A stretch of DNA of 64,000 bases, taken from assembly GCF_017348835.2 (NCBI RefSeq), contig NZ_CP071375.1; one strand, 5' to 3'. The stretch's first letter is position 1, and each line of letters opens with the position of its first letter. This DNA comes from Escherichia coli. Its GTDB lineage: Bacteria; Pseudomonadota; Gammaproteobacteria; Enterobacterales; Enterobacteriaceae. Below are positions 1 through 64,000 of the stretch, one piece after another. Position numbers and translations under genes: made by a program. The notes under the pieces are model-generated. The model was not told where the DNA came from, did no database searches, and saw only the letters and a list, made by a program, of their open reading frames with translations.

Positions 1-15
1 TGCCTTATCCGGCCA
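1..15. repeat. Partial REP (palindromic unit) truncated by the window edge
   Basis: tgccttatccggcc matches the REP core gccttatccggcctac seen repeatedly elsewhere in the window. Confidence 0.4.
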
Positions 16-209
16 ATAAAATCCTACCAATTCAATAAGTTGATATTCTTTCATGCTCTTATAAAGGTCGTGTCTCTGGCGGATGTACGTTTGTCATGAG
101 TCTCACTCTGTTGCTAATTGCCGTTCGCCCCTGAACATCCACTCGATCTTCGCCTTCTTCCGGTTTATTGTGTTTTAACCACCTGCCCGTAAACCTGGAG
201 AACCATCGC

Positions 210-1403
210 GTGTTTCAAAAAGTTGACGCCTACGCTGGCGACCCGATTCTTACGCTTATGGAGCGTTTTAAAGAAGACCCTCGCAGCGACAAAGTGAATT
301 TAAGTATCGGTCTGTACTACAACGAAGACGGAATTATTCCACAATTGAAAGCCGTGGCTGATGCAGAAGCGCGCCTGAATGCGGTGCCTCATGGCGCTTC
401 GCTTTATTTACCGATGGAAGGGCTTAACAGCTATCGCCATGCCATTGCGCCGCTGCTGTTTGGTGCCGACCATCCGGTACTGCAACAACAGCGCGTAGCA
501 ACCATTCAAACCCTTGGCGGCTCAGGGGCATTGAAAGTGGGCGCGGATTTCCTGAAACGCTACTTTCCGGAATCAGGCGTCTGGGTCAGCGATCCTACCT
601 GGGAAAACCACGTAGCAATATTCGCCGGGGCTGCATTCGAAGTAAGTACTTACCCCTGGTATGACGAAGCGACTAACGGCGTGCGCTTTAATGACCTGTT
701 GGCGATGCTGAAAACATTACCTGCCCGCAGTATTGTGTTGCTGCATCCATGTTGCCACAACCCAACGGGTGCCGATCTCACTAATGACCAGTGGGATGCG
801 GTGATTGAAATTCTCAAAGCCCGCGAGCTTATCCCATTCCTTGATATTGCCTATCAAGGATTTGGTGCCGGTATGGAAGAGGATGCCTACGCCATTCGCG
901 CCATTGCCAGCGCTGGATTACCCGCTCTGGTGAGCAATTCGTTCTCGAAAATTTTCTCCCTTTACGGCGAGCGCGTTGGCGGACTTTCTGTTCTGTGTGA
1001 AGATGCCGAAGCTGCAGGCCGCGTACTGGGGCAATTGAAAGCAACAGTTCGCCGCAACTACTCCAGCCCGCCGAATTTTGGTGCGCAGGTGGTGGCTGCG
1101 GTGCTGAATGACGAGGCATTGAAAGCCAGCTGGCTGGCGGAAGTAGAAGAGATGCGTACTCGCATTCTGGCAATGCGTCAGGAACTGGTGAAGGTATTGA
1201 GCACAGAGATGCCAGAACGCAATTTCGATTATCTGCTTAATCAGCGCGGCATGTTCAGTTATACCGGTTTAAGTGCCGCTCAGGTTGACCGACTACGTGA
1301 AGAATTTGGTGTCTATCTCATCGCCAGCGGTCGCATGTGTGTCGCCGGGTTAAATACGGCAAATGTACAACGTGTGGCAAAGGCGTTTGCTGCGGTGATG
1401 TAA
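210..1403 (+). CDS. tyrB: Aromatic-amino-acid aminotransferase (PLP-dependent, class I)
   Basis: 397-aa ORF; N-terminus (M)[19 protein letters not shown] and [17 protein letters not shown] lysine motif recognised; GTG start at 210 chosen by homology, ORF-track start 168 is an upstream extension. Confidence 0.95.
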
Positions 1404-1624
1404 TGCAGGAAAGCAGGCTGGAGTTACCCAGCCTGCAGTAAAATTAAACTGTCGTCGCTTTCACTCTTTCTTTGTAGATGATTTTTTGATGCCATCGTTC
1501 TACGTGAGGGATAATAAAACGTTGTTAGTTTTTTTATTGTTAAGCTTATCCCAATTATCTGGAATTCCTTATCCTGTTTTTTTGTGTGGAGTAATAATTT
1601 CTGCACATCTAACCATTATTAAAT

Positions 1625-2110
1625 TTAATAATAAGTGCCGGGTTTGTTACGATAGAATTTTTCTATATCCTCAAGAATATGCTTTGCCTTATTGCCTGTG
1701 ACTTTCTGAGATTCAATTATAGTATCGTTAAATTCTAAAGTTAAAGAGAACTCTTTTTTTCCGCTTTGTGTAAGTTTAACCTTATATTGTTTACCAATAT
1801 CAAATAAAAAGGTCCTGTAATGAGAATAATCACCTTTAACCTCCTCGGCAAAACAGCAAAGCGTGCAAATATACATACAATCTTTCTTACCCCTGATTTT
1901 GTTAACTAAATCAATAAAAGCGTGAAAAACTCTATTTGCAATAGAACTTGATACTTCTTCTCCAGGTCTACAAAAATCTTTTGCAATTTTTAACTGTGTT
2001 TCTATATATAAAAAGAGATCTTTGGCATAAGAGAAATCTTTGTTATTTTGTGCATCTAACTCAATAGGTAAAGATGTCGTTTTGTTGCTATTCACATATG
2101 ATATATTCAT
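1625..2110 (-). CDS. Hypothetical protein (161 aa from second Met; 174 aa if the upstream Met at 2149 is used), no recognisable domain
   Basis: Intact ORF in the AT-rich tyrB-aphA spacer; AAGGAG Shine-Dalgarno 8 nt upstream of ATG at 2110; Cys cluster CMYICTLCC; no signal peptide or TM segment apparent. Confidence 0.55.
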   Translation of the reverse strand: MNISYVNSNKTTSLPIELDAQNNKDFSYAKDLFLYIETQLKIAKDFCRPGEEVSSSIANRVFHAFIDLVNKIRGKKDCMYICTLCCFAEEVKGDYSHYRTFLFDIGKQYKVKLTQSGKKEFSLTLEFNDTIIESQKVTGNKAKHILEDIEKFYRNKPGTYY

Positions 2111-2232
2111 GTCATCATCTCCTTCGTGAGTAATAAAATTAGTCACCATTGTAGGGTAGGGGTCTGGTCAATCAGAAATCATCTTTATAAACTTCGATTG
2201 TTTTTGTAATGCTGTATCATTAAGTTCATTAA

Positions 2233-3225
<993 letters not shown>

Positions 3226-3230
3226 CAGAG

Positions 3231-3268
3231 CGGGAGAGCGTGATGCTCTCCCGAATGCTGTTTTTTTA
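3231..3268 (+). terminator. Rho-independent terminator downstream of aphA
   Basis: GC stem gggagagc/gctctccc followed by a T7 run at 3261-3267. Confidence 0.6.
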
Positions 3269-3335
3269 ATCACACCTTTATCCTTTCGCTGTCTTGCTGC
3301 AAACTGATTAAGAGAGTTTTATCAAGGAGCAGCAC

Positions 3336-3752
3336 ATGTGGTATCAAAAGACGCTCACGATTAGCGCCAAATCTCGTGGGTTTCATCTGGTAACGGATGA
3401 AATTCTGAATCAGCTGGCTGATATGCCGCGCGTTAACATCGGCTTACTGCATCTGTTGCTGCAACATACCTCCGCCTCTCTGACACTTAATGAGAACTGC
3501 GATCCCACCGTACGCCACGACATGGAGCGTTTTTTCCTCCGCACCGTTCCCGACAACGGAAATTATGAGCATGACTATGAGGGAGCAGACGATATGCCTT
3601 CTCATATCAAATCCTCAATGCTGGGAACATCGCTTGTATTGCCGTTACATAAAGGACGTATTCAGACCGGCACCTGGCAAGGCATCTGGCTGGGGGAACA
3701 TCGCATCCACGGCGGATCGCGTCGCATCATCGCGACACTACAAGGGGAGTAA
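3336..3752 (+). CDS. yjbQ: UPF0047 family protein YjbQ
   Basis: 138-aa [27 protein letters not shown]... recognised as YjbQ. Confidence 0.9.
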
Positions 3753-3755
3753 AAA

Positions 3756-4112
3756 ATGACCATTTCGGAGTTGCTACAATATTGCATGGCAAAACCAGGC
3801 GCAGAACAGAGCGTGCATAACGACTGGAAAGCGACGCAGATCAAAGTGGAGGATGTACTGTTTGCGATGGTGAAAGAAGTAGAAAATCGCCCAGCTGTTT
3901 CGCTGAAAACCAGCCCGGAGCTGGCGGAGCTGCTACGTCAGCAGCACAGCGATGTGCGTCCTAGCCGCCATCTGAATAAAGCGCACTGGAGCACCGTGTA
4001 TCTCGACGGTTCGCTGCCGGATTCGCAAATCTATTATCTGGTGGATGCGTCTTATCAGCAGGCAGTGAATTTACTACCGGAAGAAAAGCGTAAATTGCTG
4101 GTACAACTCTGA
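3756..4112 (+). CDS. yjbR: Uncharacterized protein YjbR
   Basis: 118-aa ORF 4 nt after yjbQ stop, likely co-transcribed. Confidence 0.9.
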   Translation: MTISELLQYCMAKPGAEQSVHNDWKATQIKVEDVLFAMVKEVENRPAVSLKTSPELAELLRQQHSDVRPSRHLNKAHWSTVYLDGSLPDSQIYYLVDASYQQAVNLLPEEKRKLLVQL

Positions 4113-4118
4113 AAGGAA

Positions 4119-4141
4119 AAGGCCGCTCAGAAAGCGGCCTT
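4119..4141. terminator. Bidirectional hairpin between convergent yjbR and uvrA
   Basis: aaggccgct-cagaaa-gcggcctt perfect hairpin between the two stop codons. Confidence 0.6.
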
Positions 4142-4146
4142 AACGA

Positions 4147-6969
4147 TTACAGCATCGGCTTGAGGAAGCGTGCCGTATGCGAAGCTTCGCACTCCGCGAC
4201 GGTTTCTGGCGTACCGGAGACGAGGATTTCGCCGCCGCCACTGCCGCCTTCTGGTCCCAGGTCGACAATCCAGTCAGCGGTTTTGATCACGTCGAGATTG
4301 TGCTCAATCACCACAATGGTATTGCCCTGATCGCGCAGTTTATGCAGCACGTCGAGGAGTTGCTGAATATCGGCGAAGTGCAGACCGGTGGTCGGCTCGT
4401 CGAGAATATACAGCGTCTGCCCGGTGCCGCGTTTTGACAGCTCACGCGCCAGCTTCACGCGCTGGGCTTCACCACCAGAAAGTGTGGTTGCGGACTGCCC
4501 CAGGCGAATGTACGTCAGACCAACGTCCATCAACGTTTGCAGCTTACGCGCCAGAGCTGGCACCGCATCAAAGAACTCACGCGCCTCTTCGATGGTCATA
4601 TCCAGCACTTCGTGGATGGTTTTGCCTTTGTACTTAATTTCCAGCGTTTCACGGTTATAGCGTTTACCTTTGCACTGATCGCACGGCACGTAGATATCCG
4701 GCAGGAAGTGCATCTCCACTTTGATCACACCGTCGCCCTGACAGGCTTCGCAGCGCCCGCCACGGACGTTAAAGCTGAAACGTCCTGGCGTATAACCACG
4801 CGCACGGGATTCCGGTACGCCCGCAAACAGTTCGCGCACAGGTGTAAACACGCCGGTATAGGTCGCCGGGTTAGAACGTGGAGTACGACCAATTGGGCTT
4901 TGGTCGATATCGATCACTTTATCGAAATGCTCCAGCCCCTGAATATCGCGATACGGTGCCGGTTCGGCGATGGTCGCACCATTCAACTGGCGTTGGGCAA
5001 TCGGGAACAGTGTGTCGTTAATCAGCGTCGATTTACCGGAACCTGAAACCCCTGTGATGCAGGTAAACAGACCGACTGGCAGCGTGAGCGTCACGTCCTT
5101 CAGGTTGTTGCCGCGTGCACCTGTCAGCTTCAGCACTTTTTCTGGATTCGCCGGAACGCGTTTCTTCGGCACTTCAATCTTGCGTTTACCGCTCATGTAC
5201 TGCCCGGTCAACGATTCAGGCACCGCCATAATCGCTTCCAGCGGACCTTCTGCGACCACTTCACCGCCGTGAACACCCGCACCAGGACCGATATCGATCA
5301 CATGGTCAGCGGCGCGAATTGCGTCTTCGTCATGCTCCACCACAATCACGGTATTACCGAGATCGCGCAGATGGATAAGCGTACCCAACAGGCGCTCGTT
5401 ATCGCGCTGGTGCAGGCCGATAGACGGCTCGTCCAGTACATACATAACGCCAACCAGGCCCGCACCAATCTGGCTCGCCAGACGGATACGCTGGGCTTCA
5501 CCGCCGGAAAGTGTTTCTGCCGAGCGGGAAAGTGTCAGGTAATTCAGGCCGACGTTAACGAGGAATTTCAGACGATCGCCGATCTCTTTAAGGATTTTTT
5601 CTGCAATCTTCGCCCGCTGACCTGCGAGTTTGAGATTGTTGAAGAATTCCATCGCATGACCAATGCTCATGTCGGAGATGGCGGGCAGCGGCGTATTCTC
5701 GACATACACGTGGCGCGCTTCCCGACGCAGACGCGTCCCTTCGCAGCTGGCACACGGACGATTGCTGATGAACTTGGCTAATTCTTCGCGTACCGCGCTG
5801 GACTCCGTCTCTTTATAACGGCGCTCCATATTGTGCAGCACGCCTTCGAACGGATGACGACGAATGGAGGTATCGCCACGATCGTTCATGTATTTGAATT
5901 CAATGTTTTCTTTGCCAGAACCGTACAACACCACTTTATGCACGTTCGCGCTCAGGCTGCCCCACGGAGCTTCGACGTCGAACTTATAGTGATCTGCCAG
6001 CGATTTCAGCATCTGGAAATAATAGAAGTTGCGGCGATCCCAGCCACGGATCGCACCGCCAGCCAGTGACAGCTCGGGGTTTTGGATCACGCGGTCAGGA
6101 TCGAAATATTGCTGTACGCCAAGGCCGTCACAGGTCGGGCAGGCACCTGCCGGGTTGTTAAACGAAAACAGTCGCGGCTCCAGTTCACGCATACTGTAGC
6201 CGCAAATTGGGCAGGCGAAGTTGGCGGAGAACAGCAGCTCTTCCGCTTTCGGGTCGTCCATATCCGCCACTACCGCTGTACCACCGGAAAGCTCCAGCGC
6301 GGTTTCAAACGACTCCGCAAGACGTTGGGTAAGATCGTCACGCACCTTGAAGCGATCAACCACCACTTCAATAGTGTGTTTCTTTTGCAGTTCCAGTTTC
6401 GGCGGATCGGAAAGATCGCAGACTTCGCCATCAATACGAGCACGGATGTAACCCTGGCTTGCCAGGTTCTCCAGCGTTTTGGTGTGTTCGCCTTTGCGCT
6501 CTTTAATGATTGGCGCGAGCAGCATCAGACGCTTGCCTTCCGGCTGCGACAGCACGTTATCCACCATCTGGCTGACGGTTTGCGCCGCCAGCGGGACGTC
6601 GTGGTCCGGACAGCGCGGTTCGCCGACGCGGGCGAACAACAAACGCAAATAGTCGTGGATTTCGGTGATTGTCCCCACCGTAGAACGCGGGTTATGAGAC
6701 GTCGATTTCTGCTCAATTGAGATGGCAGGAGAAAGCCCCTCAATATGATCGACGTCCGGCTTTTCCATCAGTGACAGAAACTGCCGCGCGTAGGCGGAAA
6801 GGGATTCAACGTAACGGCGCTGCCCTTCGGCATATAAGGTGTCGAAAGCGAGCGAGGATTTGCCAGAACCCGAAAGCCCGGTCACGACAATGAGCTTGTC
6901 GCGGGGGATAACGAGGTTGATGTTTTTGAGATTATGGGTGCGGGCGCCCCGAACTTCGATCTTATCCAT
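4147..6969 (-). CDS. uvrA: Excinuclease ABC subunit A
   Basis: 940-aa ORF with two ABC ATPase Walker A motifs ([20 protein letters not shown]) and zinc-finger cysteines. Confidence 0.97.
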
Positions 6970-7052
6970 TCACCTTTCCCGGATTAAACGCTTTTTTGCC
7001 CGGTGGCATGGTGCTACCGGCGATCACAAACGGTTAATTATGACACAAATTG

Positions 7053-7072
7053 ACCTGAATGAATATACAGTA
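7053..7072. promoter_or_regulatory. LexA (SOS) box in the divergent uvrA/ssb control region
   Basis: Reverse complement tactgtatattcattcaggt fits CTGT-N8-ACAG. Confidence 0.8.
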
Positions 7073-7223
7073 TTGGAATGCATTACCCGGAGTGTTGTGT
7101 AACAATGTCTGGCCAGGTTTGTTTCCCGGAACCGAGGTCACAACATAGTAAAAGCGCTATTGGTAATGGTACAATCGCGCGTTTACACTTATTCAGAACG
7201 ATTTTTTTTCAGGAGACACGAAC

Positions 7224-7760
7224 ATGGCCAGCAGAGGCGTAAACAAGGTTATTCTCGTTGGTAATCTGGGTCAGGACCCGGAAGTACGCTACATGCCAAA
7301 TGGTGGCGCAGTTGCCAACATTACGCTGGCTACTTCCGAATCCTGGCGTGATAAAGCGACCGGCGAGATGAAAGAGCAGACTGAATGGCACCGCGTTGTG
7401 CTGTTCGGCAAACTGGCAGAAGTGGCCAGCGAATATCTGCGTAAAGGTTCTCAGGTTTATATCGAAGGTCAGCTGCGTACCCGTAAATGGACCGATCAAT
7501 CCGGTCAGGATCGCTACACCACTGAAGTGGTGGTGAACGTTGGCGGCACCATGCAGATGCTGGGTGGTCGTCAGGGTGGCGGCGCTCCGGCAGGTGGTAA
7601 TATCGGTGGCGGTCAGCCACAGGGCGGTTGGGGTCAGCCTCAGCAGCCGCAGGGTGGCAATCAGTTCAGCGGCGGCGCGCAGTCTCGCCCGCAGCAGTCC
7701 GCCCCGGCAGCGCCGTCTAACGAGCCGCCGATGGATTTTGATGACGATATTCCGTTCTGA
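7224..7760 (+). CDS. ssb: Single-stranded DNA-binding protein
   Basis: 178-aa [31 protein letters not shown]..., Gly/Gln-rich tail ending DFDDDIPF. Confidence 0.97.
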
Positions 7761-7823
7761 TTTGTCATTAAAACAATAGGTTATATTGTTTTAAGGTGGA
7801 TGATTAAAGCATCTGCCAGCCAT

Positions 7824-7852
7824 AAAAAAGAAGCCTCCGTTATGGAGGCTTC
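7824..7852 (-). terminator. Hairpin terminator after yjcB (probably also serving ssb)
   Basis: gaagcctcc-gttat-ggaggcttc hairpin with an A6 run on the + strand (T6 on the - strand). Confidence 0.55.
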
Positions 7853-7858
7853 TACGTA

Positions 7859-8140
7859 TCAGGTCAAAATCATTGGCCATTGTGGCGGTGTCTGATTCAT
7901 CTCTTCAATCATCACCGACTCGATGTTGTGCCAGATGGCGGTGATATCCGCCATTGTGATGCCAAGCAACCCCATCGCGAACCAGCAGGCGGAAACCACG
8001 CCCAGACCGCTGCTGATCACCGCAAGCCCGACATAATCAGACCGACGAAAACGGATGTTGAGCGTGCTGGCCAGAAACATCATTACGGCACTAAGAAGTT
8101 GCCAGCGAAGAAGAACCACGCCAGTGGTGAGGGTAGCCAT
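7859..8140 (-). CDS. yjcB: Small inner-membrane protein YjcB
   Basis: 93 aa from MATLTTGVVLLRW...; hydrophobic; the ORF-track 126-aa version is an upstream extension. Confidence 0.75.
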   Translation of the reverse strand: MATLTTGVVLLRWQLLSAVMMFLASTLNIRFRRSDYVGLAVISSGLGVVSACWFAMGLLGITMADITAIWHNIESVMIEEMNQTPPQWPMILT

Positions 8141-8568
8141 CAAACAATTCCTCTGAAAAGAGCCGATGCCCTGGACAGCGCGGCGTTGTTCACGGGAGGC
8201 GTGGTACACTCTGGCTATCGCGGGGCTTGCAGAACACAAAAATGAAACACTCTGTTTGTTTCATTAATTTTGTGAACTATATCACAATTGATTGTTTGTT
8301 AGCCATATTAGGACGTGACTTTTATTGCTGTACAAATTATGTGGTTTTTCAGTGGCATTAAGGGTATATCTTCCCGCCGCCTCTGTATTCCTGTAGAAAA
8401 TTAATTTTGAATATCAATGAATTATTTTCATCCAGGTGACGATTAAAAAGGTATCAATTTCAAATCAGGCAAAAGTGCTATTTATACCGTAAGATTTATC
8501 TAAAGACGTCGGTAGCCAGGGTTTCACCTTGCAATGGCCGGGTATAAACAGGCAGGAAATTGATAGCA

Positions 8569-10155
8569 ATGAGTCATCGTGCACGACACCAATTACTGGC
8601 GTTGCCGGGCATTATATTTTTAGTTCTCTTTCCCATCATTCTGTCGCTATGGATTGCCTTCCTTTGGGCAAAATCAGAAGTGAATAATCAGCTCCGAACC
8701 TTTGCTCAGCTGGCGCTGGATAAATCTGAGCTGGTCATTCGTCAGGCAGATTTAGTGAGCGATGCAGCTGAACGCTATCAGGGGCAAGTTTGCTCCCCAG
8801 CCCATCAAAAGCGAATGTTAAATATTATTCGTGGCTATCTTTATATTAATGAATTGATCTATGCCCGTGATAACCATTTTTTATGCTCATCGCTGATAGC
8901 GCCTGTAAACGGCTATACGATTGCACCGGCCGATTATAAGCGTGACCCTAACGTTTCTATCTATTATTACCGCGATACGCCTTTTTTCTCTGGCTATAAA
9001 ATGACCTATATGCAGCGGGGAAATTATGTGGCGGTTATCAACCCTCTCTTCTGGAGTGAAGTGATGTCTGATGATCCGACATTGCAATGGGGTGTGTATG
9101 ATACGGTGACGAAAACCTTTTTCTCGTTAAGCAATGAGGCCTCGGCAGCAACGTTTTCTCCGCTGATTCATTTGAAGGATTTAACCGTACAACGAAATGG
9201 CTATTTATATGCGACAGTTTATTCGACAAAACGCCCAATTGCAGCCATTGTTGCGACTTCATATCAACGTCTTATAACCCATTTTTATAATCATCTTATT
9301 TTTGCGTTACCCGCCGGTATTTTAGGGAGTCTTGTTCTGCTATTACTCTGGCTACGTATTCGACAAAACTATTTGTCTCCCAAACGCAAATTGCAACGCG
9401 CCCTCGACAAACATCAACTTTGCCTTTATTACCAGCCAATAATCGATATCAAAACAGAAAAATGTATCGGTGCTGAAGCGTTGTTACGTTGGCCTGGTGA
9501 GCAGGGGCAAGTAATGAATCCGGCAGAGTTTATTCCGCTGGCAGAAAAGGAGGGGATGATAGAACAGGTAACTGATTATGTTATTGATAATGTCTTCCGC
9601 GATCTGGGCGCGTACCTGGCAACACATGCCGATCGCTATGTTTCTATTAACCTGTCGGCCTCCGATTTTCATACGTCACGGTTGATAGCGCGAATCAATC
9701 AGAAAACAGAGCAACATGCGGTGCGCCCGCAGCAAATTAAATTTGAAGTGACTGAACATGCATTTCTTGATGTTGACAAAATGACGCCGATTATTCTGGC
9801 TTTCCGCCAGGCTGGTTACGAAGTGGCAATTGATGATTTTGGTATTGGCTACTCTAACTTGCATAACCTTAAATCATTGAATGTCGATATTTTGAAAATC
9901 GATAAATCGTTTGTTGAGACGCTGACCACCCATAAAACCAGTCATTTGATTGCGGAACATATCATCGAGCTGGCGCACAGCCTGGGGTTAAAAACGATCG
10001 CTGAAGGCGTCGAAACTGAGGAGCAGGTAAACTGGCTGCGCAAACGCGGTGTGCGCTATTGCCAGGGATGGTTCTTTGCGAAGGCGATGCCGCCGCAGGT
10101 GTTTATGCAATGGATGGAGCAATTACCCGCGCGGGAGTTAACGCGCGGGCAATAA
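8569..10155 (+). CDS. pdeC: c-di-GMP phosphodiesterase, CSS-motif periplasmic domain plus EAL domain
   Basis: 528 aa from [13 protein letters not shown]-domain motifs ([22 protein letters not shown]). Confidence 0.92.
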
Positions 10156-10157
10156 AA

Positions 10158-10481
10158 CTACAGGCGGTGGCGATAATCGCTGGGAGTGCGATCAAACTGC
10201 CGACGGAAAACGCGGGAGAAGGTCTGCTGCGAGACATAACCCAGGTCCATTGCGATATCAAAAATCGGACGCTCGGTGGTGCGCAACTCAACGGCGGCCA
10301 GTAACAGGCGGCGTTGGCGAATGTAATCGCCAAGCGTCTGATGCGTCACCGTGCGGAACATCCGTTGCAAGTACCACTTTGAATAGCCTGATTTTTTTGC
10401 GACGACATCAATGTTAAGCGGCTGGTCAATATGCTCGTCAATCCATGCGATAAGATCCTGAATAATTTTCTGATGGGACAT
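10158..10481 (-). CDS. soxS: AraC-family superoxide-response transcriptional activator
   Basis: 107-aa ORF MSHQKIIQDLIAWIDEHIDQPLNIDVVAKKSGYSKWYLQRMF... Confidence 0.97.
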   Translation of the reverse strand: MSHQKIIQDLIAWIDEHIDQPLNIDVVAKKSGYSKWYLQRMFRTVTHQTLGDYIRQRRLLLAAVELRTTERPIFDIAMDLGYVSQQTFSRVFRRQFDRTPSDYRHRL

Positions 10482-10537
10482 AAATCTGCCTCTTTTCAGT
10501 GTTCAGTTCGTTAATTCATCTGTTGGGGAGTATAATT

Positions 10538-10555
10538 CCTCAAGTTAACTTGAGG
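10538..10555. promoter_or_regulatory. SoxR operator in the divergent soxS/soxR promoter region
   Basis: Perfect palindrome cctcaagttaacttgagg between the two start codons. Confidence 0.85.
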
Positions 10556-10566
10556 TAAAGCGATTT

Positions 10567-11031
10567 ATGGAAAAGAAATTACCCCGCATTAAAGCGCTGC
10601 TAACCCCCGGCGAAGTGGCGAAACGCAGCGGTGTGGCGGTATCGGCGCTGCATTTCTATGAAAGCAAAGGGTTGATTACCAGTATCCGTAATAGCGGCAA
10701 TCAGCGACGATATAAACGTGATGTGTTGCGATATGTCGCAATTATCAAAATTGCTCAGCGTATTGGCATTCCTCTCGCGACCATTGGTGAAGCGTTTGGC
10801 GTGTTGCCCGAAGGGCATACGTTAAGTGCGAAAGAGTGGAAACAGCTTTCGTCCCAATGGCGAGAAGAGTTGGATCGGCGCATTCATACCTTAGTGGCGC
10901 TGCGTGACGAACTGGACGGATGTATTGGTTGTGGCTGCCTTTCGCGCAGTGATTGCCCGTTGCGTAACCCGGGCGACCGCTTAGGAGAAGAAGGTACCGG
11001 CGCACGCTTGCTGGAAGATGAACAAAACTAA
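10567..11031 (+). CDS. soxR: MerR-family redox-sensing regulator with [2Fe-2S] cluster
   Basis: 154-aa ORF; MerR helix-turn-helix; cysteine cluster [12 protein letters not shown]. Confidence 0.97.
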
Positions 11032-11170
11032 AGCGCCACAAGGGCGCTTTAGTTTGTTTTCCGGTCTTTGTCTTTCTCTCTATCCCGCTGGTACACAGGA
11101 GGGTTTCCCCCGACGTCAACACACCTCATTCGAGCACGTGGTGGAGGTTCCGGTTGGTGTTGATGCTTTA
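11030..11170 (-). ncRNA. ryjA: Possible small RNA ryjA in the soxR-ghxP spacer
   Basis: Positional recall only; hairpin aaagcgccacaagggcgcttt lies at 11032-11056; no sequence-level verification possible. Confidence 0.2.
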
Positions 11171-11576
11171 ATTGTATGTCACCGACGTTTCTTCGCCAGT
11201 GTAAAAGTATACTTTTTAGCCGCAATATTTTTGTCATCTCAGACGATTTTTTATCGCAATCCTGAACGGTATACGGCTCGATAACGCTGCAATCTTGCGC
11301 ATCGACGATAACGTTTGCGCATCAATTGCCTGGTTTTTCATCGTCAAGACAATAAAAGAGAAAAAAGCAGCAAACTTCGGTTGAAAAAGCCGCTATGATC
11401 GCCGGATAATCGTTTGCTTTTTTTACCACCCGTTTTGTATGCGCGGAGCTAAACGTTTGCTTTTTTGCGACGCAGCAAATTGTCGCAAACCTGGAGCAGG
11501 AAGATAACGTTTCGCTGGCAGGGGATTGTCCGCCACGCATCTTGACGAAAATTAAACTCTCAGGGGATGTTTTCTT

Positions 11577-12926
11577 ATGTCTACGCCATCAGCGCGTACC
11601 GGCGGTTCACTCGACGCCTGGTTTAAAATTTCACAACGTGGAAGCACTGTCCGTCAGGAAGTGGTTGCCGGGTTAACAACGTTTCTGGCGATGGTCTACT
11701 CGGTCATCGTCGTTCCAGGTATGTTGGGTAAAGCAGGCTTCCCGCCTGCGGCAGTTTTCGTTGCAACCTGTCTGGTTGCCGGACTCGGTTCTATCGTGAT
11801 GGGTCTGTGGGCTAATCTGCCGTTGGCGATTGGTTGCGCCATCTCCCTGACGGCGTTTACCGCATTCAGCCTGGTGCTGGGGCAACATATTAGCGTACCT
11901 GTCGCGCTGGGTGCCGTGTTCCTGATGGGTGTGCTGTTTACGGTAATTTCTGCCACGGGTATCCGTAGCTGGATTTTGCGCAACTTGCCGCACGGTGTGG
12001 CGCACGGCACGGGGATCGGTATCGGTCTGTTCCTGCTGCTGATTGCTGCTAATGGTGTCGGTCTGGTGATTAAAAACCCGCTTGATGGTCTGCCCGTTGC
12101 GCTGGGTGATTTCGCGACCTTCCCGGTGATTATGTCACTGGTAGGTCTGGCGGTGATCATCGGCCTGGAAAAACTGAAAGTCCCTGGTGGCATTCTGCTG
12201 ACCATTATCGGTATTTCAATTGTCGGTTTGATCTTCGATCCTAACGTCCATTTCTCAGGCGTTTTCGCCATGCCTTCATTGAGCGATGAAAACGGCAATT
12301 CACTGATTGGCAGCCTGGACATTATGGGCGCGCTGAATCCTGTAGTCCTGCCAAGCGTTCTGGCGCTGGTGATGACGGCAGTATTTGATGCCACCGGAAC
12401 TATCCGCGCTGTCGCCGGCCAGGCGAACCTGCTGGATAAAGATGGGCAGATCATCGACGGCGGGAAAGCACTGACCACTGACTCCATGAGCAGCGTTTTC
12501 TCTGGCCTGGTGGGTGCAGCTCCGGCAGCGGTATACATCGAGTCTGCGGCGGGTACGGCGGCGGGCGGTAAAACCGGGTTGACGGCTATCACCGTTGGCG
12601 TGCTGTTCCTGCTGATTCTGTTCCTCTCTCCGCTTTCTTACCTCGTTCCGGGGTATGCAACGGCTCCGGCGCTGATGTACGTTGGCCTGCTGATGCTGAG
12701 CAACGTGGCGAAAATCGACTTTGCTGATTTTGTTGATGCGATGGCGGGTCTGGTTACGGCGGTATTCATCGTGCTGACCTGTAACATCGTAACAGGCATC
12801 ATGATCGGCTTCGCGACTCTGGTGATTGGTCGTCTGGTTTCCGGTGAATGGCGCAAGTTGAACATCGGTACGGTCGTTATCGCCGTGGCGCTGGTGACCT
12901 TCTATGCGGGTGGCTGGGCTATCTAA
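11577..12926 (+). CDS. ghxP: Guanine/hypoxanthine permease (NCS2/AzgA family)
   Basis: 449-aa polytopic membrane [31 protein letters not shown]... Confidence 0.93.
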
Positions 12927-12943
12927 TCTTTCATCGGATTCTG

Positions 12944-12977
12944 AAAACGGGTGGCAATGGCTGCCCGTTTTTATTTT
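12944..12977 (+). terminator. Rho-independent terminator after ghxP
   Basis: aaacgggtggcaatggctgcccgttt hairpin followed by ttattttctc. Confidence 0.65.
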
Positions 12978-13076
12978 CTCCGCACATTGTGTGAGCTTTT
13001 GCGATATTCTGAAAAAATGAGAATTCAGGCATAACGTCTTTCTCAGATCATAAAAAACATCGCAAACAGGGAACGC

Positions 13077-29081: not shown

Positions 29082-29771
29082 TTAACCGTTGGTTAATTTT
29101 TCAAACTCTTCACACCCGGTATCAAACCCTTCCATACAGCTCAGGTTCAACCAGTGCAGCGCCTTTTGCTTGTTCTTCTCGATAAAACCTTCTTCACCGT
29201 TTAAGAACATCATTCCCGCCCAGTACTCGGAATAACCGGTTCGGGAAATTGCAGAGCTGCGTTTGAAATACCAGGTTGCCTTGTCATCGTCGGCCTTAAT
29301 GCCCACGCCGTTGGCGTAAATCAAACCAAGCAGCATTTGGGCATCGACGGCGGAGTCATTCTCCAGATCTTCCGAGGCGTTTTCTAACAGCGAAATCGCC
29401 TTTGGATAATCCGGTTTACCCGCTTGAGTATTTACCAGAATATGCGCCAGCGTTACTTCACCTTCTTTACTGCCCGCTTGCGCCGCTTTCTCTGCAAGAA
29501 CTTTTGCTTGTGGATAGTCCAGACTGACCGGATTGGTGATTTTGATCTGCGCCAACAGCGCGCAGGCATCAGCATCACCGCTGTCGGCGGCTTTCTGTGC
29601 CCAATATTCGGCTTTGCTCAAATCGCCGGAGCTAAACCAGCTGTCGGCAAGAAAATATTGTGCGCGTCGGTCCCCGGCCTCTGCTGCCTTTAAATACTGG
29701 CTGCCAGGCTCGGAGTCGTTCGCGTGGGCAAAGAATGTCAAAAACAACATCAATGCGATAATTTTTTTCAT
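29082..29771 (-). CDS. yjcO: Sel1/TPR-like repeat periplasmic protein
   Basis: 229-aa ORF with signal peptide and repeated AxxWxxKAAxxG Sel1-like units. Confidence 0.88.
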   Translation of the reverse strand: MKKIIALMLFLTFFAHANDSEPGSQYLKAAEAGDRRAQYFLADSWFSSGDLSKAEYWAQKAADSGDADACALLAQIKITNPVSLDYPQAKVLAEKAAQAGSKEGEVTLAHILVNTQAGKPDYPKAISLLENASEDLENDSAVDAQMLLGLIYANGVGIKADDDKATWYFKRSSAISRTGYSEYWAGMMFLNGEEGFIEKNKQKALHWLNLSCMEGFDTGCEEFEKLTNG

Positions 29772-29864
29772 TTTGATAATACGATTGGGTAGGGAGTAAC
29801 CAGTATAAAGAGTTCGAATGGATAAAAAAACAGCCTCCGAAAGGAGGCTGTAGAAAGGACTGTA

Positions 29865-32012
29865 TTACGCCAGTGCCGCTTCGCGCAGGCGAGTTTTCAA
29901 CTTGTTGTACTCGTCAATCACGTACTGCTCGGCGGCGCGCTGATCGGCGATCGGCTCGACGCGCACGGCGCAGTATTTGTATTCCGGCGTTTTCGTAATC
30001 GGGCTTAAGTTTTCGGTAACCAGCTCGTTACAGGCACCAATCCACCACTGGTAGGTCATGTAAATCGCCCCTTTGTTCGGACGATCGCTGACCTGCGCAC
30101 GGGTGATAATTTTGCCTTTACGCGAGTGCACCCAAACCAATGCCTCATCTTCAATACCCAGACGTTTGGCGTCTTCGGTATTGATTTGTGCGTAGCCAGG
30201 TTCATCAGCCAGCGCCGCCAGTGCCGCACAGTTACCGGTCATCGAACGGCAAGAGTAGTGACCAACTTCACGCACCGTTGACAGTACCATCGGGTACTCG
30301 TCGGTGAGTTTGTCGATTGGCGCTACCCAGTCGCAGGTGAAGAACTGCGCCAGACCGTTCGGGGTATCAAACTTCTCTTTAAACAGATAAGAAGTCCCCT
30401 GATCGGCATCTGAAGTATCGCGGCAAGGCCACTGAATGAAGCCCAGTTCGCCCATTTTCTCGTAAGTCGCACCGTAGAAATCCGGGCACAGATGACGCAA
30501 CTCATCCCAGATCTCCTGGGTGTTGTTGTAGTGCATCGGATAACCCATACGGGTGGCGATTTCACTGATGATTTGCCAGTCCGTTTTCAGATCCCATTTC
30601 GGTTCAACTGCTTTGAAGAAACGCTGGAAGCCACGGTCAGCCGCAGTAAACACGCCTTCATGCTCGCCCCACGACGTTGACGGTAAAATAACATCCGCCG
30701 CCGACGCGGTTTTGGTCATAAAGATGTCCTGAACGATGACCAGTTCCAGATCTTCAAAGGCTTTACGTACTGCCGACAGCTCCGCGTCAGTTTGTAGCGG
30801 ATCTTCGCCCATAATGTACGCGGCACGCACTTCGCCATGCGCTGCGCGGTGCGGCAGCTCGCTGATGCGATAACCGGTATGAGCAGGCAGGCTTTCCACG
30901 CCCCAGGCTTTGGCGAATTTCTCGCGGTTAGCCGGATCTTTCACGTACTGGTATCCCGGATACGTATCCGGCAGCGCGCCCATATCGCAGGCACCCTGCA
31001 CGTTGTTCTGACCACGAACCGGGTTTACACCCGCATGCGGCTTACCGAGGTTACCGGTCAGCATCGCGAGGCTGGTCAGAGAACGCACGGTTTCCACGCC
31101 CTGGTAGAACTGGGTTACACCCATGCCCCACAGGATGGCGGCGCTTTTCGCCTGGGCATACATCCGTGCCGCCTGACGAATCTCACTGGCGCTGACGCCG
31201 GTGATATCTTCAACCGACTCCGGCGTGTAGCCTTCAACGATTTTACGATACTCTTCAAAGCCTTCTGTACGGGAAGCGACGAACGCTTTGTCGTACAAAT
31301 TTTCTTCAATAATGACATGGCCCATCGCATTCAACAGCGCGATGTTCGAGCCATTTTTCAGTGCAATGTGCATGTCAGCAATGCGCGCGGTTTCAATTTT
31401 GCGCGGATCGCAGACGATAATTTTCGCCCCGTTACGTTTAGCGTTAATTACGTGATTCGCTACGATTGGGTGGGAATCCGCCGGGTTGTACCCGAAAACG
31501 AACACTAAATCTGTATTATCAATTTCGTTAATAGCATTGCTCATTGCGCCATTACCGACCGATTGGTGCAGACCTGCAACCGATGGTCCGTGTCAGACAC
31601 GAGCGCAGCAGTCAACGTTATTGGTACCAATAACGGCGCGCGCAAATTTTTGCATTACATAGTTGGTTTCGTTACCCGTACCACGCGAGGAGCCGGTCGT
31701 CTGGATGGCATCCGGACCGTACTTCTCTTTGATGGCGCTCAGGCGCTCGGCAACGTAATTCAGTGCCTCATCCCAGGAAACAGGTTCGAGTTTGCCGCCA
31801 CGCTGGCGACGGATCATGGGGGTTTTCAGGCGCGGGGTCAGGATCTGGGTATCGTTAATGAAATCCCAGCCATAATAACCCTTCAGACACAGGGTACCCT
31901 GGTTGGTTTTCCCCTGCGCTGCCTCCGCCCGGACGATTTTGCCGTTATCGACGATCAGGTTGATTTTGCAACCTGATGCGCAATAGGGGCAAACCGTGAC
32001 GACTTTTTTCAT
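29865..32012 (-). CDS. fdhF: Formate dehydrogenase H, selenocysteine-containing molybdoenzyme
   Basis: Two ORF-track pieces are one 715-codon frame joined through an in-frame TGA at 31593-31595 (codon 140, reads ...CCARV-U-HGPSVAGLHQSVGNG...); N-terminal CPYCASGC Fe-S motif. Confidence 0.95.
31545..31592 (-). promoter_or_regulatory. SECIS (selenocysteine insertion) element immediately 3' of the fdhF UGA
   Basis: Position immediately downstream of the recoded UGA; bacterial SECIS elements lie within about 40 nt 3' of UGA; structure not folded here. Confidence 0.7.
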
Positions 32013-32063
32013 CGGTCTCGCTCCAGTTAATCAAATCACGCATACGCGCTCTCGACTACAGTA

Positions 32064-32079
32064 TGCATCTTTTATGCCA
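32064..32079 (-). promoter_or_regulatory. Sigma54 -24/-12 promoter of fdhF
   Basis: Minus-strand TGGCATaaaagATGCA with GG-N10-GC spacing, about 50 bp upstream of the fdhF ATG. Confidence 0.75.
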
Positions 32080-32209
32080 CATTTTATTTGGGGTCATTCC
32101 CTGATATTACGGGCACTATTTATTCAAAACTCTGACGAAAAACAGGCTGTCGTCAGTTTTGACGTGACGAAACGAAATACCGCGTGACAGCCATCACGCG
32201 GCAGACATT

Positions 32210-33676
32210 TTATTTTTTCTCGACGACGGGACCTGCCTGATACCCGCCGCCCAGCGATTTCATCAACTGAATGCTTTGGATCACCCGGCGGCTGTCCAGC
32301 ATCAGTAATGACATCTCTTCGGCAAGTACTGGCAACCGGGCTTCAGTGGCCTGTAAGCGGCTGGTTAAGCCGCGCTGATAGGCGGCCTCGGCAGCGCGCT
32401 GGGTGAAGAGCGTTGCTTCCACGCGTTCAGACTGCATTTCTCGCTCGTCGTTGAGCGTTTGCAGACGCGTGCCGTTGACGGCAACGTCACGCACCGCGTT
32501 CAGTACTGACTGGTTGTAACGTTCAATCATCATGTTGCTGGCGGCGCGCGTACCTTCGAGATTGGCATTCAACCGTCCACCGTCAAACAGCGGCAATTTC
32601 AGACCCGGGATGAAGTTGAACTGGCGACTGGTTTTTTTGAATAAGGTATCCAGGTGGATGGAGTCCAGACCGAAAAACGCTTTGATATCAAAGCTTGGGT
32701 AGAACAGCGCCCGCGCGGAATCCACCTGATCTAATGACACCTGAACATACCAGCGCATCGCTTGCAGATCCGGGCGTCTGGCGAGCAACTCATAAGAGAG
32801 TGTCGCCGGAATGCCAGTCTGGACTTGCGGTAATGCCACCGGTTTGATCTCCGGCATATCGCTGGCTCCCGCGCCAATCAATGCGCGCAGAGATTCTCGC
32901 GTTTCGGTGATTTGCCCTTTAACGGCAGCAATTTGTTTATCGACCGCCAGAATCTGTGCCCGCGCGCCGTGGAAAGGTACTTGCGCTTCCAGACCGTGCG
33001 CCACTTTACTCTGGTGCGCTTTCACCGCGTAATCAATCACATCGCGAGTTTGTTCTAACAGATCGAGCATCTGATAGCTGGCCTGCATACTGTAATAAAG
33101 CTGCGCTACGCCCGTGGTCAGCGATAGCTCTACTGCTGCGGTTTCTGCCAGCGCGGCATTATGCGCGCCAATGGCGGCGGCAACCGCTGAGCGATGCACA
33201 CCCCACAAATCAAGATCCAGTCCGGCAAACAAACCGACTGTGGCTTCCGTATAGTACGGCCCGTCCATACCCAGTGCTGGCGCATCCATTGAATAAGGGC
33301 TTAAAAAGCCGTTCGCCGAGACGCGTTGGCGGTTGAGCATCCCTAACGCTGCGACCTGTAATTGTGAACCGGCATCTAACAAATCGGCCTGGGACTGCGC
33401 TTTTTCTTCCCGCAGTTTCGCTTCGGCGAGGGTGTGTGAACCGCTTAGCGTCCGCTGGATCAGGGCATCCAACTGCGGGTCATTGAGTTGTTTCCACCAC
33501 TGCGCCTGCGGCCAGCCGGAGCTGGCAAGATGAATATCATCGGCCAGTTTGATTTGTTCCGGTTTGAGCTGTTGATGAGGCGCAGAATCCTTGCGTACCA
33601 GGGCACAGCCGGAAATCAGCGTCGTGCTGCCGAGAATGCTGCACAACAGCAGACGTGAAAGTTGACGATTGATCAT
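32210..33676 (-). CDS. mdtP: Outer-membrane efflux lipoprotein (NodT/OMF family)
   Basis: 488-aa ORF with lipobox (LISGCA). Confidence 0.92.
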   Translation of the reverse strand: MINRQLSRLLLCSILGSTTLISGCALVRKDSAPHQQLKPEQIKLADDIHLASSGWPQAQWWKQLNDPQLDALIQRTLSGSHTLAEAKLREEKAQSQADLLDAGSQLQVAALGMLNRQRVSANGFLSPYSMDAPALGMDGPYYTEATVGLFAGLDLDLWGVHRSAVAAAIGAHNAALAETAAVELSLTTGVAQLYYSMQASYQMLDLLEQTRDVIDYAVKAHQSKVAHGLEAQVPFHGARAQILAVDKQIAAVKGQITETRESLRALIGAGASDMPEIKPVALPQVQTGIPATLSYELLARRPDLQAMRWYVQVSLDQVDSARALFYPSFDIKAFFGLDSIHLDTLFKKTSRQFNFIPGLKLPLFDGGRLNANLEGTRAASNMMIERYNQSVLNAVRDVAVNGTRLQTLNDEREMQSERVEATLFTQRAAEAAYQRGLTSRLQATEARLPVLAEEMSLLMLDSRRVIQSIQLMKSLGGGYQAGPVVEKK

Positions 33677-35724
33677 TGCGTGGCTCCTTGTGCCTGTTCC
33701 GTGGCGGGCGTTAATGCCGGGGCTGTCCAGTCTGGCAAGCGGGCGAAAAGCTGGCAGACGTGTTGCTCCTGTTTTAATAAGGTGGGCAGGATGGCCTGCG
33801 AGGCGGGTGTCTCTTCAAGCGTTATTTGAGGAGAACGGCTGAGTGCGGTTGCCAGACCGGCAGCGTATTTTTCCAGGGCGTCGGCAAACTGACCTGCTCT
33901 GTCCGGCTGTAGTGCGTTATCCAGCGCCTGCGCCGAGTTCCAGGTGGCATCCCAGGCGTGAAGAAGATCGCGGCCCTGACGAATAACCGTTTGCGAACGT
34001 TCAATCAGTAAGGCGCGTTCTTCGCTGTCCAGTTGACGCTCCAGCGCCACGCGTTGGCACATCTCTTCACAGGCATTAAACGCCGCATGCAGACCTATAC
34101 GAATTTGCAGATAAGTGCGCAGAGCCGTGACTTCCTGCTGGCGTGGGATCCGCATTACTTTACTTAACATACCCAGCGCGACAGCCAGTTTTTGCGGCAG
34201 CGTGCGCGCTTCACTTTCAGGCCAGACAAAGGTGTAAATCACCGCGGACACCACGGTACCAATGATGATACCCAGGGCGCGATCGCGAATTTCCACCAGG
34301 TCGTACACCGGGCCAAAAACGTTTTCGAGCGTGGCGAGCGCGAAGGTGACCACCATCTGTGTGCCGATATAAGAAGAGCGTTCAGAGCTGGTGGCAATCC
34401 ATGCGCCCAACAGGAAAATCGGTGCCAGCACAAACAGCAATTCGACAATATTGTCCAGCCAGGGCATGACCAGTAGCGTGAATAACAGCGCCAGAATCGC
34501 GCCGCAAAAGGCCCCGCCAAAACGCAGCACCATCTTCTGGTACGATGAACCGACATTCGGATTAGCGACGATCACGCAGGTCAGCATACAGGTGTGAATG
34601 CCTTCCCAGTCCACGCCGCTGTAGAAGGTGTAACAGATCAAACAGGCGAGCAGCGTTTTTACCGCGTAGCGCATATAGTCTGGATTGGTAAAAGCATCGG
34701 CGACCATTGATGGCGGTTTGGCGGCGGGCGTTGGCGGCGTATTCGGGTCCATCTGACCCAGTTGTAACAACGTCTGGCAGATATTCTCCAGGTTACATTC
34801 CCGTGCCGCCATCGCTTCACTTTCACTGATCCGCCAGTCGCTTTGCCAGCACTGACCTTCGGTAATGGCATGCTGCAGCTTGTTGATTTCTGAAGCTAAT
34901 TTTTGTCGGAATTCAATAATTGCCTGAGAATCAGCAAAAGAGGTGGGATCGTAGCGATTCAGCGTCGAGTAAATGTAGGTTACCGTTGCCACGCAGCTTT
35001 GCCACCATGCGCTTTGAGTTCGCCAGTTGGCATCGTCCGCGAGGCAAAAGACATTGAGTTTTTGTAGCGCCAGCGCCTCTCTTTCAATCCGCGTTTCGGG
35101 TAGCGGTGCGAGGCTGTCCGTCAGGTGGCTAATGGCATCATCAAGCCGATCATTAAGCGCTTGATGCATTTGCGAAATGGCACGACTGGGAAACCACAGT
35201 ACGCCGATTAACGTCATTAATAACGTCGGGTAGAGGCCAACAACGATACACCACAGCGTTAAGCGCACGACCACTTCCGGATAGTCGAGCATGGCGGGGA
35301 AGGTTTGCCCATAAATGGCGACAATGGCGACAGCGAAAAAGACCAGTCCCAACCGATGGGTGCGCATCAAAAACATACAGCCCATCAGGATCGGCCCGGC
35401 GATGATCAATCGGATCAACGGTTCGCCGTATGACCATTTGTAGATCAAAAACAGGCTGCCGATCTCCAGCACCGTGGCAACCACAAACAAGATCGCGACA
35501 AATTTGGTGTAAAACGCGTTCGACTGAATACCGTAAAACAGCACTGCCAGCGATAACGCCACGAAAGGGATCTCAAAGGTCATCGAGATCAGAATCACCA
35601 GCAGGCAGCCTACCCAGAGTTGCACAGTCTGCGGCACGCGGCCTGGTCGCCGCTCGCTTAACTCTTCATGAAAGAACGCCAGCAGCCTGACCACCGGTAA
35701 TGGCAGGGAGTTGAGCGCGCTCAT
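33673..35724 (-). CDS. mdtO: Efflux pump membrane protein (FUSC/aromatic acid exporter-like)
   Basis: 683-aa ORF with two hydrophobic domains; 4-nt overlap with mdtP. Confidence 0.92.
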   Translation of the reverse strand: MSALNSLPLPVVRLLAFFHEELSERRPGRVPQTVQLWVGCLLVILISMTFEIPFVALSLAVLFYGIQSNAFYTKFVAILFVVATVLEIGSLFLIYKWSYGEPLIRLIIAGPILMGCMFLMRTHRLGLVFFAVAIVAIYGQTFPAMLDYPEVVVRLTLWCIVVGLYPTLLMTLIGVLWFPSRAISQMHQALNDRLDDAISHLTDSLAPLPETRIEREALALQKLNVFCLADDANWRTQSAWWQSCVATVTYIYSTLNRYDPTSFADSQAIIEFRQKLASEINKLQHAITEGQCWQSDWRISESEAMAARECNLENICQTLLQLGQMDPNTPPTPAAKPPSMVADAFTNPDYMRYAVKTLLACLICYTFYSGVDWEGIHTCMLTCVIVANPNVGSSYQKMVLRFGGAFCGAILALLFTLLVMPWLDNIVELLFVLAPIFLLGAWIATSSERSSYIGTQMVVTFALATLENVFGPVYDLVEIRDRALGIIIGTVVSAVIYTFVWPESEARTLPQKLAVALGMLSKVMRIPRQQEVTALRTYLQIRIGLHAAFNACEEMCQRVALERQLDSEERALLIERSQTVIRQGRDLLHAWDATWNSAQALDNALQPDRAGQFADALEKYAAGLATALSRSPQITLEETPASQAILPTLLKQEQHVCQLFARLPDWTAPALTPATEQAQGATQ

Positions 35725-36755
35725 TATTGCGGCTCAAGATTAGCGACTGCCGAAGCGCCGATGCGGAACATTTCCGGGTCAGGTTTATCAACCATGATTT
35801 TGACCGGAAAACGCTGGGCAACGCGGACCCAGTTAATAGAACGAGAAACTTTCGGCAGGCCGCCCAGCACCAGGCCGCCGTCATCCGGTAGCACGCCGTA
35901 GCCAATTGAATCCACTTTACCCTCGAAAGTTTTGCCGCTGTCACTCATCAGGCGAATCGTTGCGGGTGTACCTGAGCGAATATTTTTCAGATCGGTTTCG
36001 CGGAAGTTGGCGATCACGTACCAGTGACGAGTGTCGATTAGGGTAAAAATAGGGCGCATGGCAGAAGCAAATTGCCCGACGGAGGTTTTGAGGGAAATGA
36101 CCCGGCCATCAAACGGCGCGCGAACGGTCGCCATTTCCAGATGCAGTTTGGTCAGGGCAATATCCGCTTCGACCGCCGCACGTTGCGCCACCAGCGCATC
36201 GACGCCGCTGACGGCGCTGGCGGCTGACTGCGCCTGTAACAATACGGCATTAAGATCGGCTTCTGCGGCGCGCTGCGCGGTCCTCGCACGGTCAACGTCT
36301 TCCGCTGAGACAAAACCTTCTTTCAGTAATGGCTCGGTGCGGCGTAATGTATCTGTGGCCTGTTTCGCGGCGGCACGGGCTTTTTCTACCGTGGCATTAA
36401 CCGAGTCGGCACCAAACTGTTGCGCGTCAACGCTACGCTGGGTGAGCATAATTTGCTTATCCAGCGCCGCGAGGGAGGCTTCGGCTTTCGCCAGATTGGC
36501 TTCGTACGGGCGCGGGTCGATGCGGAACAGCACATCGCCCTGTTTCACCGCCTGGTTGTCGGTGACCGCCAGTTCTACAATGCGACCGCTGACTTCCGGC
36601 ACCACATCAATGGTATCTGCTGACGCGTAAGCGTCATTAGTTGATGGCGCACTGTCTATGCGCCAGATAACGAAAACAAGGGCAACCAGCGCCAACGCAA
36701 CCACTAACAGAGCAGGGAATTTACTGCGAGGAGCTTTTTTCGGCGTACTTTCCAT
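35724..36755 (-). CDS. mdtN: HlyD-family membrane fusion protein
   Basis: 343-aa ORF; single N-terminal TM, coiled-coil, beta-barrel C-terminus; 1-nt overlap with mdtO. Confidence 0.92.
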   Translation of the reverse strand: MESTPKKAPRSKFPALLVVALALVALVFVIWRIDSAPSTNDAYASADTIDVVPEVSGRIVELAVTDNQAVKQGDVLFRIDPRPYEANLAKAEASLAALDKQIMLTQRSVDAQQFGADSVNATVEKARAAAKQATDTLRRTEPLLKEGFVSAEDVDRARTAQRAAEADLNAVLLQAQSAASAVSGVDALVAQRAAVEADIALTKLHLEMATVRAPFDGRVISLKTSVGQFASAMRPIFTLIDTRHWYVIANFRETDLKNIRSGTPATIRLMSDSGKTFEGKVDSIGYGVLPDDGGLVLGGLPKVSRSINWVRVAQRFPVKIMVDKPDPEMFRIGASAVANLEPQ

Positions 36756-36773
36756 GAGCGCGTCTCAAATAGA

Positions 36774-37049
36774 TTAGAAAAATGCCAGCCAGAACAGCAT
36801 GGCGTAGAGAGCAAAAAGGGCGGTATAAATAATTCCGACAAATGCCAGATTGATATTTGCCCGCTGAATAATTCGCCTCGTGATGAGCGTCAAAATAAGG
36901 CTGGCAATGGCGCAGAAAAACCAGCTGGGATAATAAGCGCCGATCACCGGGATTGCCGGAGATAATGAGCATCCCGAAACCATGAAGACGGGAATTATCC
37001 AGGCTGTTTTTTTGAGTTGCATCGCCATGCGAGAGAGAACTGTTGGCAT
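36774..37049 (-). CDS. ytcA: Small lipoprotein/membrane protein
   Basis: 91 aa from MPTVLSRMAMQLKK with lipobox (VSGCS). Confidence 0.7.
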   Translation of the reverse strand: MPTVLSRMAMQLKKTAWIIPVFMVSGCSLSPAIPVIGAYYPSWFFCAIASLILTLITRRIIQRANINLAFVGIIYTALFALYAMLFWLAFF

Positions 37050-37257
37050 ATTAAATACATCCTGTCTGCTGCGAACAATATCTGTAGTGAATATCAATAT
37101 CCATTGAAGGCGTCAGTATGGCTATTTTCTTGATGAATAAAAATAGCTTTATTCAGCCACCGCATTCATAACTTATATATTTTATTTATTAATTGGCTGT
37201 ATATATTTTTAAAATAAATGCTTTTGGGGGCTTCAGCGCCCCCAAAAGCGAGTGACA

Positions 37258-39243
37258 TTAATTTGGGGTTACGATATTCACCCACAAATCGAAATTATCC
37301 AGACAAGCAATAATTTCTTCCAGTTTCGCGCCATTGCCAATAATTTTGGCTTTCTTCGCTTTTACCAGATCCGCCATTTGGGCTTGTCCGGTCAGCACGG
37401 CGTGCAGATCTTCACGGCTGATGTAGAAAGAGGCGTCAGCTTGGGATTGCAGCGTTTTACGGTAGTTAAGCACGCTATCGTTCAGCGTCAGGTTGAGGTT
37501 ATCGCCGTTGCTCATATTGAAGTTCAGGCTGATATTTTTACCCGCGGCTTTCGCGCTATCGAGGCGAACGGACATAAAGTCGAACAGCATTTCGACCGAC
37601 ATTCCGCGAATGGTGTCCGGGGAACCGGTGGTGCCGTGGCTGAACTTATGCACCCCTTCGCGCAGCTCTTTCGCGCCGGTCAGGTAGAAACCGCGCCATG
37701 TGGCGGACTCGGCCTGATAGCCCAGCTGTTCAAAGTTATTCGCTTGCAGATTCTTCGCGACCTGGTCACCCGGGTTGGCGGCAATCACCTGTTTCAGCAG
37801 TTCTGCCGACCAGCGGTAATCACCTTGCTTGTTCGCTTCTTGCGCCAGGTTGATGACACGGGCAGAACCGCCCAGCGCTTTCACGTAACGTTTGCCCATC
37901 TCTACCTGACCATACGGATGCAGGTTAGCCGGGGTACCGTCGTAATAGCCAAGATAGAAGTTATACACCGCGCGGGCGTTGTGGCTGACAGAACCGTAAT
38001 AGCCGCGGCTGGCCCAGTTATTGGCAAGCGCAGGCGGCAGCTTAATCATGTCGCCGATTTCATTCATGGTGTAGCCCTGGTTCGCCAGGTGCAGGGTCTG
38101 GTCGTGAATATACTTGATGGTATCGCGATATTTACCAATATAATCATTGATATGCTTATTGCCCCAGACCGGCCAGGTGTGTGGCATAAACAGCACTTCC
38201 GCGTCGTTACCCCACATATCCAGCGTTTCGTTCAGGTACTCGGTCCACTTGCTGGTATCGCGGGTTTTCGCGCCGCGCAGAGTGTAGAAGTTGTGCAGGG
38301 TATGCGTGGCGTTCTCGGCGGTACACAGGGCTTTCAGGGCCGGAATATAGAAGTGCATTTCGGCTGGCGCTTCGCTACCTGGAGTCATCAGGAAGTCAAA
38401 CTCCAGGCCGTCGATAATCATCTTCTCGCCAGTTCTGACGATAGTTTTAGTCGGTGCAATAATGCTCGGGTCGCCCGTTGCCAGCGTCACGCCAAGGCCA
38501 TTACCCACGTTGCCTTGCGCGTTGTGCGGCAGTAACAGACCGTAAGAGTAGAGCGCACGGCGGCTCATGATGTTACCCGCCAGCACGTTTTCGCTGATGG
38601 CTTCGTCCATAAAGCCAGCAGGGGCAATCACCTGAACTTTGCCGGATTTAACATCGGCTTCAGAGATAATGCCTTTCACGCCACCATAGTGGTCGGTGTG
38701 GCTGTGAGTGTAGATAACGGCAACAATCGGTTTTTGCGGACGATGCTGGAAGTAAAGGTCAAGTGCGGCTTTTGCGGCAGGCGGCGTCACCAGCGGGTCG
38801 ATAACAATAATGCCTTTCTCGCCCTCAACGAACGTAATGTTAGAGATATCCTGGCCGCGCACCTGATACATTTTATCGGTGACTTTGAACAGGCCAGAAA
38901 TACCGTTGATTTGCGACTGACGCCACAGGCTGGGGTTTACGGTTTCCGGCGCTGCGGCATTAATATCAAATTTGTAATCGTCCGCGCGGTAGTAAACTTT
39001 ACCGTTCGCATCACGCAGAATACCTTCATCCAGCAGCGGGGCGATAAATCCACGCTGGGCATCGTCAAAATCCTGACGATCGCTAAACGGTAATGATTTG
39101 GCGTAATTCTGATTAACCTGTTGGGTATATTGAGTGGCGGCTTTCGCTTCCTCTTTCGCGTAAGCGGTATTTACCATCATGCCGCTGACGGCGGTTAACG
39201 CAATAACAATCCGGCTCAAACGGAATAACCGAGAGTTATTCAT
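37258..39243 (-). CDS. yjcS: Putative alkyl/aryl-sulfatase (metallo-beta-lactamase fold)
   Basis: 661 aa from [10 protein letters not shown]; signal peptide; HSHTDH metal-binding motif. Confidence 0.9.
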
Positions 39244-39535
39244 ATAAATCTCCATTTATCATTTATGTCGTAAATATGTAATCCATGCAAAATACGTCAT
39301 TTAAAGCTGGCGTTATCATAATTGGGAAATTGCGACTTTAATAAGTGGAAGTGTGAGCGGAACGCGCCATTTTATTAGGCATTTGTGCTGAAGAGGGAAA
39401 AGTACGCGAATTTATTATCTCTGCAAATAATATGAGGTGTTTTATATATTTATTATATATATTGTACTTCGGCAAATACTGAGCACAATTAATCAATGCA
39501 ACCGGTGTTTTTTATTAAAAAACGTACCGGAGCAA

Positions 39536-39813
39536 TGGGCGGTCATGTCGCTGGCACCGCAGGATTCTGTGTTGCTGTGCCAGCCTTTTATTCATGGTCA
39601 ATGAGTGAGGGGATTGATAAAGAAACCAGGTCGTCAGAGCGCACTGATTATCCGCATTACGCCAGTGAAGTTGCACTGGCTTTTGGTTCACGAGTGGTTG
39701 GCCTCGAACTGGCAAAAATGATTGTGGATGCGTGGCTGGGCGCACAGTACGAAGGTGGTCGTCATCAACAACGCGTGGAGGCGATTACGGCAATAGAGCA
39801 GCGGAGAAATTGA
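39536..39813 (+). pseudogene. rpiB: Ribose-5-phosphate isomerase B remnant: degraded 5' end and an internal in-frame deletion
   Basis: IDKETRSSERTDYPHYASEVALA resembles RpiB residues about 31-53, joined directly to the C-terminal FGSRVVGLELAKMIVDAWLGAQYEGGRHQQRVEAITAIEQRRN; the roughly 54-residue block between them, which holds the catalytic cysteine, is missing. Confidence 0.7.
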
Positions 39814-39881
39814 GATTCATCCACTACTTGCATGGATGAGTAATGACTAATGTGGATAGAGTTTCTTTTTGAGGTTGGCTA

Positions 39882-40211
39882 ATGAAACGCTTTCCGCTAT
39901 TTCTTTTATTCACCCTGCTCACGCTGTCCACCGTTCCGGCCCAGGCCGATATTATCGACGACACCATTGGCAATATTCAGCAGGCGATTAACGATGCTTA
40001 TAACCCTGACCGTGGGCGAGACTATGAAGATTCGCACGACGACGGCTGGCAGCGTGAAGTGAGCGACGATCGGCGCAGACAATATGACGACCGCCGCCGC
40101 CAGTTTGAAGATCGTCGCAGGCAACTGGACGATCGCCAGCGCCAGCTTGATCAGGAGCGTCGGCAGCTGGAGGATGAAGAGCGGAGAATGGAAGATGAGT
40201 ATGGGCGATGA
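39882..40211 (+). CDS. yjdP: Secreted small protein with charged DDRRRQ-type repeats
   Basis: 109-aa ORF; signal peptide MKRFPLFLLFTLLTLSTVPAQA; C-terminus of R/Q/D/E repeats. Confidence 0.85.
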   Translation: MKRFPLFLLFTLLTLSTVPAQADIIDDTIGNIQQAINDAYNPDRGRDYEDSHDDGWQREVSDDRRRQYDDRRRQFEDRRRQLDDRQRQLDQERRQLEDEERRMEDEYGR

Positions 40212-40253
40212 GGTAGGCTAGGGTGAGGGGGCCAGCGCGCACATTCCCTCTCA

Positions 40254-41012
40254 TCACGCCACCCCAATCTCCATCCCATCAAACCCGGCTTCAAACCCCG
40301 ACGGCAGTGCGTTTTCCATCAGCCACGCATCAAACTGGTGGCTGATATGGGTCAGAACCACGCGCGGCGAGCGGATAACCTGATTCAGCGCAAGCACGGT
40401 ATTTAAATCACAGTGATTACGCGGTGCATCCTCGCGCGGCGGGTGGCTGCAATCAATCACCATTACCTGCGGCTGATTATTGCGTAAAAATTTCAGCGTT
40501 TTTTCCGGCAAGCCAGCGGTGTCAGACAGCCACGCCACCCGGCTGTGCGCCGTTTCCAGCAGATAACCGAAGGTCAGTTTTGAGTGGTTGAGCGGCAGGG
40601 GCGTGACCTGCAACCCCTGCAAATCAAACACCACAAACGGTTCTACCGTGTGGCTGAAATCAAGCAGGCCCGGATGTTTAAACAGATCGTCGCAGCCCTG
40701 TTCATCCGGCGGGCCGTAAACCGGGATCGTATCGCCCACGCCCCAGCGCAGCGGAAACAGCCCCTGGACGTGATCCATATGGTAGTGCGTCAGCAAAAAC
40801 TGCTGGAACGATCCGGGCGACCAGCGATCGGCGAGATCGTGCAGCCCGGCGTCGATCAGGGTGATCGCCTCGTTAAACTTCACTACGCCGCTGCACGGCT
40901 GGCGGCGATAGTGCGGCGAGCGCCGCGCTCTGGCGCAGGCCGCGCACTCGCAGCCCCATGCCGGAACGCCCTGTGCGCCGCCGGTGCCGGTGAGCGTGAG
41001 GGTCAGGCTCAT
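40254..41012 (-). CDS. phnP: Phosphoribosyl 1,2-cyclic phosphate phosphodiesterase (metallo-beta-lactamase fold)
   Basis: 252 aa from [18 protein letters not shown] motif. Confidence 0.93.
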
Positions 41013-41013
41013 G

Positions 41014-41448
41014 TTACAGCGCCTTCGTGAAGCGGAAGTGGCTCTGCTCGTAGCCTTCACGCAGGTAAAAACGGTGCGCGTCGTGGCGCTTCACGTTGGT
41101 CGAAAGCTCGGTCATTTCGGCCCCGGCCTGGCGGGCTTCTTCTTCTGCCCACGCTAGCAATTTACTGCCGACGTTCAGGCCGCGCGCCTGCGGCATCACC
41201 ACCAGCTCCTGAATTTCGCCGATCCAGTTGACATGATGCAGATGAAACTGCAAATGCAGGCCGATCATACCGACAACTTCGCCATCCAGCAGCGCCAGAT
41301 GGTAGCGCATGTTTGGGTCACGCAGGTTGGCGTTAAAGCCCACGCGAAACGCGTGATGGTCAAACTCCGCCTGTTTTAGCTCACAAATCAGCGCGTAAAC
41401 CGCGTCGGTGTCGTACTGTGTGGCCGGGCGAAGCTCACAAGCAGGCAT
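41014..41448 (-). CDS. phnO: Aminoalkylphosphonate N-acetyltransferase (GNAT)
   Basis: 144-aa [24 protein letters not shown]... Confidence 0.93.
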
Positions 41449-41992
41449 GGTGTTTCTCCTTCTGATGGATCAGCGTCAGCAGCGTGTCGACCGACTGGCG
41501 CAGGCTGCCGTCATTATTGAGCGTATGGCAATCCTGAGGAGTATAGCGGGCGGCGCGCGCCAGCCGGGCGTTAATTTCACTGGCGTTTTCACGACCACGG
41601 TTTTCCAGGCGCTGGCGCAGGATCTCTGGCGACACCTGTAAGCAGATGGGCAGCAGCGCCGATGCATAGCGTGCCCGCGCCTGTGGCAGATGGGCGCGTG
41701 AGCCGTTGACCAGCACGTCGAATCCGGCGTGCAGCCAGAGGTCTATCTCGACGCCGACGCCATAATACAGGCCGTTGGCGTGCCAGCTTAAGGCCAGTAG
41801 GTTCTGCCCCGCGCGGGTAAAAAACTCCTGCTCGCTCAGGGCGATATGGTTTTCGATTCCGGCGCTGGCGTCGCGCGTGATGTAGCGATGTGCCACCAGT
41901 AGCTGAGTTTGTTCCCGCAGGCGGAGTTCCGCCAGCAGGCTATCTTTCCCGGAGCCGGACGGCCCCATTAACCAAATCAGTTTTCCCATCAT
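41435..41992 (-). CDS. phnN: Ribose 1,5-bisphosphate phosphokinase
   Basis: 185-aa ORF with P-loop GPSGSGKDS. Confidence 0.93.
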
Positions 41993-43128
41993 CAGAACAC
42001 CCTTTTACCCTGACGCCAGACGTGGTCGATATGAATGTGATTGCCCTTGCGATGCGCCAGCACCAGGTCCGCGCGTTTGCCCTCGCCAATCACCCCGCGA
42101 TCCTGGAGATTAAGCGCCTGCGCTGGATTTTTAGTCACCAGCTTCACCGCCTGCGGCAGCGTAAAGCGGTTGCTCTCGTCATCGGCGACGCGGAACGCCG
42201 CATCCAGCAGGCTGGCGGGGTAGTAGTCGGAAGAGAGGATATCCAGCAGGCCAAGCTGCGCCAGTTCACTGGCCGCCACGTTGCCGGAGTGCGAGCCGCC
42301 GCGCACGATATTTGGTGCACCCATCAGCACGTTCATGCCATGCTTGCGCGAGGCTTCCGCCGCTTCGAACGTAGTGGGAAATTCGGCGATCACACTGCCA
42401 AGCTGGTGGGATTCGGCAACGTGGGCGTGGGTGGCGTCATCGTGGCTGGCGAGCGCAATGTGTCGCGCGCGGCACATTGCGGCGATGGATTCGCGATTTG
42501 GCTGCGACCAGCGTGCAGCAAGCGCCAGCTGTTCCTCTTCATACTGCTGCATCTGCGCATCAGTAAGCGAGTATTTACCCTGATAATACTCGCGATACTT
42601 CTCGCGATTGGCGAACTGGCGCTGGCCCGGCGAGTGGTCCATTAGCGACACCAGCGTCACCGGCTCGCGCAGCACCAGTTTTTCAAACAGCGGCAGCGTG
42701 GTGTGATGCGGCAGTTCGCAGCGCAGATGCAGACGGTGCTCGGCGCGGTTGACGCCGCGTTTCTGCGTCTCTTCGATGGCGTTGATCATCTTCTCCAGAT
42801 TCTCCAGCCGATCGCCGCCGTCGCGCACGTCGCCAATTGCCACGGCGTCCAGTACGGTGGTGATGCCGCTCGCCACCATCAGCGCGTCGTGGCTGCTCAT
42901 CGCCGAGTGGGCAGGCCAGTCAACTTTCGGGCGCGGGGTGAAGAATTTATCCAGATTATCGGTATGCAGCTCAATCAGCCCCGGCAGCAGCCAGCCGCCT
43001 TCGCCGTCCATCGCCTCCGGCAGGCGGCTCTGGCTTTCGGCAAAGGCGCGGATTTCGCCATCCTGCATCTTCAGCGAACCGTGTACGACTTCGTTTTCCA
43101 GCACCAGTTTAACGTTATTGATAATCAT
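41992..43128 (-). CDS. phnM: Amidohydrolase-family triphosphate diphosphohydrolase
   Basis: 378-aa ORF; HTD metal-binding motif near N-terminus. Confidence 0.93.
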
Positions 43129-43805
43129 GCAGAGGCTCCCATTGGGTGCAGGCGGTCGGCGACATCATTGCGTACGGCTTCGTCATGGAAGATGCCGACG
43201 ATGGCTGCGCCACGGGCTTTGGCTTCGCGGATCAGTTCCACTACGGCGGCGCTGTTTTTAGCGTCCAGCGAGGCGGTAGGTTCGTCGAGCAGCAGAATGG
43301 GATAATCGACGATAAAGCCGCGGGCGATGTTGACGCGCTGCTGTTCGCCGCCGGAGAAGGTCGATGGTGCCAGGTGCCACAGGCGTTCCGGCACGTTCAG
43401 GCGGGTGAGCAGACGCGCGGCTTTAGCGGCGCAGACTTCACGCGGAACGCCGGTATCGAGCAGCGGTTGCATCACCACTTCCAGTGCTGAGATACGCGGG
43501 ATGACGCGCAGAAACTGGCTCACCCAGCCGACGGTGGTTTTGCGGATTTCCACCACTTTGCGCGCTGGCGCAGTGACCAGGTCAACCCATTCGTCGCCGT
43601 GTTTGATCTGGATTTTCCCTTCGTCGGGCAGATAGTTGGCGTACAGCGAGCGCAGCAGGGTTGATTTGCCGCTGCCGGAGTGGCCGTGGAGCACCACGCA
43701 TTCGCCCGCGTTGACGGTGAGCGAGGCACGTTGTAAGACGGGCAGGCGCACGCCGTTTTGCTGGTGCAGGATGAAGGTTTTACTGACGTTTTGTACGTTA
43801 ATCAT
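43125..43805 (-). CDS. phnL: C-P lyase ABC-type ATPase subunit
   Basis: 226 aa from [11 protein letters not shown]; Walker [10 protein letters not shown]; the ORF-track upstream extension covers a REP and is not coding. Confidence 0.92.
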
Positions 43806-43825
43806 TTTTCGCCTCGTGGTTCGGG

Positions 43826-43912
<87 letters not shown>

Positions 43913-43915
43913 GGC

Positions 43916-44674
43916 TCAATTCTGCAAAACCGATGACACCAGCAGCTGGGTGTACGGATGATGCGGGTCGTCGAGCACGCGGTCGGTTAACCCACTCTCC
44001 ACCACCTGCCCCTGCTTCATCACCAGCAAACGGTCCGCCAGCAGGCGGGCGACGCCTAAATCATGGGTGACAATCACCACCGCCAGGTTCAGCTCCACCA
44101 CCAGGCCGCGCAGCAGGTCGAGCAGGAGCGCCTGTACCGACACATCCAGCCCGCCGGTTGGCTCGTCCATAAACACCAGCTTCGGATGCGTCACCAGGTT
44201 GCGGGCAATCTGCAAACGTTGCTGCATGCCGCCGGAAAAGGTGGTCGGCAGGTCGTCGATACGGTTGGCGGGAATTTCCACCTCTTCCAGCCACTTCTGC
44301 GCGGTGGCGCGAATATCGCCGTAATGACGCGCCCCGGTCGCCATCAGCCGCTCGCCGATATTGCCGCCTGCCGAGACCTGGCGGCGCAGGCCGTCGAGCG
44401 GATGCTGATGCACCACGCCCCATTCGGTGCGCAGCAGGCGACGGCGGTCGGCCTCGCTCATGCCATAGAGGGAACGGTTTTCATAGTGAATCTCCCCCTG
44501 CTGCGGCGTCAGACGCGCGGAAATTGATTTCAGCAGCGTGGTCTTCCCGGAGCCGGATTCCCCGACAATGCCCAGCACTTCCCCCGGCCATAAATCAAAA
44601 GAGACATCGCTAAAGCCTTTGCCCGGCGCGTAAAGGTGGGTCAGGTTATTGACCGAAAGTAACGGTTGATTCAT
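43916..44674 (-). CDS. phnK: C-P lyase ABC-type ATPase subunit
   Basis: 252 aa from [15 protein letters not shown]; Walker [10 protein letters not shown]. Confidence 0.93.
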
Positions 44675-45516
44675 TGGCTTTTCGCCTCGCTCTGTTGGCG
44701 GCAATAATCGGTATCGGAGCAGACAAACATGCGGTTTCCGGCGTCATCCAGCACCACTTCATCAAGATAGCTGTGGGTCGATCCGCAGATGGCGCACGGC
44801 TCATCCCACTGCTGAACGGTGAACGGGTGATCCTCGAAATCGAGGCTTTCCACGCGGGTAAACGGCGGCACCGCATAGATGCGCTTCTCACGCCCCGCGC
44901 CGAACAGTTGCAGGGCGGGCATCATGTCCATTTTCGGGTTATCGAATTTCGGGATCGGCGACGGGTCCATTACGTAGCGCCCGTTCACCTTCACCGGATA
45001 GGCGTAGGTGGTGGCGATATGACCGAAGCGGGCGATATCTTCATACAGCTTCACCTGCATCACGCCGTACTCCTCCAGCGCGTGCATGGTGCGGGTTTCC
45101 GTTTCGCGCGGCTCGATAAAGCGCAGCGGTTCGGGGATCGGCACCTGGAAGATAATTATCTGATCTTCGGTCAGCGGCGTTTCGGGGATGCGGTGACGCG
45201 TCTGGATAACCGTCGCATCGTCCGTACATTCCGTGGTGTTCACCCCGGTCACGCGCTTAAAGAAGTTGCGAATCGATACGGCGTTGGTGGTGTCATCCGC
45301 GCCCTGGTCAATCACCTTCAACACGTCGCTTTCGCCAATCACGCTGGCGGTAAGCTGTATGCCGCCGGTTCCCCAGCCGTACGGCATTGGCATCTCGCGC
45401 CCGCCAAACGGTACCTGATAACCGGGGATCGCCACCGCTTTTAAGATGGCGCGGCGGATCATGCGTTTGGTCTGCTCGTCGAGGTAGGCAAAGTTGTAGC
45501 CGCTCAGATTAGCCAT
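44671..45516 (-). CDS. phnJ: Alpha-D-ribose 1-methylphosphonate 5-phosphate C-P lyase (radical SAM-like)
   Basis: 281 aa from MANLSGYNFAYLDEQTKR; C-terminal CAICGS...CSDTDYC cysteine motif. Confidence 0.93.
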   Translation of the reverse strand: MANLSGYNFAYLDEQTKRMIRRAILKAVAIPGYQVPFGGREMPMPYGWGTGGIQLTASVIGESDVLKVIDQGADDTTNAVSIRNFFKRVTGVNTTECTDDATVIQTRHRIPETPLTEDQIIIFQVPIPEPLRFIEPRETETRTMHALEEYGVMQVKLYEDIARFGHIATTYAYPVKVNGRYVMDPSPIPKFDNPKMDMMPALQLFGAGREKRIYAVPPFTRVESLDFEDHPFTVQQWDEPCAICGSTHSYLDEVVLDDAGNRMFVCSDTDYCRQQSEAKSQ

Positions 45517-46567
45517 GGTTCTGCTCCTGTTGCGGACGTTTGAGTAGCTCCAGTTCGGCCTGGAAATCGACGTAGTGCGGGAGTTTGAGGTGCGAGACAA
45601 AGCCTGCGGCTTCGACGTTGTCGGCATGCGCCAGCACGAACTCTTCATCCTGCGCCGGGCCTGTCGCGTGCTCGCCGTACTCCGGAGCCTGCAACGCACG
45701 ATCGACCAGCGCCATCGCTTTGCGCTCGCTCATGCCGAACACCAGCCCGTAGCCGCGCGTGAAATGCGGCGGTTCATCTGGAGGGTCGATAAAACCGTTG
45801 ACCATTTCACACTCGGTCATCAGCAGTTCGCCGACGTTCACCGCAAATCCCAGCTCTTCCGGCACAATCGACACGTCGATGTAACCACTGCGGATCTCGC
45901 CCGCGAACGGGTGATTGCGTCCGTAACCACGCTGGGTGGAGTAGGCCAGCGCCAGCAAATAGCCTTCGTCGCCGCGCATGAGCTGTTGCAGGCGGGAAGA
46001 ACGTGAGCAGGGGTAAACCGGCGGCGTGCGGGTGATGTCATCCGGCTGTGCGCCGCTATCCTCTTCAAACTTCGCCAGCCCCTGACGCGCCAGCAGGCTG
46101 AAAACGTGCGGCGACGGCTGTTGTTCGCTGTCGGCGGTGGTCAGCGTCGGCGCTTCGCCGTTTGCCAGCAGGGTGAAATCGAGCAGGCGATGGGTGTAGT
46201 CGTAGGTTGGGCCAAGCAGTTGGCCGCCGGGAATGTCTTTATAAACGGCGGAGATACGCCGTTCGAGACGCATCCCGGTGGTGTCGAGCGGCTCGCTTAC
46301 CGCGAGTTTCGCCAGCGTGGTGCGGTAGGCGCGCAGCAGGAAAATTGCTTCGACGTTATCGCCGCTGGCCTGTTTCAGCGCCAGCGCCGCCAGTTCGCGG
46401 TCGGCAATGCCGCCTTCGGTCATCACGCGATCTACCGCAAGATTAAGCTGCTGTTCAATCTGGGCGACGCTCAGTTCAGGCAAATCGGTATCGCCCCGGC
46501 GTCGGCTCTCTTGCAGGGCGTGGGCGGCATCGATCGCCTTTTCGCCCCCTTTCACGGCAACGTACAT
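45509..46567 (-). CDS. phnI: C-P lyase core complex subunit PhnI
   Basis: 354 aa from [18 protein letters not shown]; start overlaps phnH stop. Confidence 0.93.
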   Translation of the reverse strand: MYVAVKGGEKAIDAAHALQESRRRGDTDLPELSVAQIEQQLNLAVDRVMTEGGIADRELAALALKQASGDNVEAIFLLRAYRTTLAKLAVSEPLDTTGMRLERRISAVYKDIPGGQLLGPTYDYTHRLLDFTLLANGEAPTLTTADSEQQPSPHVFSLLARQGLAKFEEDSGAQPDDITRTPPVYPCSRSSRLQQLMRGDEGYLLALAYSTQRGYGRNHPFAGEIRSGYIDVSIVPEELGFAVNVGELLMTECEMVNGFIDPPDEPPHFTRGYGLVFGMSERKAMALVDRALQAPEYGEHATGPAQDEEFVLAHADNVEAAGFVSHLKLPHYVDFQAELELLKRPQQEQNHG

Positions 46568-47151
46568 CAGCACACCTCCACATGAGTGGTTCGGGGGATA
46601 GCCAGCAGTCGCTCGCCGCAGGTCAGGATCAGGTCGATGCCGAGCGGGAACGGGTGCGGGCGCTCGGTGAGTTCGTGCAAAATGCACTCCGGCAGCTGCG
46701 GGGCGATCATTCGTTCTTCGGCAATGCCCGCGCCGGTGAGACGCAACATGCGCCCGCCGCTCAGGCTGGCGACCTGTAAAATCAGCGTTGCGCCCGCTTC
46801 CGGCGCAACGGCGGTGCCGGTGGAAAGGGCGTTAAGCTGTTCGCTGGAAATCGCCTCATCCGTTACCGCGAAGGTCGCCTGTTCCGGCTGGCTGACCAGC
46901 GGCGCGTTGGTATGAAAACGCAGGCTCTGGCTGACGATATCGTTACTTAATGGCGCGGAAAGCCACACCGGCGTGTCGTTATCGGCCAGCGTCAGCAGCA
47001 CGCTGGTGGTGGCGATATTCAGCGGCTGCCAGCCGCGTTTGAGCTGATGCAGGGCGACAATCACGCCCGGCTCGCTCATGGCCTTTAACAGGCGACGAAA
47101 ACTGTGCTGGGCATCCTGCACAGGAAGCATAAAAGCGGTTTCCAGGGTCAT
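46567..47151 (-). CDS. phnH: C-P lyase core complex subunit PhnH
   Basis: 194-aa [32 protein letters not shown]... Confidence 0.93.
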
Positions 47152-47600
47152 GCGTTGTCTCCGCGAACCATCGTAAAGAAGTCGACCCGGCTGGCGTTCA
47201 CTTCGGCCTGGCGTGCGGCAATGCGTGCCATACGGTCAGCGTCCAGCGGGGCAATAAGGGTTTCTGATAAGTTTTGAAAGTGGCGAGATTGCTGCATCAG
47301 CGCGTCGATCAGCGCGCAGCGTTCGGCGTGCTGTTTGTCGCGCCCCAGCACCCAGCTGTAGCCGAGCGTGCCGTCAGTCAGGCGTACTGCGGCGCGGGTA
47401 AGCGTGGCGTCGCCGGCAAAAAAGCGTTCGCCGGTGCCGCCCATCCGCGCCTGAATCTGTACCAGGCCAGTTTCAGCGGCGCGGATCACCTCATAGTCGG
47501 CGGTGATGTTCAGCGCGTTCAGGCAGGCTGCCAGTTCTGCCGGTTGGCTGTGTGCCAGTACGGACATCCAGTGCTGGCGGGTCGCGGTATCTGCGTGCAT
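47148..47600 (-). CDS. phnG: C-P lyase core complex subunit PhnG
   Basis: 150-aa [28 protein letters not shown]... Confidence 0.93.
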
Positions 47601-48326
47601 TCAGTGCTCCATAGTAAATTCAATCATGTCGGCGCGCGTCAGGCTGACGGAGTACTCCGCCGGGCTGCTTTCACCGTCACGGTGGTTAAGGGTGCGCACG
47701 CACAGCAGCGGCGACATATTCGGGATTTCAAGACGCTGGCACTCTTTGGCCTGGGCGCGGCGGGCGCTGATCCGCGTCTGGCTGCGGCGCAGTGCAATCC
47801 CCGTTTGCTCGCGCAGAAAATCGTGCAGCGAGCCGCTGTCGAAGCGTTGCAGCGTCGGCCAGAGGGTGAGGTCCGCGAAGTAGTGGTCGATTAAACAGAG
47901 CGCGACGCCGTTGACCCGGCGCAGGGTGCGCAGGTGGATAACGTTCTCGCCCTCGGCGATACCCAGCGCGTCTGCCACGTGACCGGAGGCCGGGCGCAGC
48001 ACAGACAGCAGTTTTTCGCTGGTGGGATGGCTCCCCTGATCCAGCAGGTTCTGGCTAAAACGCGCCTGGGCGTTGAGCGGGTAATCGAACGGGCGCATCA
48101 GCACCAGCACGCCGACGCCCTGACGGCGCTGTACCCAGCCTTTTTCCACCAGTTGGTCGATGGCGCGGCGCAGGGTGTGGCGGTTCACCTCAAAGCGCGC
48201 TGCCAGTTGCTGCTCGGCGGGAAGATAGTCGCCGCAGCGGTAGTGTTGACGAAGCTCCTGCTCAAGTTTTGCGGCTATCTCCTGATAGCGTGTTGGGTAG
48301 CTGGTCGGATGTGTAGACAAGTGCAT
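47601..48326 (-). CDS. phnF: GntR-family transcriptional regulator of the phn operon
   Basis: 241 aa from MHLSTHPTSYPTRYQEIAAKLEQEL; N-terminal winged HTH. Confidence 0.92.
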   Translation of the reverse strand: MHLSTHPTSYPTRYQEIAAKLEQELRQHYRCGDYLPAEQQLAARFEVNRHTLRRAIDQLVEKGWVQRRQGVGVLVLMRPFDYPLNAQARFSQNLLDQGSHPTSEKLLSVLRPASGHVADALGIAEGENVIHLRTLRRVNGVALCLIDHYFADLTLWPTLQRFDSGSLHDFLREQTGIALRRSQTRISARRAQAKECQRLEIPNMSPLLCVRTLNHRDGESSPAEYSVSLTRADMIEFTMEH

Positions 48327-48346
48327 AGATATCAATGCCTCGCTTA

Positions 48347-49126
48347 TCAGATAAAGTGCTTACGCAACCGTTGAGAGAGGAAATCCAGCAGGCTGACCGT
48401 GACGATAATCAGCACCATCAGGGCGCAGGTTTGCTGGAACTGGAAACCGCGAATCGCTTCCCACAGGGTGACGCCGATCCCGCCCGCGCCGACCATGCCG
48501 ACGACGGTCGCCGAGCGGACGTTGGATTCGAAGCGATAGAGGGAGTAGGAGATCAGCAGCGGCATCACCTGTGGCAGCACGCCGTAGAGGATCTCTTCCA
48601 GCTTGTTAGCGCCGGTGGCGCGAATGCCTTCCACCGGGCCGGGTTCGATCGCTTCCACCGCTTCAGAAAGCAGTTTGGAGAGCACGCCGGTGGTGTGGAT
48701 AAACAGCGCCAGCACGCCAGCGAACGGGCCGAGGCCGACGGCGACCACGAACAGCATGGCGAAGACCATTTCGTTAATGGCGCGGCAGGCGTCCATCAGG
48801 CGGCGAACGGGCTGGTAAACCCACCACGGCACCAGGTTTTCGGCGCTCATCAGGCCGAAGGGGATGGAGAGAACCACCGCCAGCGCGGTGCCCCAGACGG
48901 CGATTTGCAGCGTGACGAGCATTTCGGTGAGGTAATCCTGCCACTGGCTGAAATCAGGCGGGAAGAAGTCGGCGGCGAAAGTCGCCATGTTGCCGCCGTC
49001 TTTAATCAGCGTGAGCGGGGCCATTTCCGCGCCCTGCCACGAGACGACCAACACGGCGAGAACAATGGCCCAGCTCAGAAGCGAGAACCAGCTGCGCTTG
49101 GGTGGGGCGATGGTGATGGTTTGCAT
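48347..49126 (-). CDS. phnE: Phosphonate ABC transporter permease, apparently intact
   Basis: Uninterrupted 259 aa from [22 protein letters not shown]...; six hydrophobic segments. Confidence 0.9.
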
Positions 49127-49140
49127 GTTTGGCTCCGGTC

Positions 49141-49231
49141 TGTAGGCCGGATAAGGTGCTTGCACCGCATCCGGCATCAACGCCTGCACATTGTCGGATG
49201 CGACGCCGGGGCGTCTTATCCGACCTACGAT
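49141..49231. repeat. REP pair in the phnD-phnE spacer
   Basis: gtaggccggataaggtgcttgcaccgcatccggca and cggatgcgacgccggggcgtcttatccgacctac. Confidence 0.85.
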
Positions 49232-50248
49232 TTACTGCACCGCTTTACTCACCGAACTCATCGCGCTTAAAGCGTTGTTCAGGCGGTCCAGGTCATCCAG
49301 CTGCGCCTGAATCTCGGTGGTTTTTGCCAGCTTGTCCTGCTCATTCAGTCCTTTATTGCTTTTCACGCCCTGCATCTCTTTAAACAGCGCGAGCTGGCGA
49401 ATCGGCACCAGTTGCAGGTCGCTGGAAGCGCGGAACGGCGCCCAGCCCAGGCGTTCCAGCACCGCTTTTTCTTCCGGCGTTTTGCCGTAGTTCATAAAGA
49501 AGTCGTAGATCTTGTCTTTGGTGGTTTCGGAAAGGTTTTTACGCCAGACGATCGGATCGCCTGGGATCAGCGGCGACTTCCAGATCACTTTCAGTTCTTT
49601 CAACTTCTCCGGCGCGGAGGTTTTCAGCTTGTCGAGGTTTTCGGTGTTGTTAGTGGCAACATCCACCTGCTTGTTGGCGACGGCCAGCGCGTTGGTTTCA
49701 TGCCCGGCGTTGACGGTGCGCTTGAAGTCGCTGGCGGAGATATTGTTTTTGGCGAAGACGTAGTAGCCGGGGACGAGGAAGCCAGAGGTGGAGTTAGGAT
49801 CGCCATTGCCGAAGGTGAGATCTTTCCGCTTCGCCAGCAGATCGTTCAGGTTGTTGATCGGACTGTCTTTGTTGACGATCAACACGCTCCAGTAACCCGG
49901 CGATCCGTCCGCCGCGACGGTCTGAGCGAAGACCTGACCGTTGGCGCGATCCACTGCTTCCATCGCCGACAGGTTGCCGTACCAGGCGATATCCACTTTA
50001 TTGAAGCGCATCCCCTGGATAATGCCCGCGTAATCCGGGGCAAAGAAGGCGTTGACCTTCACGCCCAGCTTCTTCTCCATATCCTGTAAGAACGGCGTCC
50101 ATTGCGGTTTCAGGTTTTGCTGTGATTCCGTTGAAATAATGCCGAAATTCAGCGCCTTTTCCTGCTCTTCGGCGTGCGCCGGGGTTAACAGGGTGCTGAG
50201 GCTGAACATGCTGGTGAAGGCCAGCGAGGCAATTATCTTAGCGTTCAT
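49232..50248 (-). CDS. phnD: Phosphonate ABC transporter periplasmic binding protein
   Basis: 338-aa ORF with signal peptide MNAKIIASLAFTSMFSLSTLLTPAHA. Confidence 0.95.
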   Translation of the reverse strand: MNAKIIASLAFTSMFSLSTLLTPAHAEEQEKALNFGIISTESQQNLKPQWTPFLQDMEKKLGVKVNAFFAPDYAGIIQGMRFNKVDIAWYGNLSAMEAVDRANGQVFAQTVAADGSPGYWSVLIVNKDSPINNLNDLLAKRKDLTFGNGDPNSTSGFLVPGYYVFAKNNISASDFKRTVNAGHETNALAVANKQVDVATNNTENLDKLKTSAPEKLKELKVIWKSPLIPGDPIVWRKNLSETTKDKIYDFFMNYGKTPEEKAVLERLGWAPFRASSDLQLVPIRQLALFKEMQGVKSNKGLNEQDKLAKTTEIQAQLDDLDRLNNALSAMSSVSKAVQ

Positions 50249-50272
50249 TCGTTTTCCTCAATGATGGGGATG

Positions 50273-51061
50273 TCAGGCAGCTTTCGCGTTCTCTTCGACG
50301 CGGTTAATGCTGCGGTAGAGATGGTCAAAACGTTCGTTATCAAACTGTTGGCTGCTGCCGTCGTAGAAGACGTGCCCCTGACGAAGGGCGACGATGCGTT
50401 CGCAGTAGCGCAGGGCGTAATCCACCTGATGCAGCGTGACGACCACGGTGATGCCGTCGTTCTGATTGATGTCGCGCAGGGTGTCCATCACGATGCGGGC
50501 GGATTCCGGGTCCAGCGAGGCGATCGGTTCGTCCGCCAGAATCACCTTCGCCTGCTGCATCAGCGCGCGGGCAATCGCCACACGCTGCTGCTGTCCGCCG
50601 GAGAGGGTGGAAACGCGCTGATGGGCAAAATGCACCATGCCAACGCGGGTCAGCGCCTGTAACGCGCGCTGTTTCTGCTCGCGGGTGAACCAACTAAAAC
50701 AGGTGCGCCAGAACGGCGTGCTGCCGAGCGCGCCAATCAGCACGTTCTCCAGTACGCTTAGGCGATTCACCAGGTTGAATTGTTGGAAGATGTAGCCGGT
50801 GTTGGCGCGGCTTTTGCGGATATCGCGCGCCAGGCGGCCATTTTGCTGGACGGTGCGGCCCAGCAGCTCGACGCGGCATTCTGGCTTTTTATCGCCGACA
50901 ATCAGGCCGCTTAAGTGACGTAAAAGGGTGGATTTGCCGGAACCGGACGGCCCAAGCAGAGCCACCATTTCACCATGATGGATATTCAGATCAACCGCGT
51001 GCAGCGCCTGATGCTGATTGAAGGTTTTGCTCAGTTGTTCGACGCGGATAATCGTTTGCAT
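50273..51061 (-). CDS. phnC: Phosphonate ABC transporter ATP-binding protein
   Basis: 262-aa ORF; Walker [13 protein letters not shown] signature LSGGQQQR. Confidence 0.95.
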
Positions 51062-51100
51062 GATGCAGCCTCCCTAAAAAAGTGGCTCCATCGTGGCGGA

Positions 51101-51138
51101 TTATTGTGACGATTTGGTTAATTAAAAGTGACTAACAG
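51101..51138 (-). promoter_or_regulatory. Pho box (PhoB binding site) of the phnC promoter
   Basis: Minus-strand CTGTTAG-tcac-TTTTAAT-taac-CAAATCG-tcac: 7-bp direct repeats at 11-bp periodicity just upstream of phnC. Confidence 0.7.
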
Positions 51139-51192
51139 ATGAAGAGTTAACGGGAATTCGATGACAGTGCGGGAGGGCGGGCCTCCCGCGGA

Positions 51193-51636
51193 TTATTGCG
51201 TTGGTTGTTGTTTGACGACATTAATCATCCACGGTACGCCAAATTTATCGGTGACTTTGCCGAAGCCATGCGCCCAGAAAGTTTCCTGCCAGGCCATTTC
51301 GATTTTTCCGTTAGCTGCAAGGTTATCAAACCAGCGTTTTCCTTCTTCGACCTGTTGCGAATCGAGCACCAGCGTAAAACCGGAGTAGCTGGCTTTTCCT
51401 GACGGTATAGCATCGCTCATCATGATGTCGCTTCCGGCAATACGCACGTTGGCATGAGCGATGGCAGTATCGGGAAATTGCATTCCGGAAGGGCAGCCTT
51501 CGGCGCTGTCCTGCGCTGATTTTGGCATTTCGCCGAAGCTGATTTTATAGAGCAGTTCCGCGCCCAACGTACGTTGATAATAAGCAATTGCGTCGGCACA
51601 GTTACCGGCAAAAGAGAGGTAGGGACTTAACGGCAT
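51193..51636 (-). CDS. yjdN: Glyoxalase/VOC-like protein (formerly phnB)
   Basis: 147-aa ORF MPLSPYLSFAGNCADAIAYYQRTLGAELL... Confidence 0.88.
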   Translation of the reverse strand: MPLSPYLSFAGNCADAIAYYQRTLGAELLYKISFGEMPKSAQDSAEGCPSGMQFPDTAIAHANVRIAGSDIMMSDAIPSGKASYSGFTLVLDSQQVEEGKRWFDNLAANGKIEMAWQETFWAHGFGKVTDKFGVPWMINVVKQQPTQ

Positions 51637-51699
51637 GATGGTGACCTCAGTTAAGAGAAGCCAGTTAAGTGTAGTTCGAAATTTATACAGATGAGAGGG

Positions 51700-52578
<879 letters not shown>

Positions 52579-52595
52579 TACTGATCACAATACAA

Positions 52596-52931
52596 TCAGT
52601 TCTTTTTCACAAACTCAGATTTCAGTTTCATCGGACCAAAACCGTCGATTTTGCAATCGATGTTATGGTCGCCTTCAACCAGGCGGATGTTTTTCACTTT
52701 GGTGCCAATTTTCAGCATCGAAGAGCTACCTTTCACCTTCAGATCTTTAATGATGGTAACGCTGTCGCCGTCAGCCAGCAGATTGCCGTTAGCATCTTTA
52801 ACGATCAGCTCGTCGCTTTCCTGTGCAGGTTCTGCGTCGTTCCATTCGTAGGCACATTCCGGGCAGATGTACATGCCGTTATCTTCGTAGGTGTATTCGG
52901 AGTTGCATTTTGGGCAGTGTGGTAATGACAT
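52596..52931 (-). CDS. yjdM: Zinc-ribbon protein YjdM (formerly phnA)
   Basis: 111 aa from [30 protein letters not shown]. Confidence 0.9.
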
Positions 52932-53332
52932 GTGGATTTCCTCAAAAGTCAGCAGGGCAAAAGCGCCAAAAAACGGCAGATTGCCGAAAAAGGCCGCAAT
53001 TATACACAAAATCCCTGAGTTTGTCGGGGGTACTGCTGATTTTAGACGACGATCGTTTTCATTTGAAAGGAAACGCAAAAAGAAAATAATCTTTTTGCCT
53101 CCATTTATTATTTAAGATAAGGTTAATGCTCTACTTGTTCTTTTTTTTATTCACATGATATTTTTATCTTTCTGACGTTTTAAACGTATCGGAAGATGTT
53201 ATTTATTCTAATAAAAAACAACACTCTAAATATAAAATTATTTCTTGCAGTAATTATAAAAGCCGAAAACAGAACTCAAAAACAATCTGGCTAAATAAAA
53301 GTAATAAAATTTGCTTTAAGGAAGAATTTTCT

Positions 53333-55561
53333 ATGTACACACAGACCCTGTATGAGTTAAGTCAGGAGGCTGAACGCCTGTTACAGCTTTCTCGCCAACA
53401 GTTGCAGTTACTGGAAAAAATGCCTCTCTCTGTACCCGGAGACGATGCGCCACAACTGGCTTTACCCTGGAGTCAGCCTAATATCGCCGAACGTCACGCG
53501 ATGCTGAATAATGAGTTGCGTAAAATTTCCCGACTGGAAATGGTGCTGGCAATTGTCGGTACCATGAAAGCAGGGAAATCAACCACCATTAATGCCATTG
53601 TTGGTACGGAGGTTCTGCCTAATCGCAATCGCCCAATGACTGCCCTGCCGACGCTTATTCGCCATACACCCGGGCAAAAAGAACCGGTACTGCATTTTTC
53701 ACATGTCGCGCCAATCGATTGTTTAATTCAACAATTACAACAACGCCTGCGTGATTGCGATATTAAGCATCTGACCGATGTGCTGGAAATAGATAAAGAT
53801 ATGCGTGCGCTTATGCAGCGGATCGAAAATGGCGTCGCTTTCGAAAAATATTATCTGGGTGCCCAGCCTATTTTTCATTGTCTGAAAAGTTTGAATGATT
53901 TGGTGCGACTGGCGAAGGCGCTGGACGTCGATTTTCCTTTTTCTGCTTACGCCGCCATTGAGCATATTCCCGTGATTGAAGTGGAGTTTGTCCATCTGGC
54001 GGGGCTGGAGAGTTATCCCGGTCAGTTGACGTTACTGGATACCCCCGGGCCAAATGAAGCCGGGCAACCGCATCTGCAAAAAATGCTTAACCAGCAGCTG
54101 GCACGCGCCTCGGCGGTACTGGCGGTGCTGGATTATACGCAACTGAAATCGATCTCCGATGAAGAGGTCCGTGAGGCGATTTTGGCGGTGGGGCAATCGG
54201 TGCCGCTGTATGTGCTGGTCAATAAGTTCGATCAACAGGATCGTAACAGTGACGACGCCGACCAGGTGCGGGCACTGATTTCCGGGACGCTGATGAAAGG
54301 CTGTATTACGCCACAGCAGATATTTCCGGTGTCGTCGATGTGGGGCTACCTGGCGAATCGGGCGCGCCATGAGTTAGCCAACAACGGTAAGTTACCAGCG
54401 CCAGAGCAACAACGCTGGGTGGAAGATTTTGCCCATGCCGCGCTCGGCAGGCGCTGGCGTCATGCCGATCTGGCGGACCTCGAACATATTCGTCATGCTG
54501 CCGATCAGTTGTGGGAAGATTCGCTGTTCGCCCAGCCAATTCAGGCGCTGCTTCATGCCGCTTACGCTAACGCCTCGTTGTATGCTCTGCGATCTGCCGC
54601 GCATAAACTGTTGAATTACGCGCAGCAGGCGCGGGAATACCTGGATTTTCGTGCGCACGGGTTAAACGTCGCTTGTGAACAATTGCGGCAAAATATCCAT
54701 CAGGTCGAAGAAAGTTTGCAGCTATTGCAACTCAATCAGGCGCAGGTGAGCGGCGAGATTAAACATGAAATCGAGCTGGCCCTGACCTCCGCCAACCACT
54801 TTCTGCGTCAACAGCAAGATGCGCTGAATGCGCAGTTTGCCGCCTTGTTTCAGGATGATTCGGAGCCGTTAAGCGAGATTCGTACCCGCTGTGAGACACT
54901 GTTACAGACGGCGCAGAACACCATCAGTCGCGACTTTACGCTGCGTTTTGCCGAGCTGGAATCCACCCTTTGCCGGGTGTTAACCGATGTTATTCGCCCC
55001 ATTGAGCAACAAGTCAAAATGGAATTGAGCGAGTCAGGGTTTCGTCCTGGGTTTCATTTTCCTGTTTTTCACGGCGTAGTTCCCCACTTCAACACTCGCC
55101 AGCTGTTCAGTGAAGTCATTTCGCGCCAGGAAGCAACGGACGAGCAGAGCACGCGTTTAGGCGTTGTGCGTGAGACTTTTTCGCGCTGGTTGAATCAGCC
55201 CGACTGGGGACGGGGAAATGAGAAATCCCCGACAGAAACGGTTGATTACAGTGCGTTGCAACGAGCATTAAGCGAAGAGGTCGATCTTTATTGCCAACAA
55301 ATGGCTAAAGTTCTGGCAGAGCAGGTCGATGAATCTGTTACGGCAGGCATGAATACTTTTTTCGCTGAGTTCGCTTCATGTTTGACGGAATTACAGACGC
55401 GTTTACGCGAAAGTCTGGCTCTGCGTCAACAAAATGAATCGGTGGTCAGGCTGATGCAGCAGCAATTGCAGCAGACTGTGATGACTCACGGCTGGATTTA
55501 CACCGACGCCCAGCTGTTACGCGATGATATTCAAACACTTTTCACGGCAGAACGATATTGA
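53333..55561 (+). CDS. crfC: Dynamin-like GTPase (clamp-binding sister replication fork colocalization protein)
   Basis: 742-aa ORF; P-loop GTMKAGKST near residue 75; long coiled-coil C-terminus; AT-rich upstream region. Confidence 0.9.
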   Translation: MYTQTLYELSQEAERLLQLSRQQLQLLEKMPLSVPGDDAPQLALPWSQPNIAERHAMLNNELRKISRLEMVLAIVGTMKAGKSTTINAIVGTEVLPNRNRPMTALPTLIRHTPGQKEPVLHFSHVAPIDCLIQQLQQRLRDCDIKHLTDVLEIDKDMRALMQRIENGVAFEKYYLGAQPIFHCLKSLNDLVRLAKALDVDFPFSAYAAIEHIPVIEVEFVHLAGLESYPGQLTLLDTPGPNEAGQPHLQKMLNQQLARASAVLAVLDYTQLKSISDEEVREAILAVGQSVPLYVLVNKFDQQDRNSDDADQVRALISGTLMKGCITPQQIFPVSSMWGYLANRARHELANNGKLPAPEQQRWVEDFAHAALGRRWRHADLADLEHIRHAADQLWEDSLFAQPIQALLHAAYANASLYALRSAAHKLLNYAQQAREYLDFRAHGLNVACEQLRQNIHQVEESLQLLQLNQAQVSGEIKHEIELALTSANHFLRQQQDALNAQFAALFQDDSEPLSEIRTRCETLLQTAQNTISRDFTLRFAELESTLCRVLTDVIRPIEQQVKMELSESGFRPGFHFPVFHGVVPHFNTRQLFSEVISRQEATDEQSTRLGVVRETFSRWLNQPDWGRGNEKSPTETVDYSALQRALSEEVDLYCQQMAKVLAEQVDESVTAGMNTFFAEFASCLTELQTRLRESLALRQQNESVVRLMQQQLQQTVMTHGWIYTDAQLLRDDIQTLFTAERY

Positions 55562-56436
55562 CCAAGACGTTACTTGACGGCCCCGGTCGCGTGCTGGAGT
55601 CGGTTTATCCCCGCTTTTTAGTGGATCTGGCGCAGGGCGATGATGCCCGCCTTCCACAAGCCCATCAGCAGCAGTTTCGTGAACGACTGATGCAGGAACT
55701 TCTTGCGCGCGTGCAGCTTCAGACATGGACGAACGGCGGCATGTTAAATGCGCCGCTTAGCCTGCGTCTGACATTGGTGGAAAAACTGGCGTCGATGCTG
55801 GATCCCGGTCATCTGGCACTGACGCAGATCGCGCAGCATCTGGCGCTGCTGCAAAAAATGGATCACCGCCAGCACTCTGCTTTCCCGGAGCTCCCCCAGC
55901 AAATTGCCGCCTTGTATGAGTGGTTTTCAGCCCGTTGTCGCTGGAAGGAAAAGGCATTAACGCAACGAGGCCTACTGGTGCAGGCAGGTGAACAGAGCGA
56001 GCAAATTTTTACCCGCTGGCGTGCTGGGGCGTATAACGCCTGGTCGTTGCCTGGGCGCTGTTTTATCGTTCTCGAAGAGTTGCGTTGGGGGGCATTTGGC
56101 GATGCCTGTCGTCTGGGAAGCCCGCAAGCGGTGGCGTTGTTGCTGGGTGATTTGCGCGTGAAAGCGACACAACATCTGGCAGAGAGTATCAATGCGGCCC
56201 CGACCACGCGTCACTATTACCATCAGTGGTTTGCCTCTTCGACCGTTCCGACGGGCGGGGATCATGCTGATTTTTTAAGTTGGCTGGGAAAGTGGACCAC
56301 GGCAGATAAACAACCCGTTTGCTGGTCAGTGACCCAACGTTGGCAAACTGTCGCGCTGGGGATGCCACGACTCTGTTCAGCGCAGCGTTTGGTGGGGGCA
56401 ATGGTCGAGGAAATCTTCTCTGTAAATTTGGCGTAA
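55558..56436 (+). CDS. yjcZ: Uncharacterized protein YjcZ, translationally coupled to crfC
   Basis: 292-aa ORF overlapping the crfC stop by 4 nt. Confidence 0.88.
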   Translation: MTKTLLDGPGRVLESVYPRFLVDLAQGDDARLPQAHQQQFRERLMQELLARVQLQTWTNGGMLNAPLSLRLTLVEKLASMLDPGHLALTQIAQHLALLQKMDHRQHSAFPELPQQIAALYEWFSARCRWKEKALTQRGLLVQAGEQSEQIFTRWRAGAYNAWSLPGRCFIVLEELRWGAFGDACRLGSPQAVALLLGDLRVKATQHLAESINAAPTTRHYYHQWFASSTVPTGGDHADFLSWLGKWTTADKQPVCWSVTQRWQTVALGMPRLCSAQRLVGAMVEEIFSVNLA

Positions 56437-56699
56437 ATAATCAGTTACATCAATGAGTCCTAAACGAAATCCATGTGTGAAGTTGATCACAAATTTAAAC
56501 ACTGGTAGGGTAAAAAGGTCATTAACTGCCCAATTCAGGCGTCAACTGGTTTGATTGTACATTCCTTAACCGGAGGGTGTAAGCAAACCCGCTACGCTTG
56601 TTACAGAGATTGCATCCTGCAATTCCCGCTCCCCTTTTGCGGCCGTCGCGCTGATTTTTCTGGCGTTTGCGGAAATGGGCCAACTCTGCGAGGAAAGCT

Positions 56700-58202
56700 A
56701 TGCTGAAAAGGAAAAAAGTAAAACCGATTACCCTTCGTGATGTCACCATTATTGATGACGGTAAACTGCGTAAAGCCATTACCGCAGCATCACTGGGTAA
56801 TGCAATGGAATGGTTCGATTTTGGTGTTTATGGTTTTGTTGCTTACGCATTAGGTAAAGTTTTTTTCCCGGGGGCTGACCCCAGCGTGCAGATGGTTGCT
56901 GCACTTGCCACGTTCTCCGTTCCCTTTCTGATTCGACCGCTTGGCGGACTCTTCTTTGGTATGTTGGGCGATAAATATGGTCGCCAGAAGATCCTCGCTA
57001 TCACTATTGTGATTATGTCGATCAGTACGTTCTGTATTGGCTTAATACCATCCTACGACACGATTGGTATTTGGGCACCGATTCTGCTGTTGATCTGTAA
57101 GATGGCACAAGGTTTCTCGGTCGGCGGTGAATATACCGGGGCGTCGATATTTGTTGCGGAATACTCCCCTGACCGTAAACGTGGCTTTATGGGCAGCTGG
57201 CTGGACTTCGGTTCTATTGCCGGGTTTGTGCTGGGTGCGGGCGTGGTGGTGTTAATTTCGACCATTGTCGGCGAAGCGAACTTCCTCGACTGGGGCTGGC
57301 GTATTCCGTTCTTTATTGCTCTGCCGTTAGGGATTATCGGGCTTTACCTGCGCCATGCGCTGGAAGAAACTCCGGCGTTCCAGCAGCATGTTGATAAACT
57401 GGAACAGGGCGACCGCGAAGGTTTGCAGGATGGCCCGAAAGTCTCGTTTAAAGAGATTGCCACCAAACACTGGCGCAGCCTGTTGACATGTATTGGTCTG
57501 GTAATTGCCACCAACGTGACTTACTACATGTTGCTGACCTATATGCCGAGTTATTTGTCACATAACCTGCATTACTCCGAAGACCACGGGGTGCTGATTA
57601 TTATCGCCATTATGATCGGTATGCTGTTTGTTCAGCCGGTGATGGGCTTGCTGAGTGACCGTTTTGGCCGTCGTCCGTTTGTGCTACTTGGTAGTGTTGC
57701 CCTGTTTGTGTTGGCGATCCCGGCGTTTATTCTGATTAACAGTAACGTCATCGGTCTGATTTTTGCCGGGTTACTGATGCTGGCGGTGATCCTTAACTGC
57801 TTTACGGGCGTTATGGCTTCTACCTTGCCAGCGATGTTCCCGACGCATATCCGTTACAGCGCGCTGGCGGCGGCATTTAATATTTCGGTGCTGGTTGCCG
57901 GTCTGACGCCAACATTGGCGGCCTGGCTGGTCGAAAGCTCGCAGAATCTGATGATGCCAGCCTATTACCTGATGGTAGTGGCGGTGGTTGGTTTAATCAC
58001 CGGCGTAACCATGAAAGAGACGGCAAATCGTCCGTTGAAAGGTGCAACACCGGCGGCGTCAGATATACAGGAAGCGAAGGAAATTCTCGTCGAGCATTAC
58101 GATAATATCGAGCAGAAAATCGATGATATTGACCACGAGATTGCCGATTTGCAGGCGAAACGTACCCGCCTGGTGCAGCAACATCCGCGAATTGATGAAT
58201 AA
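56700..58202 (+). CDS. proP: Proline/glycine betaine:H+ symporter (MFS) with C-terminal coiled coil
   Basis: 500 aa from MLKRKKVKPITLRDVTIIDDGKLRKAI; 12 TM segments; coiled-coil tail. Confidence 0.96.
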   Translation: MLKRKKVKPITLRDVTIIDDGKLRKAITAASLGNAMEWFDFGVYGFVAYALGKVFFPGADPSVQMVAALATFSVPFLIRPLGGLFFGMLGDKYGRQKILAITIVIMSISTFCIGLIPSYDTIGIWAPILLLICKMAQGFSVGGEYTGASIFVAEYSPDRKRGFMGSWLDFGSIAGFVLGAGVVVLISTIVGEANFLDWGWRIPFFIALPLGIIGLYLRHALEETPAFQQHVDKLEQGDREGLQDGPKVSFKEIATKHWRSLLTCIGLVIATNVTYYMLLTYMPSYLSHNLHYSEDHGVLIIIAIMIGMLFVQPVMGLLSDRFGRRPFVLLGSVALFVLAIPAFILINSNVIGLIFAGLLMLAVILNCFTGVMASTLPAMFPTHIRYSALAAAFNISVLVAGLTPTLAAWLVESSQNLMMPAYYLMVVAVVGLITGVTMKETANRPLKGATPAASDIQEAKEILVEHYDNIEQKIDDIDHEIADLQAKRTRLVQQHPRIDE

Positions 58203-58255
58203 GCTGAAACAGATGGCCTGATGTGACGCTGTCTTATCAGACCAACAATTGAACT

Positions 58256-58272
58256 CTTAAGGTTCACTTAAT
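58256..58272 (+). promoter_or_regulatory. Candidate PmrA (BasR) box upstream of pmrR
   Basis: CTTAAG-gttca-CTTAAT direct hexamer repeat with 5-bp spacer, 45 bp upstream of the pmrR ATG. Confidence 0.65.
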
Positions 58273-58316
58273 CTCTGACGCGCATACTCTCCTCCAGGTT
58301 AACGGAGGAGAGTGCA

Positions 58317-58406
58317 ATGAAAAACCGTGTTTATGAAAGTTTAACTACCGTGTTCAGCGTGCTGGTGGTCAGCAGCTTTCTTTATATCTGGTTTGCCACG
58401 TACTGA
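58317..58406 (+). CDS. pmrR: 29-aa membrane peptide PmrR
   Basis: ATG...TGA encoding MKNRVYESLTTVFSVLVVSSFLYIWFATY; overlaps the 3' end of basS on the opposite strand by 25 bp. Confidence 0.8.
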   Translation: MKNRVYESLTTVFSVLVVSSFLYIWFATY

Positions 58407-59473
58407 TCTTTCTTCAGCCGTATCCAGGCGCGCGTGCCAGAAGTCTCTTGCCGGTTTTGCAGGAAAAACTGCCCGTGATGCAACTGTGTAATGCGGCTGA
58501 CAATACTTAACCCCAGACCAATCCCGCCATAACGGCTGTCCATTCGTACAAACGCTTTACTCAACTCCCCGCATTTACTCTCATCAATACCCGGTCCTTC
58601 ATCTTCAACGGCCATGACCGCTCCGTCATCTTCTTGCAGCTTAATCATAATGTTGCTGCCTTGCGGGCTGTAACGATGGGCGTTTTCTACCAGATTTCGC
58701 AATAACATCCGCAGCAGGGTTGCATCACCCTGAACGGTGATGTCGGCGGCGCTCTCTGGCAATAGCAGGGTTTGCTGGCGCTGGTCGAGCATGGTACTGA
58801 GTTCGTCATACGAGGGGAGAATGACATCTTCCAGCAGTTTTACATGTTGATAATTACCGGAAGAAAATGACTGTCCGGCACGCGCCAGTTGCAGCAGCTG
58901 GGAGACGCTCTCCATCATCTGATCAAGCCGTGCCACTAACGGTGCTACATCAATGTGATGCGTTTTCGCCAGCAGTTCCAGATGCAAACGTACCCCCGCC
59001 AGTGGCGTTCGCAGTTCGTGCGCGACGTCAGCGGTAAATAACCTTTCGTTATCCAGCGTGCTGGTCAGGCGACTGACTAGATCGTTCAACGCCGAAACCA
59101 CCGCTTCGATTTCGAGGGTGGCGCTGTGAATGGCAATGGGCGTTAAGTTGTCGGCGGTGCGCGCTTCCAGCTCTTTTTGCAGCTCCGCCAGCGGGCGGGT
59201 GATGCGGCGTACCGCCTGATAGCAGATAAATAGCGTCAGGCTGACCATAAAGACGCCGGGGACAATCAGGCTGGCGACCGCCTCGCGGATCTCACGCATG
59301 ATGTGGCGATCGTTGTTGCGATTGTCGCGTAGCGCCTGCTCAAACAGCTGAATCTGCTCGGTACTTTCATGCCATAGCCAGAAGACGCTGATCAGCTCAA
59401 ACACCAACAAAATGGCCCCGATGGTCAATATCAGCCGTTGGCGCAGCGATATTGGTCGGCGCAGAAAACGCAT
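58382..59473 (-). CDS. basS: Two-component sensor histidine kinase BasS/PmrB
   Basis: 363 aa from M(R)FLRRPISLRQRL; H-box ADVAHELRTP; the ORF-track start at 59482 is the alternative. Confidence 0.93.
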   Translation of the reverse strand: MRFLRRPISLRQRLILTIGAILLVFELISVFWLWHESTEQIQLFEQALRDNRNNDRHIMREIREAVASLIVPGVFMVSLTLFICYQAVRRITRPLAELQKELEARTADNLTPIAIHSATLEIEAVVSALNDLVSRLTSTLDNERLFTADVAHELRTPLAGVRLHLELLAKTHHIDVAPLVARLDQMMESVSQLLQLARAGQSFSSGNYQHVKLLEDVILPSYDELSTMLDQRQQTLLLPESAADITVQGDATLLRMLLRNLVENAHRYSPQGSNIMIKLQEDDGAVMAVEDEGPGIDESKCGELSKAFVRMDSRYGGIGLGLSIVSRITQLHHGQFFLQNRQETSGTRAWIRLKKDQYVANQI

Positions 59474-59482
59474 CAGATTCAA

Positions 59483-60151
59483 TTAGTTTTCCTCATTCGC
59501 GACCAGCATATAGCCAAAGCCGCGCACGGTGCGGATACGGGCTTTGCCCACTTTGTCGCGCAGATTGTGGATATGCACTTCCAGGGTGTTGGTCGAGGGT
59601 TCATTGTCCCAGTTATAGATGTCGTTGTAGAGAATTTCCCGATGTACCGGACTGCCTGCTTTGAGCATTAACCGTGACAGCAGAGCATATTCTTTGGGCG
59701 TCAGAATCAACTCTTCACCGCCCATCCATACCTGACGGCGACCCATATTCAGCGTCAGATTGCCAACAATCAGCTCACTTTCGCCCTGATTATTATGGCG
59801 TCGTAGCAGGGCGCGGATACGGGCGTGTAACTCTTCCAGCGCAAAAGGCTTCACCAGATAGTCATCGGCACCGACATCCAGCCCGGCGATTTTGTCGGTC
59901 AGCGTATCGCGAGCGGTGAGGATCAGTACCGGCAGGGTGTATTTTTTCTGCCGGATACGGGCGAGAAAATGCAGTCCATCTTCGTCGGGTAACCCTAAAT
60001 CCAGTACTACCAGGCTGTAATGACCGGCCTCAAGGCTTTGTTCCGCCATCCGCGCGGTTGTCACGCCATCGCACGCGTAGCCTTCGGTTTGCGCCGCCAG
60101 AATCAGTCCCTGCAATAACAGCGTATCGTCTTCAACAATCAGAATTTTCAT
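59483..60151 (-). CDS. basR: Two-component response regulator BasR/PmrA (OmpR family)
   Basis: 222-aa [22 protein letters not shown]... Confidence 0.96.
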
Positions 60152-61791
60152 TCACTCACTCTCCTGCAAGTATGCAGAATATCATCCGCAGCCTGGTAAT
60201 ACTTCGTCTCAACGCCAGTTAATCCCAATAGCGTGGAGAATAAATTGTCTTGTGAATAGTGTTGCGTTTGCGCCTGTTTTTGCAGGCAGTTCTGGTCAAC
60301 CTGATACCGTTTTTGATAATCCTCCGACAGCCACAGCAGCATCGGCACCTGTTTTTGGCTATCCGGGGCGATGGCATAAGGCAGACCGTGCAGATAGATG
60401 CCATTTTCACCTAACGATTCACCGTGGTCAGAAAGATAAACCAGGCTGGTGGTAAATTTATCCTGATGTTCTTTCAGCAGATTAATCGCTTTATCAACAA
60501 TATAGTCGACGTAAACCAGCGTGTTGTCGTAAGTGTTCACCAGTTGCTCTTTGCTACAGGTCTGGATCTCATTGGTGTCGCAGGTTGGGGTAAATTTCCT
60601 GAACTGCGGCGGATAGCGGTTGTAATAGGTCGGACCGTGGCTGCCGATGGTGTGTAAGACAATCACGCCATCACCCTGCAGGTTATTGATGTACTCTTCC
60701 AGCCCGTGGAACAGCACTTCGTCATAGCATTCGCCGTTGATGCACTGACCAGGCAGATTCAGCGCGGTGACGTTCTGGTGAGGCACGCGGTCGCAGGCAC
60801 CTTTACAGCCGCCATCGTTGTCATTCCACAGCACGTTGATGCCCGCTCGCTGAATGATATCCAGCACGCCTTCCTGGTGCTGTGCCAGCTCTTCTTTGTA
60901 GTGCTCACGCGGCATATCCGAGAACATGCACGGTACTGAAACTGCCGTTGCTGTGCCGCAAGATGCGGTATTAGGGAAATAGACCACGTTATCTTTCGCC
61001 AGCCGCGGGTTAGTTTCACGCGGGTAGCCGTTGAGGGAGAAGTTCTCCGCCCGCGAGGTTTCGCCGACAATCAGGATGGTCAAATTTTTACGTTTTTCGT
61101 TCTGCATTAACGGGTTGCGGTGCGCGTCTTCACCAATTCGCACCAGCGGCAGATTTGCCAGTCGCTGATGGGAGTACCATGACCAGCTGGCAACAATGCT
61201 GTTAGAGGGGCTTAAGGATTTCACCAGCTCTTTGTTATTGCGGAACAACGAGGCGTAGTCTTTATAAAACAGTGCGGCGACCAGCAAAATCAGCAGTACA
61301 GAAACCAGAATATTGGCTCCACGGAAAAGAACACTGCGCAGACGCGAGGTGGCAGGTTTGATTTTTATCCAGCAGGCAATCAGCGCAGCAAGCACGCCGC
61401 TGAATCCCAGCGTTAATAACATTTGCGGTGTCATCAGCGCATAGCTTTCTGCCGGAGTGGTATCAATAATATTGGCAATCATCGAGCGGTCGATGACGAT
61501 GCCGTAAGTCATTATGAAATATTGTGCAGCCGCGCCGACCAGAATAAACAGGCAGGCCAGCGGTCGATTAAGCCATAAGAAAGAGCTTAGTGTCAGGACA
61601 ATATTAATCACGCTGAAGGCGACGACCGGCATCGACAAGAAAACCAGTACGTTATGCAGCGAGTCTAGCGGCAGCGCCTGCAACACCTGTTTAAAAAAGG
61701 CAATATTCAGGCAGATAGAGATATAAAAAGCGGCCAACAATAGCCAGGCGAGTAAATTCAAAGAGGGTCTTTTTAGTAGGCGCTTCAACAT
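60148..61791 (-). CDS. eptA: Lipid A phosphoethanolamine transferase
   Basis: 547 aa from [21 protein letters not shown]-terminal TM domain plus sulfatase-like periplasmic domain. Confidence 0.93.
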
Positions 61792-61837
61792 CACGGTGTT
61801 TCCATCGAACAAAGTGCGCATATGCTCGCAAAGCAAA

Positions 61838-61854
61838 ATTAAGCCAACCTTAAG
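61838..61854 (-). promoter_or_regulatory. PmrA (BasR) box of the eptA-basRS promoter
   Basis: Minus-strand CTTAAG-gttgg-CTTAAT about 50 bp upstream of the eptA start; part of a longer palindrome. Confidence 0.7.
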
Positions 61855-61894
61855 TTCTTAAGGTTGGCTTTTATCTTTGCTGGATTAAGGGGAA

Positions 61895-63232
61895 TTAATC
61901 TTTGCTTATTGGTGCATCTAAGGGATACGGGTTTTTATGCAGCCGGTTGTAATTCAGCGCATACATGGCGGTGATGACCATCAGGGTGACAAATGACCAC
62001 ATAACCTCTTTCGCCCCGGACCCCACCACGGCCCAGATGCAGTAGAGGAAGGCAATGGTAGTAACTGCCAGATATGCCGGGCGTGCTTTACCAAAGTGAC
62101 CGTGTCCGAGCAGCAGTAACGCCGCACAGGTGTAAAGATATGGCACCAGTGTAAAGATGACCGAGACGGAAGAAACCAGACCGAATTCTTTGGTCGCGTT
62201 TGGTGAAATGCTGCTGAGCTGGAAGATGGTCATCAAAATACCGACGATAATCAGCCCCGCCACTGGCGTACCCGCTTTATTTACACGGGCAAAAATCGGT
62301 GGGAACAGTCCGTCATCGGCAGCGGCTTTCGCCGTTTGACCCGCCAGCAATGTCCAGCCGCCCAGTGAACCTAAGCAACCCGCAGCTGCGCAGAAGGAAA
62401 CAATGGCCCCGGCGGTGTCACCCAACGCCATCCGTGCGGCATCACCGAATGGCGAGGCAGAAACGCGCAGTGCGGCATTAGGGATCATCCCCATAATCGC
62501 GGTGGTGGAGAGCACATAGCAAACGGCGGCAATCAATACCCCACCAATGGTGGCTATAGGGACGTTGCGTTTCGGGTTTTTCACCACACCTGCGGCAACG
62601 GAGGCACTTTCCACACCGATGAACGACCACAGCGTAACGTTAAGGGTACTTTGAATCGCACCGAAGGTGCCCAGGCCGCTGACGTTCCATGCCGCCATAT
62701 AGGTTTCACCACGAAACCAGAACCAGCCAAATACGGCAATCCCGACGATGGGGATCAGCGCCAGCACGGTGGCAACGGCCTGCACACGGGTGATCATTTT
62801 CGGACCGACAATGTTCAGCAGGACGAAGATCCACAGCACCACGACGCAGGTGATGGTTAATACCAATGGATCTTTCAGAATCGGGAAGAAGTAACTTAAA
62901 TATCCTACGCCAATGACCACCATGGCGATATTGCCGATCCAGCAGGCCAGCCAGTAGAGGACGTTGGTTTGATAACCGAGAAACGGGCCAAAGCAGCGGC
63001 GGGCGTAAGTGTAAGAACCACCAGGACTTGGGTCGAGGAACGACATTTTGGCGTATACCATCGAGAGCCCCAGCGCACCGATAATCGTCACCAACCATCC
63101 ATAAATGGCAATCCCGCCAGTGGAGGCCAGGTTTGCAGGTAACAGAAAAACACCTGACCCCATAATATTCCCCGACACCATCAGGGTGACGGGGATTAAG
63201 CCCACTTTGTGAGCATCAGCATCCGAAGACAT
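61895..63232 (-). CDS. adiC: Arginine:agmatine antiporter (APC family)
   Basis: 445-aa polytopic [39 protein letters not shown]... Confidence 0.96.
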
Positions 63233-63368
63233 AATTAAACTCCTGCGAAGGCGAGCTTCGTGACAATAAATTACGTCATATCATACGCCTGCATTCGATA
63301 GTTGAATTATTATCGACCGGGTTATCGCTGATGCCGTTATTAATATAGCTCTTCGTTAAGGTTAAAAA

Positions 63369-64000: not shown

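Follow-up and report, generated by a model that had tools for sequence, protein, structure and literature searches.

Convergent overlap of the small-peptide gene pmrR with basS in Escherichia coli and its regulatory surroundings

Organization of the proP-pmrR-basS junction

We analysed a stretch of 64,000 nucleotides of Escherichia coli DNA (the window; positions are counted from its first letter, and the strand as presented is the plus strand), in which the genes at the junction follow the order proP, pmrR, basS, basR and eptA. The features discussed below are as follows.

56667-58202, plus strand: proP (from the ORF list)
58256-58272, plus strand: PmrA (BasR) box of the pmrR promoter, CTTAAG-N5-CTTAAT (exact pattern match)
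58283-58288, plus strand: putative -10 hexamer CATACT (NANACT exactly 10 nt after the box)
58286-58313, plus strand: conserved hairpin, with a -10/start arm at 58286-58295 and a ribosome-binding-site (RBS) arm at 58304-58313 (fold, covariation)
58304-58310, plus strand: Shine-Dalgarno sequence GGAGGAG of pmrR, with the GGAGG core at 58304-58308 (read from the sequence)
58317-58406, plus strand: pmrR coding sequence, 29 codons for a 29-aa inner-membrane peptide (ORF list, K-12 annotation, NCBIfam, pN/pS)
58360-58384, plus strand: weak terminator-like hairpin and T-run inside pmrR (6-bp stem with 3 G-C pairs, then GCTTTCTTTA)
58382-58406, both strands: 25 bp common to codons 22-29 plus the stop of pmrR and to the final 7-8 codons plus the stop of basS
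58382-59482, minus strand: basS (pmrB), sensor histidine kinase (NCBIfam NF008025, 644 bits; RefSeq annotation)
58407-58669, plus strand: pmrR-sense RNA continuing antisense into basS (published K-12 3' ends mapped to the window)
59483-60151, minus strand: basR (pmrA), response regulator, encoding the activator of pmrR (NCBIfam NF007928, 390 bits)
61838-61854, minus strand: second exact PmrA box, at the promoter of the eptA-basRS operon (pattern scan)

The TAA stop codon of basS occupies 58384-58382 on the minus strand and that of pmrR 58404-58406 on the plus strand, so that the two genes share 25 bp tail to tail. An earlier note, made from the letters of the window, had placed pmrR antisense to the last 25 bp of basS, and the coordinates give precisely this arrangement. 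It is the same in K-12 MG1655, where pmrR (b4703) spans 4332116-4332205 and basS 4332181-4333272, and it has already been described in papers (PMC8129183, PMC8004244). Between the start of the PmrA box and the end of the pmrR stop codon the DNA of the window is identical to that of K-12, as is the peptide; the differences consist of a 3-bp insertion (58243-58245) and two substitutions upstream of the box, all others lying inside basS. The gene is the same as pmrR of Salmonella enterica and of E. coli K-12, and in the comparison with K-12 the gene itself showed no differences.

The small ORF is the conserved gene pmrR

The presence of a 29-codon ORF is by itself uninformative, because 80 ORFs of at least 20 aa overlap the 5.5-kb stretch around pmrR. 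Its translation, MKNRVYESLTTVFSVLVVSSFLYIWFATY (29 aa), matched the NCBIfam model NF033224 (LpxT activity modulator PmrR) with 74.2 bits (E = 5e-21, residues 1-29 on model positions 1-29) against a cut-off of 30 bits, and this model was the sole match in the NCBIfam search; a Pfam search with the peptide gave no family, the single match of 11.9 bits being meaningless. The highest 15-residue hydropathy window of the peptide (2.18, residues 12-26) fits one transmembrane segment, and the best windows of 52 homologues have a median of 2.62. The earlier note's naming of the ORF at 58317-58406 as pmrR, a gene for a single-TM peptide, is thus upheld. Moreover, pN/pS of pmrR was 0.15-0.27 in four clades, which is the mark of purifying selection and therefore of a genuine protein-coding gene.

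Published work on E. coli points the same way. Using Ribo-RET, Vellappan et al. identified 17 small proteins, PmrR being one of them, as induced at low Mg2+; they also detected His-tagged PmrR in the membrane fraction and reported that a start-codon mutant fails to complement the pmrR deletion (PMC11429745). The two checks that had been suggested for this ORF, ribosome profiling and detection of a tagged peptide, are thus already positive in print, and the idea that ribosomes might not occupy it is contradicted by the translation-initiation profiling and by the tagged peptide (PMC11429745). The remark that small ORFs of this kind are easily missed does not apply here: a 321-bp query spanning the proP-pmrR-pmrB junction matched 5408 of the 5426 complete E. 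coli genomes searched. All the matches listed were annotated with pmrR, their features being proP, pmrR and pmrB. An upstream in-frame ATG, which in two Escherichia lineages gives an ORF of 42 aa, was considered as an alternative start and rejected, as it lies upstream of the putative transcription start and is absent from the window.

To place the locus in a wider context, pmrR loci were collected through PmrB by a BasS-based genome scan, which returned 80 pmrB loci; none of those returned was from Salmonella, and the nearest outgroup among them was Citrobacter amalonaticus, with 84% PmrB identity. A convergent ORF, mostly of 29-30 codons, was found at the 3' end of pmrB in 54 loci from about 20 genera of Enterobacteriaceae, including Escherichia, Citrobacter, Klebsiella, Raoultella, Kosakonia, Kluyvera, Phytobacter, Pseudocitrobacter, Trabulsiella, Pluralibacter and Yokenella. 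Peptide length is held at 29-30 aa in 50 of the 52 distinct peptides, and outside Escherichia and C. amalonaticus the identity to the E. coli peptide is 17-50%. F21 and W25 are invariant, a small residue is kept before F21, and the C-terminus is usually W-x-x-[TS]-[YF].

The same DNA is filed in Rfam as a non-coding RNA. The model RF02052 (STnc630, an enterobacterial sRNA candidate) matches 58248-58413 on the plus strand over the full model length, with 181.8 bits against a gathering score of 55, and its consensus contains the same hairpins as are found here. However, model positions 9-25 are the PmrA box, i.e. promoter DNA, so the boundaries of the family are not those of an RNA, and what is filed as a non-coding sRNA consists of a promoter and a peptide-coding gene. 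The peptide is under purifying selection, and the failure of the start-codon mutant to complement (PMC11429745) contradicts a non-coding reading. A literature search for STnc630 returned no papers. It is hence very improbable that the pmrR locus is a non-coding small RNA, whether instead of or besides a peptide gene.

Control of pmrR by PmrA and role of the peptide

The box upstream of pmrR, CTTAAGGTTCACTTAAT, fits YTTAAK-N5-YTTAAK exactly and is located 44 nt before the pmrR ATG. Two exact boxes were observed in the window against 0.09 expected, the second being that of the eptA-basRS operon, and each of the 54 pmrR loci carries a box (0-1 mismatch) at 40-46 nt from its start codon. The PmrA-type box that the earlier note had seen ahead of the ORF is therefore real, and its further suggestion that pmrR is a target of the regulator, which is encoded in the operon of basS, agrees with experiments in E. 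coli, in which deletion of the box abolished PmrR function (PMC8129183).

Ten nucleotides after the box follows the motif NANACT, which we take as the probable -10 element. Among 49 distinct upstream regions, T58288 is invariant and A58284, A58286 and C58287 are nearly so, and the eptA promoter shares this geometry, with box, 10 nt and GAGCAT. Because this geometry of box, 10 nt and NANACT is conserved, transcription would be expected to start near 58295/58296; a literature search for published distances between PmrA boxes and start sites gave nothing usable. The GAGG of the pmrR Shine-Dalgarno sequence is invariant or nearly so across genera.

Phosphorylated BasR (PmrA) binds the box, which substitutes for a -35 element, and pmrR transcription would begin near 58295. 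Translation of the mRNA yields a peptide of 29 residues that crosses the membrane once; the basic N-terminus would be on the cytoplasmic side, and F21, W25 and the T-Y of the C-terminus, all conserved, would lie near the periplasmic face. PmrR, as papers describe for E. coli, inhibits LpxT, the enzyme that adds the second phosphate at lipid A position 1, and this inhibition frees the position for phosphoethanolamine addition by EptA, with polymyxin resistance going up and deoxycholate resistance going down. The original Salmonella paper on PmrR, by Kato et al. in 2012, is said to contain work on direct binding to LpxT.

In E. coli, Tian et al. deleted only the PmrA box of pmrR, sparing the operon, in a pmrA-constitutive strain, which became polymyxin-sensitive and deoxycholate-resistant; deletion of lpxT reversed the polymyxin sensitivity of the box-deleted strain, and this provides the genetic link to LpxT in E. 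coli (PMC8129183). PmrR sets whether lipid A position 1 carries a second phosphate or phosphoethanolamine, a trade-off between resistance to polymyxin and to bile salts (PMC8129183), and it is therefore relevant to last-line antibiotic resistance. LpxT may not be the sole target of PmrR, because in E. coli the growth defects of both pmrR deletion and pmrR overexpression are lpxT-independent (PMC11429745). PmrR resembles MgrB and MgtS of the PhoPQ/PmrAB network, which are likewise short single-span peptides that this stress network induces and that bind a larger membrane protein and modulate it (PMC11429745), but their targets differ (PhoQ; MgtA and PitA), no sequence relation to PmrR was seen, and their genes lack a convergent overlap with a kinase gene.

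The coding overlap varies in length and phase

With the stops of pmrB and pmrR as its two limits, the overlap differs widely between genera.

Escherichia: 25 bp
Citrobacter amalonaticus and Raoultella: 4 bp
Klebsiella: 22 bp
Many genera: 0 bp
Most Kluyvera: -6 bp
Some Kosakonia: 42 bp
Pseudocitrobacter: 57 bp

Across the 54 loci it ranges from -8 to +57 bp and takes all three relative phases. In Escherichia it is in phase 0, where third codon positions of pmrR face third codon positions of basS; no other phase constrains the two genes so little. The two sides of the overlap differ in character. On the PmrB side it always falls beyond the last conserved motif, RAW(I/V)x(F/L) (RAWIRL in E. coli), in a tail that is variable in length and sequence, whereas the pmrR side carries the most conserved residues of the peptide, from W25 to Y29. 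The substitutions A27V and A27T of PmrR in other Escherichia species accompany changes at the facing BasS residue. As far as the sequence comparison goes, it is the BasS tail (QYVANQI) that seems to be passive, and among Escherichia species no extra constraint was found in the last 300 nt of basS, where 3-9 sites per 30 nt are variable, as elsewhere in the gene.

Because length and phase vary, the overlap lies within the variable tail of PmrB and the 3' part of basS shows no extra constraint, we read the 25-bp overlap as an apparent by-product of tight tail-to-tail packing and not as a purpose-built device. Against this, about 20 genera have kept the tail-to-tail arrangement itself, the two stop codons being separated by 8 nt at most, and such tight convergence could reflect selection for transcript overlap. 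Taken together, we put at about 0.9 the probability that the feature is the known gene pmrR, with its described promoter, product and role on LpxT, and that its overlap with basS is a by-product of packing. The gene, its PmrA box, its translation and the overlap with basS are already in databases and in print, and to these the present analysis adds nothing new.

A conserved hairpin spans the -10 element and the ribosome-binding site

Between the promoter and the start codon lies a hairpin in which ACTCTCCTCC (58286-58295) pairs with GGAGGAGAGT (58304-58313). The left arm covers the end of the -10 element and the putative transcription start, and the right arm is the ribosome-binding site of pmrR. 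The fold has -19.9 kcal/mol (z = -5.3), it is included in the consensus structure of RF02052, and an equivalent hairpin is formed from differing sequences in nearly all 54 loci. In 49 distinct sequences, 81% of the cells pair, compared with 37-50% when the partners are slid, and 41 cells are changed on both sides, compared with 7-16 with slid partners; one of the pairs occurs as AU, CG, GC and GU. The plus-strand fold is favoured by a mean of 1.44 kcal/mol, being the more stable one in 29 cases and the minus-strand fold in 18, figures that are uncorrected for sequence relatedness, and most of the wobble pairs become A-C mismatches on the opposite strand. In E. coli itself the minus-strand fold is equally stable (-20.3 kcal/mol). 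RNA beginning at 58296 is unstructured (-2.4 kcal/mol, z = +1.4).

Plus-strand 3' ends fall at the pmrR start codon in two independent data sets (K-12 4332117 in the TRS study and 4332116 by Term-seq, corresponding to 58317/58318), 4-5 nt past the hairpin. The hairpin was considered as a canonical intrinsic terminator of basS or proP and rejected in this role, as a U-tract is absent on both strands. Escherichia and C. amalonaticus have proP upstream of pmrR, whereas most other genera have uvrB there; the upstream gene is co-directional with pmrR in all but one of the 27 loci for which a neighbouring ORF was found, with spacers down to 55 nt.

These observations suggest, tentatively and at somewhat less than even odds, that the hairpin acts as an insulator and as a promoter-selective gate on translation: read-through RNA from the upstream gene would fold and hide the ribosome-binding site of pmrR, and the upstream mRNA would at the same time obtain a stable 3' end at the pmrR start codon. 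The complementary part of this reading, to which we give similar weight, is that PmrA-initiated RNA begins at the end of the left arm and so leaves the ribosome-binding site open. In agreement with such a gate, the hairpin that buries the ribosome-binding site is strong and covarying, its fold is favoured on the plus strand, RNA from 58296 is unstructured, the 3' ends at 58317/58318 recur in both data sets, and co-directional genes lie closely upstream in nearly all loci. Moreover, A58311 and G58312 of the right arm hardly vary, and the one function that can be seen for them is pairing with C and T of the -10 hexamer; surplus PmrR is harmful when there is no stress (PMC11429745).

Several points weigh on the other side. 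The start site at the end of the left arm is a prediction, and if transcription began upstream of 58286 the hairpin would belong to the ordinary 5' UTR and work in another way. The strand preference carries the uncorrected relatedness noted above, and with its equally stable minus-strand fold in E. coli the element could instead form the end of the basS mRNA on its 3' side, in keeping with the difference between the +86 and +103 clones of Xu et al. described below. Finally, with no U-tract behind it on either strand, the hairpin does not qualify as a canonical terminator.

An arrangement of this type is reportedly known from the transposase genes of IS10 and IS50, for which Davis, Simons and Kleckner in 1985 are said to have described fold-back inhibition, an inverted repeat in read-through RNA hiding the ribosome-binding site. 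The likeness is that the start of the gene itself (a predicted one in pmrR) is found at the left arm or downstream of it and that the right arm is the ribosome-binding site, so that only transcripts from outside would fold. In contrast to IS10 and IS50, pmrR is a chromosomal stress-response gene and not part of a mobile element, the left arm overlaps the -10 element, and the hairpin also marks the 3' end of the upstream mRNA.

A second, weak hairpin followed by a T-run lies within pmrR at 58360-58384. Its fold (-9.4 kcal/mol, z = -0.8) is no better than that of shuffled sequences, and no 3' end was found there in two 3'-end tables under the gene names queried. As a terminator of the upstream gene it was rejected in view of this fold and of the 3' ends mapped at 58317/58318, and it is probably unimportant.

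DNA downstream of pmrB affects pmrB mRNA in cis

Xu et al. reported that pmrB clones with 86 bp of downstream DNA gave ~315-fold less pmrB mRNA than clones with 126 bp and no colistin resistance, and that clones with 103 bp gave partial colistin resistance, the mRNA half-life being unchanged (PMC8004244). When the break points are placed in the window from their description, +86 would correspond to 58296, where the hairpin is cut and the -10 element lost; +103 to 58279, with hairpin and -10 element kept and the box absent; and +126 to 58256, the first base of the PmrA box. On this mapping the effect appears to track the promoter and hairpin elements of pmrR. As the break points fall on these elements, something in the junction affects basS expression in cis. 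If transcript overlap or the hairpin over the ribosome-binding site tunes the PmrAB circuit, this could explain the effect of downstream DNA on pmrB mRNA and on colistin resistance (PMC8004244).

Transcripts of pmrR and basS overlap

Published 3' ends were transferred from K-12 to the window with an offset of 4273799; the gene spans agree between the two, and 58400-58530 is without indels. The plus-strand 3' end assigned to pmrR in the TRS study (K-12 4332305) falls at 58506, 100 nt past the stop codon and 125 nt into basS, and a Rho-dependent termination region antisense to basS described by Adams et al. (K-12 4332468; Rho score 8.6, p = 2.7e-37) falls at 58669. According to these published maps, plus-strand RNA enters basS in antisense over 125 to about 290 nt before Rho ends it. 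The outcome that the earlier note had named as telling against it, transcripts that stop before the overlap, is thus contradicted by both ends. A scan for intrinsic terminators came out empty both for the plus strand past the pmrR stop and for the minus strand from the basS stop to proP. Since no terminator was found between pmrR and basS, their transcripts necessarily overlap. In addition, pmrR-basS is among the 165 convergent excludons that ExcludonFinder detected in half or more of the RNA-seq samples of MG1655 (PMC12288877).

The earlier suggestion that the convergent overlap could give antisense interference between the regulator and its own target is hence upheld in one part: plus-strand RNA does cross the overlap. 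The other part, a regulatory effect, is disfavoured, as the length of the overlap is not conserved and one activator induces both units. We consider it unlikely that the overlap works as an excludon or antisense governor in which RNA pairing, polymerase collision or occlusion of the pmrR promoter trims the output of BasS or PmrR. Equally doubtful is the accompanying proposal of feedback at the RNA level, in which the 3' part of the eptA-basRS mRNA would form a duplex with pmrR-sense RNA. Such a governor would be consistent with the two plus-strand ends at 58506 and 58669, with the lack of any minus-strand terminator found from the basS stop to proP, which means that the operon transcript must cross pmrR, with the place of the pair on the list of convergent excludons (PMC12288877), with the tail-to-tail order kept in about 20 genera, and with the finding that DNA downstream of pmrB alters the level of pmrB mRNA (PMC8004244).

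However, an excludon call is nearly automatic for two expressed genes with overlapping annotated coding regions. The same activator, PmrA, induces both units (boxes beginning at 58256 and 61838), and they are needed simultaneously. Inclusion of the pmrR promoter raised, and did not lower, pmrB mRNA in the clones of Xu et al. (PMC8004244). The last 300 nt of basS are without extra conservation, and neither the length nor the phase of the overlap is conserved. Deletion of the pmrR box left arnT induction unchanged, at 50-fold (PMC8129183), although this is a weak test, the strain being pmrA-constitutive, so that the level of BasS may not matter. The pair shares with the convergent excludons of the MG1655 list that its transcripts converge and overlap; classic excludons show mutually exclusive expression, whereas pmrR and basS have one activator for both, a regulatory logic that speaks against either partner lowering the other.

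The hairpin and the antisense RNA might also be parts of one arrangement, a terminator-free three-way junction of proP, pmrR and basS RNAs with two functions. In it, the hairpin would restrict pmrR translation to PmrA-initiated RNA and form the 3' end of the upstream mRNA, and the antisense pmrR RNA (125-290 nt, stopped by Rho) would lower BasS synthesis. We regard this combination as improbable; if it were true, a brake at the RNA level would be added to the known PmrR-LpxT-Fe3+ feedback.

The pmrR ribosome-binding site lies in a conserved hairpin

In pmrR, the ribosome-binding site pairs with the promoter's -10/start region in a conserved hairpin whose stem covaries, and this hairpin was found in nearly all of the 54 pmrB loci that carry pmrR, spread over ∼20 genera. 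Published 3′ ends on the plus strand lie 4–5 nt past it. Xu et al. (2021) reported that pmrB subclones with end points at +126, +103 and +86 downstream of pmrB alter pmrB mRNA and colistin resistance, an effect that was left unexplained. The positions concerned are as follows:

58286..58313 (+), hairpin of the -10/start region and the pmrR ribosome-binding site
58256, end point +126, first base of the PmrA box
58279, end point +103, immediately upstream of the pmrR -10
58296, end point +86, within the hairpin loop

Given where these end points fall, the changes in pmrB mRNA and colistin resistance track the promoter and hairpin elements of pmrR. The same region is matched by Rfam RF02052 (‘STnc630 sRNA’) at window 58248..58413 (+), with 181.8 bits over the full model length. 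Since model positions 9–25 are the PmrA box, this model is really the pmrR promoter and coding sequence, and RF02052 looks like a non-coding family that was filed wrongly.

Genomic context and distribution of pmrR

In the region downstream of pmrB (loci L009..L063), uvrB and not proP is the co-directional upstream neighbour of pmrR in most genera besides Escherichia and C. amalonaticus. In some non-Escherichia loci (L041, L061), ∼55 nt separate the uvrB stop from the pmrR ATG, so that the stop codon of uvrB adjoins the PmrA box, which leaves no space for a separate uvrB terminator. In the window, the proP stop is followed at 58218..58245 (+) by a palindrome that resembles a REP element (GCCTGATGTGACGCTGTCTTATCAG...); compared with K-12, 3 bp are inserted here (58243..58245) and several bases are substituted, changes that make the outer part of the palindrome weaker.

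No recognisable pmrR-like ORF was present at the pmrB 3′ end in eight loci (L010, L015, L019, L033, L034, L044, L046 and L082) or in the Pectobacterium/Rahnella-type loci L064..L081, and pmrR is therefore widespread in Enterobacteriaceae and not universal; among the Enterobacterales sampled, the more distant ones yielded no pmrR. The pig isolate E. coli PI7 (L083, 3615..4463) is a natural pmrAB deletion in which pmrR is left as an orphan: pmrR and its promoter are retained, an IS1 element starts ∼60 nt past the pmrR stop, basS, basR, eptA and adiC are absent, and the next gene is yjdF.

Candidate basS start codons and the eptA promoter

The longest basS ORF (366 aa) begins with a TTG placed right against the basR stop (window 59474..59482, −), which is the PGAP call in strain PE164; the annotated K-12 start lies 9 nt downstream of this TTG and gives 363 aa.

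Upstream of eptA, two features overlap:

61841..61870 (both strands), palindrome with a 13-bp stem, followed by a T-run
61838..61854 (−), PmrA box of the eptA promoter

The palindrome and T-run look like the adiC terminator, and the PmrA box is contained in them. A published adiC 3′ end (K-12 4335633) maps to window ∼61834, within the T-run.

Follow-up and report, generated by a model that had tools for sequence, protein, structure and literature searches.

The window, a stretch of 64,000 nucleotides of Escherichia coli DNA, carries adiY, adiC, eptA, basR, and basS/pmrB on its minus strand and the small gene pmrR and proP on its plus strand. These identities are those of the RefSeq annotation of an E. 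coli O157:H7 chromosome, which is 100% identical to the window over a 301-nt query taken around the palindrome described below; this query occurs in 5412 of the 5426 complete E. coli genomes. According to the open reading frame list and the RefSeq annotation, the coding sequence of adiC, the gene for the arginine:agmatine antiporter, spans positions 61895 to 63232 of the minus strand and ends in a TAA codon at 61895–61897, while that of eptA (pmrC) spans 60148 to 61791 of the same strand, opens with an ATG at 61791, and is followed by basR and then basS. The two genes are separated by 103 bp (61792–61894). In K-12, where coordinates equal those of the window plus 4273799, the RefSeq annotation contains no regulatory feature inside this adiC–eptA intergenic region.

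The first element of the intergenic region is a box for the response regulator PmrA/BasR, CTTAAG-GTTGG-CTTAAT (CTTAAGGTTGGCTTAAT), at 61838..61854 on the minus strand, with half-site 1 at 61854–61849, the spacer at 61848–61844, and half-site 2 at 61843–61838. It is a direct repeat of two YTTAAK (XTTAAY) hexamers with a 5-bp gap, following the half-site definition of PMC3973317, and its last base lies 46 nt before the eptA ATG, close to the 50 bp given in an earlier note on this DNA, which had also correctly named the motif. The pattern YTTAAK-N5-YTTAAK occurs twice in the 64 kb, against 0.09 occurrences expected, and both matches precede PmrA-regulated genes. The second box, CTTAAGGTTCACTTAAT (58256..58272, plus strand), lies upstream of pmrR, another PmrA-controlled gene, and serves as an internal positive control for the motif. 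The pmrR gene itself (approximately 58318–58407, plus strand, 29 codons) lies opposite the 3′ end of basS, which it overlaps, and the 17-mer of its box is a Salmonella-type variant that recurs unchanged as the eptA box in Salmonella subsp. diarizonae (L007). The gene yjdB/pmrC is among the biologically validated PmrA targets (PMC1525208), the pmra-box overlaps the −35 element in pmrCAB (PMC10570014), and PmrA-P binding and PmrA-dependent transcription have been reported for Salmonella pmrC, as cited in PMC1525208 and PMC10570014. Given the canonical motif, its conserved position, and these reports (PMC1525208, PMC3973317, PMC10570014), it is near-certain that 61854–61838 is the already known PmrA/BasR box of the eptA–basRS promoter. 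It resembles the boxes of the pmrCAB/eptA–basRS, pbgP/arnB, and ugd promoters in its hexamers, its 5-bp gap, its predicted overlap with the −35 region, and its placement before a lipid A modification operon, and the box itself is no different from them; what is undescribed in the sources searched is the exact mirror-image arm that lies upstream of it.

Downstream of the box, the hexamer CATATG (61819..61824, minus strand) is the putative −10 element of the PmrA-dependent eptA promoter. Most Enterobacteriaceae loci have a CAT-type hexamer 13 nt past the box, replaced by a GAT type in Salmonella and the Citrobacter freundii group, and reading this hexamer as the −10 element places the box in the −35 region, as PMC10570014 states for pmrCAB. 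The eptA start site is thus predicted near 61810–61815, some 25 nt downstream of the box; a literature search found no E. coli eptA start site. Because this predicted start lies downstream of the hairpin that is discussed next, the eptA mRNA should be free of it. The mechanical open reading frame call opens eptA at a TTG that precedes the annotated ATG (61791) by 15 codons; this extension (61792–61836) crosses the putative −10 element and the region of the predicted start site, and it almost certainly goes untranslated.

The second element is a perfect palindrome of 30 bp (61841–61870), rather than the 26 bp given in the earlier note, whose placement of it just after the adiC stop codon holds. 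An inverted-repeat search delimits two 14-nt arms that are 100% complementary around a 2-nt center: the 5′ arm, AAGCCAACCTTAAG (61857..61870, minus strand; inverted repeat I1), contains an extra CTTAAG hexamer (61862–61857, minus strand) that is inverted relative to the PmrA box, and the 3′ arm, CTTAAGGTTGGCTT (61841..61854, minus strand; inverted-repeat, fold, and motif searches), coincides with PmrA half-site 1 and the spacer and runs three bases into half-site 2. No other perfect palindrome in the 64 kb is as long, and none of 100 first-order Markov randomizations exceeded arms of 12 nt. As minus-strand RNA, the palindrome gives a 13-bp stem capped by a GAAC loop (ΔG −18.8 kcal/mol, z = −6.9), and no shuffled sequence folded equally well. 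Five of the 13 pairs are G–C, three of them near the base of the stem, just within two closing A–U pairs. An outer imperfect inverted repeat, GCAAAG...CTTTGC (61828..61880; inverted repeats I3 and I4), forms the outer helix of the minimum-free-energy fold and widens the symmetry to approximately 53 bp. An Rfam search returned nothing above threshold, the best scores being 19–23 bits against gathering thresholds of 50–80. Collectively, these data establish that the overlap of box and hairpin is real, statistically unusual, and, as detailed below, constrained in Escherichia.

The flanks of the palindrome differ in character. Between the adiC stop codon and the hairpin lie 24 nt (61871..61894, minus strand), about half of whose columns vary among six Escherichia lineages, and this spacer is the fast-evolving part of the adiC–eptA intergenic region. 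There is also a 12-nt direct repeat: the last codons of adiC together with the stop codon, AGCAAAGATTAA (61895–61906, minus strand), reappear 25 nt downstream as AGCAAAGATAAA (61870–61881), which adjoins the palindrome directly. A further small hairpin, GAUUAAUUCCCCUUAAUC (61883–61900), straddles the adiC stop codon. On the other side of the stem lies a T-rich tail, AATTTTGCTTTGC (61828..61840, minus strand), which would be the U-tract of adiC transcripts and, at the same time, the spacer between the box and the −10 element of the eptA promoter.

Does the hairpin terminate adiC? The earlier note had proposed so, and parts of that proposal stand. The nascent RNA would form a stable stem-loop with a GC-rich base, the stem is followed by an 8-nt tail made of A and U only, the 5′ arm is constrained in Escherichia, and the palindrome has often decayed where a REP-like hairpin is present. 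The spacing is also suitable: PMC4824070 describes terminators located a few bp from a gene as being repressed by the ribosome, which makes the 24-nt distance from stop codon to hairpin compatible with function. Other parts fare less well. The T-rich tract that the earlier note had described on the minus strand is present, but the sequence that directly follows the GGC of the stem, UUAAUUUUGCUUUG, is broken by AA within its eight A/U residues (nT = 2.78), so that the U-tract is interrupted (UUAAUUUU). A d'Aubenton-Carafa-type score, for which d > 0 marks a terminator, reached −9.5 at best and −35.6 with the 30-nt stem, the threshold being only approximate here since the discriminant was computed with modern energy parameters. 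Comparator palindromes in the window score above zero (11025, +12.8; 7829 on the minus strand, +23.8; 37220 on the minus strand, +1.3); these sequences (11025–11055, 7829–7853, and 37220–37249) are long perfect palindromes with the classic architecture of A-tract, GC stem, and T-tract. The hairpin thus resembles E. coli intrinsic terminators in having a stem-loop with a GC-rich base, an 8-nt A/U stretch, and a position near the stop codon of a co-directional gene, and differs from them in that its stem is AU-rich around the loop, its U-tract is broken by AA, and its score is below zero. In the E. coli Term-seq supplementary tables examined, a search by gene name, b-number, and K-12 coordinates gave no entry for adiC or eptA and no mapped 3′ end of adiC; adiC may be too weakly expressed under the growth conditions used. 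We regard the case for the hairpin serving as the adiC terminator as evenly balanced, and by classical criteria such a terminator would be weak.

A consensus scan calls the palindrome terminator-like on both strands, and this raises the possibility that its main task is to stop antisense transcription on the plus strand, coming from eptA, before it reaches adiC. Bidirectional terminators typically consist of a perfect palindrome flanked by A-rich sequence on the 5′ side and U-rich sequence on the 3′ side, and the palindrome shares both this outer A-tract/U-tract symmetry and the call on both strands. Moreover, the plus-strand tail, UUUUAUCUUUG, is the more U-rich of the two (nT 2.86 versus 1.32, both with the 30-nt hairpin). 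However, the plus-strand score is still negative (−7.6), the plus-strand tail is not conserved among Escherichia species, both flanking genes lie on the minus strand, so that the palindrome is not placed between convergent genes, and a plus-strand promoter was not detected nearby. We consider this role very unlikely. A PmrA-driven antisense promoter on the plus strand was a separate candidate and was dropped: in Escherichia, the second of the mirrored half-sites is degenerate and has no plausible −10 element after it.

Covariation between the two arms did not reach significance: 87.4% of cells are paired, compared with 87.1% in shuffled data, and 204 of 500 shuffles reach the observed value. 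A double-sided change occurs in one of the 13 pairs, from C–G to A–U with pairing kept, in a single lineage (L010, L012, and L053). However, the 3′ arm is frozen by the PmrA box, and the covariation test therefore has little power. Sense and antisense pairing do equally well, the covariation statistics contain no RNA-specific signal, and the idea that G–U mismatches favor the sense strand was rejected, as the antisense strand has about as many G–U pairs.

These results are in keeping with an explanation in which the palindrome is a neutral by-product of the box. Quasi-palindrome correction by intrastrand template switching during replication is an established mechanism, and the self-complementary CTTAAG could seed a quasi-palindrome from which the sequence of the box would be copied onto an unselected arm that has no function. 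This would account for arms that mirror the box variant of their own lineage (GCCAAC/GTTGGC in Escherichia, GACAAC/GTTGTC in L025, and CATTAAG/CTTAATG in L010), for long arms beside unrelated upstream genes, and for covariation statistics that lack an RNA-specific signal. What argues against it is that uncorrected mismatches persist in many Citrobacter and Salmonella loci, that the palindrome is strongest exactly where an alternative hairpin is absent, and that the near-absolute invariance of the arm in approximately 5400 E. coli genomes, beside a variable spacer, suggests purifying selection. Specifically, the 13-nt 5′ arm has no variable column among six Escherichia lineages, while roughly half of the 27 columns that separate the arm from the adiC stop codon are variable or contain indels, and the conserved block in Escherichia starts exactly at the outer edge of the 5′ arm. 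A 40-nt core, with a median of one occurrence per E. coli genome, reaches an identity of at least 99% in 5382 of the 5401 E. coli genomes, and the surrounding 301 bp are 90–99% identical in approximately 1300 genomes. An invariant arm beside a variable spacer indicates that the non-box arm is either constrained or continually homogenized. The neutral explanation is, in our estimation, unlikely.

Comparison of orthologous loci separates what is old in this intergenic region from what is recent. A scan with EptA, in which each species was represented by a single genome, yielded 60 loci, and 57 of these were analyzed. Two of the sequences, L060 and L061, are contigs of 230–250 nt that are labelled Comamonadaceae and Methylobacterium yet match E. 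coli eptA with 100% identity, which points to contamination; L025 carries the label Chryseobacterium, probably in error, since its EptA shares 72% identity with that of E. coli and the CofD-like gene upstream of it corresponds to that of the Klebsiella-type loci. Where the eptA match begins at residue 1, a box of the form CTTAAGGTTG(G/T)CTTAA(T/C/A) lies approximately 61–65 nt before the ATG; the distance of 77–78 nt in the Klebsiella/Raoultella group arises because the eptA matches there begin at residue 6. adiC is upstream of eptA only in Escherichia, Salmonella, and most Citrobacter. In Klebsiella, Raoultella, Kluyvera, and Enterobacter-like genomes a co-directional gene of the CofD family takes its place, in Intestinirhabdus a DUF2238 gene, and in Citrobacter koseri a class I fumarase gene. 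The box is thus conserved in orthologous promoters behind four different upstream genes (adiC, CofD-family, DUF2238, and fumarase), and it is the ancestral, primary element of the intergenic module. Nor are long perfect arms specific to adiC: arms of 11–12 bp are found in Intestinirhabdus (L022), with DUF2238 upstream, and in L025, with the CofD-like gene upstream, where the arm GACAAC mirrors the local box variant GTTGTC.

The arm itself appears to fall into two parts. An extra TTAA located 4 nt before the box (61858–61861; TTAA-N4-TTAAGG) is invariant in all Enterobacteriaceae loci examined (L001–L058) and is missing or shifted in Pantoea and Tatumella. It is kept in Klebsiella, Kluyvera, and Raoultella despite a hairpin of only −0 to −10 kcal/mol, and this conservation where there is no stable hairpin implies that at least the inner arm is a feature of the promoter at the level of DNA. 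The tail that follows the stem is T-rich in the Escherichia/Salmonella/Citrobacter group and A-rich in the Klebsiella/Kluyvera/Raoultella group. Klebsiella-type loci have a separate GC-rich hairpin directly against the AT-rich flank of the promoter, so that a terminator adjoining the eptA promoter appears to be common, by different solutions. Our reading is therefore that the inner arm belongs to the promoter and that the GC-rich outer arm, GCCAAC, is probably a lineage-specific addition that gives a stable RNA hairpin.

The conservation of the inner arm also lends itself to a purely DNA-level explanation, in which the upstream arm would be an extra inverted half-site, a mirror-image PmrA box, or a site for another protein or for the α subunit of RNA polymerase, tuning eptA activation or autoregulation, while adiC transcription ends by Rho or reads through and the RNA hairpin is incidental. 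The invariance of TTAA-N4-TTAAGG in all Enterobacteriaceae loci examined, even without hairpin potential, speaks for this explanation. In addition, an AT-rich upstream flank appears to be general in PmrA promoters: the pbgP promoter used in the PmrA–polymerase structure (a K. pneumoniae scaffold) also has an upstream AT-rich segment (PMC10570014), and the arnB box of E. coli K-12, CTTAAGGTTAAGTTAAT (L063, 312–328), follows the AT-rich TCTAATATTAGTTT, which resembles the upstream flank of eptA and is not identical to it. Furthermore, complete or near-complete PmrA boxes are present on the antisense strand in Citrobacter amalonaticus (L006 and L009, both at 2414–2468) and Citrobacter gillenii (L018, 2412–2466), where the longer mirror arm results in two back-to-back boxes 2 bp apart; that of L006 is CTTAATGTTGGCTTAAT. 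However, the extra hexamer begins at a distance of 8 bp from half-site 1, which does not fit the 11-bp phasing of PmrA, and in Escherichia the antisense second half-site is degenerate and variable (CTTTTA, CTTATG, CTATTA, CTCTTA, and CTTATC). The E. coli arnB and pmrR promoters are AT-rich at the corresponding position but differ in sequence, the exact TTAA being absent from both, and Klebsiella-type promoters have nothing equivalent to the GC-rich outer arm, GCCAAC. We regard this explanation as unlikely, if somewhat less so than the neutral one; taken jointly, the two carry about a third of the total weight.

The adiC-linked loci provide a natural comparison between intergenic regions with and without a second hairpin. 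In nine such loci, from Escherichia and C. amalonaticus, any other intergenic hairpin is absent or has a folding energy of −5 kcal/mol or weaker, and the palindrome folds with −12.7 to −19.4 kcal/mol. In the 14 others, from Salmonella (L007 and L008) and Citrobacter (L010, L012–L015, L017–L019, L052–L054, and L056), and including the C. freundii group, the intergenic region holds a GC-rich, REP-like hairpin of −17 to −29 kcal/mol, and the palindrome ranges from −0.8 kcal/mol, in Salmonella, to −16.7 kcal/mol, a comparison that rests on perhaps four to six independent lineages. The REP-like hairpins lie between the adiC stop codon and the palindrome (for example, GCCCGATG...CATCGGGCCTAC), are GC-rich and lack a U-tract, and are accompanied by an adiC–eptA spacer of 131–147 bp, versus approximately 100 bp otherwise. 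Decay of the palindrome beside a REP-like hairpin fits the appearance that would be expected of relaxed constraint after the gain of an alternative 3′ hairpin. REP/BIME units are intergenic palindromes whose RNA hairpins stabilize upstream mRNA and whose DNA binds IHF or gyrase. The palindrome studied here is like them in following a gene and in being readable at two levels, as a hairpin in RNA and as a binding site for a protein in DNA, but it does not belong among them: it occurs at a median of one copy per genome, it has no REP consensus and is unlike the REP-like hairpins of L007 or L013, and the protein that binds it is a specific activator.

Taken together, these comparisons lead us to favor, at about even confidence, a dual-use module in which the PmrA box and a terminator or 3′-end hairpin of adiC occupy the same bases, the box having come first and the mirror arm second. 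At the level of DNA, PmrA-P would bind the two hexamers head to tail, overlapping the −35 region, and would recruit σ70 RNA polymerase, with eptA transcription expected to start approximately 25 nt downstream of the box. In Escherichia, the DNA just upstream would then have become an exact mirror image of half-site 1 and the spacer. Because this arm lies upstream of the box, a polymerase arriving from adiC transcribes a 13-bp hairpin and then UUAAUUUUG. We propose, with moderate confidence, that the hairpin acts as a modest intrinsic terminator, as a stem that protects the 3′ end of the adiC mRNA, or as both, and it may also shield the PmrA-dependent promoter against read-through. The same bases would thus serve one function in RNA and the other in DNA, and no coupling between the two would be required.

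The earlier note had gone further and suggested that termination of adiC is coupled to activation of eptA, a claim that the present analysis does not support, as the sharing of bases does not imply regulatory coupling. A regulatory overlap could take several forms: PmrA-P, with polymerase bound at the box, would occupy the DNA that encodes the 3′ arm and might act as a roadblock, or the AT-centered 30-bp palindrome might extrude as a cruciform, either of which would alter the frequency of adiC termination; conversely, read-through from adiC, strongly induced under extreme acid, might feed the autoregulatory loop of eptA–basRS. We consider it very unlikely that the overlap is regulatory in any of these ways. 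If this were true, however, then the remodeling of lipid A and the arginine-dependent resistance to acid would be physically linked.

A literature search did not find a description of the overlap between the PmrA box and a terminator-like hairpin at adiC–eptA, and the locus adds one more example to a known class of compact terminator–promoter overlaps, one that leaves the current understanding of the PmrA regulon and of intrinsic termination unchanged. In practice, these bases will be called both by motif scanners and by terminator predictors. The locus makes an evolutionary route visible, in which a mirror arm would have been built onto a fixed box and then relaxed after the insertion of a REP-like hairpin. 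If the hairpin does terminate or stabilize the adiC mRNA, then a single stretch of DNA would hold two codes, one read as DNA, as an activator site and −35 region, and the other read as RNA, as a stem and U-tract. Mutations in the adiC–eptA spacer, or its engineering, could affect both the expression of acid resistance and the PmrA-dependent polymyxin resistance genes.
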